Notes under the pieces: generated by a model
Databases searched by the model: none
What the model was told of the DNA's origin: nothing
The model's input: the letters and a program-made list of their open reading frames with translations, nothing else
Part shown: piece after piece, positions 1 through 64,000 of the stretch
Layout: the number at the start of each line of letters is the position of its first letter
Numbering within the stretch: the stretch's first letter is position 1
Program-made: the position numbers and the translations under genes
Source of the DNA: a virus
Taxonomy: Duplodnaviria; Caudoviricetes
Strand: one strand, 5' to 3'
IMG/VR virus record: IMGVR_UViG_3300037067_007008
Location: 1,634-65,633 of that record
Length of the DNA: 64,000 nt

Positions 1-756
1 TGGAGCACATCCGCCGACCAGGTTCCTCAATACTACTCCATCCTCTCACCACCTCCTTTGACAGTGCAGCTGGCTCCTGCACCTACGGACACCATGAACC
101 TGGACCTCCTCTCGGTCAGTAGCGGAGCTGCCCTTTCCCCAACTGCCACTGCAACGGTTCTTGGTGTCCCAGATGATATGGCCTGGATAGTCAAGTGGGG
201 TGCAATGGCTGACCTTCTCAGTAAAGATGGCCCTGCCCAGGATCCTGAGCGTTCCGCCTACTGTCAGCAACGCTATGAACAGGGTGTGGAGATGGCTAAG
301 ATAGCTCCCATGCTAATCTCAGCTAGAGTAGCTGGCACTCCACTGAACTTCTCCAGCACCTATGAGATGGATGCCTACAACCTGGACTGGCAGAACACTG
401 CTGCTGCAGCGCCCACTGACCTTCTCCAAGCTGGCAGGAACCTTGTAGCCTTCTATCCTAAACCTATTGGTGCAACAGCTATCCTCCTGGATATAGTCCA
501 GAATGCCCCCATCCCAGCAGCTGATGCCACCAACATAGAAATAGGCAGAGAGCAGCTAGAGGCTATCCTTGGTTATGCTGAGCACCTGGCAATGTTCAAA
601 GTAGCAGGTGATGAGTGGAAGGCAACCAACTCTGGATATGAGAACCTGGTCAAGTCTGCTGCCATCTATAACTCACGCCTGGCGGCCTCTGCGCTCTTCA
701 AAGATGTAGTCAAGGGTAACCCTAGCCGTGAAGAAACTGAGAGACCTAGACTCTAA
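1..756 (+). CDS. Head-tail adaptor/connector-like virion protein (5'-truncated at window edge)
   Basis: Frame 1 is open from base 1 (WSTSADQVPQYYSILSPPPLTVQLAPAPTD...). The P-x-YY...L-x-P-x-P pattern is typical of adaptor proteins. It lies directly upstream of tail genes. Confidence 0.55.
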   Translation, partial: WSTSADQVPQYYSILSPPPLTVQLAPAPTDTMNLDLLSVSSGAALSPTATATVLGVPDDMAWIVKWGAMADLLSKDGPAQDPERSAYCQQRYEQGVEMAKIAPMLISARVAGTPLNFSSTYEMDAYNLDWQNTAAAAPTDLLQAGRNLVAFYPKPIGATAILLDIVQNAPIPAADATNIEIGREQLEAILGYAEHLAMFKVAGDEWKATNSGYENLVKSAAIYNSRLAASALFKDVVKGNPSREETERPRL

Positions 757-770
757 CCTGGAGCTTTATA

Positions 771-3356
771 ATGGCAGACTTTCATTACCAGCGTGATACA
801 AACAGATTCTTCTGCCTTGGCTTGGATCTCAATAGGCCAGTCGATTCAGTAAAATCCCTGAAGTATCCATACCTTAAGAATGTCCGCACCTATCAAATAG
901 GCAAGATAGAGCCTCGCCCTGGACTTACCCTGATTGGCAGCGTGAACGGCCCAGTCCACAGCATCCGCCGCCTCAATAACCCGCGCACTGCTGACTGGAC
1001 CCGCATCATAGGCAGTGGCACGGTGCTCAACTATGGTCAAGCCTCCTTCACACAGATCTCCACAGGCTTCAGTGGTAACCCTCTAGCCCTGGTCCCCTAC
1101 CGCCCAGCCCAGTCCCCTGACCCCTGGATGTATGTCATGGACTCTTTGAAGCAGGTCAAGGTAGACGTAGACGGCACTCTCCACTCTGTTGGTCTCTCTG
1201 TGCCTACCAACTACCCTACTGTGACCCGCGCCGCAACTCACTTCAAAGCCATCCTCGACGCTGACACCAACACCACAGGCTGGACTGGTGGACCCTCCTT
1301 TGTGGGTGGCATCGTAGGTAACGTCACCAATGTCAGCACCACCATAGCTACTATCCTCTATGACTCTGGTGCAACAGGCTGGGCTGTCATCCAACCCGCA
1401 GCATTCACTGGCATCAAAGAAGGTAGGATAGTCAAAATCACCGCTGAACAGACAGTCATCCAGTCAGCCTCTGAAGGCTCTGCCTCCTCCACCACCATCA
1501 GCTCCATAGCTGCCATGCCCAGTGACGCCACCCTCTTTGCCATTGTCCTGGCTGCCGCTCCCCTTGAGCTGGCTGCCAATGGCCTGATAGAGAACACCAC
1601 TATCGGTGAGACAGTACGTATCATTGCCGTGGTGGATGGCCCCGCTGATGTCAAAACCATCCTGTGTAAGCCTGCAGGAGCCTGGGCCGCAACCAACACC
1701 GTCTACATCCGCCCATCCTTCCGCTGCTACCTCGCCGGAACCTTCGCTGCAGGTGCCACCATCACCAACACTGGTGTCGAATCTGGAGTCAACATCACTG
1801 AAGACTACTCTCTTCCATTTACTGGCTACGCCACCTCTCCGATCTTCGCACCCTTGGATCTCTCCAAGATCACCAGCACTATTGCAGCTACCAAGGACTC
1901 ATACATCTCATTGAGGATTACTCTCACCAGACCCAACGACCTAACCACCCTCAGAGTCCTCCTGGGCTGCACCAACACTGCAGTCCATGCAGACATGTTC
2001 ACCACAGACTACTTCTACAAGGACTTCACCCCTGCCGACGTAACCAAATCCGGCATTCTCAACGTCAAGATTGCAGAGTGGATTCCTGTGGGCAGCCCCA
2101 ACTGGGAGACCATCTACCACTTCGAACTCCAAGCCACCATCCGTCCTCCCAACAACGCAGAGGAGCGTGGTTCCATCACCAACATCTACAGCCACATGCT
2201 GATTGACTCTATGTATCTTGCCGGGGAACCTGGACCGGATATGGGTAAGACTGGCCAACCTTACATTTACAGATACAGAGCCAGAGTCAACTCCACCGGA
2301 GCAGCCAGCAACTGGTCCCCACCTACCTGGGAGCGGTTTGACCTCCGTGGCGAGACTCCCTCCATAGCCATTCCAGCCCAGTACACCCTTGCCACTGAAG
2401 CTGACTACATAGACTTCCAACGTCGTGGCGGCACCATCCCGGACAAGTGGTACTACGTCGGCTCAGTCCTCAACTCTGCCTCTCCAGTCAGCTTCGTAGA
2501 CAAGTATACTGATGACGTAATCATAGCCAACCCCTCTGAGGACCAGGTGCACTATCAGCTCTGGCCCACCATCGGTGCCCCAGTCACAGGCACTACCGTC
2601 AAAGTCACTGGTGTAGCCGTCACCAGCACTGCAGCCTTCAGTCTAAGCTGGGCACCCCTGACCCAGATAGAAATAGCAGGAGTCCTCTATACCATCCGGG
2701 CTGTCTACTCCACTTCTGCCTTGGAACTCTACGAAAGCGCAGCTGCAGCTGGGGCTGTCACCTTCAGAGTCCCAGAACCCATTCTTCAGGCTCAACCTCT
2801 CCCATGCTTCTGGGGACCAATCGGTAATACATTCTTCGCTTGTGGTGACCCTACAAACCCTCAGCGCCTCTACTGGACCAACCTTGGCAGCGCCGACGAC
2901 ACAGCCAGCATCAACCGGATAGACATCACCACCCCATCAGAACCTCTAATGAATGGAGTGCTCTACAATGGCCGCAGCTATGTCTGGAGTTCTGAGCGCT
3001 TCTTCCAGATCCTCCCAGACAAGAATGACGAAAGTGGCAACCCAGTCAGCTGGACCTACATAGAAGTACCCAATGGTAAAGGCCTCTTCGGTCGCTGGTC
3101 CTTCACCGGAGTCCAAACCCCTCCAGGCTTCATCCTCTACTTCATGGCTAGGGAAGGAATCTACAAAACCGATGGTGGTGCCCCAGTCTCCATCACCGAC
3201 GAAGACATGCGCCCACTGTTCCCCAATGAAGGGAACCTTGGCGTGACAGTCAATGGCATCGCTCCACCCAACGTCATCTCAGCCCAGGCTGCTAACCATA
3301 GACTTGCCTACATTGATGACTATCTCTACTACGACTATGTAGATACAACGGTCTAA
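771..3356 (+). CDS. Tail tubular/nozzle (head-stabilisation-like) beta-propeller protein, apparently N-terminal part only
   Basis: 861 aa. Propeller-like motifs (FFACGDPTNPQRLYWTN, LYFMAREGIYKTDGG, SITDEDMRPLF), internal jelly-roll and FN3-like inserts. Ends abruptly at YYDYVDTTV. Confidence 0.6.
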   Translation: MADFHYQRDTNRFFCLGLDLNRPVDSVKSLKYPYLKNVRTYQIGKIEPRPGLTLIGSVNGPVHSIRRLNNPRTADWTRIIGSGTVLNYGQASFTQISTGFSGNPLALVPYRPAQSPDPWMYVMDSLKQVKVDVDGTLHSVGLSVPTNYPTVTRAATHFKAILDADTNTTGWTGGPSFVGGIVGNVTNVSTTIATILYDSGATGWAVIQPAAFTGIKEGRIVKITAEQTVIQSASEGSASSTTISSIAAMPSDATLFAIVLAAAPLELAANGLIENTTIGETVRIIAVVDGPADVKTILCKPAGAWAATNTVYIRPSFRCYLAGTFAAGATITNTGVESGVNITEDYSLPFTGYATSPIFAPLDLSKITSTIAATKDSYISLRITLTRPNDLTTLRVLLGCTNTAVHADMFTTDYFYKDFTPADVTKSGILNVKIAEWIPVGSPNWETIYHFELQATIRPPNNAEERGSITNIYSHMLIDSMYLAGEPGPDMGKTGQPYIYRYRARVNSTGAASNWSPPTWERFDLRGETPSIAIPAQYTLATEADYIDFQRRGGTIPDKWYYVGSVLNSASPVSFVDKYTDDVIIANPSEDQVHYQLWPTIGAPVTGTTVKVTGVAVTSTAAFSLSWAPLTQIEIAGVLYTIRAVYSTSALELYESAAAAGAVTFRVPEPILQAQPLPCFWGPIGNTFFACGDPTNPQRLYWTNLGSADDTASINRIDITTPSEPLMNGVLYNGRSYVWSSERFFQILPDKNDESGNPVSWTYIEVPNGKGLFGRWSFTGVQTPPGFILYFMAREGIYKTDGGAPVSITDEDMRPLFPNEGNLGVTVNGIAPPNVISAQAANHRLAYIDDYLYYDYVDTTV

Positions 3357-3360
3357 GACT

Positions 3361-4941
3361 ATGGCCTTACTTGATGGACTTTGGGGATACTGGAAATTTG
3401 AGGAATCTTCTGGAACTCGTTATGACGCTTCTGGGATGGGGCATGATGCAGTTATCTATGATTTTCCTGCCAAGCCAGCTCCTGGGAGGGCAGCAGCTAA
3501 AATAGGTTATGGGGTTTTATACAGTTATCCAACCTCCAGATTACAAGTTTATCATGGAGAAATCTGGGCAGCAGGAACTGCCTTTACATTTGCAGGGTGG
3601 TTTATATATTCTGACCCAGGGTTACCTTATGCTGTTGAAGAATTAGTAATGACTGTAGTATTTGGCACTTCCTATCTAGTTGACTTTGCTTTGCATATCT
3701 TCGCTAAACCTACTCCTAACCTGGCAAGACTTTTATTTTCTCTTACTCCAACCTCACCACTAATAGAAGTAGATAACTTCACACTAACCTATGATACTCC
3801 GCACTTTATAGCTATAGTAATAGAAGATGTTACTGCATCATTATACGTAGATAATGTCTTAGTGGGTTCTGTTACTACCATAGATCCTATTGGCCCTGTA
3901 ATGTATAACTATATGTTATTTGATGGTGAAGGCACTACTGGCCAAACTGGGACCAAGATATATGATGAGTTTATCGTATGGAAAGCTGCAAAGACTCCAG
4001 CAGAGTTAACTGCTTTATGGAATAATGGTGCTGGCATAAACTTCCTTAATACTATGGGTACCAGCTGCAATACCCTTGCTTACGCGGTAGACCTTACCTC
4101 AGGCAGGGATGGATGGATGTATGACAAATATACTCCTAGCATCATCACCCATTACGGAGAAGAAGGTTCAGGTGTTCATGACACCTTATGTGGTAGTGCC
4201 ACTGGAAACATCTACCAACTCACCGGAGAAAGTGACGATGGAGTAGCCATCCCCTGTGCAGTTCGCACCCCAGCACTGGACCAGGGTGACCCTCGATTTC
4301 ACAAGTTGTATGGTGACATCCTCCTTGACTGTGACACCAACAGCACCAACCTCACTGTCATCCCCTCAACTGACAATTTTGTAACAGCTGGCCTCACCAC
4401 CGTTGTCAACAACGCCACCCGCACCAAAGTTCCCATCTCCCTCAACGCCACCGGGTGGGTCTCTGGCCGTAACGTAGGCTTGGACATCTCCTGGGACACC
4501 CTCAACACCAAGCCTCTTCTCTATGCCTGGGAGCCGCGCTTCACTGAGGAATCAGCCAAAGTCCTAGCCTATTCGTGGGAAACCTGCTGGATCACTCATG
4601 AACTTCCTGGATACTTCTACCATGGCTATCTCTATGTGGTGCACGTTAGCACCGCTGACCTCACCTTCTACATCCTCAACCCTGACAGCACCGCTGCTGC
4701 CACCGTCACCATCCCCAACAGCGGAGGCACCCTTTACTCCAAGTCCTTCATCCGCTTACCAGTTGTAAAGGGTAACATCTTCAAGTATAAGATCTCTTCA
4801 ACAGCCCAATTCCGGCTGAGTGGTGAAGAATCAGAACTCCTGGTCAAACCCTGGGGAATGGGTGGAGAGTGGAAGCATGAGAAGATATTCCAGGATGTGC
4901 CTCAGGGGGCTCCTGCTGAACAGGTGGAGGGGGTTGAATGA
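3361..4941 (+). CDS. Tail protein: N-terminal LamG/ConA-like domain plus nozzle-like C-terminal module (copy A)
   Basis: LWGYWKFEESSGTRYDASG...FTFAGWF...LYVDN...IYDEFIVW is LamG-like. The last ~290 aa are paralogous to those of 6745-8502. Confidence 0.6.
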   Translation: MALLDGLWGYWKFEESSGTRYDASGMGHDAVIYDFPAKPAPGRAAAKIGYGVLYSYPTSRLQVYHGEIWAAGTAFTFAGWFIYSDPGLPYAVEELVMTVVFGTSYLVDFALHIFAKPTPNLARLLFSLTPTSPLIEVDNFTLTYDTPHFIAIVIEDVTASLYVDNVLVGSVTTIDPIGPVMYNYMLFDGEGTTGQTGTKIYDEFIVWKAAKTPAELTALWNNGAGINFLNTMGTSCNTLAYAVDLTSGRDGWMYDKYTPSIITHYGEEGSGVHDTLCGSATGNIYQLTGESDDGVAIPCAVRTPALDQGDPRFHKLYGDILLDCDTNSTNLTVIPSTDNFVTAGLTTVVNNATRTKVPISLNATGWVSGRNVGLDISWDTLNTKPLLYAWEPRFTEESAKVLAYSWETCWITHELPGYFYHGYLYVVHVSTADLTFYILNPDSTAAATVTIPNSGGTLYSKSFIRLPVVKGNIFKYKISSTAQFRLSGEESELLVKPWGMGGEWKHEKIFQDVPQGAPAEQVEGVE

Positions 4942-6293
4942 CAATACCTAATGTTCTTTTTGTGGGAACAACAGGGCAGGCAGCCACGGACAGCTTATAC
5001 TTATTTAAGTATGTCCCTGGGGGTGCATCGGTAACTACTGAATATACAGAGACCCCAACTCCACAAACTGTACCGCATTGGTTTGAAAACAGTGTTGCCC
5101 TTAGATCATTTGGGGAAACAAGTGTCCTCGTACTTAATAATCATGATGATAATCAATTTGAGGTCAAGGTTTTTACAGGAACCACGTTAACTCGAACTAC
5201 TGCAATAGCAAACACATATCCTTACTCAGAAACTGACTTAACCAACAAAAGCCTTGTGATGATTTCTGAGTCTGAATTTTATTTGTTGATCGGTCTGCCT
5301 TTAATATCTGGAGGAAGCTTCACAGATTTATATAGTTACCACACAACGGATGGCGGGGCCACATTCGACAATGCTCTTATCATTCGCTTGGGTTATCCCT
5401 CAGCTCAGATTGCTGTGATGGGAAGCAAGCTCTACGTTCTATGCATGAGCAATGCAGATGATAACTACCACCTCTATACAAGCACTCTTGGTTTGAACGC
5501 ATGGTCAGACCTTGGCATTATTTCAACCCTGCCATCGTCATCTTTCTGGTTTGCTGATCTGGCTTCTCATAACAGCAATTTGTATATTCAGGGAGTTTGG
5601 TATGACGACGACACTGGGGATTCTTTCGGTGGCATATGGGAACTGACTGTAGATGATCCCACCACTATGTCTCTACTTCATACTGTCTCAGGATATTATG
5701 ACTTTCTTGATGGAGGATTTGCTTTCCAAGGACCTGCAAGGCTTCATGCAGTCTTTACTATTTCAGATGGTGTAGGTGGCCCTGCTACTGCCCTCTTTCT
5801 AGAAAGTCTGGATGGTGGTGCAACATGGGCTGACACAGAAATTCTTACACTGCAGTCCTGGAATCATGTTGCTGGATGGATTTCTCTGGAAAATCATAAT
5901 GATGAATACTTAATCTACACTTCCTTAGACTTAGGAGCTTCAGCTACTCTTCCTACAACAACTCCAACATCCTTCTTTATTTCCTCCGACCATGGTTATA
6001 CGTTCCAAGAAATTACTACCCCGCTTGGAGATACAATCACGTGGAATACCTGTCCCCAGGCTGTCTGCTTCTCTTCCCAAAATACTCCATCAGCCTCCTG
6101 TACCTCAATCTCCAACGTCTTCCTAGACCCCAGCACTATGCTAATCACAGGTACAGGTATTGGTGCTGATGCCACTGAATGGCGTATTATCCGCACTGCT
6201 GACTCAGCAATAATGGATTCTGGCCTTGGGCTTACCCCCACGTTTAGCTTCATTGGTCAATACGAAGTACAATATCAACTCCAGTTTAAGTAG
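4938..6293 (+). CDS. BNR/Asp-box beta-propeller (sialidase-like fold) tail-associated protein
   Basis: Three Asp-box-like motifs: HTTDGGATF, ESLDGGATW, ISSDHGYTF. ATGA-coupled to the upstream gene. Confidence 0.55.
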   Translation: MTIPNVLFVGTTGQAATDSLYLFKYVPGGASVTTEYTETPTPQTVPHWFENSVALRSFGETSVLVLNNHDDNQFEVKVFTGTTLTRTTAIANTYPYSETDLTNKSLVMISESEFYLLIGLPLISGGSFTDLYSYHTTDGGATFDNALIIRLGYPSAQIAVMGSKLYVLCMSNADDNYHLYTSTLGLNAWSDLGIISTLPSSSFWFADLASHNSNLYIQGVWYDDDTGDSFGGIWELTVDDPTTMSLLHTVSGYYDFLDGGFAFQGPARLHAVFTISDGVGGPATALFLESLDGGATWADTEILTLQSWNHVAGWISLENHNDEYLIYTSLDLGASATLPTTTPTSFFISSDHGYTFQEITTPLGDTITWNTCPQAVCFSSQNTPSASCTSISNVFLDPSTMLITGTGIGADATEWRIIRTADSAIMDSGLGLTPTFSFIGQYEVQYQLQFK

Positions 6294-6301
6294 GAGATAT
6301 C

Positions 6302-6733
6302 ATGGCAGCATTTGTAAAGTTTGACTGCTTCGTTGAGAATGAGGCTGAGAAGGTCCATAACCTTGGCAGCGACACCCTGAAGCTCGCCCTCACCAACACA
6401 GCTCCCACTGCAGCCACAGACACAGTTCTGGATACTGTAACCAAGCATCCACCTCCAGCTGCAGCCAATGGCTATCCTGCAGGCGGCGAGGCTGTCACTA
6501 TCACCTCCAGTGCTCAATCTGGAGGCACCTACAAACTCGTTGGCAACAGTGTGGTCTTTACCGCAACTGCTGGAGGCATCGGTCCATTCAGATACATTAT
6601 CTTGTACAACAGTTCTGCCTCCGATGCTCTTATAGGCTATTGGGACTACGGCTCCAGTACTACCTTACCCAGTGCAGGAGATACACTTACTGTTACCCTG
6701 AGCCCAACAAATGGTATCTTACAGGCTGCGTAA
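6302..6733 (+). CDS. Conserved small phage tail protein
   Basis: MAAFVKFDCFVENEAEKVHNLGSDTLKLALTN...PFRYIILYN...LIGYWDYG, a pattern recalled from phage tail modules. SD AGGAG. Confidence 0.6.
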   Translation: MAAFVKFDCFVENEAEKVHNLGSDTLKLALTNTAPTAATDTVLDTVTKHPPPAAANGYPAGGEAVTITSSAQSGGTYKLVGNSVVFTATAGGIGPFRYIILYNSSASDALIGYWDYGSSTTLPSAGDTLTVTLSPTNGILQAA

Positions 6734-6744
6734 TAGGACTCTAA

Positions 6745-8502
6745 ATGGCCAATGATTTCAGTGGTGATCCACATTGCATATCTCTATACCGCTTTGAGGA
6801 TGAAGCCCTACTTACTGACAGCAAAGGGTCTAATACCTTATCATTAACTGGCACATCAACCAGTTCTACCACAGTATTTAAAGAGGGGGCAGCTTCAGGA
6901 TTTCTTAACAATAATGGTATTTTATCCAGAACTGACACTAACCTAAGTGCGGCATTTCCCCTTAAAAGTGGTACCACCAATAAGATAGTTTCCTGGACTT
7001 TCTGGTTCAGACTTACAGCTGATATGCCTGGGTTTTCTTATATGGTGGCTAAACTTGATCCTGGTACAAACGCAAACTCTTTTGCTGCAGCAGTCAACTC
7101 CACAACACATCAACTTAATATATTTAAGGGTTACAATAGTGGAGCAAGTATAGAAGGTTATGCATTCACAGCTACTACCATATCACTAAATGTTTGGTAC
7201 CACGTTGGCGTAACATATGAGGATAGTACCAAAATCCTCAATGTCGTACTTTGGGATGATGCTACCGCAACTAAGTATAGCAGTGGTGCCATAACTCAGG
7301 TACAAAACATAGTATTAACTACAGTGAGTTTTACTCTGGGAGGCTACCCAAGTTTTGGCAAGACCTACACTGGATATTTAGATGAAGTTGTCATATTTGA
7401 TGACATCCTAACAGCTAATGAAATAGATCAAATAAGAGCAGGTACGTATACAACCAAAACCATTCTTACCCTAACTGCTGATACTGGAATGTTCACAGTT
7501 ACTGGCCAAGACGCTGTACTTACCCGTAGCAATGATAAGGTATTCAGTGCTGACCCTGGAATGTTTACCATATCAGGGCAGAATGCCACATTTAGTTCTT
7601 CTCTTTGGAGTAATACAGGCTGCACCTTCACCCTTACAGCACCTGACCAATACAACACCCTCGTACACTCCACAGGCCTCATGGAAGGCCGTAGCGGGTG
7701 GTTCCTTGACAAGTACACCCCTGGAGCACTCACCCATTATGGAGAAGAGGGCTCTGGAATTCATGACATCCTCCTTGGCTGCATAAACGGTGGAGTCTAT
7801 CAGCTCATCGGCACCAACGATGCAGGCACTGGCATTCCCTGCCAGATTCGTACCAAGTCCCAAGACCAAGGAGACCTTCGCTACAATAAGCTCTATGGTG
7901 ACATCATGCTGGACTGCAACACAGGAGGCACCTCTGTCTCAGCCACTCCTGGCTTCAATGATCACACCCTTATCACTCCGCCTATCACTGTCTCCAATGT
8001 AGTCCGCACCCAGGTCCCAATCACCATCGGCACCGAGTGGCAGACAGCCCGTAACATCTCCCTGAGTCTCCAGTGGACCCACAACGGAGCAACCCCAGAA
8101 TACTTCTACATGTGGGAACCCAGATTCACCGAGGAGGGGGCCAAACTTGCAGCCTACTCCTGGGATACCTCCTACCTTACCCATGGCATCGACGGTTATT
8201 TCTATCACGGTTACCTATACCTGGTTCACATCTCTACAGCCAACCTAACCTTCACCATCTTCAACGAGGACGGTACCACAGCAGCCTCTGTCACAGTCAC
8301 CCAAAGTGGCGATGAACACCATAAGGACTTCCTTCGCCTCCCTGTAATCAAAGGTAAGGCATTTAGGTATAGACTATCCAGTGCCACCGAATTTAGAGTG
8401 GAAGGCCAGGAATCAGAACTGCTTATCAAGGAGTGGGGCTCCGGTGGCCCATGGCAACGTCGTCGAATCTTCCAGGATGTTCCTAGTGGGAGTGCAGCAT
8501 GA
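6745..8502 (+). CDS. Tail protein: N-terminal LamG/ConA-like domain plus nozzle-like C-terminal module (copy B)
   Basis: SLYRFEDEALLTDSKG...WTFWF...WYHVGVTY...GYLDEVVIFDDILTANEI is LamG-like. Two ADxGMFT(V/I)(T/S)GQ repeats. C-terminus paralogous to 3361-4941. Confidence 0.6.
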   Translation: MANDFSGDPHCISLYRFEDEALLTDSKGSNTLSLTGTSTSSTTVFKEGAASGFLNNNGILSRTDTNLSAAFPLKSGTTNKIVSWTFWFRLTADMPGFSYMVAKLDPGTNANSFAAAVNSTTHQLNIFKGYNSGASIEGYAFTATTISLNVWYHVGVTYEDSTKILNVVLWDDATATKYSSGAITQVQNIVLTTVSFTLGGYPSFGKTYTGYLDEVVIFDDILTANEIDQIRAGTYTTKTILTLTADTGMFTVTGQDAVLTRSNDKVFSADPGMFTISGQNATFSSSLWSNTGCTFTLTAPDQYNTLVHSTGLMEGRSGWFLDKYTPGALTHYGEEGSGIHDILLGCINGGVYQLIGTNDAGTGIPCQIRTKSQDQGDLRYNKLYGDIMLDCNTGGTSVSATPGFNDHTLITPPITVSNVVRTQVPITIGTEWQTARNISLSLQWTHNGATPEYFYMWEPRFTEEGAKLAAYSWDTSYLTHGIDGYFYHGYLYLVHISTANLTFTIFNEDGTTAASVTVTQSGDEHHKDFLRLPVIKGKAFRYRLSSATEFRVEGQESELLIKEWGSGGPWQRRRIFQDVPSGSAA

Positions 8503-8978
8503 CCCGATACTACCCATCCCAGCAAGAACTTCATGCCCCCGACAAACTTGAACGTGTCCTCCGTGATGCCTATGACCGTATCTATAAACTCAGCACCCAG
8601 ATGGCTGTCCAGGATGCCCTAAACAAAACTGCCTCCAAGGTGATCGCCCCAACCATAATCACCACTCCTCCCACCTCCATCAGCAGCGGCACCTCTGGGT
8701 CCAACCGCACTGGACATGTCACCATCACAGCAGTCAACTACACAGCCCAGAGCATCGACAACTTCATCCAAGCCACAGCCGCCGGAGTAGTCATCTCTCT
8801 CCTTAGCGCCATCACCCATTCCGGTGAAGAATACATCATAGACAATAACTCCACTGGAGATATCACCATCACACCAAGTGTGGTAGGCCAAACCCTCCAA
8901 GGTGAGACCACCCAAACCCTCTCTCCCAACGACGTTGCCCACATCTATGCAGACGGTACCAACTGGAGGTTCAGTTAA
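8499..8978 (+). CDS. Tail fibre-associated protein
   Basis: 159 aa. Coiled N-terminus, C-terminal fibre-tip-like module (EEYIIDNNSTGDITITP...HIYADGTNW). Coupled to neighbours. Confidence 0.45.
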   Translation: MTRYYPSQQELHAPDKLERVLRDAYDRIYKLSTQMAVQDALNKTASKVIAPTIITTPPTSISSGTSGSNRTGHVTITAVNYTAQSIDNFIQATAAGVVISLLSAITHSGEEYIIDNNSTGDITITPSVVGQTLQGETTQTLSPNDVAHIYADGTNWRFS

Positions 8979-9988
8979 TGTCATACTTCGCAAATGTAAC
9001 AGTCAAAGATTTCCTCGGTGAGTTTGGCAACAACGTGATGGTCAGCCCCATGGGGTCTATATTTGTGGTAGAACCTGTCAAACTTGTAGGTGTCCCGTTC
9101 ACTGTAGCAGGAGCCATTGACGGTAACTTCTGGGTCAACACCACAGCCACTGGCACAGCCTCAGCCACAGTAGCAGCAGGCATCCTCACCCTTGCCACCA
9201 ACCCCTCTGGCGCAGGCACAGGCAACGATATCTTCACCAACAGTATCCGCAACGCTCGTTACGCTGGTGGAGTCCACAACTACTATCGCGCCAACGTCAG
9301 GGTCCCTGCAGCCACAGGAGTCAACACCCGCAGGTGGGGATGCTTCGATGCCAACGATGGCTACTATTTCTCCCACGACGGCACCACCCTGAGCATCAAT
9401 TCTCGCAAGGCTACCACAGACGCCGCCCCTGTTTCCTCAGGCTCCTTCAATGGTGAACTTGGCACCACGCTTGTCTTAGACACCAACGTCCACACCTACG
9501 AAATCCATTACACCACCAAATCCACATGGTTTATGTATGATGGCAAAATCCTCCACAAGCTCTCTGCCACTACCACAACCCTCACCTCCACCATGCATCT
9601 CCATGTAGGTATGCAGTGTGTCAACGGTGGGGCCAACGCCAACAACAACACCCTCGAAGTCTGGGTTGTCACCATCAATCGTGCAGGTCAGCTCCAGACC
9701 CAGCCCAAGTCAGCACGTATTGACTCCCTTGCTACCACAGTCCTGAAACTCGGCCCTGGTGTCCTACACTCCATAGTCTTCGGCTCCCTTCCTGCCACAG
9801 CAGGTACCATCACTATCTACGACAACACTTCTGCTGCTGGCACCATCCTTCATGCAGCCACTGTAGACACCACAGCTACAGCAATCAAACTCCCAGTCTC
9901 AGTAGACTTCAAAGGACTCTCATTCAGCACTGGCCTCACCATAGTGACAGCCACAGCTGCTTCAGATTTCACAGTAATCTATGAATGA
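8978..9988 (+). CDS. Thr-rich tail/virion protein (beta-sandwich)
   Basis: 336 aa, all-beta pattern (VHTYEIHY...WFMYDGKILH), last gene of the tail block. Confidence 0.45.
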   Translation: MSYFANVTVKDFLGEFGNNVMVSPMGSIFVVEPVKLVGVPFTVAGAIDGNFWVNTTATGTASATVAAGILTLATNPSGAGTGNDIFTNSIRNARYAGGVHNYYRANVRVPAATGVNTRRWGCFDANDGYYFSHDGTTLSINSRKATTDAAPVSSGSFNGELGTTLVLDTNVHTYEIHYTTKSTWFMYDGKILHKLSATTTTLTSTMHLHVGMQCVNGGANANNNTLEVWVVTINRAGQLQTQPKSARIDSLATTVLKLGPGVLHSIVFGSLPATAGTITIYDNTSAAGTILHAATVDTTATAIKLPVSVDFKGLSFSTGLTIVTATAASDFTVIYE

Positions 9989-9989
9989 C

Positions 9990-10017
9990 TTGATATGCAG
10001 TTTCAACATGATACACT
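9990..10017 (+). promoter_or_regulatory. Putative sigma70-type promoter for the ejection-protein operon
   Basis: TTGATA-N16-TACACT in the short gap before SD AGGAGG and ATG 10041. Confidence 0.4.
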
Positions 10018-10040
10018 GGCTTTTGATCAGGAGGTAGGAT

Positions 10041-10748
10041 ATGGCTAATTGGGGTGGAGCAGCAAGTGGAGCAATGAGTGGGGCTGGGGCAGGTGCTGCA
10101 TTAGGTCCTTGGGGTGCAGCTGGTGGGGCCTTAGTAGGTGGTCTCTCTGGACTCTTCGGAGGTGGCAGATCTGAAGAAGAGAAGCTTGCCCTTGAGCAAC
10201 AGAAGGCTCAGATAGAACGCTCCAACCAGTTCTGGAAACAAGCCCAAGGTCAGATGGGCATGGCTCAGAACTACTTCGCACCTATTGCAGGTGGTTCTCG
10301 GCAGGCTGCCCTTGAAAGTATGGCCCCCCAGATTCAAGGTGCCACCCAGCGCATGGATGCAGGACGCCAATCTCTCTTCAACCTTGCCAGCCGTAGTGGT
10401 GGAGCAGCTCAACAGATTGACCCTTATGCCAAAGCTTCTGTTGCCACAGGTATGCTACAACAGGCTCGCCCTCAGGCTGCCCAGAGCATGATGGACATTG
10501 GTAAGACTACAGGTGGATGGGCAGCACAGAACCAGGCTGGTGTAGCCAACACTCTCTTTGACCAAGGTAGGTTCAGAGATGAGCAGTCTCAGAAACAGGG
10601 TGCAGCCTTCTATGACTCCCTGGAGAAATTTCTGAAGCAGGGTCAGGACGCTGGATGGTTTAAGAATATTCCTGGGATGTCTAAGGGTAAGAGTGGTACT
10701 GGCTTAGCTACACCAGTTGGTGACAAGATGGCTGGTCTATTAGGCTAA
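10041..10748 (+). CDS. Ejection/DNA pilot-like internal virion protein
   Basis: Gly/Ala-rich N-terminus (GAAGGALVGGLSGLFGG) and Gln/Ala-rich helical body, as in podoviral ejection proteins. Confidence 0.55.
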   Translation: MANWGGAASGAMSGAGAGAALGPWGAAGGALVGGLSGLFGGGRSEEEKLALEQQKAQIERSNQFWKQAQGQMGMAQNYFAPIAGGSRQAALESMAPQIQGATQRMDAGRQSLFNLASRSGGAAQQIDPYAKASVATGMLQQARPQAAQSMMDIGKTTGGWAAQNQAGVANTLFDQGRFRDEQSQKQGAAFYDSLEKFLKQGQDAGWFKNIPGMSKGKSGTGLATPVGDKMAGLLG

Positions 10749-10757
10749 GGAGGCATC

Positions 10758-12737
10758 ATGGGCTGGATGGCAGGTTTCAATATCAGAGCAGGTGAACGTG
10801 CTCACGAAGAGAACATGCTGGATATTCAGCAGAAGGTAGAGAAGCATAAGGCCTTCTCTGCACATATGCAGAAGATCAGCGAAGACCCTACTTATCTTCC
10901 TGAAGCACAGGAGGCTGCTAAACGCAGGTGGCTTGAGGCTCAGCAGGCTGGGCCTATGAAGTTCAAGAACTATGACATCAGTGATATCCTCACTGTCAAG
11001 AATCCTGCCACCAGTAGTGTGCCCAAGCCTCCACAGGTTGATGCTGCTGGCTCACTGGCTGGTGCTGCTAGAGGAGATTACTCTCCCCAAGAAATAGGTG
11101 GAGTAGATCCTTCACAGAGAATGTTCATTGGTCCCCAAGGTGAAGATACTTCCCGTTCTGGCAAATGGTCTCCGTTTGAACTCAACGCTATGGAAGCCCA
11201 GGCATATGCAGATAAGATGTCAGCAGCCTATGCCACACAGGAAAAGGTGGCTGCCCTTAGAAATCAGGGTGCTGCCAATAAAGTATCAGGCAGAGCCATT
11301 CCTGCTGATGAAGTAGACCTTGCTCAGATGGACCTCAAGCAACCTGATGGCACTCCTTATCCTGCAGGTGATTACTATATTCAATATATGCAGAGTGGTG
11401 CACCCAGGATCACCCCAGCTTTGGAACATGCCACCCGCTTGATGCCTCCTGTCTACCGCAATGGCAAGCTTGAGTATGATGTCTTTGACCCTAGAGGTGG
11501 AGGAGTCTCACCTGTTGGTGGCACAGAAGGGATCACCCCGGTACCGCCTAAGATTGCTACCACAGACCAGAAGGCATCTAATGGTGTTTACTACCATGTC
11601 AACTATGATGAGATGACAGGACAGGTTATATCCTATGTGCCCTTCACTCCTACTGCTGCCCAGGTTGGCAGCATTACCAGCAGGGAAGCTTACGAGAATA
11701 CTGGTGATGCTCTGATCAGAGTCCAGCTTAATCAACAGGTAATGCCTGGTTACAAAGGTCCAGCCACCTTTGGTATGACTCCTCAGACAGGAGCTAGTGG
11801 TATTCAGGCAGGTGCTCCTACATCTGCAATTCAGTTTCCCACAGCTCCTCCCACAATGGGACAGCCTGCACCAGTAACACCTGCTCAGCCTGCTCAGCCT
11901 GCTGCTGCAGGGGTAACACCTCAGCTACCTCCTGTAGTTGCCCCAAAGAACCGTACTGTTAGCGCCGCCATTACTGCATCCTCTGATACCAAAGCTTTAC
12001 CTGAGGTATCTACAACCACCCCTATCAACTCCAAGAATGTAGGAGCCTCCTTACGTCCTGACTTCGAACTCAACAGAGGCAATCTGGTCAATAACCGCCT
12101 TAGAGACCTTGGCATCAAACTCACCAGCGGTCAGAAGTATGACCCTAGGATGCCTGTCATAGAAAAGGTTGCAGGCCCCTTGACCCGCTATCAGCAAGAT
12201 AGAATAGAGAAGGATGGTAACATCCGTCGGCAGGTTATTGAACGCATTCAAGGTGTCTATGAGCGTGCTGGGATGTTGGACAACATGCTTACAGCAGGTA
12301 AGCTACAAATAGCTGTTGATCCTAAGCTATCCTACAAACTAATCACCAGAGTCCTTGGTAGGCTCAGCCCGGAAGAAGCTCAGCTTGCTGCAGACTTCAC
12401 AGCCCTTAAGGAAGACATTCAGAACATGCGTGGTCCTATGGGTGCTGCAGGATTCAGATCTCTTGAAGCATTCATGGCACTTCAGGATCAACGTGGTAGC
12501 CTACTGGGTGATGTCAATCTGACCAAGAATGTCCTTCGTAACTCCATACGAGTATTCCTGGCACTTCAGGCAGCTGACCGTAGGACCCTGGCACACAACA
12601 ATAGAACCTCCAATCTTGCTGACGATATCATAGAAGGTCAGTACCTTCTGGCTTATCCTCCAACAAGGAAGGCTGATGGCACCATGGATATAAGTAGAGC
12701 CGTAAGAGCTATGAGAATGGATGGCTGGGAAGATTAA
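10758..12737 (+). CDS. Internal virion (ejection) protein
   Basis: 659 aa, helical with Pro/Ala linkers, second gene of the ejection cluster, SD GGAGG. Confidence 0.5.
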   Translation: MGWMAGFNIRAGERAHEENMLDIQQKVEKHKAFSAHMQKISEDPTYLPEAQEAAKRRWLEAQQAGPMKFKNYDISDILTVKNPATSSVPKPPQVDAAGSLAGAARGDYSPQEIGGVDPSQRMFIGPQGEDTSRSGKWSPFELNAMEAQAYADKMSAAYATQEKVAALRNQGAANKVSGRAIPADEVDLAQMDLKQPDGTPYPAGDYYIQYMQSGAPRITPALEHATRLMPPVYRNGKLEYDVFDPRGGGVSPVGGTEGITPVPPKIATTDQKASNGVYYHVNYDEMTGQVISYVPFTPTAAQVGSITSREAYENTGDALIRVQLNQQVMPGYKGPATFGMTPQTGASGIQAGAPTSAIQFPTAPPTMGQPAPVTPAQPAQPAAAGVTPQLPPVVAPKNRTVSAAITASSDTKALPEVSTTTPINSKNVGASLRPDFELNRGNLVNNRLRDLGIKLTSGQKYDPRMPVIEKVAGPLTRYQQDRIEKDGNIRRQVIERIQGVYERAGMLDNMLTAGKLQIAVDPKLSYKLITRVLGRLSPEEAQLAADFTALKEDIQNMRGPMGAAGFRSLEAFMALQDQRGSLLGDVNLTKNVLRNSIRVFLALQAADRRTLAHNNRTSNLADDIIEGQYLLAYPPTRKADGTMDISRAVRAMRMDGWED

Positions 12738-12746
12738 GGAGACTCT

Positions 12747-14804
12747 ATGAGTGCATTAGAAGACAGACTGATGCAGAAGGCAGCTGCACAGCAGGGTGCT
12801 GCAGCAGCACCTACGCCAGCAGGAGTTCCACAGACTATTGAAGAACGGCTCAGAGCCAGAGCTGCAGCTGGTCCTGTCATTGATGAAGCCAAATGGCAGC
12901 CTAAGCCCCAACCTCCTGGAGTTATAGGTACTGCAGCCTCCTCACTAAAGAGTACTGTTCTGCCTCCAACACCTCCTGCATCTATACCACCCCCTACAGC
13001 ACCTCCAGGCAATCATTGGTATTGGTCCCCGGATCAGCCTGGATTCCTCAAGAGCACTTTTGAGGCAGCCAAGGAAGCCCTTAATCCTATACCCTTGCTC
13101 AGGGGTGCAGCCTCTTACTTCACCAATCCTCCTGACATTGTAGGTACTGATCCTGAAGCTAGAAATAGAGAAGACTGGGAAAAGATTCAAGCTGCAGGTA
13201 TGGGTGTCGCAGATGTAGCTAAAGACATCTATTGGGATCTTAAGCATGGAAGGGTCAGGACTGCAGGTGGTAAGGCATTTGGTGCAGTAGGTGTGCCTAT
13301 TCTTGCTGGAAAGGTTGTAAGTAGAGTTAAGGGCACACCTAAGCCTACGCTTAAGCCCGGTGCCCCAGTGTCTCCTGAAGAGGCAGCAGCTGGTTACCAA
13401 AGGCTCCGTGCTCGTGTCCCAACCAGACCTCCTACTGAAGTACAAACTGAAGGAGCAACTGCAGCTGAGAAGCGCCTTGCTGAGATGTATAAGCAGCAGA
13501 AAGCCTTGGAACTTAGTGGTCAGGAAATGGCTAGAGCTGAGGGTGCTGACTACTTCAAGGCTATTGAGCATCCTAAGAACATCGTAAAGCCTGGCCTTCT
13601 TTTGCAGGATGCCAAGCTGGATAAAAAAGGTAATCCGATTCAGGGTACTGAAATAAGAACAGTCTCACCCTATGCCTCTCCTGTCAGTACAAAGCGTATA
13701 CTTGGAGACTTAGCTAAACTCTTTGAAGTAGACAAACGCAACCCCTTCGCTCCTGGAACACCTATCAGGAGAGCCTTGGATACTCTTGGTGGTATGAAAG
13801 GAGACAAGTGGGTTGAGTTTGATACAGCCAAGAAGGTAGCTGGGGAGCTGTCTCAGTATGCTGACTCTGGCATACGTCCTAGGGATAGGTGGGAAGCACT
13901 GGCAGGTAGGGTAGCCAAGCAGATCAGACAGGAACTTGAAATTGATCTTCAATATCGTGCCAAGCGTGCTGGTATGACACCAGCACAGGTTGAGGCATCC
14001 CTTAAGAGGTTCAACCAGTCATGGCAGCGACAGGCAGAGCTGTGGCGGCAGACTCCTTCTGAGATGAAAGCTACGGAGAGGGCGTATAGTCTGCAAGACA
14101 TTGAGCGTGGTGCAGAGCCTGCTCCTGCCATCAAACCTGCCCCTGGTATCAGTACCCTACAGCAACTTAAGCAAAGAGCTACTGAACTATGGCGTGGTGC
14201 TGAGCAGACAGGAGCTACCACTGCAGCCCTTAAGAAACATACAGCTGACTGGGTGGAGCACTCCATTGCTAATGCCACTAATCTCCGTGACATGCTTACC
14301 ATAGTTCCAGGTCAGGAACTGCTTGGAAATGTCCTCGATCACCTATATGCTGGCAGAGACTTCGGAAGGTGGAAGACTCTTATGCGTAATGGTCAGGCAC
14401 AGTTACTTACAGGGCACTCTCCAGACCTGCTACACTCTATTGACTATGCCTTCGATGTGCTTGCTGACACTGAGGCACGTTATGGTAAGCCTGTAGTGGA
14501 TAATATGATTAGAAAGATAGGCATTAAGCTGATCACTGGAGGCAGAAAGGTTACAGCTCCTGCCCAGATCCTCAGTGCAGCCTTCCAGAATACTGAGACA
14601 GGAAGAAGGTTTGTGCAGGGAGTTCGTGAGCAAGCTAGTAAGTTGCCTAAGAAGGCACAGGTTAGGCAGGCTGCTGGAACAGCTATACGTAGAGGTGTAA
14701 TAGGTGGTCCTGCTGGTGCAGGGATGTCTGGTGTACAGTATCCTAGAGCAGCGGCAGTACAACAAAAGTCTGAAGAAAAATCCAGAATGGCAGGAGCAGA
14801 CTAA
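12747..14804 (+). CDS. Internal virion (ejection) protein
   Basis: 685 aa, helical and Ala/Lys/Arg-rich, in the ejection cluster. Confidence 0.5.
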   Translation: MSALEDRLMQKAAAQQGAAAAPTPAGVPQTIEERLRARAAAGPVIDEAKWQPKPQPPGVIGTAASSLKSTVLPPTPPASIPPPTAPPGNHWYWSPDQPGFLKSTFEAAKEALNPIPLLRGAASYFTNPPDIVGTDPEARNREDWEKIQAAGMGVADVAKDIYWDLKHGRVRTAGGKAFGAVGVPILAGKVVSRVKGTPKPTLKPGAPVSPEEAAAGYQRLRARVPTRPPTEVQTEGATAAEKRLAEMYKQQKALELSGQEMARAEGADYFKAIEHPKNIVKPGLLLQDAKLDKKGNPIQGTEIRTVSPYASPVSTKRILGDLAKLFEVDKRNPFAPGTPIRRALDTLGGMKGDKWVEFDTAKKVAGELSQYADSGIRPRDRWEALAGRVAKQIRQELEIDLQYRAKRAGMTPAQVEASLKRFNQSWQRQAELWRQTPSEMKATERAYSLQDIERGAEPAPAIKPAPGISTLQQLKQRATELWRGAEQTGATTAALKKHTADWVEHSIANATNLRDMLTIVPGQELLGNVLDHLYAGRDFGRWKTLMRNGQAQLLTGHSPDLLHSIDYAFDVLADTEARYGKPVVDNMIRKIGIKLITGGRKVTAPAQILSAAFQNTETGRRFVQGVREQASKLPKKAQVRQAAGTAIRRGVIGGPAGAGMSGVQYPRAAAVQQKSEEKSRMAGAD

Positions 14805-17800
14805 TGGCAACTAATCCAATCACAGGTATCCCAGCGTATGCTCCTCCACTGATGGAGAAGTTAGAGAAGGAGCAGAGAGCTAGACTGATGCAGCAGCACG
14901 CCCCTATACCTATGGGAGGTGCTCTGCCTTCCATGCCTCCTATGCCTATGACTCCTCCTCCTGGGTATCAACCTTCTGCTGTCCCCACTCCGGCCAAGGG
15001 TGGATGGGATAAGCAGCTACTGGGTGGATCATTTGCTGAGGCTGCAGGACAACAGCTTAATAAGTACATGCCTACCACTACCCTACCAGGTACCACAGGC
15101 TATGGTCCAGCTACTGTAGCTAAGCAAGCCATCAGAGGCACAGTCAAGGGTACTACAGAGATGGCTGATGCTGCACAGACTCCTAAAGGTCTGGCTATGT
15201 TGGCTGGTATCACTGCTGCTACTGCCTTCCCTGTGCCTTTAGTAATGGCATTGGTAAAGGGAGGTCTTGGAGCTGCAGGTATCATGGGTCTCGCAGAAAC
15301 TGCTCCTGAAGCTGTCAGTGCCTTCAGCCATGGGGATGTTGAAGGTGGGTCTGCTCTGCTTACTCAAGGAGCTGCCTCTATAGGTATGACTTTACCTGCT
15401 CTCCAGAGTCTAGGAGTAAAGGCCCCTAACATAGCAGGTGGAATTCAGAAGTTGATGGCTACTCCAGAAGAAGGTTTCACCACAGTAGACTTCCTTACTG
15501 GTGGTGGGAAGCTGCTTAACACTGAACGATATCTAGGTACAGGTAAGACTTCAACAGGTAGTCTGGCCGAAGCTCCTGGCAAAGCTGTGGTCAGTGCACG
15601 GTTCAAGCCTGATGCTCCTGAAGAGATAGTTAGTGCCTTGAACTCTGTCAGGGAGAAAGGTATTGATCCTCTCCAGGCAGAGTACCGCATTACTGATCCA
15701 CAGTCTGGTAAGGAAATGGTTGTGGACTTCAACAAGTTTGCTGAAACCTATCCTGATGAGGTTAATGCCTGGGCGGGGAGTCAGAGAGGAGCTGGAGCAG
15801 AACCTGCCATACCACCTCCTGCACCTATGTTAAGTCCTGAAGAACTGGCTGCCAGAACTTCTGCGCCTGAATACTATAACTATGGTGCTGGCCAACCACG
15901 TAGGGGGTTGATTACCAATAAGATGAAGCTGGAGAGGAGACAGGAAGTTGCTGCACGGAGGGCACAGGAGGAGGCAGCTGCTAAGACCGTTGAAGAGAAG
16001 GAGAGACTGAAGCAGCAGAATGCAGCTGTGAAGGCTAATGAACTTGCTGGGAAGGAACAGATTGAGGCTGAAGGCTTAGCTCCTGCTGCACCTACAGCTC
16101 CTGCCACGCCAGCGGCTGCTGGTCCTGAACCCAGCATGAACCACATCAATCAGCTGCTGGACATTTATGAGCAGACTAAGAATCCTGAGATCCTGAGAGC
16201 TATTAGGTCCTTAGTACAGGGAGGTCTTAAGGCTGAACCTGCTGCCCCAATCAAGCCTATAGCACCCACTCCTGCTAAAGCTCCTGTCAAGGCCCCAACA
16301 CCTACTCAGCCTGAAGGTGAAGTAGATGTTGATGCTCTTATCAAAGAGGTAGATGCTCAGCTGGCTAGTGGTGAGCTGGAACCTATTAAGGGTGAAGGTG
16401 AAGCGCTGCCATCCAAGGGTGCAGGGACGCAGCTGAGCAGAGTAGGTAAGACACCAGCTCAGGCTGATGCTGAAGCTCATCAACTATTCCTGGAGAAGAG
16501 TGGCAGGACCATCACCCAGGGTGGGAAGAAGATCAGACAGCCAATGGCTGAGGTAGGGCACCTTGAGGATTATAAGACTCCTCAGGAGATGTTTGATGCT
16601 ATGCAGCAGGGCATAGAGTTTGAGGTTAATAGGCAAGGCTTAGGCAAGGCTCCTTCTACCAGAGGGAAGCTTATACCTTATATGGAAGGTGATAAGTTCA
16701 GTGGTGTGTTCCATTTCCTGCCTGAGAAGAGTGGTGGAAAGACCTTCAATGTGGCACTGCAGGATATGAAACTGGATGTCAATAGGTCCACAGCAAACAA
16801 GAGAGTCTACACTGTGAAGCGTGGGGCACAGTACCTGGATGAAGTGGAGATGCCTAGCGGGAGGAAGGGTTATATCAAGGAGCCACTGGAGTTCACCAAG
16901 GAACAGGTGGATGCTGAGGTGGCTGACCTTACTGCCAAGGCCAAGGCTGGTGATCAGGATGCTGCAGAAGAGTTAGAGCTCATCAAGCAGAACCGCAATG
17001 AGGATGGCAGCCTTACTAAGTATGACGTTGTTAAGATGAAGGGAGGTCAGGTAGGTGGGTTTGGTGCACAGGGGAAGATGACTCATCCTGGCAGCAGGAA
17101 GGTAGATAGTGGTGAGTTGGGAAGGAAGATTATAGAAGGTCAGGCTGGAGAGGTCCAGGGTGGCACGGCATTCAAGCGTCCTGTGAAGACCTTTGAGGAG
17201 AGACAGGCTGAACTTGAGGAGGCTATTACTACTATAGAGACTGGCCTTAGCAGGAAGCTTCCTCCAGAGGCTGAGGCTAAGTTGCAGCAGGCTCTTAAGA
17301 AGAAGCAGGAAGAGCTACGTAATGTAGAGTCTGGCATCAGTGCTGAGCGTCAGGCTTCTGCTGAACGTGGGGAGCTTATGTATGCATCCCAGCTAAAGGA
17401 GATCGCTAGAGAACTTGAGCCTAGTGTCAGGGAGCCTGTGAGCAGAACGATCAGTCCTCAAAGACAAGCTGCTGAAGCGTCGGCAGCGGCTGGAATCTCT
17501 AAAACCTTAAAGGTTACTAAGGCTAGGAAGAATGCAGCAGGTGAATGGGAAGAGTATGAAGACGTAGTAACACCTGCTGCTCCTGGTAGAGAGATATCCC
17601 AGGAAGGTATCAGTGCTGAGGCTATAGCTAAGGCACAAGGGTTTAAACCTCCTGATCCCAAGACTCAGGCTGAGGCTGATGCCAAGATGCTGCAGCTCAA
17701 GCAGGAGCATGAAGGAGCTGTTAAGACTGTATCTATTCTAAAGAAGCAGGGTAGGGATACTGCTGATGCTGTGCAGAGAGTTAAGGAAATCACTGCTGAT

Positions 17801-18685
17801 ATGCAGCACCTTAAGGATATTAGGAGTGGCTTGGAGCCTGAGGCAGTGGAGAAGCCTGTTGGTGGGCAGGAACAGAAGGATATTAGTAAGATGCCTGAAC
17901 GTCAGGCTGCACCTCCTACCAAGACTCCAACCTCTATGACTGCTCAGTATACCAGAGATACCCAGAGGCTTGCTGCTATCAAGGCTAAGCTTAAAGGGAT
18001 TAACCCTGGCACGCCTATAGGTAAGAAGTTGACTGCTGAGGCTAAGGAGTTGGAAGCTAGGCTGGCCCCTAAGTCCAGTGCCAAGCTGACTGAGCCTCCT
18101 CCAACCAAGGGCTACACAGCACCCAAAGCCATCCCTCCTGGCATTAGTAAATCTCCTCGTGGGATACAAGTCTGGAGCGAACGGCAGGCTTCACTTGCCA
18201 AACGTGCTGGCAGGAAGCCTCCTATGCCTCTTACACCAGAAGACCTGAAGGCTCAGACTCCTGAAGGGTTCAGCTACATTGAGTGGGCCAAGGAGAATGC
18301 TCCTGATATGCTGAAGGCTGCGGCTGCCAAGACCTCTGCACCAAGCATCCCCCCCATCCCCAAGCAGGTAACAGCCTCTCCTGAAGGTAGTAGCCTGGAT
18401 ACCTGGACCTTGAAGCATCCTGATGGTGGCAGCATGGAAGTCCGCTTTACTGATGATGGAGTCTACATTGAACAGGTAAGAGTCCCCAAGGAGTCCCAGC
18501 GTAAGGGTATAGCATCCCAGATGTATGAGAAGCTTGGCAGGATGATGAAGGACCGTGGTATAGCTGGCAGCAAGATAGAAGGTAATGTTCAGGGTGATCC
18601 TGGGATCATCAAGAAGCTCAGGTCCAAGGCTGCCAAGGTAGCAGGAGAAGGAAGCACAGTATCAGATAGGTATGATATTGATTAA
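14804..18685 (+). CDS. Large internal virion (ejection/polyvalent-like) protein with C-terminal GNAT-like domain
   Basis: 1293 aa. Hydrophobic segment near the N-terminus, long charged and Pro-rich regions, C-terminal VYIEQVRVPKESQRKGIASQM (acetyl-CoA-binding Q/RxxGxA motif). Confidence 0.55.
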   Translation: MATNPITGIPAYAPPLMEKLEKEQRARLMQQHAPIPMGGALPSMPPMPMTPPPGYQPSAVPTPAKGGWDKQLLGGSFAEAAGQQLNKYMPTTTLPGTTGYGPATVAKQAIRGTVKGTTEMADAAQTPKGLAMLAGITAATAFPVPLVMALVKGGLGAAGIMGLAETAPEAVSAFSHGDVEGGSALLTQGAASIGMTLPALQSLGVKAPNIAGGIQKLMATPEEGFTTVDFLTGGGKLLNTERYLGTGKTSTGSLAEAPGKAVVSARFKPDAPEEIVSALNSVREKGIDPLQAEYRITDPQSGKEMVVDFNKFAETYPDEVNAWAGSQRGAGAEPAIPPPAPMLSPEELAARTSAPEYYNYGAGQPRRGLITNKMKLERRQEVAARRAQEEAAAKTVEEKERLKQQNAAVKANELAGKEQIEAEGLAPAAPTAPATPAAAGPEPSMNHINQLLDIYEQTKNPEILRAIRSLVQGGLKAEPAAPIKPIAPTPAKAPVKAPTPTQPEGEVDVDALIKEVDAQLASGELEPIKGEGEALPSKGAGTQLSRVGKTPAQADAEAHQLFLEKSGRTITQGGKKIRQPMAEVGHLEDYKTPQEMFDAMQQGIEFEVNRQGLGKAPSTRGKLIPYMEGDKFSGVFHFLPEKSGGKTFNVALQDMKLDVNRSTANKRVYTVKRGAQYLDEVEMPSGRKGYIKEPLEFTKEQVDAEVADLTAKAKAGDQDAAEELELIKQNRNEDGSLTKYDVVKMKGGQVGGFGAQGKMTHPGSRKVDSGELGRKIIEGQAGEVQGGTAFKRPVKTFEERQAELEEAITTIETGLSRKLPPEAEAKLQQALKKKQEELRNVESGISAERQASAERGELMYASQLKEIARELEPSVREPVSRTISPQRQAAEASAAAGISKTLKVTKARKNAAGEWEEYEDVVTPAAPGREISQEGISAEAIAKAQGFKPPDPKTQAEADAKMLQLKQEHEGAVKTVSILKKQGRDTADAVQRVKEITADMQHLKDIRSGLEPEAVEKPVGGQEQKDISKMPERQAAPPTKTPTSMTAQYTRDTQRLAAIKAKLKGINPGTPIGKKLTAEAKELEARLAPKSSAKLTEPPPTKGYTAPKAIPPGISKSPRGIQVWSERQASLAKRAGRKPPMPLTPEDLKAQTPEGFSYIEWAKENAPDMLKAAAAKTSAPSIPPIPKQVTASPEGSSLDTWTLKHPDGGSMEVRFTDDGVYIEQVRVPKESQRKGIASQMYEKLGRMMKDRGIAGSKIEGNVQGDPGIIKKLRSKAAKVAGEGSTVSDRYDID

Positions 18686-18711
18686 CCAAGCACCAGAGCA
18701 AGGATGTTCCC

Positions 18712-19068
18712 ATGCCCAATGAGTTGATCTCCAGTGTAGCTGATATTGTGCGAGTAGTGATTGGTGCGGTAATCGGAGGGGTTGTGACTGCCGCCTCTGC
18801 ATTGCCATATTTTAATAACAAGATAACTAAACTCAATGAAAAGGTAGAAAATATGAAGTCACACTGTGCTTCTTGTCAGGCCAGCACAGGAGAAGCTATC
18901 AAAGAGCTTGTTACTACTGTTCAAGATCACCACCAGGATGATGGGAAGCACAACAATAGTGCTTCCCATACTCTCCTACTGGATATTCTCAACCGCGTAA
19001 CACGGATTGAGTCCAACCTCATCAACAACAGGATAGCCGCTGAGTTGGCTGATCATTCGAAAAGATGA
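18712..19068 (+). CDS. Single-TM plus coiled-coil small protein (holin/antiholin-like?)
   Basis: One hydrophobic helix (IVRVVIGAVIGGVVTAASAL) followed by a coiled coil. Last gene of the + operon. Confidence 0.4.
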   Translation: MPNELISSVADIVRVVIGAVIGGVVTAASALPYFNNKITKLNEKVENMKSHCASCQASTGEAIKELVTTVQDHHQDDGKHNNSASHTLLLDILNRVTRIESNLINNRIAAELADHSKR

Positions 19069-19769
19069 TAGTACTCAGGTGATCCCACCTCTACCCCCCA
19101 CTTCTCCCTGAAGTATAGACGGTTGAGGTCTGCCTGTTTGCAGATTCGCTCCCGTTCCTCTGGTGTACAGGCGTTAAGTGTACCACTACCAACATGATAG
19201 AATGGGATGTTGAGGGAGCAGGCCTTGATACCCTTCTGGTGCATACGGAGATGGTAGTCAGCATCTTCACAGTAGGCACCCATAAATTGCTCATCAAACT
19301 TCCCCACTGTTTCCCATACATACCTACTGATAAGGTAGCAGGAGAAGTGTGGATGGGGAGTACGGGTTAGGTCTACTGCCTTAGTGCTTAAGGCATCCAC
19401 TTCCAGCTTACCCTTGTCATCCACTCCCACGCCTGTAACAAAGTCCCCACCATCAGCAAGGAGTCTGCTGTAGGTGTCTGAAGAGAGTTCTATGTCATTG
19501 TTACAAACCAGGATGTGAGTGTTGGGGGTGCCATCGAATAGCAAGCTAAGGCCTTTGTTCCAGCTGGCTGAGACACTGAGGGGTGGGTCCCTGTGGGTGG
19601 TGACTACTCTAGGGTACTGAGTACGTAGGTACTCAGCTGTGCCATCAGTAGAGGAGTTGTTGATGACTAGGATGCGGACCTCTCCTATGTCTTGAGCAAG
19701 CATAGACTTGATGGCTTTACGGGTCAAGGAGAGGCCATTATGGACTGGGACTAAGATCCAAGCTGTCAT
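19053..19769 (-). CDS. Glycosyltransferase, GT-A fold (GT2-like)
   Basis: ILVPVHN, LVINNSSTDGT, VCNNDI, FDEQF...YCEDADY motifs. Confidence 0.85.
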   Translation of the reverse strand: MTAWILVPVHNGLSLTRKAIKSMLAQDIGEVRILVINNSSTDGTAEYLRTQYPRVVTTHRDPPLSVSASWNKGLSLLFDGTPNTHILVCNNDIELSSDTYSRLLADGGDFVTGVGVDDKGKLEVDALSTKAVDLTRTPHPHFSCYLISRYVWETVGKFDEQFMGAYCEDADYHLRMHQKGIKACSLNIPFYHVGSGTLNACTPEERERICKQADLNRLYFREKWGVEVGSPEYYHLFE

Positions 19770-20323
19770 TCAGCCCTCCCCATCCAGCCCAGGCCATGGC
19801 TATAGGTAGCTAGATCCTTATAGACTAGGTTATGTGCTGCTGCATACTCCTTGATGGCATCTGTCATGTGGTTGTAGGGTCCCATCATCCAGGTGTCATG
19901 GAAGAGCCAGATAGTACTAGAGTGTGCAAGCCGTCCCCATAACTCAAGCTCAGCCTTCATCTGTTCATAATTGTGATCAGTGTCGATGAAAATGATGTCA
20001 GGAACTCCATCACCTAGTTGTTTTACAATTACATCCAATACTTCATCATATACTTCCTTCGTCCTGCTATCTCCACTTACCTTAAACCAATAATCCTCAG
20101 TCGGTCTATCATAGGCAGGATGAGCTTCATTGATGTCGATACTGATATGCAATTTCAATTCGGGAGATATTGGTGACCTCGCCAGCCCCCTTCTGAACGC
20201 TCTGCAGCTACCATTCCCAGCACCACAGCCTATCTCCAATATGAAGCAAGCCTTGGATGCAAACTCCTCCAGCATTGGCATATGTGGAGCAATATCTACA
20301 TTATCCTCTCCGTTGTAGCTCAT
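19766..20323 (-). CDS. Class I SAM-dependent methyltransferase (Methyltransf_24-like)
   Basis: ILEIGCGAG motif I. IFIDTDHNYEQ...LFHDT pattern. Confidence 0.8.
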   Translation of the reverse strand: MSYNGEDNVDIAPHMPMLEEFASKACFILEIGCGAGNGSCRAFRRGLARSPISPELKLHISIDINEAHPAYDRPTEDYWFKVSGDSRTKEVYDEVLDVIVKQLGDGVPDIIFIDTDHNYEQMKAELELWGRLAHSSTIWLFHDTWMMGPYNHMTDAIKEYAAAHNLVYKDLATYSHGLGWMGRAE

Positions 20324-20556
20324 ACAGTCACCTCATAGTATTTAACCCCTGTGTATACAGCAACATTATCCTTTGTCTCTGAATTACAGATGTACAGTAT
20401 GATGGAGTCACCCATCACGACGAAGTTCATCAGGCAGCCTGCCGCAACCTCTACCACCTTTATAGATGCATCTGTGAATTTGACCTTGATGGTCCTGCTT
20501 GGTGGCACTGCCTTCTCTGGTGTCACTACCTTCTCTTCTTTCTTAAACCAGCTCAT
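20320..20556 (-). CDS. Hypothetical protein
   Basis: 78 aa, coupled to neighbours, SD GAGG. Confidence 0.5.
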   Translation of the reverse strand: MSWFKKEEKVVTPEKAVPPSRTIKVKFTDASIKVVEVAAGCLMNFVVMGDSIILYICNSETKDNVAVYTGVKYYEVTV

Positions 20557-20771
20557 TTCTTCACCTCTTTCTTGGTTGCCTTCTCAATCAACGCCTGCTT
20601 CTTAAACTCCTCCTCAGATGCATGTACTCCATCCTCGAAGCCTCTTCTGTATTCAGCATCCCTCTGTGCAATAGAGTCCTCTATGAATGCACACCATGGA
20701 CACCGATCTCCTCTATACATTACAGTTGTGACATGGTTATTGCAGATGAATAGGTTATCTTTGTCTATCAT
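20553..20771 (-). CDS. Hypothetical protein (CxxC)
   Basis: 72 aa, within the operon. Confidence 0.45.
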   Translation of the reverse strand: MIDKDNLFICNNHVTTVMYRGDRCPWCAFIEDSIAQRDAEYRRGFEDGVHASEEEFKKQALIEKATKKEVKK

Positions 20772-20773
20772 AA

Positions 20774-21508
20774 CTAATGAATCCTCACTTTCAATGGAAG
20801 TATCGCCTTAAACCTATTGTAGATAACCTTGTGCGCCTCTTCATGCACCTGTTTATCCCCCTTAATCCCCTGCTTCCTGAGCCAGCCATCATACTGTGGG
20901 CTGCAGGAAGTCCTTCCACCAAGGTGGTGGCACTCAATGGGCAGCACCCACACACCCCACCCCTTCTCGGCCAGCATACAGGCCATGGCTGTGTCATAAC
21001 AATGGAACTGTAGTCCCATAGACTTGATTGCTCGCCAGCCTCCCACAGCATTATAGGCCTCCCTGCGGATGATCTGACAGAAGCCATCCAGTACCGCGCA
21101 TGGTACTGGCTCTGTGATCCGTTGTCCATGATCCTCAGCATCCCTGAGATTAGACATGAAGTTGATTCTGGCCAGCTGGTGGTAGTCGTAGCGAGTCTTG
21201 TAGAGGTCATCAGTGCCAAGACCTGATGCTCCCCCAAACCCTACCATGCCACACTCAGGATGCTTATCCATGAACTTCATGATCTTAGAGTCCCACCCTT
21301 CCTCATAAACCTCCACATCATCATGGATGAACATGAGGATGTCCCCCGGAAGGTCTCCTCCTGTTGCCATGTTATCCACTGCTGACATGTTTGGGCTGAG
21401 CATGATGAGGATGTCAGTATCCTCCCATCTGCTCAGGGATTCAAGCTGATCTCTTACTTTTGATGCACGTTCCATATCCCATGTGGGGATGATGACTGTT
21501 AGTTTCAT
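20774..21508 (-). CDS. Glycosyltransferase, GT-A fold (GT2-like)
   Basis: Start moved to MKLTVIIPTWD (SD GGAGG). FIHDDVEV, VLDG and FHCYD motifs. Confidence 0.8.
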   Translation of the reverse strand: MKLTVIIPTWDMERASKVRDQLESLSRWEDTDILIMLSPNMSAVDNMATGGDLPGDILMFIHDDVEVYEEGWDSKIMKFMDKHPECGMVGFGGASGLGTDDLYKTRYDYHQLARINFMSNLRDAEDHGQRITEPVPCAVLDGFCQIIRREAYNAVGGWRAIKSMGLQFHCYDTAMACMLAEKGWGVWVLPIECHHLGGRTSCSPQYDGWLRKQGIKGDKQVHEEAHKVIYNRFKAILPLKVRIH

Positions 21509-21654
21509 GCTGCGATCCTCCTTGCTATTGTTTTCCAATATGCCAGACGCCTTCTCAAGATGGGGGCACAGTCTGTGACCACTCCACCTTCTATAACAAA
21601 GCCAGCACATAGGTATGATGTGGTTACTCTATAGAGTCCATCACTTAGCTTCAT
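21505..21654 (-). CDS. Small hypothetical protein
   Basis: MKLSDGLYRVTTSYLCAGFVIEGGVVTDCAPILR..., ATGA-coupled on both sides. Confidence 0.45.
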   Translation of the reverse strand: MKLSDGLYRVTTSYLCAGFVIEGGVVTDCAPILRRRLAYWKTIARRIAA

Positions 21655-22811
21655 TTGGTAAGTCCTTCCCTGAACCACTTCTGCCATTGAATGTAGAGGT
21701 TACTCCAGTCTAAGTGCTTTACAGAGTCCCTCATCTCTTGCTTATCCCAACAGCCATGAGCTAACCCTCCAATGATTGCTTTAACCCAATCTGCAGCATC
21801 ATAGACAGGTCTCTTACAGTTGTTCCTGGTGTCATACCTATACCCAATAGGTTCGATAGCCCAAGTCTCATCTGGCAGTAACTCTGCCCCTCCTGCATAG
21901 AGACCATGTACCACTGGAGTCCCACAGGCTAGACTTTCTACTATGGGATAACCAAAGCCTTCCCCTAGACTTGGTAACATGGTGATATCACAAGCTGAGT
22001 ACATATAACTCATAGCCTTATCACTCAACGCATCGACATCAATAATCACCCTGTCCTCTACACCAAAGTCCACAGCCAATGCCCTGAGGTCCCAGTGCCT
22101 ATCCACAGAGTCCACCTTGAACCAGAACTTCACTCCTGGCTCCTGCCTCTTGAGTAATGCTGCAATCTCAAACGCCAGTCCCCAGTCCTTGCGTTGCTGG
22201 TTGGTCATGATACAACCAATCAGAGTCTCCTTCTCCTTCACACCCAGCCCTACTCTAACTGCAGCGCCATCCCGGATCTTGAAGGTGTCCATGTTGATAC
22301 CATGAGGGAGCCATTCAGCAGCACTCTTCCAGTCAAGGGTTCTGCTAATTACCCCGGAGCCAAACTGCCCATACGCCAGCACCCTATCATACTCCCTAAG
22401 AGTAGCCTCACTCAGGCAACTCAGCTTCCCTCCTGGTCCTTCATGATCAATAGGGAAGTAACCCCATTTGTAGTATGGAGGATGCTTAAGCCACTCCTCA
22501 TTAGGCATACCCTTTGGGTTGGCAAACCACAGGAGTCTAGAGGGGTCCCATATTGTGAACACTATCCCTTTCTCCTCTCCTGCGAAGTCATACCATACCT
22601 GCTGCAGGTACTCCTCGCCCCACTGCCCTCCATATTCAGGGTAGTTATACTGAGCAAAGGGTAACTTACTACTATAGATCCCACCCCTGCCCAGGAACCC
22701 CACCCTGAACTCATCCATTCTTGACACTAGCACTGCCAAGTCCCTACCTATCCTACTCAGTCCCCCTGCTGCTGAGGGGGAATCACCTAAGAATAGTATT
22801 GGTGTCTGCAT
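21651..22811 (-). CDS. Glycosyltransferase, GT-B fold (GT4-like)
   Basis: ILFLGDSP...GGLSRIG N-terminus and EGFGYPIVESLACGTP (E-x7-E). Start MQTP overlaps the polymerase stop (TAATG). Confidence 0.85.
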   Translation of the reverse strand: MQTPILFLGDSPSAAGGLSRIGRDLAVLVSRMDEFRVGFLGRGGIYSSKLPFAQYNYPEYGGQWGEEYLQQVWYDFAGEEKGIVFTIWDPSRLLWFANPKGMPNEEWLKHPPYYKWGYFPIDHEGPGGKLSCLSEATLREYDRVLAYGQFGSGVISRTLDWKSAAEWLPHGINMDTFKIRDGAAVRVGLGVKEKETLIGCIMTNQQRKDWGLAFEIAALLKRQEPGVKFWFKVDSVDRHWDLRALAVDFGVEDRVIIDVDALSDKAMSYMYSACDITMLPSLGEGFGYPIVESLACGTPVVHGLYAGGAELLPDETWAIEPIGYRYDTRNNCKRPVYDAADWVKAIIGGLAHGCWDKQEMRDSVKHLDWSNLYIQWQKWFREGLTK

Positions 22812-25351
22812 TATTTCATCTCCTTTTCTATCCAATCACTATAGTCAATTGTAGTTCCCCAACTTCTCCCAACAACTACCTCAACCTCAATACTCAATCC
22901 ACCTAACTGAGGCAGAGGAGCTTCCATACACTCCTTCAATATACCCACAGCCCAAACCAACTTCTCTATAGGCACTTCACATACCAATGAATCGTGGATC
23001 ATCATTCTGACCATCCCAAATATCTCTGGTATCTTAGCAAGTTTCTTCAACGCCTCACTGATAACTCCTGCTCCACTACTCTGGGGTAGGAATGCTACTG
23101 CTTTCTTAGCATCCGTACCCCATTCTAACTGTTGGCCACGATAGTGGAGTACATCAAAGAAATAATGCCTATACCCAAAGGAATTGGTTAAGCAATGTGG
23201 TGGTTGGTATGCTGTATACAACATCTTCTGCTGCCACGTCTTAACCTTCTTTGCTATGGTAGCAAAGTACATATCCTGTAGCTTCTTCGCCTCTCCCACC
23301 GTCTTGAATAGGTCTGGGTACTCCATACGCATACGTTTGGGGCTACCCAAGTAGTTAGATAAATGGACTGTGTGTTTACAGGCATCATAAAGGGTAGCAT
23401 CCAACCGCTTCAACCCCCTAGCCATCTCCTTAATGTCTCTATCTTTAAGGCTTAGTGATATAGGTCTTCCCATTACGTGAGATTGTAGGATGGCATGGAC
23501 GCCTAGCTTGGCGGCCCTGATGTAATCAGGGTCCTCTGCAAGGAAGCCTACTATCTGTGCCTCCAATGATTTGAAGTCCAGCTCTACCAACACACACCCA
23601 GGTGCAGCAATGAACTGCTTTCTATACTCATCACTTAAGGATGAGTGCTTCATGACGTTCTGAATATTCGGATTTTCAGAATTATAGCGGAACGTAGAGG
23701 GCTTCCTATTATAATGACTCCTTATTCTTCCATCAGGTCCTGGGACGTAGCCATTGATATAGGTACCAATGATCTTCTTGAATCCTCTGGCATCCAGTAT
23801 GCGTACATACAGCGGGTCATCAGGAAACTTATCAGCTAACTTTTCAATCTCCGCTGCCCCTGTCGTGTCTTTCCCTGTCTTGTAGTTGGTCGGGACTGGG
23901 TGGCCCATGTGACGCATATATCGAACAACTTGTTGGGAGCTACTGTATAGGAAATGTTGATGCTCGATCCATTCCCCGGTGTCACGGTCAAAATCCCAGT
24001 ACCAATTTGGGTCAGAAAGGCGAACTGGTTTTCCAAGTTCGGCGTCAGGGGGAATGCTCTTCCTGTACTTAACTCCTTTAACTTCAAGCGGTACTGCTTT
24101 TTGGATCTCATCATCTATCCTCCCTAGCTCTGTCTCTACTTCATTCCTAAACTTAGCCTGTTGCTCCTGGTCCAGCAGCACTCCACTATTGGCCATGCTG
24201 ATTACATAAGGCATTAGCTCTACATAATGACTTATAAATGCCTCCATCCTGCCCTGCTCCTCAAGCAGCTTCTTAACCTTAAGGGTAATCTGTATGGTGG
24301 CATCTGCATCCTTGCAGCTATAGTACTCAGGCAGGTCTTGACTTAAACTCTTCCATTCCTTCAGTTCAGTAAAGAAGGTAGCTACATAACCTAACCCCTT
24401 AGGGAGGTCACTCTGCAGAAAGTGCCACATGTACATAGCGTCAAGCGGGTTTCCAATCTCAAGACCCTTGGACTGCAAACGGGGCACATCAAACTCCTGA
24501 TTCCAAAACACCGTATGCGCCCATGGGAGTGCCAGTATCCTCTCAATCCATTCGAATGTGTAGTGGGTCCAAGGGATGGTAATTGAATAGTGAGGCCTAA
24601 AAGAAGCACTAACCCTAAGAATGTCCGTGTCAATGATGTTCCCATAATCATCCTCTGTTGCTCCTCCACTGTGAGGAGTCTCAATATCAAATGCTAACCA
24701 CTCTCCCCTGTCTGCTGCTGCTTTACACTCCTCATAGAATCTCTGCAGGTCATCCCCTGATGGATGCTCCAGGTACCTACAGTCAGGCTCCCTATACCCT
24801 TCCCTTACCACCCTAAGTGCTCTCTTGATATCTATAGAGTGAACATCAGTAAGATTTTGATTACCTCTCATGATGAAGGAGGGATGATATGTAGGCACCA
24901 CATGAAAGGAGTGACCAGCATAGGTGCAGGTATAGACATATCCCCTTCTATCCTCTATACCTTTGACACCAAGGAGGAAGTTCATGGGGACATTACCAAG
25001 GGGTACTACTACCTTAGGTTTGAACCTGTTGATCTCATCAGCGAAGTAGCTACTGCAGTTATTGATGGCATCCCCTTCCCATGGAGCGCCATCAAGCCAG
25101 TTCTGTGGGGGTTTACATCTGCAGACATTGTTAATCCTGAATTCATTCCTGCTGCACTGCACTCTCTGGAGGGTCCTGTTGAGCTGTACGCCAGAATCTC
25201 CAACGAAAGGCGCTCCTATCTGAGCCTCTCTAGCTCCAAGTGCCTCCCCCAGCAGTAGCACTCCATTAGATCCTGTACCAGTACCATCAGCATACCCATA
25301 CCCCTTGGTAAGCAGGCTACAGGCCCCGCAACGTGGCGGTTTGCTTAGCAT
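22811..25351 (-). CDS. Family A DNA polymerase with N-terminal family-4 uracil-DNA-glycosylase-like domain and 3'-5' exonuclease
   Basis: UDG: CGAC, GEALGAREAQIGAPFVGDSG, NVCRCKPP, HPS. Exo: FDIET, NQEFD, YSCKD. Pol motif A DFKSLE, motif B KHTVHLSNY, motif C HDS. Confidence 0.92.
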   Translation of the reverse strand: MLSKPPRCGACSLLTKGYGYADGTGTGSNGVLLLGEALGAREAQIGAPFVGDSGVQLNRTLQRVQCSRNEFRINNVCRCKPPQNWLDGAPWEGDAINNCSSYFADEINRFKPKVVVPLGNVPMNFLLGVKGIEDRRGYVYTCTYAGHSFHVVPTYHPSFIMRGNQNLTDVHSIDIKRALRVVREGYREPDCRYLEHPSGDDLQRFYEECKAAADRGEWLAFDIETPHSGGATEDDYGNIIDTDILRVSASFRPHYSITIPWTHYTFEWIERILALPWAHTVFWNQEFDVPRLQSKGLEIGNPLDAMYMWHFLQSDLPKGLGYVATFFTELKEWKSLSQDLPEYYSCKDADATIQITLKVKKLLEEQGRMEAFISHYVELMPYVISMANSGVLLDQEQQAKFRNEVETELGRIDDEIQKAVPLEVKGVKYRKSIPPDAELGKPVRLSDPNWYWDFDRDTGEWIEHQHFLYSSSQQVVRYMRHMGHPVPTNYKTGKDTTGAAEIEKLADKFPDDPLYVRILDARGFKKIIGTYINGYVPGPDGRIRSHYNRKPSTFRYNSENPNIQNVMKHSSLSDEYRKQFIAAPGCVLVELDFKSLEAQIVGFLAEDPDYIRAAKLGVHAILQSHVMGRPISLSLKDRDIKEMARGLKRLDATLYDACKHTVHLSNYLGSPKRMRMEYPDLFKTVGEAKKLQDMYFATIAKKVKTWQQKMLYTAYQPPHCLTNSFGYRHYFFDVLHYRGQQLEWGTDAKKAVAFLPQSSGAGVISEALKKLAKIPEIFGMVRMMIHDSLVCEVPIEKLVWAVGILKECMEAPLPQLGGLSIEVEVVVGRSWGTTIDYSDWIEKEMK

Positions 25352-25611
25352 ATTCTATCTCCAAGAAATCCTGAATTTTGGTGCAAAAATTTTACTGCTT
25401 AACTGATATCAAACTTCCTATTACTGCTTTTTGATAATCATCTGCTACCAACCGTCATTAACCAGTTTATAAACCTTCTCCACCATGGAAGGCAATTAGA
25501 ATCTGTCATGGAATCACACTTTCTATTGCATCAGGGCACCCCACCATTGAGGTGCCCCCTACCATTACCATACATTCCTTTGCACAGTAGGTATGATAAT
25601 GATATTCACTT

Positions 25612-25860
25612 TCAACGCGGGGAGAATTTGTGTAACACCCTCCGCACCAGTTCCCACCCACCTAACTTTCTAGGGAACTTATTGATATGAGCATACCTAT
25701 TCTTTCCTGGTGTGCCATCAGACTGCTTATTGTTGGAAAGTCTGATGTCATAGTTCCCATATGCATGGGTTCCACCTACGTTGACTATCTCCATGACTCC
25801 TATCAGATACTTAGCCTCCTCCTGGCCAAATGGAACCATCTCCAGCGTAACCCTAAGCAC
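25612..25860 (-). CDS. Hypothetical phage protein
   Basis: 82 aa, SD GGAGG, in operon. Confidence 0.5.
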   Translation of the reverse strand: MLRVTLEMVPFGQEEAKYLIGVMEIVNVGGTHAYGNYDIRLSNNKQSDGTPGKNRYAHINKFPRKLGGWELVRRVLHKFSPR

Positions 25861-26122
25861 TCTTAGCCTCCCTACAGGTTCTCCTATACGCCCTCAGTGC
25901 CCTGACTGCAGCAATCCTGAACCCACTCTTCTCATTGGGCTTATCATGGGGGTTGCGCTTGGCTACCCCCATGAAGTGCTTGTTGTTGATGATGGTTTCC
26001 AAGAGCACAATAGTATAGTTCCCCTGTTGTTGAACCTCATACCTCAGCCCCATCATCATAGTCATAGGGAGCAGGTCCCTAAGTGGTACTGACTGAATAA
26101 ATTCCTCATCCATATTCTTCAT
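25853..26122 (-). CDS. Hypothetical phage protein
   Basis: 89 aa, in operon. Confidence 0.45.
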   Translation of the reverse strand: MKNMDEEFIQSVPLRDLLPMTMMMGLRYEVQQQGNYTIVLLETIINNKHFMGVAKRNPHDKPNEKSGFRIAAVRALRAYRRTCREAKSA

Positions 26123-26154
26123 GTCACTCCTCTAGAAGTGATAAATAATGTTAC

Positions 26155-26349
26155 TTACTTTTGGGTAATCCTAGGGCTTCTTGGTGTGCCGATAGGATAT
26201 TTTTCAATTTCTTCGGCGAAGGCTTCGAAATAGCAATCGCTACATACTATGGCACTATCCTCAAATACAGCTTGGCATACCCCACATTTTGTAGGCTGAC
26301 AAAGATCATGCAGCTCATCAAGGCTCTTAATCAGGAGATTTTTGCTCAT
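26155..26349 (-). CDS. Hypothetical protein (two CxxC)
   Basis: 64 aa, SD GGAGG just after the tRNA. Confidence 0.5.
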   Translation of the reverse strand: MSKNLLIKSLDELHDLCQPTKCGVCQAVFEDSAIVCSDCYFEAFAEEIEKYPIGTPRSPRITQK

Positions 26350-26374
26350 TGAATACCTCCGTTACCATTAAGGT

Positions 26375-26448
26375 TGGTGCTGCTGTGGGGACTCGAACCA
26401 CGTTCTCTCGCTTATAGGGCAAGGGCACTACCCATATGCTACAGCAGC
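26375..26448 (-). tRNA. tRNA-Ile(UAU)-like, atypical
   Basis: Acceptor GCTGCTG/CAGCAGC plus A73-CCA. D stem GCAT/GTGC. Anticodon stem CTTGC/GCGAG with loop CC-TAT-AA. T loop TTCGAGT. C33 and two T-stem mismatches. Confidence 0.75.
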
Positions 26449-26468
26449 GTTTACTTCTTAATGAAGGT

Positions 26469-26713
26469 ATGGAGAAGCAGCTCTCACCTTTACATCGCCT
26501 GACATAAAGGGCTTCTCCATATCCCCATTGGCTACCTGCTGGATATCGAAACCGGGTCGTCATGCACCTACATGAATTACAGGTAGCTAAAGTGTTAGCG
26601 CCCCAGGTGACCTACTGCAGTCTTACCAATGGCTGAGGCGCACAACGCGACACTCTTCGGGTCCATGGTACCCTAGCTGGTTGTGGCTGGCCTTGTCACA
26701 GCCCTTTGGACTC
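26469..26713 (-). ncRNA. Candidate structured ncRNA (four consecutive multi-helix domains) upstream of the tRNA
   Basis: Closing stems ATGGAGAAGC/GCTTCTCCAT, GCTACCTG/CAGGTAGC, GCGCCTCAG/CTGGGGCGC, GTCCA/TGGAC, each enclosing internal hairpins. No credible ORF. Confidence 0.5.
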
Positions 26714-26739
26714 AACACAGCAGGTGTCGAAATGCTTTG

Positions 26740-27396
26740 CTAAGGTATAAACCTCTTAATCTGAACCTGTGCCCTCACTTCTTCCCCACAGTCAGGACAC
26801 GTAAAGATATCCTTCCGGCTTCCATTGGCATTGATTGGGAAGGCTCTATAGTTCTTAGCCTTCACAGATGCCTTCCGTGCTCCATCCCAATCTTCTTTGG
26901 TAGCTGCTTGCTTAGCTTCCTCAATGGTCCCAGACTGTGTAGCATTCATCAGGAACTTATCCCGACACACCCCACACACACCTTCCCAGTCCAGTTGTCC
27001 CTGAAACGGAGTCCCAGGTCCTCTATCCGCAATGCTCTGCAGCGCAAGGGCGAAGGCCTTATTGCTGGTAGGAGCCTGCTGAATCCCTCCTGACTTAACC
27101 AGATCCATCATAAAGCTGGTAGCCTTACCATCTCTACGATTGAAGGTGACATTGTTCACTCTCTGGAAGTTCACTGCTCTGGTATCATACTCCCCACCCT
27201 GGATTCTGAAATCCAATGTGGCAAAGAGCCTCAATCCTTGCTTAGTCTGCTTCTCAGCCATGTCCCGGATCTTGTCAAGGTACATATGGTACGTCCCCGC
27301 CGGAGGTGGAGGCGCAAACTCAGGAGCTGGCTCCCAGTCATCGAAACTCTGTTGTGTATCAAGTTGCTCGTCACTGAAATTCATTGCATCAGTCAT
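26740..27396 (-). CDS. Probable ssDNA-binding protein (DUF669/OB-fold-like)
   Basis: PPPAGTYHMYLDKI...ATLDFRIQGGEYD pattern. Next to recombinase-like ATPase and exonuclease. Confidence 0.5.
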   Translation of the reverse strand: MTDAMNFSDEQLDTQQSFDDWEPAPEFAPPPPAGTYHMYLDKIRDMAEKQTKQGLRLFATLDFRIQGGEYDTRAVNFQRVNNVTFNRRDGKATSFMMDLVKSGGIQQAPTSNKAFALALQSIADRGPGTPFQGQLDWEGVCGVCRDKFLMNATQSGTIEEAKQAATKEDWDGARKASVKAKNYRAFPINANGSRKDIFTCPDCGEEVRAQVQIKRFIP

Positions 27397-27428
27397 TTTT
27401 ATTTTGTCCTTTATTGGTTTAGTTGTTG

Positions 27429-27704
27429 TTATTGTGAACTCTTACGCTGAAGTTTAAGTAAATCAAACGCCATCGACCACCTAACCTTCCGATCCTCTCC
27501 AGGAAATCTCTGACTCATATCCACAAAGGCCTCATGCCTCTGTCTCTGCCTACGAAGTTGACGTGTTTCAAAGTGAGTCCTATCCCACTCGATGACTCTC
27601 TGTGAGGTCTCAGCCGATTTCACAAGCTGATACTTCATCCACTTGGTCATCTTACTTACTGCCTGCTCTATCAAACCTTCTTTTGCTATTGTCTTATCTT
27701 CCAT
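27429..27704 (-). CDS. Hypothetical protein
   Basis: 91 aa, SD GAGGA. Confidence 0.45.
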   Translation of the reverse strand: MEDKTIAKEGLIEQAVSKMTKWMKYQLVKSAETSQRVIEWDRTHFETRQLRRQRQRHEAFVDMSQRFPGEDRKVRWSMAFDLLKLQRKSSQ

Positions 27705-27716
27705 GGCTATCCTCTT

Positions 27717-27824
27717 ATCTAGGGTCAGCTTTTAATCTAGGGTCAGCTGCTGCTCACCTGCTGTCCTTCAGCAGTGTTCTTCGGGTTGCTTTCGGCTCCC
27801 CTTTCAGGGAGCCTTCAAGCACCC
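27717..27824 (-). other. Intergenic structured element plus 14-bp direct repeat
   Basis: GGCTCCCT-GAAA-GGGGAGCC hairpin nested in GGGTGCT/AGCAACCC. ATCTAGGGTCAGCT at 27717 and 27735. Confidence 0.45.
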
Positions 27825-27833
27825 TTCAGATAC

Positions 27834-28787
27834 TTACTTAGCAGTCACTGTTGAAGCTGCCTGTTCAATGCTCATCCCCAACTCATTCATCAGCTGAGCC
27901 TTAGCAAGTCCATGACTCTCATTAAGCTTAGTCAGGAACGCATCCAGTGAACACTCTCTGCCTTCCAGAAACTCAGGCAGCGGGAAGTAGAAGTGACCCC
28001 TGTTCTTAGCTACATAGGGTATCCCATCATCCTCAAAGTGGTTGCTAAGGTATAGGCGTCTAACCACAGCCCCCTTCTTCAACCCTCCCATACCAGTCAG
28101 ATAGATATGCAGAGTGTTATCAAACCATGCCGCAGCACCAGCTGTCTTGGCCTTACCACAAATATCAGGTCCATACAGAGGCAACCTTGTATTATCATCA
28201 GTACTCTTTAGCTCAAGAGCTGTCCACATTGTATAGACTCCTCTGAGAGCCTTACTCTGAGCCACGAAGTCACTGATCCGTGACTGCACGTTACCATAGT
28301 GAGCCATACTGGGTGATCCATAGCTGGTCCCACCGTCCTTGAAGTTACTGGACTGAGCAGAGATCTTAATCTTTCCAGAGGCTTCCTGACTGTTGATGTA
28401 ACTCATCATCCAGTCACAACCTTCAGTAATCCCATCGAACGCTACCCCACCTACCCTGGCCCAGTCTTTCTGCTCAGTAACAGGTATCAACTTAGAGGTA
28501 GGGTCCTGAGGATCAATAGGCCAGTACCCTTTGGTAACCTTATCCAAGGTCTCAATCGGGAACTCTCTACCTCTGATATAGGTAGGAATAATAAGTCCTG
28601 CATCCACAGCAGGCTGAATGGAAGTCCACCCGCCACCACTCATACTTACCAACCTAGTGATCTTACCAGTGGTTCTATAGATATACTTAGCTAACTCCTG
28701 TATCTGTGTGGTCTTACCAGCACCACTGACACCGTATACAAGGATGGATTCAATGCACTTAGAGTACTTCTCAACAGCTACTACCAT
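27834..28787 (-). CDS. P-loop ATPase, AAA_24/Sak4-like recombination protein
   Basis: ILVYGVSGAGKTT Walker A, VAFDGIT Walker B. Flanked by SSB-like and exonuclease genes. Confidence 0.7.
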   Translation of the reverse strand: MVVAVEKYSKCIESILVYGVSGAGKTTQIQELAKYIYRTTGKITRLVSMSGGGWTSIQPAVDAGLIIPTYIRGREFPIETLDKVTKGYWPIDPQDPTSKLIPVTEQKDWARVGGVAFDGITEGCDWMMSYINSQEASGKIKISAQSSNFKDGGTSYGSPSMAHYGNVQSRISDFVAQSKALRGVYTMWTALELKSTDDNTRLPLYGPDICGKAKTAGAAAWFDNTLHIYLTGMGGLKKGAVVRRLYLSNHFEDDGIPYVAKNRGHFYFPLPEFLEGRECSLDAFLTKLNESHGLAKAQLMNELGMSIEQAASTVTAK

Positions 28788-28798
28788 TTAAAACTCCT

Positions 28799-28990
28799 TT
28801 AATTTTCTGTTATATCTGGAGCACATTTGACACAGTACTTTACAGCTACATCCTCAAACAATCCTGGTACCCACACCTCCTCTCCACACTTTGTACAGTA
28901 GTAAAGCTTGTGATCATCTTGGTACATGTCATTGTTACAGACCACATACTTAGCCTTCTTCATGAAGTTCAAGTAAGCCTCAGGACTCAT
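28799..28990 (-). CDS. Small zinc-finger protein
   Basis: CTKC...CVKC. Start MSPEAY. Confidence 0.45.
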   Translation of the reverse strand: MSPEAYLNFMKKAKYVVCNNDMYQDDHKLYYCTKCGEEVWVPGLFEDVAVKYCVKCAPDITEN

Positions 28991-30122
28991 CTTCCCACTC
29001 CCCAGCATGATGAGGTTCCCTGACTACAAATGCACCACTCCCAAGTGGATCATCAATCCTGTTGTAGCAGATATCCAAATAGGGGCACTTCTTTTTATAC
29101 TGATTACTGTAACAGAACTGATCCATCCTGGCTGGGAATATGGCATCCATCACCATATCCTCCTCAGTCTCTAGTAAGATAATCCCATTCTTAATCAGGT
29201 TCTGTCTCCTGGCAGCCTGCCTCTTCCAAGTATCCACCTCTCTTGGATCTCTATAGATGACAGCATTAAATAGCATTCCATTCACAACCTCTTCCGGTAG
29301 CTGCTTAACCCATAGCCCCATGCCCATTACATAAGGATCAAATGGCTTCCAGTCTCTCTTCCTTCCCAGTGCAGAGTCAAACCCATAGGTCTCATTGCCG
29401 AAGTCATCAGTCATCTTATAAGCTCTTACTAGTGGAGAGTAGTAAGTATAAGTCCCATCATCCCCTTTCCTCTTGCTCCCTTTGTAAAGGAACTCCATCG
29501 CCACACCAGCTGGCTGCTTCCCATACTTATGCTCAATGTCAAGGCAGTGAGTCATAGTCTGAATAGAATATCTAAAGCTCTCCAGATAATCATCGCTCAT
29601 CCACCCAGTAGTCTTGAACTCAGGCCCTGCGAAGTACTCTCCATCATCCTTCCTCTCAAGCACTCCATCAAGCCTGCTCATCAGTTCAATCCCATCACTG
29701 ATAGGGATGATATGCTCCTCTTCAACAGCCACTATGTTATAGCGTTCCAGAATATAAGGCAGCCTATTGAGAGTCCAAACCCTAGCCAACCCTTCGGCCA
29801 GAGCACACTGTCTCTGCATCTCAAGCTCAAGCTCAGCAGTAACCTCAGTGAAGCCTGCCTTCTCTACCTCTTCCCTGTAAGCCTGGACTGCTGAGGAGCA
29901 ATACACATCCATACCCTCCTCATCAGGCACCTCACCCTTCACCTTGGCATGAGTCATCACAGCCTGCAGAATCTCATGACACAGAGTTCCAGTCTGCTGA
30001 TACAGATCCAACCCCTTCCTGACTATCCCTTTACCACCATAATAGTAGTTAAGGAATGCCTTCCTAGGGCAGTCTATATAGCATTGATCATGGCTCCTGC
30101 TAAAGCGCCAAACCTTATCCAT
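28980..30122 (-). CDS. PD-(D/E)XK exonuclease, Cas4/RecB-like
   Basis: RLDG...EFKT catalytic motif. N-terminal DCPRK plus C-terminal C-x8-CPYLDIC Cys staple. Confidence 0.75.
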   Translation of the reverse strand: MDKVWRFSRSHDQCYIDCPRKAFLNYYYGGKGIVRKGLDLYQQTGTLCHEILQAVMTHAKVKGEVPDEEGMDVYCSSAVQAYREEVEKAGFTEVTAELELEMQRQCALAEGLARVWTLNRLPYILERYNIVAVEEEHIIPISDGIELMSRLDGVLERKDDGEYFAGPEFKTTGWMSDDYLESFRYSIQTMTHCLDIEHKYGKQPAGVAMEFLYKGSKRKGDDGTYTYYSPLVRAYKMTDDFGNETYGFDSALGRKRDWKPFDPYVMGMGLWVKQLPEEVVNGMLFNAVIYRDPREVDTWKRQAARRQNLIKNGIILLETEEDMVMDAIFPARMDQFCYSNQYKKKCPYLDICYNRIDDPLGSGAFVVREPHHAGEWEDES

Positions 30123-30279
30123 TATCCCACCTCTGCTGGGTTCTCAATCTCTTTGAACGCCTTCTCAGCAGCATTCAACATGCTTCTCATGGTTCCATAC
30201 ACATACACAGAATCCTCATCACTGATCTGCATACAAAACCCTCTGCTGTCCTTCCAAATGCTAACCTTAACAGTATCCA

Positions 30280-30513
30280 TTAGAAAATCTCCTTTTCTGC
30301 CTGCATTAAACGGTTCATTGCCTTTAAATACTCCCCTCCACTCATAGAGATGGAGTGTTTTTGTAACGCCAACAACGTCAGTAACAAATCCTTCCTCTGC
30401 TGCCTTCGGGCCAGATTATTTCTGGATGCTTCCTGACCAAGCAGCCTATCAATCTGGTCCATGATCTCACTGTAATCCTCAGTTACATTCCCATATCCTC
30501 TATATGAACTCAT
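30280..30513 (-). CDS. Hypothetical protein
   Basis: 77 aa, coupled to the upstream RHH-like gene. Confidence 0.45.
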   Translation of the reverse strand: MSSYRGYGNVTEDYSEIMDQIDRLLGQEASRNNLARRQQRKDLLLTLLALQKHSISMSGGEYLKAMNRLMQAEKEIF

Positions 30514-30704
30514 TTTGCCAGCAACCCCAGCTTCTCCATAGTCCAGTTCCTTATTAAAGTAGCCACTGGAATCCCTGTCGCGTCTGACTCCTGAAGAAGA
30601 AGTTTGTATGCCACATCACCAAATTTCACACTCAAACCATGATGAAGAGCATTGCGTTTAACAGGTCTTCCAGGCCTCTTTTTCCTCAATCTTTTTGCTT
30701 GCAT
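30510..30704 (-). CDS. Ribbon-helix-helix-like DNA-binding protein
   Basis: Basic N-terminus, then LSVKFGDVAYKLLLQESDATGIPVATLIRNW (strand-helix-helix). ATG at 30704. Confidence 0.55.
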   Translation of the reverse strand: MQAKRLRKKRPGRPVKRNALHHGLSVKFGDVAYKLLLQESDATGIPVATLIRNWTMEKLGLLAK

Positions 30705-30711
30705 GGGAATC

Positions 30712-30740
30712 ATTGTAAGACTGCAAAAAAATTTTGTCAA
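30712..30740 (-). promoter_or_regulatory. Sigma70-type promoter, leftward (replication operon)
   Basis: TTGACA-N17-TACAAT on the minus strand. Confidence 0.7.
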
Positions 30741-30813
30741 CCCTTAATGAGGAAGTTTTTTAATATTTTTTGAAATTAAGTGAATCTCCATTATTAAAGA
30801 GGGGCGAATCTTA

Positions 30814-30843
30814 TTGACAACCTTATAAATAAAGGGATAGGCT
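30814..30843 (+). promoter_or_regulatory. Putative sigma70-type promoter, rightward (helicase)
   Basis: TTGACA-N18-TAGGCT in the divergent intergenic gap. Confidence 0.4.
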
Positions 30844-30976
30844 ACTCCAGTGCTTTAAATTACTGATCACGGAGAACTTCACTTAATCTTCACCTTTGGC
30901 CAGGTGGAGATCTTCAACTAACAGGAGGTTTCACAGGATGTCTCCCCTATCGGAGCCTCCTGTTTAGGAGACTTTA

Positions 30977-31981
30977 ATGACCAGACCACTGCCAGATGCA
31001 CCAGATCCTATTGTGACTCAACTCTTTTACCCTGGAGAACTTACCCTTATAGGAGGAGCACCAGGAATAGGCAAGACCAGAATGGCTCTTCACTTAGCCT
31101 ATGGCTTAGCCTCAGGCTTAGAGGGTTGGTGGGGTCAGTACGACCCTATGCCTATCCTCTATTGTGCTCAACGTAGTATGGTATCCACAGCCATTCAGAT
31201 GAGAACTGTGGGACTCAACGATATTCCAGACCTTCTCAACTTCTTCTGCCCTGCTGACTTAGACAGAGACCAACGAATTGACTTTGAAAATAACCCAATT
31301 AGATACTTAGAACGTAATGTACTAAATACAGGCCCTATACCAGAAATAGTTTTTATGGATGTCCTCTACACATATATCCCTCCAAGCAGCCCAGGAAAAC
31401 TTATTAACCTTAACAATTACACAGAATTAGCTAGAGGTTGTAACGAACTATACCTATGTGCCCAAAAGTACCAATTCGCGGTAACACCTTTACATCACAC
31501 AGCCAAACAGAAAACTGACAGTAAGCATGAAGAAGCCTCAGAGCGTATCCTTGGATCTCAGGCTATCGCAGCGGCTATAAACTCTTCCTGCATCTTAGAC
31601 CATGCTATCCCGAACAATTCAGACTATCTACGTGTCTACCGTATGTGTCGATTTGACAAAACCCCAGCTGTTCAATACTTCAATGGTGACGACTTCAGTG
31701 AAGTATCGGAGATGGAGGCTACCACAGAAAAGTTTACTGACGCTACTCAGGTACAATTAGGACCAGCAGAATTAAAAATATTAGACCAAGTATCTGCAAA
31801 TCCCATATTACTGTCAGAGATAGCTCAGTTATGTAAGGATAAGTTTGACATGGAGCCAAATAATACTTACAACATTCTAACCAGACTACAACAAAAAGGC
31901 CGCATAATCGTGGATGGCACTCGGAGATCTCGCACAGCTTGTAGAGTAAATTCTGAGGCTCCAAAAAGCCAAGAAAAGTAA
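30977..31981 (+). CDS. RepA-like/AAA_25 helicase-type ATPase with C-terminal winged-helix-like domain
   Basis: GGAPGIGKT Walker A, IVFMD Walker B, LHHTAK, ILGSQAIAA. C-terminal HTH-like segment. SD AGGAG. Confidence 0.75.
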   Translation: MTRPLPDAPDPIVTQLFYPGELTLIGGAPGIGKTRMALHLAYGLASGLEGWWGQYDPMPILYCAQRSMVSTAIQMRTVGLNDIPDLLNFFCPADLDRDQRIDFENNPIRYLERNVLNTGPIPEIVFMDVLYTYIPPSSPGKLINLNNYTELARGCNELYLCAQKYQFAVTPLHHTAKQKTDSKHEEASERILGSQAIAAAINSSCILDHAIPNNSDYLRVYRMCRFDKTPAVQYFNGDDFSEVSEMEATTEKFTDATQVQLGPAELKILDQVSANPILLSEIAQLCKDKFDMEPNNTYNILTRLQQKGRIIVDGTRRSRTACRVNSEAPKSQEK

Positions 31982-31989
31982 AAGTTAAA

Positions 31990-32175
31990 TTGGGGGGGTC
32001 GAGTGAATAGTGAAAAGGCTATTCACGACGACCCCCTATCAACTCCCTATTCACTTCCGCTAAGTTGTTGAGAATAAAGCTATTCACTCTATTCACGCGT
32101 AAAAACTCCCAATTTAAGTAAAAGCACTAAATTGTTGTCCTCAGATACGAGTGAATAGCGGCTATTCGTGAATAT
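31990..32175. repeat. Iteron-like repeat cluster, putative replication origin
   Basis: CTATTCAC or its complement GTGAATAG at 32003, 32019, 32047, 32080, 32089 and 32151, with partial copies at 32162 and 32168. An inverted repeat spans ~31993-32036. Confidence 0.55.
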
Positions 32176-32220
32176 AAATTTCATCCAAATTTTCTTCTTA
32201 TCTTATTGTAAATATTCAAG

Positions 32221-32418
32221 TTAGTCCTCATTTATGAAAAAAGTCGTCTTGTCAAATTTTGGGTCATTCTCTTCCAAAATGGAGATAATTTTCAGCTCAA
32301 TAGTGTCCATCATTTCTCTCTTCTTGAAGCTGGTTTCCCTCCTCAAATCCATTTCTCTTCTTTCATCCGAAAATATCCTGGCTATCTTTACCCAATATGG
32401 TAATTTACTTCGTTTCAT
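32221..32418 (-). CDS. Hypothetical protein
   Basis: 65 aa, SD AGGAG. Confidence 0.45.
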   Translation of the reverse strand: MKRSKLPYWVKIARIFSDERREMDLRRETSFKKREMMDTIELKIISILEENDPKFDKTTFFINED

Positions 32419-32636
32419 ACCTTAGCTCCTTTCTTAACAGCCCCACCATTAGGGCCACATTCTCCCTTAACATAATCCATCCATCTCCCCTCCATAAAAG
32501 CAGAATTCTGAGTCCTACAGAACCTAGCCAGGACCTGGACCTGATCCATGGTAAAGCTCCCATCTCTCTTGATACAGTCTGCAAGTTCAATAAAGTCCTT
32601 CTTAGTCATACTCATCTCCCTACCTCCATTAACCAA
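32415..32636 (-). CDS. Hypothetical phage protein
   Basis: MTKKDFIELADCI...FC...N..F motif. The true start is probably at MSMTKK. Confidence 0.45.
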   Translation of the reverse strand: MVNGGREMSMTKKDFIELADCIKRDGSFTMDQVQVLARFCRTQNSAFMEGRWMDYVKGECGPNGGAVKKGAKV

Positions 32637-32815
32637 ATCCTCCTATCAGCCTCTCTACGCTCAGGACAATCTCCTACCATACACCATATGACCTGACCAT
32701 AGAACTCAGGTGTCATTAGGTCAGGCTTTCTTCCAAAGTGGTCCAAGACCAAAGCATCAACAATACTCTCACTATAGTCAGCATTTTCATCATAGAACAT
32801 CATCTCTACCTCCAA
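32612..32815 (-). CDS. Hypothetical protein
   Basis: 67 aa, in chain with neighbours. Confidence 0.4.
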   Translation of the reverse strand: MEVEMMFYDENADYSESIVDALVLDHFGRKPDLMTPEFYGQVIWCMVGDCPERREADRRIWLMEVGR

Positions 32816-33057
32816 ATACGGTTCACCCTTTTATTTGCTCTGTACTGCCCCACACGGGGTTTTTATAAAAAAGTCACCTACCATGGGCACTTCTAACCAA
32901 AAACTCAACCTCACCAAGCCTAGTCCACAAATCAGGCCAATTTACGGTTCATCTTTAACTAATACCACCCCAAGGTACGGTTCACTCAATACAAAGTACG
33001 GTTCATCACTTATTCCTCCCTTTTGGCTGCTGAAAACAAAAAAAAGTCATTAGAGAC

Positions 33058-33090
33058 AAAAAAAGGGTATAGCATCTCTGCTATACCCTT
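33058..33090 (-). terminator. Rho-independent terminator
   Basis: AAGGGTATAGC/GCTATACCCTT stem followed by a U-run on the minus strand. Confidence 0.7.
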
Positions 33091-33098
33091 ACCTTAAT

Positions 33099-33470
33099 CT
33101 AAGCCTTAGCCTCTCCCTTATCCTTCTCAGCCTGTTCCTTTAGTATATCTAAGACATGTTCATATTCCATACAGGACATAACTACACTCTGACTTAAGGC
33201 CATAACAGCTTCCCTAGTCATAGGTATCTCTCCCCTAGATACAGCCGAGACAACACAAGCCTTAGCCATCTTTACCAGGATCTCATCCTTATCCTTACAG
33301 GTCATGACCATGGCATAGGCTGCTATCTTTAGGGCCTTCTGAACACCTTCACCTCTGATGTCTATAGGTTCATTCTCCCCCTTAGACTCTGTATGTATAG
33401 CAGTAATAGCCATCTCTGCCATACTCTTTAGGTCTTTCTCACTTAACATCCTTTCCCTCCACTCTGTCAA
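33099..33470 (-). CDS. Hypothetical protein
   Basis: 123 aa, helical. Confidence 0.5.
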   Translation of the reverse strand: MTEWRERMLSEKDLKSMAEMAITAIHTESKGENEPIDIRGEGVQKALKIAAYAMVMTCKDKDEILVKMAKACVVSAVSRGEIPMTREAVMALSQSVVMSCMEYEHVLDILKEQAEKDKGEAKA

Positions 33471-33584
33471 TCGTTTTGATACTCACTCCTCAACACAAAC
33501 ATAAATGGCCCGAAGTGAAATATGAACCATTTAGTTCCTAAGCTAGTCTTGGCATAGGTAAGGCCAAAGAGTAGCTGAGTCCAT

Positions 33585-34139
33585 TTATATGTTGCATGAA
33601 AGTGCATCCCTTCCTACCTCCATATCATGTTGGTCAGTAATTGGTCTAAGCATTAGCTTACCTATTACATCTACTATAGATATAGGCTTATACCCTAGTC
33701 TATCTACACCTACATCCATGCTTCTGTTGAAGTCAGGAATATTCCCATGACTGTGCCCATATAGATGCATGGAACCATGAATACTATTCCTCCATACTCT
33801 ATGAGCGTAATGAGATAGGAATAATCTGTAACCTTCATATCTCAGGTATAGAACATCCTGAACGGTGCTAAAGGAAGAGTTCTTAATCCCATTTAGCCTT
33901 TTGTAATCATGGTTCCCTAGAATCAGGTGATGTCTTCTGCCATTCAACCTAGCCACCCATAAGGCAGGATCATTGAAGGCAAAATCACCTAAGTGATATA
34001 CCTCATCTTTATCTGTAACTATTGAGTTAAATATACTTACTAACCCTTCATTCATATCTTCAACATCTTTGAAGGGCCTGTCACAGAACTTTATGATCCC
34101 TGTGTGGCCATAGTGCTGATCTGCTGTGAAGTAGATCAT
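33585..34139 (-). CDS. Calcineurin-like metallophosphoesterase
   Basis: DQHYGH, HLGDFAF, ILGNHD, LSHY, GHSHG motifs. Confidence 0.9.
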   Translation of the reverse strand: MIYFTADQHYGHTGIIKFCDRPFKDVEDMNEGLVSIFNSIVTDKDEVYHLGDFAFNDPALWVARLNGRRHHLILGNHDYKRLNGIKNSSFSTVQDVLYLRYEGYRLFLSHYAHRVWRNSIHGSMHLYGHSHGNIPDFNRSMDVGVDRLGYKPISIVDVIGKLMLRPITDQHDMEVGRDALSCNI

Positions 34140-34152
34140 TTTCTCTCCTCCA

Positions 34153-34245
34153 TTAGTCCATCATCTTGTCTATAATGCAACCAAGTCCAAATATGGCCAG
34201 GATGATTATTACCAAAGCCCCAACCACCGCAAGAAATGTCTCCAT
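34153..34245 (-). CDS. Small single-TM protein (30 aa)
   Basis: METFLAVVGALVIIILAIFGLGCIIDKMMD, below the ORF-track cutoff. Confidence 0.45.
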   Translation of the reverse strand: METFLAVVGALVIIILAIFGLGCIIDKMMD

Positions 34246-34433
34246 CTCTACCCCCTTGCCCTTACCAGTTCAATGATCATCTCCACTGCTTCAGAAGTAT
34301 CAGTCTCTCCTATAAGCCACTCATCAGTGACCTCACTGATCCTATCCATAATCTCTTCATCATCCATCCCTTTGTCCTCCATAACTACAAAAAGGGGCTG
34401 CCTTCAGCAGGCAACCCCCATTCCATCAATAAG

Positions 34434-34826
34434 TTAAATCCCTCTCAGAGTGTAAGTCTCCTTCCCATCCTCATTGTACTTACTGACAATAGCAGACCGA
34501 TGACGTTTCAGATGGTAGTTTACTGAGCCTTTGTTGATCCCAGCAACACCCATGATGTCCTCCACGGTGCACAGTCCAGTGCTCAGGTAATCCCGGATGA
34601 CCTTCCAGGTTTCACCCTTACACCGCTTAGGCACTCTCCTCCAGCCCTTGCCATGCTTAACCTTCATGGTCAGTGTAGCAGCTATATCAGGCTTCGGAGG
34701 ATCTTCCAGGCAGGTCATTATTTTGCCAAGGTTTACCGATAAATCTGTCAATCTCTGAGCTTCCTTGGTTACCTTGTCCAGCATTCCTTCCAACTGCTTC
34801 TTCAGCTCATTCTCCACGATACTCAT
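34434..34826 (-). CDS. Hypothetical protein with coiled coil and C-terminal HTH-like segment
   Basis: TVEDIMGVAGINKGSVNYHLK resembles an HTH. Confidence 0.5.
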   Translation of the reverse strand: MSIVENELKKQLEGMLDKVTKEAQRLTDLSVNLGKIMTCLEDPPKPDIAATLTMKVKHGKGWRRVPKRCKGETWKVIRDYLSTGLCTVEDIMGVAGINKGSVNYHLKRHRSAIVSKYNEDGKETYTLRGI

Positions 34827-35239
34827 TAGTGAATAGTCTCCTTTTCCTCTTCATGTTTACATTCCCCACACTCACAGCACTCTTCAAAGTCATCCTCAGC
34901 TCCATCACTCCTGAACTTAGGACTAACTGTGATGACTCCATCACCCTGCAGGACTCCTAACAGGATAGTAAATGCACCCTTAATGAGCATATGAAGTTCT
35001 GTCATATCATCAGGATTAAGAGTGACTCTTGTAGCCATGGACTCTGTTATAGCCCTTGACATTACCAAGTTGCACTCTATTGGTCCTTCAGTATTCTGCA
35101 GAATCTCAGCCATCAACTCACAGAATGCATCTGTAGGCCTTCCCTTCTCATCCTCATAACCCCCATCCTTAAGTTCCTGTAAGGCGGTTATGACCTTCTT
35201 AACTACTTCATCCTGTTTACTATCCATGACTACCTCCAT
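34826..35239 (-). CDS. Hypothetical protein
   Basis: 137 aa, C-terminal Cys cluster. Confidence 0.5.
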   Translation of the reverse strand: MEVVMDSKQDEVVKKVITALQELKDGGYEDEKGRPTDAFCELMAEILQNTEGPIECNLVMSRAITESMATRVTLNPDDMTELHMLIKGAFTILLGVLQGDGVITVSPKFRSDGAEDDFEECCECGECKHEEEKETIH

Positions 35240-35355
35240 GAAATAGACCTTTGAAAAACTCTACTGCTATATCCAATAACAGTACTACTGCAGAACAGAT
35301 CACCAGGACTGTTATCAGGATAGATTCAATCAGACGCCAGACTAAGGGTTCACCT

Positions 35356-35598
35356 TCACTCATGGGGCACGCTTACGGACTTCTTAGCGTGTTCCACAAT
35401 GGCGCTGTTTACAGCATTGGCGAAGTCCATCATCCCTGATAGACCTCGCTCTCCGTCAAAGTGGAGTATTACCTCGGCAACTCCATCGGCTGTGCTGATT
35501 CTGATCCAGCCACCATTTACGGCTGCTGAAGCATCACCTGACTTAGCAGATACTACATACTTCCCTTCACCATGAAGGTTTGTACTGCTACTACTCAT
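35356..35598 (-). CDS. Hypothetical protein
   Basis: 80 aa, SD AGGAGG. Confidence 0.5.
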   Translation of the reverse strand: MSSSSTNLHGEGKYVVSAKSGDASAAVNGGWIRISTADGVAEVILHFDGERGLSGMMDFANAVNSAIVEHAKKSVSVPHE

Positions 35599-35654
35599 GC
35601 TTCCTCCTTATAACTTATTAATATACTTATACTTATATAGGTATAAATATAAGC

Positions 35655-36044
35655 TTATTCAGGCTCATCACTCTCATTCTTGAAGTAGACTTTATCTTCT
35701 TCAATTACCTCTCCCGTGACCCTCCTTTCTCTTTCCTGCTTAGCCTTTATCTCTGCTGCTCTCTTCTTTACCCGCTCTATCCAAGGTTCACTTAGTATCA
35801 GCAGTTTAGCTTCTGCCTCTGTAGGGGTTGGATCTTTTGGCTCTTCTGGAGGGCAGTGACAGTGTTCTTTGCAGTAACCACAGGCCTTGCACCACATGTG
35901 TGAATCCTCTGGGTAGAGATCAACACCTTCATCACATTCAACGCATCTGATGCAGTTGTCACACTCTTTAGCTTCCTTACAGAAGTCACAGCCTCCAGTA
36001 CACACAACACTTATAGGGGGTGGAGTCTTAACTTCAGCACTCAA
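35655..36044 (-). CDS. Cys-rich putative metal-binding protein
   Basis: CTGGCDFC...CDNCIRCVEC...CKACGYCKEHCHC. Confidence 0.55.
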   Translation of the reverse strand: MSAEVKTPPPISVVCTGGCDFCKEAKECDNCIRCVECDEGVDLYPEDSHMWCKACGYCKEHCHCPPEEPKDPTPTEAEAKLLILSEPWIERVKKRAAEIKAKQERERRVTGEVIEEDKVYFKNESDEPE

Positions 36045-36141
36045 ACCTCACCAAACCTTTCTGGGGGGCCTCACCTTCTTGCCAGGCTAGCCCCCCTGAA
36101 TGAATGGAGGAACATTTCTTAATTATTACTCTTTGGAGGGG

Positions 36142-36381
36142 CTAAATCTTAACCCCAGGCATGGTAGGCTTGGCAGATTCAAGATCCTCAATGGAAGCCT
36201 TCTTCACTTCCACCAATCTGTCACTGATAACCCCTTCACTCAGCTTGGCCATCCTGTTGATCGGCTCCTTCACTACCGCATGAACGTTCCCCTTAGGGTC
36301 AGCCTTCACAAGGTAAGTGATCTTCTGCCATACAGTTACAGCCAACAGTTCCCTGTTATCCTTCTTCTCTTCAATAGCCAT
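36142..36381 (-). CDS. Hypothetical protein
   Basis: 79 aa, SD GGAGGT. Confidence 0.5.
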   Translation of the reverse strand: MAIEEKKDNRELLAVTVWQKITYLVKADPKGNVHAVVKEPINRMAKLSEGVISDRLVEVKKASIEDLESAKPTMPGVKI

Positions 36382-36383
36382 CT

Positions 36384-37790
36384 CTACTTCACCTCCAGGT
36401 CACAGTGATTAGCCAGAGCTTCCATCAACTTGGCTATCCTCTCAATCTTCCCTTCCTTAACCACCTTCTCCTTCTTTTCCATCTTCTTCTCTGCCACGAC
36501 CTGCAGAGCAACATTCATGAGCATATCACCGTCAATCACATCCGCCCTCTCTGCAATGCGGTAGTACCGTGCTCTCCTTGCAACTTCAGCAATATTGGCC
36601 GGAAGAGTTTCAGCCTTGGCCAGCAGCTCCCCAATGGCTTCATACTCACCCTTCTCAACCTTGAAGTCGGCAGTGCTGTACCGCTCCAACAGCAACGCTG
36701 CTGCAGGAGCATCAGGCACCGGCAGTGTAATAATCATGTCACTCCTTCCAGCTCTCTGAAATGTCTCAATCAGCTGATCTTTATGATTAGTAGTCAGCAG
36801 GAACTGAATATCCAGCTTCTTGCTATCCACACCATCAATGGCATTCAACAGGTTATTAGCAGTATCGTCCCTCTCACTCATCCTTCTGTCGATATCCTCT
36901 GCACTGATCAGCGTCGGACCAAAGTTATACCGATCTGCCATGCTGATGGCATCCTCAAGGAAGTTGATGTCCTTCAATAGGATAAAAGTCCTTCCATGCT
37001 TCTGACACAGCCCTGCAGCAATGCTCATAGTCAGAGTCTTGCCAGTTCCTGGCTGTCCATCCAGCACAGTCGTTCTCTTGGTTGGCAACCCATCGGCAAC
37101 AATCGCCTCTGAGTCCTCAATCATGCTGAAGACTGCCATATTCACAGCCCTATATTGAGCTTCAGGAAGTATCAGATCTTCCTTGGTCAATCCATTGGCC
37201 TTGAAGAACTTTGGAGGTTCCAACAGGATTGTCATCTCTCCAGAATCAGGATTCCGTACAGGCTCCACAATCAGAGCCTTACCCTTGTATATAGACTCAG
37301 CTTGCACAATATCCCTGGTGACATTCATCAGCTGCTTCACCAGAGGCAAGCTTTTCTTCTTGATCTCACCCTGCACCACAAATGCTGGCATCCCTTCGTG
37401 CATTCCAGCACCACACTGAAGCTCTCCCTCAACACCTGGCAGAGCCAAGCCACCCCATGGGACACTGATATATTCCCCATAGCTGACCTCTACTGACACC
37501 TCAACAGGTGGTACCTTCATAGGCCCCAGAAAGGTCTGCTTAATAGCATTCCGTGTCTCAATCCACCCAAACACAGCTCTGGCAGCCTTGGCCAGAGCAA
37601 ATGCACCATCCAGAGGCCATGCCTTCACCACTTCATTAACAGCAATAACAGTCTCTTCTTCCCTAAGCATCCTCTCACACCAGAGAGCTACCTCCTGGTA
37701 TGAGAGTCCTTTCAGTCTCTCTGCCATATTGATAGCCACGTTAGTCTTATCCTCACCTACTATGATTACAGCCTTCCTACCTTCAGTCAT
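36384..37790 (-). CDS. AAA+ ATPase (classical AAA clade-like)
   Basis: LDGQPGTGKT Walker A, ISAEDID Walker B, LLTTN sensor 1, FQRAGRSD second region of homology. Confidence 0.85.
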   Translation of the reverse strand: MTEGRKAVIIVGEDKTNVAINMAERLKGLSYQEVALWCERMLREEETVIAVNEVVKAWPLDGAFALAKAARAVFGWIETRNAIKQTFLGPMKVPPVEVSVEVSYGEYISVPWGGLALPGVEGELQCGAGMHEGMPAFVVQGEIKKKSLPLVKQLMNVTRDIVQAESIYKGKALIVEPVRNPDSGEMTILLEPPKFFKANGLTKEDLILPEAQYRAVNMAVFSMIEDSEAIVADGLPTKRTTVLDGQPGTGKTLTMSIAAGLCQKHGRTFILLKDINFLEDAISMADRYNFGPTLISAEDIDRRMSERDDTANNLLNAIDGVDSKKLDIQFLLTTNHKDQLIETFQRAGRSDMIITLPVPDAPAAALLLERYSTADFKVEKGEYEAIGELLAKAETLPANIAEVARRARYYRIAERADVIDGDMLMNVALQVVAEKKMEKKEKVVKEGKIERIAKLMEALANHCDLEVK

Positions 37791-37920
37791 ACTATTTATT
37801 CCTCCAATTACTATTACTACTATATGTATAGTAATAATAGTAATAGTAACTACTACTTACACCATGTAAGGAGCAGCGTAACTATCTACCTTTATTAGAG
37901 ATAGATAGTTATGTTGATCC

Positions 37921-38001
37921 TCAGTCCTTCCTGTCAATCCAAGCCATTACAGCAATAAAAGCAAAGAAGACTACAATAGTCAGGAAACCATAAATTCCCA
38001 T
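37921..38001 (-). CDS. Small single-TM protein (26 aa)
   Basis: MGIYGFLTIVVFFAFIAVMAWIDRKD, SD GAGGAGG. Confidence 0.5.
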   Translation of the reverse strand: MGIYGFLTIVVFFAFIAVMAWIDRKD

Positions 38002-38010
38002 ATTCCTCCT

Positions 38011-38097
38011 CTACCTCTTCATTCTTTTCTCAAGATATATTGCTATTCCTCCAATGGTGACGAGGCACAGCACCAAAAAAGCAATCAGTATGCTCAT
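38011..38097 (-). CDS. Small single-TM protein (28 aa)
   Basis: MSILIAFLVLCLVTIGGIAIYLEKRMKR, SD AAAGGAGG. Confidence 0.5.
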   Translation of the reverse strand: MSILIAFLVLCLVTIGGIAIYLEKRMKR

Positions 38098-38108
38098 CCT
38101 CCCTCCTT

Positions 38109-38213
38109 TCAATCCTGCATTGTATGGATAATCATCAATGCCAGTGCCACAAAGATTACCAGCACTGCAAATACTGGAATCAGCATCAGCATAGCCAGTG
38201 CAAACTCAATCAT
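38109..38213 (-). CDS. Small single-TM protein (34 aa)
   Basis: MIEFALAMLMLIPVFAVLVIFVALALMIIHTMQD, ATGA overlap with the upstream stop. Confidence 0.5.
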   Translation of the reverse strand: MIEFALAMLMLIPVFAVLVIFVALALMIIHTMQD

Positions 38214-38791
38214 AGCTCCTCCATACTGGCCAACCCACCATCCATTCCAGCCTTCTTCCGCTCACTGTCGATGATGTTGCTGGCCAAGTTCATATATGAA
38301 GAAGCATGAGCACTCACTACAGGTGTAGGAGCATCCTCATCATAAGCCTCCATTGCTACAACCAAATGCATCAAGGCATTAGCCACCTTCACAGCAGCCA
38401 CAACACACTCCCTACCCTTACCCTCAGGGCAGACAATCTGTACATCACCTAGCAGCCCTTGCAGAATCCGATCTGCCAGCTCATCACTAAGCTCTCCCTT
38501 TATTACTTCACCAGTGACAGTGCTCTTATAAAACATCTGCCCAGGCTTCAGATCCTTTGCTGCTTCTGCAACCCCAGGGTTGCCAGCTCCAACACCTTCA
38601 AAGTCTTCCACACTCGGCATTCTCTCCTCCTTTGCAGCCTCAACCTTAAGTCTCGGCTGTGGTTTATCCATCCCCTCAATAGCCTTCATTAAATCCCTCT
38701 GACTTAACTTCACCGTAGCTACCATTCGTTGTTCCTCCTTCTTCACATTGGGCCAAATTAGCCTCCACAAACAGCAAAAGGCCCCACCCAC
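38210..38791 (-). CDS. Hypothetical protein
   Basis: ~170-190 aa. The true start is probably MVATVK (SD AGGAGGA). Confidence 0.55.
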   Translation of the reverse strand: MGGAFCCLWRLIWPNVKKEEQRMVATVKLSQRDLMKAIEGMDKPQPRLKVEAAKEERMPSVEDFEGVGAGNPGVAEAAKDLKPGQMFYKSTVTGEVIKGELSDELADRILQGLLGDVQIVCPEGKGRECVVAAVKVANALMHLVVAMEAYDEDAPTPVVSAHASSYMNLASNIIDSERKKAGMDGGLASMEEL

Positions 38792-38849
38792 ATTGACTGT
38801 GGATGAGGCCTCTTTACTACTTTACTACCTTACAACCACCACCAGAGAG

Positions 38850-39254
38850 CTAAAAGCCTCCCTTAATGGCAGGCACCAGGGTAATGACATCGTTATTCAC
38901 GATGCTTCCACAAGGCGTCCGACCATTGACTCTCACCTGAAAGCCACTGGCATTCACACCAGCTGCATCCAGCACCTGTTCAAGCGAGCTGCCACTCGGC
39001 ACCATAACCTCTTTCACTGCCGCGCCCAGCTGGGCCACCTTCACGAAGATGTCACTACCACCTTTGATAGCCGGAACCAACGTAATGACATCCCCCGCTC
39101 TCAGGGTTGCCGTGGCTTCTCTTCCATTGACCCGGATCTGGAAACCAGAGGCACTGACACCAGCCGCAGTCAAGGCCTGGGCAACAGGGGAGTTATCTTC
39201 GATGGCAACTTCTTTAACGGCGGAACCAAGCTGGGCAACTTTAACGATAATCAT
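38850..39254 (-). CDS. Tandem di-ubiquitin-like (beta-grasp, ThiS/MoaD-like) protein
   Basis: Two repeats of VKVAQLG.AVKEV...AGV.ASGFQ.RVNGR...DVITLVPAIKGG, ending GG-S (internal) and GG-F (terminus). Confidence 0.85.
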   Translation of the reverse strand: MIIVKVAQLGSAVKEVAIEDNSPVAQALTAAGVSASGFQIRVNGREATATLRAGDVITLVPAIKGGSDIFVKVAQLGAAVKEVMVPSGSSLEQVLDAAGVNASGFQVRVNGRTPCGSIVNNDVITLVPAIKGGF

Positions 39255-39383
39255 AAATATTCATTCTCCATTAACTTATTGATTGTTATTGATTTACTAG
39301 ATTTACTACAAAAACCTTATAACCACACAGCCATAAGGGTTACTCTTTACTACGAACCTTCATTACATCAGACTGCTTAGACC

Positions 39384-39545
39384 TTAATAGCTAAGTCCAA
39401 GAGCCTCAATACGCCTCAGGATAGGCAGAGCATTATACAGCACTTCCAGCTCTTTACCATCCAACTCAACATGACCACCTGCATGTTCAGTCAGCAGGTT
39501 CTCCAGAGAGTCAGCAGCAATCCCTGCTTCCTCTATAGCATCCAT
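39384..39545 (-). CDS. Small hypothetical protein (53 aa) inside the Ubl cluster
   Basis: MDAIEEAGIAADSLENLL...LGLSY, SD GGAGGT. Confidence 0.55.
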   Translation of the reverse strand: MDAIEEAGIAADSLENLLTEHAGGHVELDGKELEVLYNALPILRRIEALGLSY

Positions 39546-39562
39546 ACTTCACCTCCAGATAA

Positions 39563-40237
39563 CTATTCATTAGTAATCAACGTCAACGTCACAAGGTCAA
39601 ATATGATCTCCTTAACTACCACCTCCTTTTTGGAGAACTTTTTGACCTGATTGGCTACCAGCGATGCGATAGCAAACCCTGTGTAGATAATAGCCTTTGC
39701 AGTACAAGGCTCCTCACTGGCCTCCTCATCACTATAAAGGGTGCTCTCATACCATTCCACCTGCTCCTTATCATTAGGATTGATAGAATGAATCCTAAGC
39801 ACCTGAGCACCCATTCGGGCATCAATGTACAACTTAACCCTCATGTTGCCCTTAATCTTCTCCCAAATCTCCTTTCTGCTTCTCATAGAGTCAACACCAC
39901 TGATTATTACCTCACTACTGGGTATGGAGTGTTCTCCAAACTTTGCAGCATACACCATAGGTTCCACACCTGCAAAGGCATTGCATACCCATTGGGCAGC
40001 ACTTACCTTGTCATTCCCAATGCTGTCAATGGGATACAACTGACTAGGTAAGTTATGATCCTCCACCTTATCATCATCAAAGATGGTGATATGCTCACAT
40101 CCCATCTTAGCCAGAGCCAATACAGTGAAACTCCCTATACCCCCCACTCCAATCATAGTCACCCAAGGCAGTTCATCAGGAGTTACAATGTCAGTCTGTC
40201 TCCAAAAATCTAACTTAGTCCCACCCTGTTCCGCCAT
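39563..40237 (-). CDS. ThiF/MoeB-family E1-like adenylating enzyme
   Basis: FWRQ Arg, IGVGGIGS, DDDKVEDHNLPSQ, GVDS, candidate catalytic Cys in EEPCTAK (39704-39706). Confidence 0.9.
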   Translation of the reverse strand: MAEQGGTKLDFWRQTDIVTPDELPWVTMIGVGGIGSFTVLALAKMGCEHITIFDDDKVEDHNLPSQLYPIDSIGNDKVSAAQWVCNAFAGVEPMVYAAKFGEHSIPSSEVIISGVDSMRSRKEIWEKIKGNMRVKLYIDARMGAQVLRIHSINPNDKEQVEWYESTLYSDEEASEEPCTAKAIIYTGFAIASLVANQVKKFSKKEVVVKEIIFDLVTLTLITNE

Positions 40238-40968
40238 GAATATCCCTCCTCCTCTTCTTCTTCCTGTGCTGCTTCTTTAGCTTTCCTTTCCTCAGGTGTG
40301 TACCAAATCCATCGTGTGTTGCCATCGGTACCTTTCTCCCAATAGCCCTCAGATGACCGTGCCGTCCTATCTTTCGGGATCGTCTGGAAGTTATCCGGCT
40401 GGCGTACTCCGTTGACATAAACTCCCCCTCCCATATACGTTCCTCCTCCAGGCTGAAACCCGATTGAGGATTGAAACCTGTTTGTAACCTTCGCCTGCAC
40501 CTCTTCTTCTATCAACTTCTTCAGTGCAGGACTCAGCTCAGGATAGGCAACCTGAAGCTCAATAGCATCCACTACAAGGTAGACAGGATCATAAACATCC
40601 AATCTCCCCTTATATGCTCCCTTCTTATTAACCACCAATGAGAGCATCCAGCCGTTGCCAAACTTTCCAGCTGTCTCAGTGTCAGTCCCACTCCAGAACA
40701 CATTCATATCAGCATGAGAATGCCACCAGAGCTTGATCTGCTCTGGATGCTCATCCTTAGTTATCCTCTCCATCAGAAACTCAGCCACAGCATCAGGCTT
40801 GAGATCGGTGGTAGCACCAGTAGAGTCCTGTTCCAACAGAAATATCTCTGTTACATACAGTGCACCCTTGTCCACTATCACTCTCCCAAGTCCTGAGATT
40901 TCACCATGAGCAAGCTGGGTATACAAATCCAAGCGTTGCTTCACCTCATAAGACATGTGTACTTTCAT
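40210..40968 (-). CDS. JAB/JAMM (MPN+) metalloprotease, deconjugase-like
   Basis: GEISG Glu plus an exact H-S-H-x7-S-x2-D motif (HSHADMNVFWSGTD). Confidence 0.9.
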   Translation of the reverse strand: MKVHMSYEVKQRLDLYTQLAHGEISGLGRVIVDKGALYVTEIFLLEQDSTGATTDLKPDAVAEFLMERITKDEHPEQIKLWWHSHADMNVFWSGTDTETAGKFGNGWMLSLVVNKKGAYKGRLDVYDPVYLVVDAIELQVAYPELSPALKKLIEEEVQAKVTNRFQSSIGFQPGGGTYMGGGVYVNGVRQPDNFQTIPKDRTARSSEGYWEKGTDGNTRWIWYTPEERKAKEAAQEEEEEEGYSWRNRVGLS

Positions 40969-41003
40969 TATTCCTCCATTATTACTTGGTTATTGGTTAC
41001 TAC

Positions 41004-43103
41004 TTAGAAGGATTCGTCATCACCATTGTCATCATCATCACAGGTGCAGCAGTCTTCACACCTGCCACAATCAGGACAGAACTCATAGTCCTCATCAAGT
41101 TCATCCCCACAGTGAGGACATGTCACAACTGCAGGAACAGAAGATGCAGCCTCAGGAGTTACAATAGCTGTTGCAGCCCCTTCCTCCACCTTCACTTTTG
41201 GCCAGTGCAGCGGGTTAATATACCAGTCTGAAGTATTAGCAGTTTGCAGATACTCAATCAGCAATGGTATCAAGGCTGCAAACTCCAGCTCTGACAGCAG
41301 CTTATAGACACCCTTACTGATATTTCCCAAACAAGGTGTCCCATCGCCACCCAGATGCGGATGAGTACAACCATTTACCAAAGGCAACCCATCAACAGAC
41401 TGAATCTTAATAGAACCACCCTTGGTATCGACGATGATCCTGTATGCATGACCTTGGAACCACATCTCCCTATACTTAAAGTTCATGTGATCCGTCTTGA
41501 TCATCAGTATCCCGCTGCTAAAGGTTACTGTTACAACATGATCCAGCTTTACAAGCCTCTCATATTCATCAGCAGCCTTCTGCCTTCCTGCAGTCTCATC
41601 ACCATCATTGAGCTGAGCCAGCAACACCTTCTGCTTTGTCAGCTCTGCAGTATAAGCCTCAATGCTGGAGATATTCTGAGCTATGCCACGCTCCAAACTG
41701 ATGATATCCTTCTTGGCCTTTTCTACAGTCACAGAGCTGACTGACTTATACAACTGATACATCGACTCCTTCTGTCTCTCAACATCAGGAACGCCACCAT
41801 TAGCCTGTAACTCCTTATATCTGCTGAGGATACAGCCCATTATGGTAGCTGCACTATTGGTAGAATGTGGCAGGTCAAACAGAACAAACAACGTCCTGCC
41901 TAACACTTCTGCCACAGCCTCCCCTTGATCATCATAGATAGTGTAATCAGCACAACCGCTCTCACGACAACTTGCATTCTGTCCACCAGCCAAAGTATAA
42001 CCAAATGCTTTCTCTCTGGTGTAGCCATAATGCTCACCTCTGCTGGCATTGGCCCAGAATACAATCCTCAGTTTACCTTCAGGAGGCTGAGTTTCATCCC
42101 ACCCTGAGTTATGGAAGTTCTTCAACCTGATGGCAATCTTATTTTCCTCTGCAAACTGCTTAAGCACTGGTCTCATTACATCCAATGCCTCAAGGCTGCC
42201 TAATGATTCTGCCCTTACATTATACATATCTTCAATACTCCCTCCTTCCACTACTGGTGCTTCCTGTGTTGGTGAAGCTGGCCGTTTTGCTCTCTCTGCA
42301 GCCCTTGCAAGTCTTCTAGCTTCCTGTTCTGCCAAAGCTCTTGCATTCTCATGACTGATAGCCATCTTCATATTGTCATCTATGGTATCGACAATCATGT
42401 CAAAGCTACCAAACTGCTCAATAACACGCCCAAGCTCACTGGCAGGAATGGCTATTCCTGTAATGCCCCCATAATCAACAATGGTTGCAGGCACTACTGG
42501 AATCCCTGCTTCCACCATGGCTGAATATTGATGATCCCTACCATATAACAGTATCCATCCTCCCCAGCCTTCCATACTCTGCATGGTTGGCTGTAGGGTT
42601 GGTGCCTCTGTTGGCACTGGATCACTTGCAAGAGATGTTGCCGTATCCATACTTATTGAATCTCCTGTACCATATGCAGAATCTACAGTAACTGTAGGTT
42701 CAGGTCTCAAGTTAGTGGCAGGAGTATGTCTGGGATACTCACTCTCACTCCTCCTCATACCACTATCCATAAACACTGTCCCTGGATTGCCTGTGCCATA
42801 GGAAAACCGATCAGAATATGTAGGACATGTCTCCAATCCTGATTGATGCCAGCCAAAGCGCAGGCCACAATTCCTACAAACTCTGTCCATTATTTCCCCT
42901 CCATCCCTGACATAACTACGTGCTTGTATGGGAGTTAGTGCTTCTGGGATGAACACTCCACTACCTATGAAGTGGCCACCTCCCATACTAAGTCTCTCAT
43001 CAGGAGGAATACAGGAACCACTAAAATGCGCTCCCCTTCTCCTGCCACATGCAGCGCATTGTTCGTCAAATGCATCTCCATGACTTCTTCTATTAGTACT
43101 CAA
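41004..43103 (-). CDS. Multidomain protein with prokaryotic E2-like domain
   Basis: HPHLGGDGTPCLGN (E2-type HPx...CL, Cys at 41331-41333) after a coiled coil. N-terminal CxxC-x5-H-x4/6-C repeats and C-terminal Cys cluster. Confidence 0.65.
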   Translation of the reverse strand: MSTNRRSHGDAFDEQCAACGRRRGAHFSGSCIPPDERLSMGGGHFIGSGVFIPEALTPIQARSYVRDGGEIMDRVCRNCGLRFGWHQSGLETCPTYSDRFSYGTGNPGTVFMDSGMRRSESEYPRHTPATNLRPEPTVTVDSAYGTGDSISMDTATSLASDPVPTEAPTLQPTMQSMEGWGGWILLYGRDHQYSAMVEAGIPVVPATIVDYGGITGIAIPASELGRVIEQFGSFDMIVDTIDDNMKMAISHENARALAEQEARRLARAAERAKRPASPTQEAPVVEGGSIEDMYNVRAESLGSLEALDVMRPVLKQFAEENKIAIRLKNFHNSGWDETQPPEGKLRIVFWANASRGEHYGYTREKAFGYTLAGGQNASCRESGCADYTIYDDQGEAVAEVLGRTLFVLFDLPHSTNSAATIMGCILSRYKELQANGGVPDVERQKESMYQLYKSVSSVTVEKAKKDIISLERGIAQNISSIEAYTAELTKQKVLLAQLNDGDETAGRQKAADEYERLVKLDHVVTVTFSSGILMIKTDHMNFKYREMWFQGHAYRIIVDTKGGSIKIQSVDGLPLVNGCTHPHLGGDGTPCLGNISKGVYKLLSELEFAALIPLLIEYLQTANTSDWYINPLHWPKVKVEEGAATAIVTPEAASSVPAVVTCPHCGDELDEDYEFCPDCGRCEDCCTCDDDDNGDDESF

Positions 43104-43115
43104 GTTTCCTCCTTT

Positions 43116-43571
43116 CTACTTAGGAATCTTAATCCTGAACCGCTTCAAAGCAGCTTTCCAGTCAGCTTCCCTAAGTAGCATCTTGTGAGCTACTACACTA
43201 ATGCACGGCTTTCTTCCTGCAGTTGTAACAATCTGCAGGCCTCTGTACATGATTTCATTCGCTTCAACTTGGACAACGACTGACCCTGTGGCATTCCATC
43301 CCTTCCACTTCATCACATCTTCCCTCTTAACGAAGCAATGGAAGCCAGTCTTATATGACTTAGATCCAGTCCCTGTCCTATAGTTGTATGGTGTAGACTC
43401 CTTCTTGGTCTCAGCTGTCAGTACCTTATTCATAGGTACTAAATATCTGCTGTCGAGACTCATGCAGGGAAATGCAGGATTCCCTTCATGGTTAACATTA
43501 AACACCTTATAAACCACTATCTTCTTCTTCAATCGTGGCTTATACTCTTTAGTGATCTTACTAAGACACAT
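43116..43571 (-). CDS. Hypothetical phage protein (tandem paralog 1)
   Basis: YKVF...GFHCF...EIMYRGLQ shared with the next gene. Confidence 0.6.
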   Translation of the reverse strand: MCLSKITKEYKPRLKKKIVVYKVFNVNHEGNPAFPCMSLDSRYLVPMNKVLTAETKKESTPYNYRTGTGSKSYKTGFHCFVKREDVMKWKGWNATGSVVVQVEANEIMYRGLQIVTTAGRKPCISVVAHKMLLREADWKAALKRFRIKIPK

Positions 43572-43623
43572 GCTGTCCTCCCTTCTACTTTTGGGGCTTA
43601 ACCTTAAAGCGTTTCAAGGCAGC

Positions 43624-44028
43624 CTACCAATCAGCTTCCTTGAGCAACATCTTGTGAGCTATCACAGCTGGGCACAGTTTCTTCCCTCCAACTGTCCCAA
43701 TTTGCAGTCCCCGGTACATAATCTCATTCACCTCAACCTGCACCGCAACACTGCTGCCTGCATAGAGATTAAGTCTTTTCCACACCATTGCATCCTTCTC
43801 ATTGATGAAGCAATGAAAGCCGGATTTGTACTTCTTCCCACCAGGCATACGGATGCTTACTGCCTTTGCTGTTAATACCTTCCCTACTGGCACCCTGGTA
43901 GTACCGTTACCAAGTGCACAATAAGGAAACAGTGGCAACCCTTCACTGCTTACATTAAAACCCTTCCACACCTTCATCCTTCTCTTCAGGTATGGTTTAT
44001 ATTCCTTTGTAACCTTATTTAAGCACAT
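43624..44028 (-). CDS. Hypothetical phage protein (tandem paralog 2, premature amber)
   Basis: Start MCLNKV (SD GGAGG). Stops at EADW-TAG, but AALKRF continues in frame. Confidence 0.6.
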   Translation of the reverse strand: MCLNKVTKEYKPYLKRRMKVWKGFNVSSEGLPLFPYCALGNGTTRVPVGKVLTAKAVSIRMPGGKKYKSGFHCFINEKDAMVWKRLNLYAGSSVAVQVEVNEIMYRGLQIGTVGGKKLCPAVIAHKMLLKEADW

Positions 44029-44116
44029 ATCAATAAATCCTCCCTCCTTGGTATAGTTAATCCAAGGTTCCACCCAACACCTCTTATTGCTAAGAGATGC
44101 AGGGTGAAATCCAAGA

Positions 44117-44335
44117 TTACCCTTCTTCCTTTGTTGAAGCCTTCTCCCTCAACAGCCCTCTGATAATGTCCTCATCAAAGCCAGGATCACCATACATCTC
44201 CTTCACCAGGTTCATAGCCTCTTCCCTCTGAGGATCATCCCACAGCTCCCTGGCCTTCTCCTCACTCACCCCCTCCTCAAGGGCAACTTTAAGGAACTCC
44301 TCATACGTGCATATCCACTTGCACTGCTTTCCCAC
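44117..44335 (-). CDS. Hypothetical protein
   Basis: 72 aa, SD AGGA. Confidence 0.45.
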   Translation of the reverse strand: MGKQCKWICTYEEFLKVALEEGVSEEKARELWDDPQREEAMNLVKEMYGDPGFDEDIIRGLLREKASTKEEG

Positions 44336-44519
44336 TGTTCCTCCTTTCCTCGTTATGCCTCAAATCCTCAGCCAAACTCTCAAGTGTTGCTATCTGTGTA
44401 GCCACACTTAACCCAGATGCCAGCAAAGACTCAAACAACCTCACATAAAGTCTCTCATTCATAGCCAGCCTCCCTAAGTACTTCCAAAGCTGCCCTATAA
44501 TCAGTAATAGCCTCTTCAA
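44301..44519 (-). CDS. Hypothetical protein
   Basis: The true start is probably MNERLY (~44462). Confidence 0.35.
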   Translation of the reverse strand: MKRLLLIIGQLWKYLGRLAMNERLYVRLFESLLASGLSVATQIATLESLAEDLRHNEERRNSGKAVQVDMHV

Positions 44520-44670
44520 TCTGATCTGTTGTTGATTGGAGAGCAGTTACACGATTCTGTGCCCTGCATATCTCCTCCATTTCAATATCTATGGAGCCAG
44601 TAAGACCAATGAGTTTCTTTTCCAGGCTCTCAGTGGTCATGATCAGGAGTTCAACTGCCTTGTGTTTCAT
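44455..44670 (-). CDS. Coiled-coil hypothetical protein
   Basis: 71 aa with heptad pattern. Confidence 0.45.
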   Translation of the reverse strand: MKHKAVELLIMTTESLEKKLIGLTGSIDIEMEEICRAQNRVTALQSTTDQIEEAITDYRAALEVLREAGYE

Positions 44671-44872
44671 TGTTCATGGCCTCCAGCATTTCGATGGTAT
44701 TTACATACCCACCAATCTCCTGCTCAAATCTTGTAATAGCAGTACAGTACCGCTCTATCTGAGCCTGAGAATGACTGATTCTCTCTTCCTCAACACGCAT
44801 GAAGCCTTTATGCTCATCAATCTGATGCTTAAGCTTTGTAATCTGTAGCCTTAAGAGTTCAATAGCAGTCAT
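44651..44872 (-). CDS. Coiled-coil hypothetical protein
   Basis: 73 aa with heptad pattern. Confidence 0.45.
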   Translation of the reverse strand: MTAIELLRLQITKLKHQIDEHKGFMRVEEERISHSQAQIERYCTAITRFEQEIGGYVNTIEMLEAMNNETQGS

Positions 44873-44884
44873 AACTTCACCCCC

Positions 44885-45115
44885 TTAAAATGCCTCAGGT
44901 GGATAAGACAATAACCTAGCCTCTTCTCCACATGCTTCAACAACTTCTGACCAGTCATTGTACTTAGTCTCAACTGGCCCAGCAGGTACAGAGGCAAGAC
45001 ACTTAAAGAACAGTTCCTGCCTTAGCTTCTGATCAGGCTTTGGTGTAGCTGCAGGTTTGCCACAACCTGTAAGTACAACCAGTCCCAATAAACTCAATGC
45101 TATCAATGCTTTCAC
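44885..45115 (-). CDS. Small lipoprotein
   Basis: MKALIALSLLGLVVLTGC: signal peptide with LTGC lipobox. Two further Cys. Confidence 0.65.
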   Translation of the reverse strand: MKALIALSLLGLVVLTGCGKPAATPKPDQKLRQELFFKCLASVPAGPVETKYNDWSEVVEACGEEARLLSYPPEAF

Positions 45116-45275
45116 AGTTTCCCTCCCTTTTAGCTCTTATCCTTTGCTGTGTTTTCAAGTATTAAGCAGGTTCCAAAGTAGACGAAAAGGTACAACCACA
45201 TTGGCCAGTGATAGAACTCTGATAATGGCAAACAGATAAGAAGCACCCCGAAAAATCTCCCCCAAGCGCGTCCTG

Positions 45276-45458
45276 TCACAGTTTCACCCCCGCCCTAGCC
45301 AACCATGCCTTATTAGCATTCAGGCTGTCAGGAGGAGCGACAGCTATCTCCCTTATCATGTTAATAACTCCCAGGCTATAGTCCCTTTCCTGTATAGCCT
45401 GCACAGTCACTTCAGAGATGGCCTTCAGCCTCTCTGTATTGGTCCAGTTCTTAGGCAT
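45276..45458 (-). CDS. Hypothetical protein
   Basis: 60 aa, SD GGAGGA. Confidence 0.45.
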   Translation of the reverse strand: MPKNWTNTERLKAISEVTVQAIQERDYSLGVINMIREIAVAPPDSLNANKAWLARAGVKL

Positions 45459-45559
45459 TACCTAATCCTCCAATCCTGATATCCACCTACCCATTTAGCC
45501 ATCAGCATACTGAATACAAACCATCCAAGCATAAACAGTACTATTGACATAAGCTCCTC

Positions 45560-45775
45560 CTATACCTGCCTATACTCAACAAACTTAAAGTAACTGGGGC
45601 CAATTCCAAAAGCACTGCCTTGTTTACAGTCTGCAAATGATCCATGTTCGTAGTAGAACAGATCACCCTTCTTAAGCCCATGCCTCTTACACCACTCAGG
45701 CACCCTTACCAATTTAAAGTATGGAAGGTAGAATGGTGTATTGTTGATTACTTCATTAAACTTGATCCTATTCAT
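45560..45775 (-). CDS. Hypothetical protein
   Basis: 71 aa, SD AGGAGG. Confidence 0.45.
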   Translation of the reverse strand: MNRIKFNEVINNTPFYLPYFKLVRVPEWCKRHGLKKGDLFYYEHGSFADCKQGSAFGIGPSYFKFVEYRQV

Positions 45776-46189
45776 AATTCCTCCTATCCTATTGTTATTG
45801 TTATACTTATACTAATATATTATAGCTATATACATAATAGGATAAGGGTGGCATCCAGCTAGGTTGTGACTACCTCAACATGTTGCCATATCAAGGTGAA
45901 ACCTCACCCATGCGTTGCTGGCCTTTGATTTCAGCTGCGACAGCTGTAGGGGCCACTCTTTTTACATCTACTGCTTAGTTACTACCTTCTTCCATTCAAT
46001 ACATCCTCACCAATCTTATCCCATCCGTAAGGAGCCAACAGCAACTCCAACTCTTGGCTATCCATCTCAGGCTCAGGCATTGCAACAGCCAGCTTCTCTG
46101 TTGCCTCCTTATATGCAGCCTCAAATCCTTTACATTCAGCACAATCACACATTTCATAACCTCTTCACAGATAAGGATTTACGGTTCGT

Positions 46190-46375
46190 CTACTTATTAT
46201 CGTAGCGTGCCCTCATTATAGCCACTGCCTCCATGTGCTCCTTAGGTGGCAGGCTCTTGCATCTCCCGCATAGATGCTCCCTGCCATGGAGGTCTGCCAA
46301 TGTATAAGCTTCAACCTCCCTTCTACATACCAGACAATTGAATACTATTGTGTTCTGCTTCATGTTATCCTCCAT
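46190..46375 (-). CDS. Small zinc-ribbon-like protein
   Basis: CLVC...LCGRC. Confidence 0.45.
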   Translation of the reverse strand: MEDNMKQNTIVFNCLVCRREVEAYTLADLHGREHLCGRCKSLPPKEHMEAVAIMRARYDNK

Positions 46376-46543
46376 TGTTATAGTTAGTTATAAGAGCAGG
46401 ACAGGCTATCCATATAGGATAACCTGCCCTTGATGTTGTAGCCTTTTAGCTACTACTCCATGGCTGTTCCTCCCCTATATTGGTTACATTGTATCAAGCA
46501 ATTTCAGTATCCTAATCTTAGATGATTTACATCGTGTACAAAC

Positions 46544-46579
46544 AAAAAAAGGGGGCCACAGCCTTTCAGCCATGACCCC
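46544..46579 (-). terminator. Rho-independent terminator
   Basis: GGGGTCATGGC...GCTGTGGCCCC stem plus U7 on the minus strand. Confidence 0.7.
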
Positions 46580-46865
46580 TATTTGCTACTTTACTTCTTT
46601 GTTACTTTCATACTTGTAAGTAGCTTCCATCCTGTCTGCCAGATCCTTTACTGCTGCTATGAACTCAGGATATGTTAGCTTGGTGCTCGCTATAACTAAC
46701 ATGCCTCTGATTTTACCCTGTAAGGATACCTGCCTTTCATTCATCTCTGACATTCTGCATGTCTCCTTTTATGATGGTGCATACTACCTAATTCATGATT
46801 CAATTCCACTTCACCAAACATTCACCTTTTCCTATAATTGCCTCATCTAAAGAACTTACAGACAC

Positions 46866-46898
46866 AAAAAAAGGGGAGGGCATTTTCATGCCCTCCCC
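46866..46898 (-). terminator. Rho-independent terminator
   Basis: GGGGAGGGCAT-GAAA-ATGCCCTCCCC plus U7 on the minus strand. Confidence 0.8.
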
Positions 46899-46924
46899 AA
46901 GTGCTTATTTTGCTTATATTTAGC

Positions 46925-47464
46925 CTAAATCTCTGCCAAAATGCTATCCAGAAGGCCTTCATCCACGCCTGTCTGCTCATCCAACCTGTAATAGGTAGTC
47001 CAGCCTCTCCCATTACCTTGCCCATCCTTCGTACCACGGTTATTGACCATGGTAATCAACCCGTTAGCAGCTGCAATATCACCACAAGCAACCATAGCGC
47101 AATGACAACAGTCATTGCAGGGTGCTTCGGGAGTGCAAACCCCCTTAGGCTTCAGGTTACCCCATGTTTTGGGTATATCAGGATTGGCTGCAATTTCCTT
47201 CTGGATCATCTTGTAGACATACTGAGAGAATTGCCCTCTGTCACGCCTGAGACCTACATACTGCTCTGTCCTGCTTCTATCAACAGGCTTTACTCCCGGA
47301 GCAGATATGATCTTGAACCCTCTGGGCAACTTATTGACAAGGCCTACAAATGCCTTGATCATACGTTCCGTTGGTTCCAAAGTGACCGGGGGATAAACTG
47401 GTACAGTGCGTTTTGCTGCTATTGCTGCTGCTCTTGTCAATGCCATGGTAGTATCTCCATTCAT
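46925..47464 (-). CDS. Hypothetical protein, first gene of the leftward early region
   Basis: Start moved to ATG 47464 (MNGDTTMAL). Contains CNDCCHC. Confidence 0.55.
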   Translation of the reverse strand: MNGDTTMALTRAAAIAAKRTVPVYPPVTLEPTERMIKAFVGLVNKLPRGFKIISAPGVKPVDRSRTEQYVGLRRDRGQFSQYVYKMIQKEIAANPDIPKTWGNLKPKGVCTPEAPCNDCCHCAMVACGDIAAANGLITMVNNRGTKDGQGNGRGWTTYYRLDEQTGVDEGLLDSILAEI

Positions 47465-47599
47465 GCCTAGGACGAAGCCTAGAATTACCATTACCATTAC
47501 CCTAACCATTAGGGCATAGCAGTGGTCAGATAGTATAGTCGCAATTTGCGCGCCTTTGGGAGCCAGAGCACATAACCCCAATGCTGTCAATGTTTAGCA

Positions 47600-47970
47600 G
47601 GATGCTGAAACCCATTATGATAAAGCATTTCCGTCCCAACTGACAAGCCCTTGACGCTATTTGTCATACTTTTGACAGTGGGATAACGGCTTTAGACTTT
47701 AGAGTTTAGAGTGACTATGATAATGGCTTTCAGTATCAGCGTCAATAAACCGTACTATGAAGGTGAAATTCCATTTCAATTTTCCTGCGGGCCTCCCACC
47801 CCCCTGCGCTAGCGTGCGCTTGACTTCTCCCAGCTATAAAAATTTCAAAAAAAAATGGCCAAGGGGATAGTAGAAGTGAAGAAAAGGTGAATACTTGGAT
47901 TCATCTGACTTTGGCAGGAAGAGGCCGCTGCGAAGCAGTCGGCGGTGAAGAAAAGGTGTAACTGGTTGTA
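47600..47970. other. Non-coding strand-switch region between early (leftward) and packaging (rightward) modules
   Basis: No credible ORF. A C-rich tract followed by A-tracts lies before the terminase module. Divergent promoters or a genome terminus are plausible. Confidence 0.35.
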
Positions 47971-48046
47971 GATAATGAAAAAGGTTGACTTTGCTGCTGG
48001 TGGAAGTGTAAACCATAAGAATAATCATCCTGGAGGAGCAATAATA

Positions 48047-49063
48047 ATGGTAGCACGCCTAAAGAAGTCAGAAGCACCAACACCTATTACAGAGGATCTG
48101 CTAGGAGAGAAGGACCCGATGGATAATCCACTGGAAAGGGAGTTGGCATCAGTAGCCCGGATTGCACATAAGCAGCCTGGGCACCCTGAGATCAACATGC
48201 TCACAGCCAAGGAAGAGGCTGCCAGAAGGAAAAGGAGTTCCAGAGCCAAGAAATATGATGGAAGGGCCAGATCCAAGAATAACCAGACAAAACTCCCCAG
48301 AGTCAGAGAGGCGCTTGAGAGTTTCTACCAGGAAGTGCAGTTGCCTGATCTTAAACAGGCTTTAGAAATAAGCAACGATCCCAGATACAACATGCTCCTT
48401 GCTGCACTCAACAATCCCCGCTTTGCCAGCACCTCATTTGCTGAACTCTGCAGAAAATGCAAAATGAGCCTCCAGGATGTGGTAGAGGTGTGGAGGAATC
48501 ATATTAAGACCAGAGGGATTGTGAAGATGATGAGTCACATGCCGGATATTATGGAGGATGTGGCTATAGACTCCAAATCCAGGGTAGTGAAATGTGATAT
48601 GTGTCAAGGGAAGGGGCGGATTGCAGATAGAGTAGTGAATAAGATGAAGAATGCCACCTGCCCAGAGTGCCATGGGGATGGGGTTGTCAGGATAAATGGA
48701 GACAAGGATGCCCGGAACTTGGCATTTGAGACTGTAGGCCTCCGCAAGGCTGGAGGAGTCAGTCAGCAGGTGAATGTACAGGTAAATAGTGGTGGTGTAC
48801 CCTCACTGGAAGATCAGATGGCCAGTGCAGACAAGATATTCGATATTGAGTATACATCAGAAGGAGCTTCAAATGGACCCAATGGTAGAGAGTCTAATGA
48901 TAGAGAGAATGAAAAGAATGCAGAGCCAGCTGGATCAGATGGAGGAACTGCTGCACAGGTTGCTCAGCTCCCCCCAGCTTCCACTAGTGAGCCAGCAGCC
49001 AAGGATGACTATTCCTGGGCAGAACCCCCAGAAACCAGCGACCCTACCGACTATTCAAGCTAA
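48047..49063 (+). CDS. Putative terminase small subunit-like protein with DnaJ-type zinc finger
   Basis: First gene of the packaging module. CDMCQGKG...CPECHGDG, VNVQVN C-terminal strand. SD GGAGGAG before ATG 48047. Confidence 0.45.
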   Translation: MVARLKKSEAPTPITEDLLGEKDPMDNPLERELASVARIAHKQPGHPEINMLTAKEEAARRKRSSRAKKYDGRARSKNNQTKLPRVREALESFYQEVQLPDLKQALEISNDPRYNMLLAALNNPRFASTSFAELCRKCKMSLQDVVEVWRNHIKTRGIVKMMSHMPDIMEDVAIDSKSRVVKCDMCQGKGRIADRVVNKMKNATCPECHGDGVVRINGDKDARNLAFETVGLRKAGGVSQQVNVQVNSGGVPSLEDQMASADKIFDIEYTSEGASNGPNGRESNDRENEKNAEPAGSDGGTAAQVAQLPPASTSEPAAKDDYSWAEPPETSDPTDYSS

Positions 49064-49187
49064 GCCAGATGCTGAGGATGACAAGATAGAGTTCAGCTAT
49101 ACAGATCCTCAGGAGCAGCTTATTCAAGAGTTAAGAGAGAAAATGGGCCTGATGACTGATGCTGAACTTAAGGAAAGGAACTCCTAG
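48873..49187 (+). CDS. Coiled-coil hypothetical protein overlapping the 3' end of the upstream gene
   Basis: SD AAGGAG 48861-48866. MDPMVESLMIERMKRMQSQLDQMEELL. Confidence 0.5.
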   Translation: MDPMVESLMIERMKRMQSQLDQMEELLHRLLSSPQLPLVSQQPRMTIPGQNPQKPATLPTIQAKPDAEDDKIEFSYTDPQEQLIQELREKMGLMTDAELKERNS

Positions 49188-49188
49188 A

Positions 49189-49386
49189 ATGCCTACCAGA
49201 AAGTTACCGGAGCGTCAGTATGAATGGCATCATATAAAGACTGAACCTTGTACACATCCAGAACACTGTCCTCCAACTATGATGTACTGGGAGCCAGGAG
49301 AGTATGAGCACACCTGCCCGGCCTGTGGAAACATCATCAGGTTTACAGTCCCACCACGAGCTACCCTGAGCCTCTGCCATGTCTAA
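49189..49386 (+). CDS. Small Cys/His-rich hypothetical protein
   Basis: CTHPEHCPP...HTCPACG. Confidence 0.5.
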   Translation: MPTRKLPERQYEWHHIKTEPCTHPEHCPPTMMYWEPGEYEHTCPACGNIIRFTVPPRATLSLCHV

Positions 49387-49567
49387 AATCCTAGACTTCT
49401 TAGTCCAATATCTCCCTCACTGGTTCATCCGCCACTATCCACTGAATAAGTGGTACCACGTAGAGTCAGACTGGGAAGATATGCTGAGGAATCATAAGGT
49501 AGGTAAGGATTGGATAGTGGAGTGTGATACCGGTCTTCTACACAGAGGCTCCAGAAAGGTTCAGTAA
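49379..49567 (+). CDS. Hypothetical protein
   Basis: 62 aa, coupled to TerL. Confidence 0.4.
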   Translation: MSKILDFLVQYLPHWFIRHYPLNKWYHVESDWEDMLRNHKVGKDWIVECDTGLLHRGSRKVQ

Positions 49568-50775
49568 TGTATCATGAAAAGGTAGTCCAATGGAGAATAG
49601 AGGCCTTGGAAAAGGCCCTCAACATCCGCATCAGACAACGCTCTGTAGCTGAAGTAGATGACTTCAGACTGAGGCTGGAGCAGCTCCTTGATGATAAGGG
49701 TAATCTGACCAGAAAGTTGATGCAGGAAGAGCTGGACTTCATACGTGATGAGAGATTCCTCTCCAAATGCAGCTTTAGATATTGGGCAGACCGCTACGCC
49801 ACATTCCAGAAGGATGGTTCTGAAGGGGGAGGTGTGGGGCGGGTAAAGTTCTGGCACTCCCAGGAAGCAGCACTCCGCATCATCAGCCAAATAGACCTCA
49901 ACAACTGGGAAGCAAAGATAAGGGGTGAAAGTGTAGATGGTATATGTGTAGTTATGCATAAAGCCAGACAGTTAGGAGCCACTGCACTCTCACGCACCTT
50001 AGGTGTACACAAGCATACTAATTACCAGCATATCCGTGGCATGGCAGCCTCCATTGACGATGACAAGATCATGGAACTCTACGATAGAGATAAGCTATGT
50101 ATAGACAACCTTCCCTTCTACCTTAGACCCAATATAGGCTATGACGTCAAAGCTTCCCATCTATACTTCGATAAACTAGACTCTCGCATCCTATACCAGC
50201 AGTCCCGCCAGCAATCAGGCCTCGGTCAAGGCCGCCAGTTCGACTTTGCCCATCTTACAGAGTGTGCATTCTGGCCTTACCCAAACATGATAGAACTAGA
50301 CTTCTTCCCTGCACTCCCTCTTGGCATCAACACTATGTGTATACTAGAAAGTACAGCCAACGGCATGGGTGGATGGTGGTATGACTTTACAGAAGATGTA
50401 CGTAGAGGTCTACAGCGCAGATGGCACTACATCTTCGCCCCATGGTATATAGAACCCCGTAAGAATCGTGCACACCCTCCACTAGACTGGAACCCCTCCG
50501 ACATGACTATGAAGCACGCCCGGAAGGTATACGAGACTTCCAGAGAGTATACAGGTAAGGATATACTCCTGGAAAGGGAACAACTATACTGGTATGAAAC
50601 AGAAAGAGCAGCGGCTCTTCGTAGAGGTAAACTCAACCTATTCCTCACCAATTACTGTGCTACACCAGAAGAATCCTTTCAGCATACTGGAAATTCTCAG
50701 TTCAGCGTGGAAACTCTTGAAAGAATTAGACTTGGAACGATTCCACCTAATTATTATGAAGTAAATGTAAACTAG
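49567..50775 (+). CDS. terL: Terminase large subunit, ATPase half
   Basis: HKARQLGAT Walker A, FAHLTECAFW Walker B, ILESTANG coupling motif. Confidence 0.88.
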   Translation: MYHEKVVQWRIEALEKALNIRIRQRSVAEVDDFRLRLEQLLDDKGNLTRKLMQEELDFIRDERFLSKCSFRYWADRYATFQKDGSEGGGVGRVKFWHSQEAALRIISQIDLNNWEAKIRGESVDGICVVMHKARQLGATALSRTLGVHKHTNYQHIRGMAASIDDDKIMELYDRDKLCIDNLPFYLRPNIGYDVKASHLYFDKLDSRILYQQSRQQSGLGQGRQFDFAHLTECAFWPYPNMIELDFFPALPLGINTMCILESTANGMGGWWYDFTEDVRRGLQRRWHYIFAPWYIEPRKNRAHPPLDWNPSDMTMKHARKVYETSREYTGKDILLEREQLYWYETERAAALRRGKLNLFLTNYCATPEESFQHTGNSQFSVETLERIRLGTIPPNYYEVNVN

Positions 50776-50822
50776 TTTTTGTGTGTTGAATATGTTAAGC
50801 TCCAATCTATAAAGGAGAAGTT

Positions 50823-51317
50823 ATGAATCCTGAGAAGAGAGAAGCAAAATCACTGATACGATTCAAAGCAAAGTATAAAGTTACAAAATCTGGTTGTTGG
50901 GAATGGACAGCTTGTAAGATCCAAGGTTATGGATCATTCAGTTATAACTGTAAAAAAATTGGTGCGCACGTCTATGCATATACTCACTTTGTTGGCCCTA
51001 TTCCAGAAGGACTAGAACTAGACCACTTATGTAGAAATCCTGGTTGTGTAAACCCAGCTCATTTAGAGCCGGTTACTCCCAAAGTAAATGTAATGAGGAG
51101 TGAAAACTGGGCAGCCTTGAATGCTAAGAAAACCTACTGTAAACGTGGTCATCCCTTAATCCCAGAGAATCTTCAGATAAAGAATGGTCACCGAATTTGC
51201 TTAGAATGCAGGAAGCTTTACAACAAGGATACCTACAAAAGACTATATAGTGCAGAAGCAAATGGTGGCAGGTGTTTGGTTACCATAAAGAGGGGACAAT
51301 TAGATGGCACTACCTGA
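50823..51317 (+). CDS. Free-standing HNH homing endonuclease (His-Cys/HNH_3 type) with C-terminal zinc finger
   Basis: GCWEWT...GYG...AH...DHLCRNPGCVNPAHL and C-x3-H...CLEC. AT-rich. SD AAGGAG. Confidence 0.9.
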   Translation: MNPEKREAKSLIRFKAKYKVTKSGCWEWTACKIQGYGSFSYNCKKIGAHVYAYTHFVGPIPEGLELDHLCRNPGCVNPAHLEPVTPKVNVMRSENWAALNAKKTYCKRGHPLIPENLQIKNGHRICLECRKLYNKDTYKRLYSAEANGGRCLVTIKRGQLDGTT

Positions 51318-52146
51318 AACATACACAATTGGTTATAAAGGGAACTTACAGGCTACTTCACTGGCCCATGATGATCCTGATCCAAGAGGATTAGTGCTAA
51401 TGTTAGAGCCACCTAATCCAAAGGAAACATATGTCCTTGGCATCGACCCCACAGTAGGCATCGTAGGTTGGCATCGCCAACTTCGCACCAGAGATGACCT
51501 CCGCACTGACAATGGAGCCATTGAAATCATCCGTGTAGGGCGCAACGATAAACCTGATGTACAGGTCTGTGAATACGCAGCCCCAATAGACCCTGAAGAA
51601 CTAGCGGATATAGCTAATATCCTTGGCAGATTATATGCAGGCAACAGTGATGATGGCCAATGTCTCACAATTATCGAAGTCTACCCAGGTCCAGGCCTGA
51701 TGACCCAGCGCAAGATGATTAATGCTCTAGGGTATACCAACATGTTTATATGGAAGTACCTGGACTCCATGGCCCTCCGACTCTCTACCTCCTTAGGGTG
51801 GCAATCATCCCCAAAATCAGTCCGAGACCTCTGGATTAGAGGCACCCGACATATCACCCTCGATAAGATTAGGATATTGTCACCTCACCTCGCAGAAGAA
51901 CTAGCCCACTGTGAAGCGGATGAACTCCGCATGACAGCCAAGGCATCCTCAGGAAAGCATGATGATAGGGTTAGGGCCTTCCTCATGGCAATCTGGGCTG
52001 CTCATGACTGGTCTTACCAAATAGAAGAAGTCCGCCAGGAAGTAATAGAAGGAAAGCAACCTGACTGGCAACGCTCCGACATCAGTGCCGAAAAGATGTA
52101 CGAACAATGGCAGGAAAGATTCTCACAACTCTTTGAGGATATATAG
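51304..52146 (+). CDS. terL: Terminase large subunit, RNase H-like nuclease half
   Basis: YVLGIDP, IIEVY, KHDDRVRA acidic triad. Own SD GAGGGG. Confidence 0.85.
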   Translation: MALPETYTIGYKGNLQATSLAHDDPDPRGLVLMLEPPNPKETYVLGIDPTVGIVGWHRQLRTRDDLRTDNGAIEIIRVGRNDKPDVQVCEYAAPIDPEELADIANILGRLYAGNSDDGQCLTIIEVYPGPGLMTQRKMINALGYTNMFIWKYLDSMALRLSTSLGWQSSPKSVRDLWIRGTRHITLDKIRILSPHLAEELAHCEADELRMTAKASSGKHDDRVRAFLMAIWAAHDWSYQIEEVRQEVIEGKQPDWQRSDISAEKMYEQWQERFSQLFEDI

Positions 52147-52209
52147 TATAAGGATGAAACTGCTTGACAACTTCAACAATCTGACGTAAACCAACACCTT
52201 GGAGGCAGC

Positions 52210-52584
52210 ATGGCTTTACTTTCCATCAAACTCAACATCCCAGACGAAATCCTGCACAAATATGAAGCCTTGGAAGGCTCCTTAGAAAAGAACCTCTCCT
52301 CCAGGCTAGTGGCAGCAGCAGACTACACCTCTACCAAGCCTCTCTACATCAATGACAAACTCCGTCAACGCCTGGAACGGCTCTTTGGCCGAAACTTCAG
52401 CACCCCTGAAGATCTTGTCCATCAGATGGAAAAGTACATCACAGCACGCATCGGTGACGTAGATGTCCAGCTCTCCCCAACCCTCCTGACCCGCCTTAAG
52501 ACCCGATGCTTTGGTAAACCCTTTGAACAGTTCCTTACTGACAGAGTAGTAGTTAGTTTGGAAGAATATGTAGGTATGAGGTAA
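52210..52584 (+). CDS. Hypothetical protein (possible RHH-like DNA binder)
   Basis: SIKLNIPDEILHKY pattern, SD GGAGG. Confidence 0.45.
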   Translation: MALLSIKLNIPDEILHKYEALEGSLEKNLSSRLVAAADYTSTKPLYINDKLRQRLERLFGRNFSTPEDLVHQMEKYITARIGDVDVQLSPTLLTRLKTRCFGKPFEQFLTDRVVVSLEEYVGMR

Positions 52585-52679
52585 CCCTATGCCTAACTTC
52601 ATAATGCGTTATCTCTGGGATTGGTCCTATAGATTATATAACTGGCTTGAAGACAGACGGCCAGCTGGAGGATTCTAAG

Positions 52680-53039
52680 ATGCCCTGTCATGACGTTCAA
52701 TGCTCCAAATGTGGCCTCATCATAGAAAACTACTACGCTTCGCCGTGGCCATCCTCCATAAGCCACGATGATGGGGGTGAGCTAGAAATCTTGTGGCGGG
52801 ACTCCCACAGCCGTCCTGCCGCAGCTCACCCCTTAGATCGCACAGTAATCTGGAAGGACCCCATCACAGGAGAAATCTCCTATCCTCCCACCAACACTGC
52901 AGCCATGCCACTCAGGTATCGTCAAAGAGGCTTCCAGCGCATCGAATTCGAACATGCTCATGAAGTAGAACAGTTCGAACGTGAACAAGGCGTTATCAAC
53001 GAGAAGTTGTGGTTCAATAGCGGCAACGGAGTCAACTAA
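52680..53039 (+). CDS. Zinc-ribbon-like protein preceding the portal
   Basis: MPCHDVQCSKCG, SD GGAGGA. Confidence 0.5.
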   Translation: MPCHDVQCSKCGLIIENYYASPWPSSISHDDGGELEILWRDSHSRPAAAHPLDRTVIWKDPITGEISYPPTNTAAMPLRYRQRGFQRIEFEHAHEVEQFEREQGVINEKLWFNSGNGVN

Positions 53040-54946
53040 TGTCCAACCTTCCCCAGTCTCAGTACGAATCTGAAGTTCTTGGCTACATGAAGGAAGCCCT
53101 GGAAGAAGGAGAGGCATTCCTTCGTATGCAGAAGGGTTATAACCACATCACTGACACCATCAAAGCCATCAGTGGTGAAAATCAAACCCTTCAATCCTCC
53201 ACCCTATCCCAAACTTCCGTAAATTACGTCGCCAAAGTAGCCACTGACCTCACAGCCATGTGCACTGACGTAAAACCCTTCTGGGAATACCGCTCCAAGA
53301 ATGAAAAGTTCAAGCGTCACACAGAAATCCTTGGAGACCTCTCTGAGCACTGGTGGTTGACACGCCTTATTGACTTAAAATTCGCAGACGTAATCCGCTA
53401 CTCCCTGATCGCTGGAACAGGCTACACCCATCACTTCTATAACACCAACACCAACGACCAGGACATCAGCGCCGAAGACCCTCGTGACATCATCCCCATC
53501 CGTCCACCCTCTGTCTCCTTCTCCCTCCAGGAGTGTGCCGGGGTCATCCAGCGTGTCCAACGCACCGTCAATTACGTCCGAGCCAAGTTCCCCCACAAAG
53601 CCTCCCAGATCTTCCCAGACCGGGATGGCTCCATCGTGGCCCAATCCCTCCAAAATAGTCGTGTAGGCCAGCTCTTCGACACCTATGGCTCTCCATTCAG
53701 AGAAAGGCTATTCAATGAAAAACCTGCAAAGGACCTTCCACGCATCCCCTCCGTGGACCTCTACACAGCCTACCTTACCGATGACTCCATCAACCGAGGC
53801 ACCAACCCTGTCTTCATGGGAGATTGGAAGGATGGCAAACCCCTCAACAACTGGTCCTATAAAGTTGAACGAGGTGAACCCCTTTACCCTAGAAAACGGT
53901 GCATTGTATTCACTTCCAACGTCATCCTCTATGACGGTCCTTCCATATACTGGCACGGACTTTTCCCGTTTGCCAAACTTACGCTAGATCCCTGGCCTTG
54001 GTCCTGGCTAGGCAAAGGTGCCCTCTGGGATATCCTCCGACTCCAGCGTGCAATGGATGGAATCCTCCGTATCCTTGACGATCACCTTGAACAGGTAGCC
54101 AGACCTGCTATCCTGGCAGACAAAACCAACATCTCCCAGTCTGACCTTAACAAGATCGACACCAGAAAGGCTGGCCTTAAGGTTAGACAGAATATGGGGA
54201 TGGGTAAAGGCTTGATCATTCAGCCAACCCCAACCCTTCCTAACGATGTAATGTCCATCCTTGAGTTCTACGAAAACAAAATCTATGAACTCCCTGGTGT
54301 CAGAGACATGTCCGCCCTTATGAAACTGAACCAAATGCCTGCCCCAGAGACCATCGAACGTATGCAGGAGTCCATGTCTCCCTCTGTCAGACTTCGCTCC
54401 CGCATTATCGAAGCCTTCATGCGTGAATTCGCCTCCATGGTAGCCTCTAACTTTGCTCAGTTTTACCCTCTCCCACTCCGTATCGCCATCCTCGGAGCAA
54501 AAGGAGCCACTCCAGACGACTTCGACCTCGACCCCGACACCTTCCTCCCAGCTTGGATGGATGATGACTACACCTCTGAAGGTATCGTCAAAATGGAGTC
54601 CCTAACTCGTGGCCCAATGCCTCAATACGACCGTTCCAAGCAGTTCTTCAACAATGTCTCCTATCACATTGCCCCATCCTCTCTGCTGAACGCCTCCGAA
54701 ATCGAGACTCAACTCAAGTACCTCCAGCTTTCTCGTGCAGGCCTGGTGGATCACTGGACTCTCCTTGATAAGTTAAACATCCCCAACGTCGGAGAACCCC
54801 CAGATGGAGCCAAAACCATCACCGAACGCCTCATGGCAGAGCAGCAACTAGGCCTTGGAATGCAAGTCTCCGCAGCTGGCCGCAAATCCAGTGGCCAAGA
54901 ACCTCCTCAACAGAAATCCTCTGGTGCCACCAGTGAGTCAGGATAA
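53039..54946 (+). CDS. Portal protein
   Basis: 635 aa after TerL. N-terminal helices, central beta clip (LYDGPSIYWHGLFPF), QRAMD coiled wing, LEQVARPAILAD. Confidence 0.75.
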   Translation: MSNLPQSQYESEVLGYMKEALEEGEAFLRMQKGYNHITDTIKAISGENQTLQSSTLSQTSVNYVAKVATDLTAMCTDVKPFWEYRSKNEKFKRHTEILGDLSEHWWLTRLIDLKFADVIRYSLIAGTGYTHHFYNTNTNDQDISAEDPRDIIPIRPPSVSFSLQECAGVIQRVQRTVNYVRAKFPHKASQIFPDRDGSIVAQSLQNSRVGQLFDTYGSPFRERLFNEKPAKDLPRIPSVDLYTAYLTDDSINRGTNPVFMGDWKDGKPLNNWSYKVERGEPLYPRKRCIVFTSNVILYDGPSIYWHGLFPFAKLTLDPWPWSWLGKGALWDILRLQRAMDGILRILDDHLEQVARPAILADKTNISQSDLNKIDTRKAGLKVRQNMGMGKGLIIQPTPTLPNDVMSILEFYENKIYELPGVRDMSALMKLNQMPAPETIERMQESMSPSVRLRSRIIEAFMREFASMVASNFAQFYPLPLRIAILGAKGATPDDFDLDPDTFLPAWMDDDYTSEGIVKMESLTRGPMPQYDRSKQFFNNVSYHIAPSSLLNASEIETQLKYLQLSRAGLVDHWTLLDKLNIPNVGEPPDGAKTITERLMAEQQLGLGMQVSAAGRKSSGQEPPQQKSSGATSESG

Positions 54947-54949
54947 ACT

Positions 54950-55261
54950 ATGTACTATTCCAGCAGAGCAAAAGTAATCACCCACGGAGTTCCAGTACCC
55001 TTAACCACTGACCGTGTTATGGCCTCCTGGGTAGAAATCGTAGCAGACCCATCCAACACCAGCTGGGTCTATGTCGGTGGCCCCAACACCACTAGAGGTG
55101 GAGGACCCTTATCTAAAACTTACGAAGGAATCCCCATCAAACCAGGAGTCTGGCTCCTTATGCGTGAAATGGGAGGTTATGCATTTTACGACCTCCGTTA
55201 TATAATGGTTGACTCAGAAACTGATGGTGATTCAGTAGATTTCGTCTATGGGAGGTCTTAA
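54950..55261 (+). CDS. Small virion beta-protein (paralog family, copy 1)
   Basis: MASWV...SN...VYVGG...IREMGG...YDL motifs shared with the next gene. Confidence 0.55.
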   Translation: MYYSSRAKVITHGVPVPLTTDRVMASWVEIVADPSNTSWVYVGGPNTTRGGGPLSKTYEGIPIKPGVWLLMREMGGYAFYDLRYIMVDSETDGDSVDFVYGRS

Positions 55262-55588
55262 ATGTTATATTCAGGTAGAGCAACAGTAGCAGCAGCCGGA
55301 ACTAAAGTAGCCCTTGCATCCACCCGCACCATGGCATCCTGGGTCACCTGTGTAGGAGACATCTCCAATGCAGGCACCGTCTACGTCGGTGGAGATAATG
55401 TTCAGAACTCCAGTGGCGGGGCAATGACCTATATCGGCCACCCCTTGGTCAAACCAGCCGCCGGTGGCCAGCCAAACTTCATTAACATTCGTGAAGTTGG
55501 TGGTCCTCCCATCTATGACCTCTCTCTCATCTACGTAGATGCTGACACCAATGGCGACTCCATCACCTTCAACTATGGGCGACGATAA
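55262..55588 (+). CDS. Small virion beta-protein (paralog family, copy 2)
   Basis: RATVAAAGTKVAL...MASWV...SNAGTVYVGG. Confidence 0.55.
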   Translation: MLYSGRATVAAAGTKVALASTRTMASWVTCVGDISNAGTVYVGGDNVQNSSGGAMTYIGHPLVKPAAGGQPNFINIREVGGPPIYDLSLIYVDADTNGDSITFNYGRR

Positions 55589-55950
55589 TGGACCTGAAAC
55601 ATTTCACCCTAGCAGAATTTGACAGTCCAGACCTCAAAGGCAGTGGTGCCCTCTACATGAACTCTATCTTTCTAGAAATGCTGGAAGATGCTCGTGATCT
55701 CTGTGATTTCCCTTTCATCATCACCAGTGGCTACCGTACCCCTGCACAAAACACCAAGGTAGGAGGTAAGCCTCGTAGCGCCCATCGTAAAGGTCTGGCA
55801 GCTGACATCTCAGCTAAAACTGGCCCCATTAAGTACGCCATCATTGAAGCCGCCATCCTTGCCCACTTCAAACGCATCGGCATCGGCTCCAACTTCATCC
55901 ATCTGGACAATGACCTATCATTGCCCAACCCTACAATCTGGACCTACTAG
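55588..55950 (+). CDS. Endolysin, peptidase M15A (Zn D-Ala-D-Ala peptidase fold)
   Basis: ITSGYRTP...SAHRKGLAADI...FIHLD. Confidence 0.88.
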   Translation: MDLKHFTLAEFDSPDLKGSGALYMNSIFLEMLEDARDLCDFPFIITSGYRTPAQNTKVGGKPRSAHRKGLAADISAKTGPIKYAIIEAAILAHFKRIGIGSNFIHLDNDLSLPNPTIWTY

Positions 55951-55958
55951 GTGTTCCT

Positions 55959-56141
55959 ATGTTCAACCTACTCAAGGTACACTTTGACGAATTCATGCTG
56001 GCTCTCCTTCTACTGATCATGGTAGGAGTCTGGATCTGGCACCCTGATGCAAAGGAGTGGGTAGGGTCTCTCCTGGCCGCTCTCATCATGGCATTCCGTA
56101 ATAGTGGTAAAACTAAACCATCCGAGGAGGATAAACAGTGA
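55959..56141 (+). CDS. Putative holin (2 TM)
   Basis: Two hydrophobic helices and a charged C-terminus directly after the endolysin. Confidence 0.6.
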   Translation: MFNLLKVHFDEFMLALLLLIMVGVWIWHPDAKEWVGSLLAALIMAFRNSGKTKPSEEDKQ

Positions 56142-56629
56142 AAAAGTTACTTACCTTAACCATTATGCTCTTAGTCCTTACAGGCATCGCCTCTGCCCAG
56201 TCCAACCCTAAGTACTTGGCCGCTGGTGGTGGCTTCAGTGACAAAGGCTTCGCCTGGGGTGCTCTTGGAATTCCCCTAACCGAGGATGGCAAAGTCATCA
56301 GTTACTCTCTGTGGGACTTCACCCCTACTGACTCCATTGACAATGCCTCTTTCAAGGTAGGCAACAAAGCCATCAAACTTACCACCACTACAGGAGCAGC
56401 CTATAACATGCTCACCCTCTCTCCCAAACTTACTGTCTGGGGAATGGGCGCAGCTGGCCTCTCCACTACTGGAGACTTCAACAGTGCAGCCTTCAAATAT
56501 GGTGGCTTCCTCAACTACAAAGCCTCTTCCAGCTTCGGCATCATGGTAGGCGTCGGCGGTCAGTGGGATTCCCTTAACAAAACCTCCCTTGATCTCCGCA
56601 CCGGAGTCAACTTCTACATAGGTAAATAA
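56138..56629 (+). CDS. Secreted eight-stranded outer-membrane beta-barrel-like protein
   Basis: Sec signal (ASA|Q), eight amphipathic strands, C-terminal GVNFYIGK. Confidence 0.5.
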   Translation: MKKLLTLTIMLLVLTGIASAQSNPKYLAAGGGFSDKGFAWGALGIPLTEDGKVISYSLWDFTPTDSIDNASFKVGNKAIKLTTTTGAAYNMLTLSPKLTVWGMGAAGLSTTGDFNSAAFKYGGFLNYKASSSFGIMVGVGGQWDSLNKTSLDLRTGVNFYIGK

Positions 56630-56631
56630 TC

Positions 56632-56802
56632 ATGGACCTCGTTGACCTCACCAAAGAGATCGACAAACTCAACACTGAGACCATACCGCTTATCCAGCTA
56701 ACCCTGGATAAGCTTATGGTTGATCTTCATGAGCTTGTGGATCGTCTCAATAACACCATGATAGTCACAAGTATCACCATTCCTCCAAGGAAGAATCCAT
56801 GA
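56632..56802 (+). CDS. Small coiled-coil protein (56 aa)
   Basis: MDLVDLTKEIDKLNTETIPL..., TGA overlaps the next ATG. Confidence 0.45.
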   Translation: MDLVDLTKEIDKLNTETIPLIQLTLDKLMVDLHELVDRLNNTMIVTSITIPPRKNP

Positions 56803-57134
56803 AATCTTTCCTTCTCTGCCTCAGTATCCTATTTCTGGCCGCCTGTGCTTTTGCCAAGAATGTCCCCTTAGCTTGGGACCCTCCTGACATTAACCCAGAA
56901 ATAGTCACAGGCTACAAAATCTACTATGGTCTCTCTCCACGTACCTATACAGTCAACGTAAACGCTGGCCTTGTACGTACCTACACAGTCATGAACCTCC
57001 CTGCAGGCACCTACTACTTCACAGCTACAGCCTATGATGCCAATGGCAACGAGTCTGATTACAGCAACGAAGTGTTCATCAAGTTCTCCGGTCCTCCCAA
57101 GAACCTAGTAATAACACTCCCATCAACACCTTAA
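56799..57134 (+). CDS. Secreted or lipid-anchored fibronectin type III domain protein
   Basis: Signal peptide with LAAC lipobox-like motif. LAWDPP...GYKIYYG...LPAGTYYFTATAYD..GNES.YSNEV is FN3-like. Confidence 0.75.
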   Translation: MKSFLLCLSILFLAACAFAKNVPLAWDPPDINPEIVTGYKIYYGLSPRTYTVNVNAGLVRTYTVMNLPAGTYYFTATAYDANGNESDYSNEVFIKFSGPPKNLVITLPSTP

Positions 57135-57149
57135 CTTAAGGAGGCACCT

Positions 57150-57314
57150 ATGCCAGCCAAGTCGGTAGCTCAAAGACGATTATTTGCTGTAGCAGAACAT
57201 AAACCAGAACAGTTAAGAGGCAAAAATAAGGAGTTGGCTAACCTATCTCGTAAAACGCTCCACGACTTCGCCTCCACCAAAGAGAAAGGTCTCTCCCTGA
57301 GGAAAAAGAAATGA
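57150..57314 (+). CDS. Small basic phage protein (DUF3008-like)
   Basis: MPAKSVAQRRLFAVAEH...LHDFASTK, SD AAGGAGG. Confidence 0.6.
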   Translation: MPAKSVAQRRLFAVAEHKPEQLRGKNKELANLSRKTLHDFASTKEKGLSLRKKK

Positions 57315-57410
57315 TAGAAATCGGTCAACCAATCGCCTTCGTTCAACACCCCGACGCCCCTAAGCACCTCCGTGACAAATTCAAATTCTTCCTCTGGTTA
57401 AGCAGGCTCT

Positions 57411-58439
57411 ATGGTAAGTGGATTCGTTGATGCCTATGTAAGTGACTCTGGTGGTGGTGGCGGCGGAACAACTGACCACGCTGCCCTCTCTAACCTTGAC
57501 TATGCCTCTGCTGGACACACAGGTTTCGAGCCTGCACTTACCACTGGAAACCTCACCGCAACCTCTCCTATCCTCCTTGACCAAACCCGCCAAGTCATAG
57601 GTGGAGCAGCAGTAGTCTCCTTCGACTCTGCCTACATGCCTAGAGAAAGACTCACTGCTGCACGAACATATTATGTTCGAAAAGATGGCAATGACTCCAA
57701 CACAGGCCTGGTAGATAGTGCAGCAGGGGCATTTTTGACTATCCAGAAGGCAGTAAATGTCTACCAAGCCTTAGACTGTAATGGATATAATGTAACGATC
57801 CAAGTTGGTGCAGGTACATATACTGATGCAATAGTAATAACTACTAGGACTGGATCAGGCTCTTTGTATCTTACTGGAGATAAAGCCACTCCAGCAAATG
57901 TTGCCCTTACTGTGTCAACTTCAGATACAATTCAGGTGTCAGGGCATCCTACTGGATCTTCTGTTTATATAGAAGGATTTACGCTTAGAACGACACATAC
58001 TGGCAGTGCCTGTATCCATGCAATGGCCTGCTCTGTAGTATTATTTGGTAATATAGTTTTTGGTGCATCTACCTATTATCATTTATTTTCAGAAACGAGC
58101 GCGGAACTCTCTTTTATAAATGCCTGCACCATTTCAGGATCAGCTACCATTTCTATTGTACTGGGATATGGTGGATTTGTCCGGTCAAGAGGAAGTGGTT
58201 CAATAACCGTAACTCTTACAGGGACTCCTGCATTTTCTGGATTTTTCTGTTATATAGGAACTACAAGTGTGTACCACTCTAATAATAATGAACCGGCTTA
58301 CATAACTTTTTCTGGTAGTGCTACTGGAACACGCTATTTATGTGAATCTAATGGAGTCGCAAATCTAAATGCGGCAGGGCCTAATTATTTCCCTGGAAAC
58401 GTAGCAGGTTCTACTTCTACAGGGGGTCAATATCTATAA
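57411..58439 (+). CDS. Tail fibre/spike-like protein with beta-helix-like C-terminus
   Basis: DHAALSNLDYASAGHTGF, then TYYVRKDGNDSNTG...FLTIQKAV, the cap motif of pectin-lyase-like beta-helices. Confidence 0.6.
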   Translation: MVSGFVDAYVSDSGGGGGGTTDHAALSNLDYASAGHTGFEPALTTGNLTATSPILLDQTRQVIGGAAVVSFDSAYMPRERLTAARTYYVRKDGNDSNTGLVDSAAGAFLTIQKAVNVYQALDCNGYNVTIQVGAGTYTDAIVITTRTGSGSLYLTGDKATPANVALTVSTSDTIQVSGHPTGSSVYIEGFTLRTTHTGSACIHAMACSVVLFGNIVFGASTYYHLFSETSAELSFINACTISGSATISIVLGYGGFVRSRGSGSITVTLTGTPAFSGFFCYIGTTSVYHSNNNEPAYITFSGSATGTRYLCESNGVANLNAAGPNYFPGNVAGSTSTGGQYL

Positions 58440-58660
58440 TGGAATACCTCGAACTTGTCATCCAAAACCTCATCGACAACATTAACGAAAAGTTTGCTGA
58501 ACTAAAGCCCGGCAACCCCCCAGTCATAGACGATCTCCTCTACCGTGTAGCCGACGCCGCCGACGAAGCCTACCAAACAGAACGCACCTCCCGTGGCAGC
58601 ATCCATGGTCAAGGTAACCCACATAAGAATCAAGGAAATGGAAATCCGCCATTTTTATGA
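58439..58660 (+). CDS. Hypothetical protein
   Basis: 73 aa, TAATG-coupled. Confidence 0.45.
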   Translation: MEYLELVIQNLIDNINEKFAELKPGNPPVIDDLLYRVADAADEAYQTERTSRGSIHGQGNPHKNQGNGNPPFL

Positions 58661-58668
58661 AATTGATC

Positions 58669-58696
58669 TTGCAATTCAAAAACCTCAATATACAAT
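58669..58696 (+). promoter_or_regulatory. Putative sigma70-type promoter for the head operon
   Basis: TTGCAA-N16-TACAAT before SD AAGGAG and ATG 58716. Confidence 0.5.
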
Positions 58697-58715
58697 GCCC
58701 AAAGGAGTCAACTAA

Positions 58716-59054
58716 ATGTGGCGATCACTTGGTAAGGTTACAGTTACAGTCTCAGGGACACTCGTTAGAGCCTCTAACAACGAGCTGAACCCTAATGAGC
58801 GTGTACCCTGCCAATCCGTCCTCTTCGAGCAGTGGCCTGGAAACACAGGCCGCATCTACATCTGTGACCGCCCTACAGCAAACGTCGCCTCAGGTGTTGG
58901 CGTCCTGGCAATACTAGCTCCCCCAACCACAGCTGGTTACCCATCAGCTGGCGTTGGCATACCAACAGCTCCCACACCCATCAGTGCCACCGACTTCTGG
59001 ATTGACGCTGAGGTATCAGGTGAAGGAGTTCTAGTCAGCATCGTTAGAGCTTAA
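58716..59054 (+). CDS. Small virion beta-protein (distant copy 3 of the 54950/55262 family)
   Basis: GKVTVTVSGTLVR...GNTGRIYI...FWIDAEVSGEGVLV. Confidence 0.5.
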   Translation: MWRSLGKVTVTVSGTLVRASNNELNPNERVPCQSVLFEQWPGNTGRIYICDRPTANVASGVGVLAILAPPTTAGYPSAGVGIPTAPTPISATDFWIDAEVSGEGVLVSIVRA

Positions 59055-59072
59055 CCATAAAGGAGATTCACA

Positions 59073-59192
59073 ATGGCAAAAGGAATGGGAAAAGGCGTTA
59101 AAAATGGTAGCTTGGCAAAGCCTGCCAAGGGAGGCAAAGGCGGATTCGTCAGTAGCCCAGCCCAGATGATTAGCAAAAAGGGTTGCAAGTAA
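59073..59192 (+). CDS. Small Lys/Gly-rich protein (39 aa)
   Basis: MAKGMGKGVKNGSLAKPAKGG..., SD AAGGAG. Confidence 0.45.
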   Translation: MAKGMGKGVKNGSLAKPAKGGKGGFVSSPAQMISKKGCK

Positions 59193-59206
59193 CCCAAGGA
59201 GTCAAT

Positions 59207-59641
59207 ATGGAGACAGCATCTCCAACTTCATCGGCACGAAATTTTAATCTTGATGCACCTCCGCCCACTCCTCCTGCCTCCTCAAAGGGGGGAGCCTTCA
59301 TGCCTCCCCCTCCCTCTGGAGGTGGCTTAGGAGATATGGCGAATTCACCTCAGCTGATGACGATGCAAGGTCTAGCCATGGCAAAAGATGCTTTCCAGCT
59401 CATAGCCAATGGCCTCCCAATGCTGTCTCAGCTTCTCTCAAACACAGTAACCGATCTTGAACAACTGGTTGCCCAGGCCACGTCCCAATCCATGGCAGGT
59501 CAGGCACCAGCAATCACTCCTCCTCCTGGAGTGGCTCCAATGATGCCGCCGCCTCCAGGTGCAATGGCTCCTCCGGCTGCCAGCATGTCTGGCATGTCAG
59601 CAGGGGCACCAGGTGGACCTCCCGGACCTATGGGGATGTAG
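59207..59641 (+). CDS. Pro/Gly/Met-rich protein upstream of the scaffold
   Basis: SD AAGGAG, one central helix, low-complexity ends. Confidence 0.5.
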   Translation: METASPTSSARNFNLDAPPPTPPASSKGGAFMPPPPSGGGLGDMANSPQLMTMQGLAMAKDAFQLIANGLPMLSQLLSNTVTDLEQLVAQATSQSMAGQAPAITPPPGVAPMMPPPPGAMAPPAASMSGMSAGAPGGPPGPMGM

Positions 59642-59687
59642 CCTGTTATTCGTGCTGGGCCTTTAGGCAGGCACATAAGGACAAAAG

Positions 59688-60503
59688 ATGGCAAAGAAAT
59701 CTACTGAAGATCTACGAGCATACTGGCAGGAGATAGCAACCAAGAATGGTCTGGACGCAGAAACCATTTCATCTATGGATGCAGCTCTGGGCAACGAAGC
59801 CGTAGCAAAAGCGTTCCGTCAGGCATTTGTAACAGTTTCGGATCATCATAGCACTCTTGATTCCATGAAAACTGAATACGAATCCCAACAGGCGAAAGTC
59901 AACGAATGGTACAACAATCAAGCCCTTCCTGCTTACCAAGCTAACCTGACTGGCATCGAACAGCTCAGGAAGTACGAAGCACTCTATGGCCCGATTGATC
60001 CAGACTCCGTGACCCGCTCTGACGCACGCGAACTCGGCTTTAACAGTAAAGCCGAACTAGACAAGTACCTTGATGACCGTTTCCGCGCTGAAAGAGCTGG
60101 CTACATATCGCTCTCCAAGACCCTCCCTAAGATGTCCGTTGACTACTACAACCGCTTCCATAAAGTTCTGGACCCGGATGAAGTAGAAAAGGTGTCTGTA
60201 GCAAAGGGTCTGCCCCCGGACTTAGCTTATAAGGCTTACATCGAGCCTGAAGTGGAAGCCCAGCGGCAAGCTGATTTTGAAGCCAAAATCAAAGAAGCAG
60301 AGGAACGGGGCGCTCGTAGCGTAGCTTCAAGGCACAATCTGCCAATAGATTCCACCCCCAAGGAGTCCAGCCCGTTCTTTGACCGGGAAGCCACTCCTGC
60401 AAAGCCCATGAGTGAGATCGAAGAAGATCGAGCTTCACGAGCTGCGTTCCTGGATGGCTGGAATACCTATGCGGCAGATGTTGCAAGCAAATTCAAACCC
60501 TAA
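59688..60503 (+). CDS. Capsid scaffolding protein
   Basis: 271 aa, acidic and helical, immediately upstream of the capsid gene. Confidence 0.65.
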   Translation: MAKKSTEDLRAYWQEIATKNGLDAETISSMDAALGNEAVAKAFRQAFVTVSDHHSTLDSMKTEYESQQAKVNEWYNNQALPAYQANLTGIEQLRKYEALYGPIDPDSVTRSDARELGFNSKAELDKYLDDRFRAERAGYISLSKTLPKMSVDYYNRFHKVLDPDEVEKVSVAKGLPPDLAYKAYIEPEVEAQRQADFEAKIKEAEERGARSVASRHNLPIDSTPKESSPFFDREATPAKPMSEIEEDRASRAAFLDGWNTYAADVASKFKP

Positions 60504-60526
60504 CCTCATAAGGTGAGGAGTTAGCA

Positions 60527-60600
60527 ATGGCTGAGTTAGACCAGATTACAGTAGCAACACACCGCTACATTCGAAAGACTCCAAAATTGATTGACATGGT
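60527..60600 (+). CDS. Major capsid protein, exon 1
   Basis: SD GAGGAG. MAELDQITVATHRYIRKTPKLIDM plus GT, which joins exon 2 in frame. Confidence 0.85.
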
Positions 60601-61320
60601 TAACTGAAATGGCTATGTTTAAACCTGACTATATGCTGGAACACCCTAAAGCGAGCACCCCTTATAATGGAACAGTGTGCTTGATTCTCGGAGGAGAAAT
60701 GGACAATCAGCAGGAAATCAGGTTCGCCGCAGCACGAATTGCAATGATGATCGACACTGATGGATGGGCAACCATAAACGTAACCCAACGTAGTAAGGTA
60801 CGTAATGCAAATCTTGTCCCTGCAATAGGTATGGTAAATACTTCCAGACCTTTGATAGAGTGGCTGGATAAAACACTTACTGAGTTGGGAATACCCCATT
60901 ACCTTAAGTGGTATGATCTGAGTGGTTACAAAGGCTCCCGTTGTAAGATGCCTCAAGGCAGAATAACTGTCCAAGGGGTGAAACGGTTGCAGAAATTTTT
61001 GCCACTTATTACTCCATTCCTGATTGCCAAAAGCATTCAGGGAAAGCTTCTACAGGAGTATGTAGACCTTGCCTCAGCACGTCCTGGTAAGGCACCATAC
61101 TCTCAACGGGAGTTGGAGATTGCAAATTATATTCGTGGCTTCAATTCCAATAAAGGTGGAAATTGGCGACCTGTATCCTCAGAGACTGTACGCCAGGCAC
61201 GGGAGATGGTTGATCACCTGAACTCGTTGAAGAGACAGTCCGATCTGAGTGGAGACACCCAGAGTGAGGCAGAAATGACCTCACCTCAGACTATTCACTA
61301 AAGTCTGATGTAACAGAATG
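60601..61320 (+). mobile_element. Group I self-splicing intron (720 nt)
   Basis: P ATGCTGGAA 60633, Q AATCAGCAGG 60705, R TCAGAGACTGTA 61179, S AAGAGACAGTCC 61230. P1 with U60600.G60612, P10 CTGAAA/TTTCAG, terminal G61320. Confidence 0.93.
60699..61301 (+). CDS. Intron-encoded LAGLIDADG homing endonuclease (200 aa)
   Basis: SD GGAGGAG. MDNQQE start, single motif ARIAMMIDTDGWATI. Confidence 0.85.
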   Translation: MDNQQEIRFAAARIAMMIDTDGWATINVTQRSKVRNANLVPAIGMVNTSRPLIEWLDKTLTELGIPHYLKWYDLSGYKGSRCKMPQGRITVQGVKRLQKFLPLITPFLIAKSIQGKLLQEYVDLASARPGKAPYSQRELEIANYIRGFNSNKGGNWRPVSSETVRQAREMVDHLNSLKRQSDLSGDTQSEAEMTSPQTIH

Positions 61321-62323
61321 CTTTCAGAATGATCCGTTACTCGCATATTTGAAATTGAATGTGCGAGAGGACTATGATGGTGGCCGATACATAGGAGAGA
61401 ACTTCTACTATGATGGCCTCATCGGTGGCCCATATCTCCAAGGTAAAGAGTTCGACATCACTGAGCCTCAGATTGAACAGCAGCTCCAGTTCAATGTGAA
61501 GTTCTTCCAGATGAACGTCACTCTCTCCAAGGAAGATATTCAAGTTATCAACAAAGGACAGAATGCAGCCTTTAAGCTGATTGAGTCCCGCATGACCAAT
61601 GCCTATATGACCATCGGAGCACAGATGGCCATCGGCCTGTACCTTAATGGCATCAACGCTGGTTACACTGCCAACTGGAACGGACTTCCTGAAGCATGTA
61701 ACGATGGCTCTGTTGCCTCTTGGGATGGCAATACCTACACCACCTATGGCACCATCACTCGTGGTGGCGCTGTTGGCACGGCCCTCAACTCCATCCCGGT
61801 CAACGTGGGTGGCACCATTGAGTACAACACCCTGGAGGAAACCTACTCCACGGCGTGCTTCGGTACCATCGAACCCAACATCGGCGTCACCACTGCCCTG
61901 GGTTACTCCTATATCAAGGAGAAATTCCAGACTCAGCAACGCTTTAACGAAGTTCAGGACCCTAAAATCGGTTTCAACGGGCTCAAGTTCAACATGGCGA
62001 CCCTGATGAAATCCCGATATGCTCCTGGCTCCTACATCAGTGGTGCTGGTACTGGCGACCGAATCGCCAATGGCTTCATCAAACAGATGTCCAACGGAGC
62101 ACTCTTGGTTTACCCAACCGTCGCCTCCGAGACTCTATGGTGGCTCAATGCTCGTAAGCCCTACGCCAACCTGTACCTCAGTAACGATCCTGAGTACAGT
62201 CTGGGCTTCACCGGATTCAAGCCGGGTCAAGGCAACACCAAGGTTGCGGGACAGGTTCTGGCTGCTGGCGCAGTCACTTTCGCCCCCCGTTATCATAAAC
62301 AGCTGTATGGGATCACTGGATAA
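61321..62323 (+). CDS. Major capsid protein, exon 2 (spliced product 358 aa)
   Basis: C-TTT-CAG-AAT restores ...IDMVFQNDPLLAYLK... Capsid-like sequence, strongly C-ending codons. Confidence 0.85.
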
Positions 62324-62340
62324 CCAGAAAGGAGATACAT

Positions 62341-62927
62341 ATGCCTAACACAAATCGTGACCAGTTACTGTATATCCAGACTGGTAATCCTGATACCTGG
62401 AGTTTCGCTCCTGAAACTACCACCTCCACTCCCACCTCCGTTGCTCGACGGATTCAGGGTGAGCTTGGTAAAGCGTATGACTGGAATGACCGAGCCTATC
62501 AGCGGGTCAAACTGGACTCTGGTGCCACTGCCTCCAACACTGTTGGTGCAGTCGCCGCGAACCAGCTGGCTTTCTGGAAGGATAAGTCCCAGTACCTTGT
62601 CACCAATGACAAGCGCTTTGCCCTTCAGGGTGCTGTTGCTAACAGCTTTGCCAACAACGTAGCGGGAATCTTCCGCTCTGCTGTCCCCGCCGGGTACTAC
62701 TGTGACATCCTCATCCGTGGCCGCAACATCGCTGTTCCGTAGCCACTGCTGATGAAGGAAACGTCACTGGTGGTGTCTCCGTCATCGCTGATGTCACCGC
62801 AGACACTGCTTCCGTTGACGGAGTTGCAGTTGGTACTGCTGTTACTTACCAGAAGTTGGGAATTTGCCGAACCGCCTCCACGTCCAACGTGGCCTATGCG
62901 GACATCGACATCCCCAATATTCCTTAA
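62341..62927 (+). CDS. Capsid decoration/cement-like protein, frameshifted at ~62739
   Basis: 133 aa ORF stops at TAG 62740. The -1 frame continues VATADEGNVTGG...IDIPNIP for 62 aa with no start of its own, ending just before the next SD. Confidence 0.6.
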
Positions 62928-62938
62928 GGAGTCTAATC

Positions 62939-63169
62939 ATGGCTATCACAGTCTCGCGTAAGCGGACCTTAGTGTATGGCAACCGTAAGATTATGAACTA
63001 TACTCTTACTGTTGGGGTCACAGGTGATACGCTTGTTACGGGCTTGGCAAAAGTTGAGTTTGTGAGTAGCAATACTCCAGCTGAACTTACCAAGATCACG
63101 GCATCAGGTGGGACCTTAACCTTTACAGGCACTGCTGCTGATGCACTGGTGCATGTCGAAGGTTACTAA
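62939..63169 (+). CDS. Small virion protein
   Basis: MAITVSRKRTLVYGNRK..., 76 aa, SD AAGGAG. Confidence 0.55.
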   Translation: MAITVSRKRTLVYGNRKIMNYTLTVGVTGDTLVTGLAKVEFVSSNTPAELTKITASGGTLTFTGTAADALVHVEGY

Positions 63170-63194
63170 TCGTTAATAGAAGGAGCACTTTTCT

Positions 63195-64000
63195 ATGTTA
63201 GATACTTACCTGAGTATAGCTGGTAAAGTGCTCCTTCGCTGCCCCATGGCTGGGCCTCTCCTAGCTCGTGACTGGGTAGCAAATGCCTTTCGTCGTATCG
63301 CAGAACGCCGCGCCTGGTCCTGGCTTATTAAGCAGGGCCAGTTCATCATGTATCCTCTCTACAATGGTGGCACCGTCACCACCACTCAAGGCAGCACCAC
63401 AGTCACAGGTATAGGTACAGCCTTCACAGCTGCCATGGCAGGTCGTCAGTTCCGCCTCACCACCACAACTCCCATCTACACCGTCACAGCTGTAGATATT
63501 GTCCTGCAAACCCTTACCTTAGACCTTCCCTGGGGTCCAGCCTCCTACATAGGTCATGCCTATGAAATCTATAGTGCCTATGTCTCCCCACCGACAGACT
63601 TCAACTACTTCCTGACAGTCTGGGACCCTAACTTCAACTGGCAGCTTCACCTAAACATCACCCAGCGTGAAGTCAATACATGGGATGCACAACGCTCTAA
63701 TCGTGGCCAAGCTTACTTAGTCTCTCCTAGGGACTACTACACTCCATCAGGTTCCACCATACCTCTACCCCGCTTCGAGGTCTGGCCTCATGTAACCTCT
63801 GCCTATGTCCTGCCCTTCCTCTATCTCTCCAGAGCCACTGACCTCCAGGACTCTGGAGCACTTCTCCCTAGATATATCCGAGGAGATGTCCTATTGGAAC
63901 TGGCCTTGGCAGAGGCAGCCCGATGGCCTGGGCCGGGACTCTCAGTAAACGAGAAAGGCTACACCCGCCCCTCCAACCCCTACTTCCACCCCCAACTGGC
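63195..64000 (+). CDS. Head-tail adaptor-like protein (3'-truncated; absent from the ORF track)
   Basis: Open from ATG 63195 to the window end: MLDTYLSIAGKVLLRCP...YVSPPTDF...PRFEVWPH...LLELALAEAARWPG. Confidence 0.65.
   Translation, partial: MLDTYLSIAGKVLLRCPMAGPLLARDWVANAFRRIAERRAWSWLIKQGQFIMYPLYNGGTVTTTQGSTTVTGIGTAFTAAMAGRQFRLTTTTPIYTVTAVDIVLQTLTLDLPWGPASYIGHAYEIYSAYVSPPTDFNYFLTVWDPNFNWQLHLNITQREVNTWDAQRSNRGQAYLVSPRDYYTPSGSTIPLPRFEVWPHVTSAYVLPFLYLSRATDLQDSGALLPRYIRGDVLLELALAEAARWPGPGLSVNEKGYTRPSNPYFHPQL

Follow-up and report, generated by a model that had tools for sequence, protein, structure and literature searches.

A Putatively Split Tail Nozzle Gene with a Duplicated C-Terminal Half in an Uncultured Podovirus

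We analyzed a window of 64,000 nucleotides (positions 1,634 to 65,633 of IMG/VR record IMGVR_UViG_3300037067_007008) and found that a podovirus nozzle gene has probably undergone fission, leaving a single gene for the N-terminal half (N-half) and a duplicated gene for the C-terminal half (C-halves a and b), whose products differ in their accessory domains and are both likely to be built into the nozzle. The source is an uncultured podovirus with a ~65.6-kb genome, known from the metagenomic record alone. Split nozzles are already known; the doubled C-half is new.

Organization of the Nozzle Locus

The three open reading frames on which the initial annotation was built (771-3356, 3361-4941, and 6745-8502) were all confirmed on the + strand (table 1). 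The N-half gene lies directly downstream of the SU10_adaptor gene, which ends at position 756 and starts upstream of the window (the whole gene occupies positions 1064-2389 of the record). Most relatives whose upstream sequence is available likewise have the adaptor gene ahead of the nozzle gene (L002-L004, L006, and Tunturi 1), and in L005 it lies ~7 kb upstream of the nozzle gene. The gene for C-half a (P0002) starts 4 nt after the N-half stop, and that for C-half b (P0003) lies 3.4 kb downstream of the N-half gene, behind two other genes. One of these, P0004, showed 24% identity over 206 aa (E 1.6e-4) to the stretch that extends the N-half at its C-terminus in P0020; in the relative L002, P0004 is absent from between the two C-half genes, which adjoin each other. 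Across the genome we counted one N-half gene and two C-half genes, in agreement with the copy number first proposed.

Table 1. Features of the nozzle locus, in window coordinates
Feature	Position	Strand	Evidence or remark
Head-to-tail adaptor, C-terminal 251 aa of 441 aa	1..756	+	Pfam SU10_adaptor, E 4.2e-07
Nozzle N-half P0001, 861 aa	771..3356	+	98-100% of length aligned to fused homologs
Nozzle C-half a P0002, 526 aa	3361..4941	+	Residues 237-514 match C-terminal profile of fused nozzles
Probable LamG/ConA-like accessory domain, C-half a	3361..4065	+	Laminin_G_3 E 0.006; homolog in L007
Five predicted propeller-completing beta-strands, C-half a residues 237-292	4069..4236	+	Correspond to P0022 845-897
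Predicted platform jelly roll, C-half a residues 293-397	4237..4551	+	VIA-align to nozzle platforms
Predicted extra C-terminal jelly roll, C-half a residues 398-513	4552..4899	+	CBM6-like matches; beyond canonical nozzle end
P0004, 451 aa, BNR/Asp-box-like	4938..6293	+	Weak BNR match, E 0.009; between C-half genes
P0005, 143 aa, function unknown	6302..6733	+	phrog_644, E 3.9e-15
Nozzle C-half b P0003, 585 aa	6745..8502	+	Residues 304-580 match C-terminal profile of fused nozzles
Laminin_G_3 (ConA-like lectin/glucanase) domain, C-half b	6973..7425	+	PF13385, P0003 residues 77-227
Shared C module of C-half b	7654..8502	+	51% identity to P0002 236-519; strands, platform, and jelly roll

Fused Homologs and the Predicted Fold

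The module common to the two C-halves had been put forward as the missing continuation of the 861-aa protein, and the search for unsplit homologs bore this out: 54 of the 79 homologs were single chains of about 1060-1440 aa that carried both parts in order. The alignment of P0001 with fused homologs, P0022 and P0026 among them, took in 98-100% of P0001 and their first ~840-940 residues, and the P0002 module matched the C-termini of these two with 36-42% identity (E 9e-57 and 8e-62); P0001 followed by the module of either P0002 or P0003 covered the fused homologs end to end in the same order. The P0001 C-terminus reads ...DDYLYYDYVDTTV up to its stop, and the fused-homolog junction 'YLYFNYLDTQSARRTLVYIF' equals this end plus 'NTLAYAVD' of P0002; that is, in the fused chains the closing motif of the 861-aa protein is followed directly by the first strand of the module. 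The split junction mapped to residues 841-844 of P0022. Assembly chimerism is an unlikely account of the fused homologs; many independent contigs and the isolated Tunturi phages carry them.

We examined an AlphaFold model of the fused homolog P0022 (pLDDT 89.1), which is 43% identical to P0001. Podovirus nozzles ranked first for this model in both Foldseek and VIA-align, with Z scores of 28.5 for Pa223, 26.2 for SU10, 26.1 for P22 gp10 (model residues 7..1004 against chain residues 2..472), and ~20-21 for T7 gp12, and the solved nozzles stopped aligning at P0022 residues ~1004-1010. Unrelated seven-bladed propellers aligned to model residues 36-52 through 896-911, which bracket the break at 841-844 and take in the five strands at 845-897, and P0001 ends in a turn after the strand YLYYDYVD. 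In addition, P0002 residues 296-397 matched the C-terminal platforms of the SU10, T7, A4, Kp9, and Pan3 nozzles (VIA-align, Z 6.6-7.7), and residues 398-513 of C-half a gave generic CBM6-like beta-sandwich matches (Z 6-7.6). These models indicated that P0001 and the C module together correspond to a tail nozzle of the T7 gp12, P22 gp10, or SU10 type, with the break predicted to fall in a hairpin turn inside the last beta-propeller blades, the blades being assigned from DSSP strands and alignment ranges. The N-half is predicted to account for the platform strands at its N-terminus and for most of the propeller, inserted domains included; the C module would supply the five strands that end the propeller, followed by the platform that binds the adaptor and by an additional jelly roll. 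Because the fused homologs are colinear with the two pieces and the break lies inside the propeller, we consider this a true split nozzle; and because the C module adds both strands and a platform jelly roll, propeller and platform would each be built from two chains.

When P0002 was folded alone, the five strands reached a pLDDT of only 35-47, compared with 82-94 in the fused chain, whereas the domain after them held 77-93; in these models, the strands do not look able to fold by themselves. Neither was the 861-aa protein always complete among the homologs, nor did the module appear to be an independent fold. Physical complementation of the N-half by the C module is thereby suggested, as judged from one fused homolog with which the window proteins share 37-43% identity.

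A Common Module behind Different Accessory Domains

P0002 and P0003 were 51% identical (E 2e-109) over their last ~300 residues, which define a common module of ~285 aa, and their N-terminal parts were unrelated. All of the motifs quoted in the initial annotation were found in the window proteins. The similarity is far beyond chance and is also kept in relatives; the module of C-half b had 770 matches in a library of 1.84 billion proteins.

Two different LamG domains had been assigned to the N-terminal parts. This assignment is firm for P0003, which scored above the Laminin_G_3 gathering score of 27.6 bits (43.3 bits, E 5.4e-11), and probable for P0002, which scored below it (17.1 bits, E 0.006). 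The front of P0002 is homologous (E 6.5e-15) to a domain in L007 that is itself Laminin_G_3 (42.5 bits, E 9.5e-11); AlphaFold was poor on this front domain (pLDDT 25-60), and hhalign found no significant match between it and the Laminin_G_3 domain of P0003. The accessory domains are probably surface-glycan binders or enzymes; the domain family points to carbohydrate binding, and they may well be displayed on the particle surface.

Selection and Expression of the Duplicated C-Half

Two C-halves were observed only in the window phage and one close relative (L002); wherever the flanking sequence of the other split relatives sufficed for a judgment, a single one was present. The dN/dS values against the L002 orthologs were 0.069 for the N-half, 0.111 for module a, and 0.098 for module b, which indicates that both C-half copies evolve under purifying selection. 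Neither paralog has lost the invariant residues found in the five strands and in the platform, and they are equally close to the single-copy orthologs (60-61% in the strands). The platform is the part most diverged between them (44% identity vs 57-58% elsewhere) and holds about half of the changes specific to the a lineage. The sister relation of the two paralog lineages was weakly supported (82/57), and one copy may have been acquired from another split-nozzle phage instead of arising by duplication.

Both C-half genes are complete open reading frames on the same strand within one co-directional late block. The initial annotation had envisaged a switch that uses no invertase or reverse transcriptase, and no inverted repeats flanked the C-half genes: within 700-9000 there were just two inverted pairs, both imperfect and 19-20 nt long, which flank neither cassette. 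No repeats were found that separate the two genes, and no promoter or terminator signals above chance were detected in the late block that holds both. This arrangement favors expression of the two genes together, and with it a nozzle of mixed or ordered composition, over switching; interchangeable halves and a host-range switch, as proposed earlier, were not supported, and no DNA switch signals were found.

We thus propose that the nozzle gene was broken at the hairpin turn inside the last propeller blades, and that each C-half module would complete the propeller and platform of the N-half by strand complementation. Fission would have freed the N-terminus of the C-half, where this lineage appears to load exchangeable domains (LamG, BNR-like, and others), and the C-half gene was probably duplicated in the window phage and its closest relative, giving one N-half two partners. 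Because both C-halves are kept by selection and seemingly co-expressed, the hexameric nozzle most likely holds both, and we infer a mixed assembly.

A nozzle of this type is expected to form a hexameric ring below a dodecameric adaptor, and how the two C-halves would share six positions can be read in more than one way. It is possible, if rather doubtful, that each virion or nozzle position randomly takes either C-half, giving progeny of mixed adsorption specificities, a bet-hedging variant of the switch proposed earlier. Two partners would compete for one N-half, and their supply may differ, with a abutting the N-half gene and b lying far downstream; however, no repeat, inverted repeat, promoter, or terminator excess separates the C-half genes, and six randomly filled sites would rarely yield pure virions. 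An ordered hetero-hexamer, in which the C-halves alternate a-b-a-b-a-b (three each) on six identical N-halves, is on balance unlikely. The purifying selection on both copies in two genomes and the placement of both genes in one co-directional block agree with it, as does the concentration of divergence in the platform, which contacts the ring and adaptor in the T7 nozzle (PMC6702177); but the faster platform divergence could equally mean relaxed constraint, and the other split relatives manage with one C-half, so that homo-hexameric assembly is the ancestral competence. If true, such a nozzle would be three-fold and always display both accessory domains, with two glycan-binding modules hard-wired into the DNA-ejection gate, and receptor engagement by either module could act on the channel-closing propeller. 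Quite improbable is the departure of one paralog from the nozzle, as a docked tail accessory or soluble protein, with only copy a completing the propeller: copy b stands apart from the N-half gene and the paralogs are only 51% identical, but both keep the invariant residues and the same closeness to single-copy orthologs in the strands, their genes are adjacent in L002, and the five strands seem unable to fold alone.

Origin of the Split

The split N-halves (n=18) formed one clade (SH-aLRT 99) nested among fused forms, and the split C modules likewise formed one clade (99/98), with a topology mirroring the N-half tree; on these trees, the fission is derived. At least seven independent viral contigs carry a split at the same hairpin, as do about 20 protein clusters. 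In every split relative the C-half gene follows the N-half gene, usually with stop/start overlap, and in L028 a gap of ~700 nt lies between them. Bare C-halves of 284 aa in relatives begin four residues before the first strand, some split relatives have N-halves with tails of 80-100 aa, and the front of the C-half may be missing altogether or reach about 775 aa, with LamG, BNR, and unknown domains among its variants. Between the window phage and L002, the N-half is 92% and the modules 85% identical, and the accessory domains are completely different. It is very improbable that the split is a frameshift or assembly artefact, or that two genes are ancestral and became fused in other lineages: frameshift errors do occur in metagenomic assemblies and one fused relative, L026, has a break elsewhere in its chain, but same-hairpin splits recur with proper starts, different inserted domains, and in some cases N-half tails, the canonical nozzles of distant phages are single chains of the same topology, and in the tree the split forms nest within the fused ones.

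Comparison with Known Systems

The closest parallel is the split nozzle of the Pseudomonas podophage A1002, determined by cryo-EM, in which a nozzle-base (gp42) is joined by a nozzle-rope (gp39) with extra N-terminal domains that dock fibres and a module of 2+3 propeller strands (~50 aa) plus platform-C (PMC13730344, PLoS Biol, Nov 2026). Both systems have a two-chain nozzle, and the window module likewise has five predicted strands (~55 aa) and then a platform, a likeness drawn from alignment ranges and secondary structure; in both, the N-terminal part of the second chain would serve host attachment, a role that the domain family suggests for the window phage. In contrast to A1002, the window genes are adjacent in N-to-C order with the fission documented by close fused relatives, a further jelly roll follows in the C module, and lectin-like or BNR-like accessory parts take the place of a fibre-binding rope; a duplicated C-half like that of the window is not reported for A1002. 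A tblastn search with P0002 gave no match in a phage collection that may or may not include A1002, and P0001 matched only the Tunturi phages there.

The single-chain nozzles of T7, P22, SU10, cyanophage A4, and the crAss001 muzzle share the order of platform-N, seven-bladed propeller with insertions, and platform-C, and their genes follow the adaptor gene as in the window; they are one polypeptide, whereas the window chain is cut inside the propeller and its second piece comes in two versions. Among isolated phages, a homolog was detectable only in the Tunturiibacter phages Tunturi 1 and 2, podoviruses of ~63 kb; this is gp31 (1307 aa), which carries the predicted annotation 'virion structural protein' (PMC11924767). 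It contains both the N-part and the C module and has an adaptor-like gene upstream, but it is fused and only ~28% identical. Unlike Gin/Cin-type invertible segments, the C-terminal cassettes of the window have no flanking inverted repeats. The podoviruses SP6 and K1-5 carry dual tailspikes, two receptor-binding proteins on one six-fold tail that broaden the range of surfaces recognized; these are separate proteins that dock via adaptor domains onto a complete nozzle and adaptor. The window phage would similarly carry two different host-binding modules on one tail, but as covalent parts of the chains that complete the nozzle.

Biological Significance

Among the tail proteins of short-tailed phages, the nozzle is the most conserved, and it gates DNA ejection. 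This lineage offers an unusually clean natural record of cutting such a protein inside its beta-propeller: fused ancestors survive together with split forms, both bare and decorated, which lets the steps be traced. The new chain end would be a site where host-binding domains swap as freely as on tail fibres. For annotation, many 'hypothetical' proteins of 270-1060 aa beside a 'truncated' nozzle gene are probably the rest of the nozzle. The duplicated C-half raises the question of whether one nozzle core can accept two different completing subunits, and how these would be ordered. A core that does so could present two host-binding modules at the tail tip and achieve dual specificity by compact means; it would also be a natural scaffold on which binding domains of choice could be mounted on a podovirus tail for phage-host work in the laboratory.

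Fused Homologs and Identity of the Nozzle

The C-terminal module common to two C-half proteins, P0002 and P0003, had been proposed in the initial annotation to continue the N-half P0001, whose chain ends in ...YLYYDYVDTTV. A search with P0001 retrieved 79 homologs, each of which was compared with the window's domains; 54 were single chains of ~1060–1440 aa in which a P0001-like part was followed by the shared module, and 21, the closest ones included (51–92% identity, 844–989 aa), were without it. Two of the single ORFs, P0022 (1125 aa) and P0026 (1222 aa), covered 98–100% of P0001, and the match of their C-termini to the P0002 module had E values of 9e-57 and 8e-62, respectively. At the junction, P0022 reads RLDYYDDYLYFNYLDTQSARRTLVYIFDRGGWWFDVY, in which the last residues of P0001 (RLAYIDDYLYYDYVDTTV-stop) and then P0002 NTLAYAVDLTSGRDGWMYDKY have their counterparts; this places the break at P0022 residues 841–844. 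As judged from these alignments, the shared module is the missing end of P0001. Fusion of the N-half and C-half a by read-through or frameshift was rejected, since the two genes lie in different frames, no slippery site was evident, and the junction sequence varies among relatives.

The genes form a co-directional run on the + strand (window 1–8502) of a 65,633-bp IMG/VR record rated complete by CheckV, of which the window covers positions 1634–65633. The linear record ends within an ORF (window 63195–63998) whose N-terminus resembles tail fibres (matches to several PHROG tail-fibre families at E 1e-4 to 1e-5), and it begins with a 5'-open ORF (record positions 2–304; L056); a single gene spanning a circularly permuted end may account for both.

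Gene order around the split nozzle (window positions)
Feature	Position	Strand	Remarks
Adaptor, C-terminal part	...-756	+	SU10 adaptor domain (Pfam), upstream of P0001
P0001, nozzle N-half	771-3356	+	861 aa
P0002, C-half a	3361-4941	+	526 aa
P0004	4938-6293	+	451 aa
P0005	6302-6733	+	143 aa
P0003, C-half b	6745-8502	+	585 aa

Neither P0001 nor the shared module matched Pfam or PHROGs, and when the family profile was searched against PDB sequences, the only matches were to propellers at chance level (E 0.3–0.7). The fused P0022 was folded with a 57-sequence alignment (mean pLDDT 89.1, pTM 0.73). In Foldseek, podovirus nozzles ranked on top (cyanophage A4, SU10, the crAss001 muzzle protein, Pa223, Carin-1, T7 gp12, and P22 gp10; E 4e-18 to 1e-7), and VIA-align gave Z scores of 28.5 for Pa223, 26.2 for SU10, 26.1 for P22 gp10 (model 7..1004 vs chain 2..472), and ~20–21 for T7 gp12. 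The sole cultured phages with a P0001 homolog in the phage collection were Tunturi 1 and 2, 63-kb podoviruses; P0002 had no match in that collection. Taken with the adaptor gene upstream and the podovirus homologs, the nozzle-first fold matches of the P0022 model indicated that P0001 and its C-half are the tail nozzle.

In some fused relatives of 1770–3547 aa (P0113, P0118, P0205, P0222, and P0120), the C module occupied residues ~925–1160; these are nozzles with giant C-terminal extensions of up to 2400 residues behind this module. On another viral contig (L026:7223-11142), a fused-type nozzle was broken elsewhere, with the cut in the C module and overlapping frames of 1010 and 305 aa, either by a sequencing frameshift or by a separate split.

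Position of the Break in the Fold

Alignments to numerous unrelated 7-bladed propellers, among them WD40 proteins and virginiamycin B lyase, covered the P0022 model from residues 36–52 through 896–911, so the propeller spans the break. DSSP assigned strands at 826–830 and 833–840, before the break, and at 845–851, 856–860, 866–871, 880–884, and 891–897, after it. By these alignment ranges and the predicted secondary structure, the cut sits in a tight turn between two neighboring strands, and the last five propeller strands come from the C-half. Past them, solved nozzles aligned until P0022 ~1004–1010, with ~115 more residues beyond.

When P0002 was folded alone, residues 293–513 were confident (pLDDT 77–93); residues 296–397 matched the C-terminal platform of the SU10, T7, A4, Kp9, and Pan3 nozzles (Z 6.6–7.7), and residues 397–505 formed a generic CBM6-like jelly roll. 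The five strands (P0002 236–292) reached pLDDT 35–47 in isolation compared with 82–94 in the fused chain, which weakly suggests that they depend on the N-half. The T7 platform binds the adaptor, and three of its strands come from the N-terminal end of the chain (PMC6702177); by analogy, both propeller and platform would here be assembled from two chains.

Fission History and Accessory Sequence

When the conserved propeller part was used for a maximum-likelihood phylogeny, 18 module-less proteins grouped in a single clade (SH-aLRT 99) that branches from within the fused forms; three more (P0029, P0036, and P0065) were placed elsewhere, which requires four or more state changes. Likewise, the split C modules formed one clade (99/98), with a branching that mirrored the N-half tree, and the domain order was the same in distant single-chain nozzles, a pattern that favors fission at one hairpin as the derived state. 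The C-half gene followed the N-half gene in seven independent viral contigs and in further metagenome contigs, and the stop and start codons of the two genes overlapped in most relatives. In a module search of 1.84 billion representative proteins, 770 matches were found; the best 150 included 146 new representatives, of which 106 were fused forms and ~20 were complete stand-alone C-halves (273–1064 aa). Stand-alone C-halves of 293–657 aa, only 41–45% identical to the window's module, lie on four metagenome contigs too short to reach an N-half (L031, L032, L033, and L035); their sequences suggest another split group, more remote from the window's.

The sequence ahead of the module varied among related loci: there was none in L003 and L006, where the 284-aa protein (MAEHTLIYAKD...) has four residues ahead of the first strand, and there were ~240 aa (LamG) in L007, ~570 aa in L004, and ~750 aa in L005. 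Accessory sequence was also found on the N-half side, as in many 920–990-aa N-halves with tails of F[ST]DSLNxWxDS-like repeats, in P0020 with its ~520-aa extension containing BNR, and in P0036 with an Ig-like domain. With accessory sequence on both sides of the break, the hairpin would behave as a permissive display site.

The tails, 80–100 aa long, followed a YFDYP motif in the split N-halves P0007–P0019, L003 (12560-12862), L004, L005, and L007, with repeats of the form F[ST]D[SD]LNxWxD[ST]; no such tail was present in P0029/P0032 or in the window's N-half, and similar repeats (TDSLNIWTDS...TDSLNGWADK) occurred in the N-terminal part of the C-half P0085. P0004, encoded between the two C-halves, contained three Asp-box-like motifs (S/T-x-D-x-G-x-T-F/W) and showed weak similarity to the C-terminal extension of P0020 (24% over 206 aa, E 1.6e-4); it may be another nozzle-associated propeller, free-standing here. 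Compared with the BNR-bearing C-halves, P0004 had nothing but Asp-box motifs in common with them.

Two C-Halves for One N-Half

The last ~300 residues of P0002 and P0003 were 51% identical (E 2e-109) and their N-terminal parts did not align, in agreement with the initial annotation of a common module behind different N-termini. The LamG-like domain that it assigned to each was upheld in part: Laminin_G_3 exceeded the Pfam threshold in P0003, whereas the N-terminal part of P0002 reached only E 0.006, although it is homologous to a relative's domain scoring E 9.5e-11. The two N-terminal domains gave no significant hhalign match to each other, and the LamG region of P0002 folded alone had pLDDT 25–60. 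P0003 carries a tandem pair of 24-aa repeats (window 7476–7591; ADTGMFTVTGQDAVLT / ADPGMFTISGQNATFS), with a DNA spacing of 72 nt, in the stretch that links its LamG domain to its C module. Overlapping the P0003 stop, a 159-aa ORF (window 8499–8978) weakly matched the phage depolymerase C-terminal beta-sandwich (PF25692, E 0.0011), and its first 58 aa were common to a 436-aa protein downstream of the C-half in L006.

Two C-halves were found only in the window and in contig IMGVR_UViG_3300037067_012059 (L002/L010), the closest relative; a search of the genome for a second N-half found none. Each window C-half had an ortholog in L002 (85% identity, 100/100 support), and the two lineages were weakly sister (82/57). 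Between the window and L002, the N-half had a dN/dS of 0.069, and modules a and b had values of 0.111 and 0.098, respectively, indicating that both C-half copies are maintained by selection. The platform was most diverged between the paralogs (44% identity vs 57–58% elsewhere). The accessory domains were entirely replaced between window and L002 (an unrelated 776-aa front in L002a, a BNR_2-containing front in L002b), which is, by analogy, the pattern of receptor-binding proteins. The accessory-domain region (window 4001–8000, from the 3' part of P0002 through P0004 and P0005 to the 5' part of P0003) had a G+C content of 0.46–0.47 compared with 0.50–0.54 on either side, consistent with imported modules.

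DNA inversion and cassette recombination were rejected, as no repeats, inverted or otherwise, were present that could drive switching, and so was separate regulation of the C-half genes, as promoter-like and terminator-like sites were at or below shuffled expectation. C-halves a and b are probably co-expressed.

A Proposed Nozzle with Two Completing Subunits

Cryo-EM of Pseudomonas phage A1002 has revealed a split nozzle, in which the nozzle-base gp42 is without two and three strands of two blades, which are supplied by propeller-C and platform-C at the C-terminus of the nozzle-rope gp39 (PMC13730344). The window's arrangement appears topologically equivalent. No sequence relation to A1002 was detected, and the window is set apart by genes that lie next to each other, by fused relatives on record, and by a second copy of the C-half. 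In the literature searched, no paper on paralogous nozzle subunits or hetero-hexameric nozzles was found. The split itself is a further case of a known kind, and one core with two completing subunits would be new.

We proposed that six N-halves would make the nozzle body, each completed by one C-half whose strands would close the propeller and whose platform would seat the nozzle ring on the adaptor. An ordered 3+3 arrangement of the C-halves, random filling of the positions by either one, and loss of one copy from the nozzle are all possible; we preferred a nozzle of mixed assembly (a + b). The N-terminal domain of each C-half would jut from the propeller to bind, and perhaps cleave, host surface glycans, and with two C-halves, the nozzle would bear two specificities.

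Follow-up and report, generated by a model that had tools for sequence, protein, structure and literature searches.

Group I introns in phage capsid genes have been described in several systems. The major capsid gene of mycobacteriophage LittleE carries an intron of about 0.8 kb, and both RT-PCR and N-terminal sequencing over the junction demonstrated that it is spliced (Pope et al. 2013, PMC3706429). In crAss-like phages, group I introns with endonuclease domains, including LAGLIDADG domains, are present in core genes, the MCP included (Yutin et al. 2021, PMC7886860), and capsid-gene introns have also been reported for Tuc2009. Overlap between an ORF and the group I core, termed core creep, is exemplified by T4 td/I-TevI (Edgell, Chalamcharla and Belfort 2011, PMC3073962). 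Such creep has been described at both the 5' and 3' ends, and in the Synechococcus lividus LSU intron the LAGLIDADG ORF overlaps P6/P7/P3/P8/P9.0/P9 by 81 nt (PMC3073962).

Among enzymes of solved structure, the endonuclease described here is closest to I-CreI, from the Chlamydomonas chloroplast 23S rRNA intron Cr.LSU, and to I-MsoI and I-CvuI. These three are single-motif enzymes acting as homodimers. LAGLIDADG enzymes of the I-CreI type cleave the intronless allele as homodimers and leave 4-nt 3' overhangs.

We analysed a 64,000-nt stretch of DNA (the window) from an uncultured 65.6-kb tailed phage. Within codon 25, after the second base, its capsid gene is interrupted by what is very probably a mobile self-splicing group I intron, with an I-CreI-type endonuclease gene running through the ribozyme core (Table 1). 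Like the source of the window, LittleE is a tailed phage, and its intron likewise has a U before the cut (a predicted cut in the window), a terminal G and an I-CreI-related LAGLIDADG gene. In LittleE, however, the endonuclease is encoded on the other strand, which precludes its being read through the ribozyme core. A search of the phage collection gave no sequence similarity to the window. The C-terminus of I-CreI, ...TSETVRAVLDSL, aligns with SSETVRQAREMVDHL of the window, and I-CreI has the same SETVR (TSETVRA). In the window, the R element, UCAGAGACUGUACG, codes for this peptide; because the peptide is shared, we infer that in I-CreI it is likewise encoded by the intron core. Cr.LSU differs from the window in residing in an organelle rRNA gene rather than a phage protein-coding gene, and protein identity is about 20-24%. 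As in the known cases of core creep, the endonuclease ORF of the window runs from a peripheral loop into the core helices, but the overlap is larger, with about 137 nt at the 3' side plus 30 nt at the 5' side, and both P6a strands are coding. The crAss-like phages belong to a different order, with a gut habitat and Bacteroidota hosts, and their introns were found via protein domains, without RNA structure analysis. Both the layout of an ORF through the core and the location in a capsid gene are thus already known and not unusual. The initial annotation had called phage introns more usual in DNA-metabolism genes, but capsid introns are already described (PMC3706429, PMC7886860).

Table 1. Features of the interrupted capsid gene, its intron and the endonuclease ORF (positions in the window).
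Feature	Position	Strand	Description
Capsid exon 1	60527-60600	+	ATG at 60527, last base T60600; 24 codons + 2 nt; MAELDQITVATHRYIRKTPKLIDM-V; same N-termini as uninterrupted homologues
Group I intron, 720 nt	60601-61320	+	Without P2 and P7.1/7.2; RF00028 full-length alignment and covariation
P1, 5' strand	60594-60600	+	Exon ACAUGGU; predicted cut after U60600
Candidate P10 guide	60604-60609	+	CUGAAA; could pair with exon 2 UUUCAG (61322-61327); read from sequence
P1, 3' strand (internal guide sequence)	60612-60618	+	GCUAUGU; U60600.G60612 at cut site
P3, 5' strand	60624-60629	+	CCUGAC; partner 61192-61197; one A.C mismatch in window
P element	60633-60639	+	Contains P4 5' strand (60635-60639), partner 60707-60711
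P5, 5' strand	60644-60646	+	Partner 60701-60703, includes G of endonuclease AUG; C.A mismatch 60644/60703
P5a hairpin	60652-60683	+	CGAGCAC ... GUGCUUG
Endonuclease Shine-Dalgarno	60690-60696	+	GGAGGAG, 2 nt before ATG 60699; similar GAGGAGA in L154
I-CreI-like single-motif LAGLIDADG ORF, 200 aa (predicted)	60699-61301	+	Frame also open from ATG 60609
Q element	60705-60711	+	Contains P4 3' strand (60707-60711)
P6 and P6a, 5' strands	60712-60728	+	AGGA and AGGU-U-CGCC; encode endonuclease residues 5-10; partners 61176-61179 and 61165-61172
P6a', P6', J6/7, P7 5' strand, P3'	61165-61197	+	Encode W156-RPVSSETVRQ; P3' is 61192-61197
R element	61179-61191	+	Holds P7 5' strand GACUGU (61184-61189)
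P8	61199-61227	+	ACGGG / CUCGU; from sequence and relatives; register varies, left out of helix counts
S element	61230-61240	+	Holds P7 3' strand ACAGUC (61235-61240)
P9	61245-61262	+	GAGA tetraloop; one A.C mismatch in window
P9.1 hairpin	61264-61284	+	
P9.2 hairpin	61287-61307	+	CAGACU / AGUCUG; endonuclease TAA (61299-61301) in loop; read from sequence
Omega G	61320	+	Terminal intron base; G in 9/9 site-25 introns
Capsid exon 2	61321-62323	+	Finishes Val codon, FQNDPLL... to stop
Intronless capsid junction, DNA	...ATTGACATGGTCTTTCAGAATGA...		Exon 1 joined to exon 2

Exon 2 corresponds to the major head protein family PHROG 9953 (E 1.5e-12) and has 622 homologues. In-silico excision of the 720-nt intron yields a 358-aa protein reading ...KLIDMV|FQNDPLL..., and more than 100 uninterrupted homologues (356-358 aa) are continuous through this join. 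The uninterrupted proteins P0002-P0060 are identical letter for letter around it, and in intronless alleles the corresponding ...GACATGGT-N-TTCCAG... is unbroken DNA. The seamless 358-aa product proposed in the initial annotation therefore has the same junction as the uninterrupted homologues. Differences in exon 1 among intron-bearing loci number 299 at third codon positions, against 123 and 90 at the other two, as expected of an exon under coding selection in these genomes. Judged from such comparisons, the two exons together code for the full-length capsid protein. Moreover, the expected mis-start of the capsid in ORF-only annotation is found in the database, where P0001 is a 320-aa protein beginning MREDYDGG. 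The peptide LIDMVFQNDPLLAYLK is a predicted part of the spliced capsid protein and is missing from a product starting near 61349. An intein was rejected, because the exon frame meets a stop at TGA 60605-60607 and the internal ORF lies in another frame.

The presence of a group I intron splitting the capsid gene is supported by its predicted RNA structure. The P, Q, R and S elements, P1, P7 and the terminal G were all recovered where they had first been placed. An Rfam covariance search, also suggested earlier, aligned RF00028 to the intron end to end with 27.4 bits, below the gathering threshold of 50, which is a curation cut-off and not a structural feature. The corresponding E-values are 9.5e-5 in a 1-kb region and 0.0061 in the whole 64-kb window; at the gathering threshold, Rfam reports a single tRNA only, and the intron is seen in E-value mode alone. 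The score is lowered because the 436-nt body of the ORF sits in the P6a loop. The ORF-less 217-nt intron of the related locus L023 aligns over its full length with 41.6 bits (E 1.6e-7). L001, the closest relative (70% identical), scores 30.5 bits.

Comparison of related introns indicates that the RNA keeps a group I fold with P1, P3-P9, P9.1 and P9.2, and without P2. Helices were counted on two half-intron alignments (A1, A2) of 9-10 related capsid introns; P8 and P9.2 were left out of the formal counts, because their register varies among relatives through bulges and indels. RNAalifold yielded a poor structure when run on trimmed cores aligned automatically with MAFFT. In the half-intron alignments, P1, P4, P5, P5a, P7, P9 and P9.1 are 96-97% paired, with compensatory changes at 26 pairs, counts reached by none of 500 shuffles and by no slid control. 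P1, P4, P5 and P5a together have 97.1% of cells paired and 13 pairs changed on both sides; P7, P9 and P9.1 have 96.3% and 13, while none of 500 shuffles matches them and slid controls pair at 23-40%. P1 consists of seven pairs, which are 100% paired in nine sequences, four of them with compensatory changes and with the U.G invariant (9/9); the guide sequence tracks the exon codons. Among the remaining helices, P4 (93% paired, two pairs changed on both sides) is also present in the Rfam alignment of L023, P5 is 96% paired, and both-sided changes affect six of seven pairs in P5a, six of seven in P9 (97% paired) and all six in P9.1 (100% paired). The fifth pair of P7 is G-C, U-A or A-U, depending on the intron. 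In addition, several positions of P3, which forms 6-7 bp in 9/9 introns, show compensatory changes, and P6a forms 6-10 bp in 8/8 introns tabulated, again with compensatory changes. The window copy itself has single mismatches in P3 (A.C), P5 (C.A) and P9 (A.C). For P10, the proposed CTGAAA/TTTCAG pairing is feasible in the window, but comparative support is weak because relatives retain only 3-4 bp.

The ORF within the intron is supported as a predicted I-CreI-type single-motif LAGLIDADG endonuclease. Pfam LAGLIDADG_3 (PF14528) scores 19.9 bits (E 9e-4), under its cut-off of 22.5; this shortfall is compensated by a PDB profile search, which matches only I-CreI, I-MsoI, I-CvuI and their engineered or chimeric derivatives, and by the fold. 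The AlphaFold model (pLDDT 78.8) is confident over residues 1-150 and has the order alpha-beta-beta-alpha-beta-beta-alpha (H2-21, E22-29, E38-47, H50-62, E68-72, E86-92, H94-107). Residues 151-180 have pLDDT 55-63, and the final 18 residues are disordered in the model. Foldseek places I-CreI, I-CvuI and I-MsoI at the top with probability 1.0, and the target-normalised TM is 0.63-0.72 for I-CreI and I-CvuI. The LAGLIDADG helix, AARIAMMIDTDG, aligns with VDGDG of I-CreI. Within it, an acidic residue occupies position 21 in 8/8 sequences (seven Asp, one Glu), beside the invariant D19, T20 and G22; 39 further columns are invariant across the eight homologues, at 49-68% identity. Seven endonuclease homologues were found, with a capsid-gene context in all for which DNA or a gene map is available.

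The start of the endonuclease is uncertain, the frame being open from 60609. The start originally proposed, 60699, is likely in the window; it is not universal in the family, as L001 has no ATG at the equivalent position. The public gene call P0121 (230 aa) starts at ATG 60609. This longer ORF is unlikely to be the main product, given that 60609-60698 evolves as the RNA hairpin P5a, a region with poor protein conservation and frame shifts between relatives; in L154, a TAA 5' of the ATG closes the frame of the endonuclease.

The ORF and the ribozyme overlap by about 167 nt, composed of 30 nt (60699-60728) from P5' to P6a and 137 nt (61165-61301) from P6a' to P9.2. The overlap with Q, R, S and the P9 region noted in the initial annotation is thus retained, whereas its estimate of about 130 nt was too small. 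The body of the endonuclease fills the P6a loop, and its last 45 codons form P6a'-P6'-P7-P3'-P8-P7'-P9-P9.1-P9.2 of the ribozyme. At the other end, the Shine-Dalgarno is located just 5' of the P5 3' strand. As described for T4 td/I-TevI, a given RNA molecule would probably serve either for making the endonuclease or for splicing but not for both, because the core would be unfolded by ribosomes on the ORF and, when folded, would occlude the start codon.

Three other readings of the locus were weighed. That no splicing takes place, a free-standing endonuclease gene having split the capsid gene and leaving an internal start near 61349 or two polypeptides, is hardly credible. The TTG at 61349 does open a 324-aa frame, and gene callers report truncated proteins (P0001, P0006, P0007). 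However, no Shine-Dalgarno precedes 61349, the insertion lies inside a codon with U|...G| ends, the group I fold is complete and backed by covariation, changes in the exon codons are matched in the guide sequence, and exon 1 is still under coding selection. It is also improbable that the intron is real yet unable to splice alone and depends on a host factor or on maturase action of its endonuclease. The mismatches in P3, P5 and P9, the absence of P2 and the maturase activity of some organellar-intron LAGLIDADG proteins (established knowledge; discussed in PMC3073962) would fit such a need, but L022 and L023 have retained this core while encoding no protein, which speaks for a self-sufficient core, and the peripheral P9, P9.1 and P9.2 with a GNRA loop are present.

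A decaying element, in which the endonuclease is inactive or untranslated and the intron immobile in this phage, is rather unlikely; the ribozyme would still splice, since the capsid protein is essential. The ORF-less derivatives at the same site (L022, L023), the missing canonical ATG in L001, the sub-threshold Pfam match and the low model confidence in the C-terminal tail all point towards decay. Against it, the ORF is intact over 200 codons behind a strong Shine-Dalgarno, the acidic motif residue and the 39 other invariant columns are kept among the homologues, and the fold model is confident over its first 150 residues.

Under the preferred reading of a mobile self-splicing intron, the late capsid transcript would splice itself. 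An external guanosine would attack after U60600, the freed exon would then attack after G61320, and the 358-aa capsid protein would be made only from spliced mRNA. The endonuclease may act as a homodimer on intronless capsid alleles of co-infecting relatives, cutting near the GACATGGT|CTTTCAG junction, and repair would copy the intron in (homing).

Homologous introns occupy the same codon, 25, in L001, L022, L023, L024, L030, L032, L153 and L154, and a related intron follows codon 53 in L011, L012 and L026. At the codon-25 site, the introns are ORF-less in L022 and L023, carry the window-type endonuclease in six sequenced loci and carry a different LAGLIDADG protein in L024. The I-CreI-like endonuclease begins in P5, and the second LAGLIDADG lineage begins in the P6a loop. 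Among 22 distinct IMG/VR relatives, 14 are free of any capsid intron. In IMG/VR, the endonuclease as query gave no confirmed relative and the R-element pattern a single contig. Against 50,697 phage records, blastn of 59600-63200 gave no match, and tblastn of exon 2 in the phage collection found two Tunturiibacter phages only (27% identity). A metagenome scan with CCTCAGAGACTNTACG showed that at least 120 loci carry this R variant; among the matches listed, none has the capsid gene of the window and three have weak endonuclease similarity, and the scan brought no new members of the family. The new information is an intron family within one phage clade, with introns at two sites, endonucleases of two lineages and members that have no ORF. 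A single lineage may have colonised the codon-25 and codon-53 sites by a change of guide only, existing in ORF-less, I-CreI-like and second-LAGLIDADG states, a scenario that falls just short of probable.

The finding opens no new category, as the literature already contains capsid introns, I-CreI-like phage endonucleases and ORF/core overlap, and it represents a selfish element of an already known kind in a phage capsid gene. What it contributes is a further well-supported example of a phage whose most abundant late transcript would depend on ribozyme splicing. For annotation, gene callers give a shortened capsid protein of about 320-328 aa for the window and for many relatives and label the endonuclease a hypothetical protein, while recognition of the intron restores the 358-aa capsid. 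The family comprises at least 10 related capsid introns, with or without an endonuclease gene, and is usable for studying ORF invasion and extension into the core. Since both P6a strands are coding in the form found in the window, the two terminal regions of the enzyme, N and C, would have to co-evolve via RNA pairing. If a single lineage did colonise both sites, these introns would provide a natural series for endonuclease invasion, core creep and site switching.

The major capsid gene is interrupted by a 720-nt insert. Exon 2 alone, used as the query, retrieved 622 homologues, mostly of 356-358 aa, whose N-termini read MAELDQITVATHR[YF]IRKTPKLIDMVFQNDPLLAYLK; exon 1 and the beginning of exon 2 match this pattern exactly. 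Joined in silico by a script, the two exons encode a continuous 358-aa protein, as in the homologues and as the initial annotation had proposed, and ...GACATGGT-N-TTCCAG... is uninterrupted DNA in the intronless relatives. An intein is ruled out, because the exon frame runs into a stop (TGA, 60605-60607) and the ORF of the insert uses a different frame. The insertion splits a Val codon as GT/C (slash, insertion point), and the third base of this codon is variable, since relatives carry GT/A, GT/T, or CT/C there. In seven intron-bearing loci, exon 1 differences number 299 at third codon positions versus 123 and 90 at the other two, so selection at the protein level still acts on the 25 codons that precede the insert.

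The source virus record (65,633 bp, window bases 1634-65633) is complete by CheckV. Exon 2 resembles PHROG 9953 'major head protein' (E 1.5e-12), and, among isolates, a related capsid occurs only in two phages of Tunturiibacter (Acidobacteriota), with 27% identity. Further upstream, 49567-52146 contains two ORFs of 402 aa and 280 aa, neither of which has a PHROGs match.

Features of the capsid region and its surroundings (window positions, except for the site-53 intron of a related locus)
Feature	Position	Strand	Remarks
tRNA gene	26378-26448	minus	Rfam RF00005, 43 bits
Portal gene	53039-54946		PHROG 156; upstream of the capsid intron
271-aa gene	59688-60503		between portal and capsid genes, a position usual for scaffold genes
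Capsid exon 1	60527-60600
Group I intron	60601-61320		after codon 25 (site 25)
Shine-Dalgarno GGAGGAG	60690-60696		between the P5a 3' strand and the P5 3' strand
Endonuclease ORF	60699-61301		200 aa
Capsid exon 2	61321-62323
Tail-like genes			downstream of the capsid gene
Site-53 intron	L011:1815-2500		686 nt, after codon 53, between GAGAACTT and CTACTATGAC; also in L012 and L026

In the Rfam covariance search suggested initially, no group I intron was reported here at the gathering threshold, but in E-value mode RF00028 aligned over its full length with 60583-61262, scoring 27.4 bits (E = 9.5e-5 on a 1-kb stretch, 0.0061 on the whole window). The same E-value scan gave no second group I match in the whole window at E <= 0.1. 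The ORF-less intron of the related locus L023 reached 41.6 bits (E 1.6e-7), its alignment comprising P1, P3, P4, P5, P6, P6a, P7, P3', P8, P7', and P9, without P2.

Pairs were counted per named helix in two alignments, A1 (ten introns, 3' halves) and A2 (nine introns, 5' halves). In A1, 96.3% of the P7, P9, and P9.1 cells are paired, with both sides changed in 13 of 19 pairs; none of 500 shuffles reaches any of these measures, and only 23-40% remain paired when the partner is shifted by 1-3 columns. In A2, the values for P1, P4, P5, and P5a are 97.1% and 13 of 22, with the same outcome of both controls. Judged from these alignments, P1 is the most telling helix. Its guide tracks the exon through the combinations GCUAUGU/ACAUGGU, GCGUUGU/ACAACGU, and GGGUCGU/ACGACCU, and the U.G noted initially at the cut site never varies; all nine introns also have the terminal G. 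In addition, P3 (6-7 bp in 9/9 introns) and P6a (6-10 bp in the eight tabulated) are formed by differing sequences. The window intron has one mismatch each in P3 (A.C), P5 (C.A), and P9 (A.C). The proposed P10, CUGAAA/UUUCAG, is present with 6 bp in the window, but we rate it plausible rather than supported because the relatives keep 3-4 bp. The comparative support for the element is unusually clean.

The intron ORF scores 19.9 bits against Pfam LAGLIDADG_3, under the cut-off of 22.5. Sequence matches in the PDB (phmmer and an eight-homologue profile, E down to 1e-9) are confined to I-CreI, I-MsoI, I-CvuI, and engineered or chimeric versions of them, and the same enzymes are the best Foldseek matches (probability 1.0) of the AlphaFold model (pLDDT 78.8), which has the order alpha-beta-beta-alpha-beta-beta-alpha. 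In this model, residues 161-181 form a helix of modest confidence and 183-200 are disordered. The protein has a single LAGLIDADG motif, AARIAMMIDTDG, and position 21 is acidic in 8/8 homologues; this identifies the protein as an I-CreI-type enzyme, predicted to work as a homodimer. Seven database homologues are 49-68% identical in the family alignment, and all of those with DNA or a gene map lie in this same capsid-gene context.

The ORF runs through Q, R, S, and the P9 region, as initially noted. The G of its AUG is the first base of the P5 3' strand, codons 3-10 form Q/P4', P6, and the P6a 5' strand, and most of the protein is encoded in the P6a loop. The codons from W156 (61164) up to the stop (61299-61301, 19 nt before the 3' splice site) form P6a', P6', J6/7, P7, P3', P8, P7', P9, P9.1, and half of P9.2. 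P6a is coding on both strands (residues 8-10 and 156-158), and the dual-function sequence amounts to about 30 + 137 = 167 nt rather than the roughly 130 nt given earlier. The R element UCAGAGACUGUACG is translated as SSETVR, and the aligned segment of I-CreI reads TSETVR; given this common SETVR, the layout looks ancestral to the enzyme/intron lineage and not special to this phage. In environmental DNA, the R variant CCTCAGAGACTNTACG is frequent, with at least 120 metagenome loci (L033-L152). Among the matches listed, it occurs 130 times; 88 occurrences have a matching S element no more than 200 nt away, and in 21 an ORF of 100 codons or more passes through R in the S-E-T frame. None of the loci among the matches listed adjoins this capsid gene.

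The endonuclease frame is open from an ATG at 60609, inside the guide sequence, which is used by the public gene call P0121 (230 aa). The start at 60699 favored initially has a strong Shine-Dalgarno sequence 2 nt upstream, and 4/7 relatives have Met at this position (M-[DG]-N-Q-Q-E). Moreover, 60609-60698 evolves as RNA, with 6/7 P5a pairs changed on both sides and low protein conservation, and the related locus L154 has a TAA in the endonuclease frame, 17 codons ahead of its ATG. This start, however, is not generalizable. The closest relative (L001:2294-2965, 70% identical) has GAG in place of the ATG, and its in-frame ATGs lie only in the guide sequence and P4, so its endonuclease must start upstream or be silent.

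Among 22 distinct IMG/VR relatives of the capsid gene, 14 have no intron, five have one after codon 25, and three after codon 53. Homologous introns at codon 25 of related capsid genes measure 709 nt (L001/L002/L007/L029), 755 (L030/L031), 737 (L032), 707 (L153 and L154), and 651 (L024), and ORF-less forms 217 (L023) and 276 nt (L022). The site-53 intron opens with UAACUAAAUGG, like the site-25 introns, aligns through P7, P9, and P9.1, and has a guide, GAGUUC, that matches its own exon, GAACUU. The LAGLIDADG protein that it encodes is a relative of the L024 protein (30% identity, E 2e-11), not of the window's lineage; its tail ends in AEMTVPQTIQ and the window's in AEMTSPQTIH. No relationship between the L024 and window enzymes was detected outside the RNA-encoded tail. 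The ORF-less forms, two endonuclease lineages, and two sites fit the pattern expected if ORF invasion was repeated and the introns moved.

Three related loci show additional irregularities. The ORF-less intron of L022 is open for 75 codons (L022:2599-2826), and its 3' part, AAATTKP...CDSLNCTD..AEV.E, has the frame and peptide of the L024 endonuclease tail; either the ORF was lost from an ORF-bearing ancestor or the core is naturally open in that frame. At the P0127 locus, the capsid region downstream of the endonuclease homologue is annotated as 63-aa and 217-aa ORFs instead of a gene of ~330 aa, a possible sign of another interruption or of a frameshift. In L026:2501-3396, the capsid match changes frame near residue 250 (two HSPs, frames 2 and 1), reflecting either a frameshift or misassembly.

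Our analysis demonstrates that the exons are continuous, that the group I fold is conserved, that guide and exon co-vary, and that the ORF product has an endonuclease fold and motif; the initial observation and its reading were correct in all main points. The late capsid transcript would splice itself, with guanosine initiating the reaction, and homing would follow from double-strand cleavage of capsid alleles that lack the intron in co-infected cells. Ribosome passage through P4-P9 and ribozyme folding are likely to be mutually exclusive, by analogy with td/I-TevI, in which a hairpin sequesters the ribosome-binding site (PMC3073962).

The element is ordinary in kind, as capsid-gene introns and core creep, the extension of an ORF into the intron core, were already described. 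Tabulated cases of core creep include a cyanobacterial LAGLIDADG ORF overlapping P6/P7/P3/P8/P9 (PMC3073962). Mycobacteriophage LittleE has an 819-bp capsid-gene intron, with splicing proven by RT-PCR and N-terminal sequencing (PMC3706429); its I-CreI-related gene lies on the strand opposite to the intron. A capsid intron of lactococcal phage Tuc2009 is cited in the same paper, and group I introns occur in the major capsid genes of crAss-like Delta and Zeta phages (PMC7886860). The intron family described here is potentially useful for studies of intron/endonuclease co-evolution.
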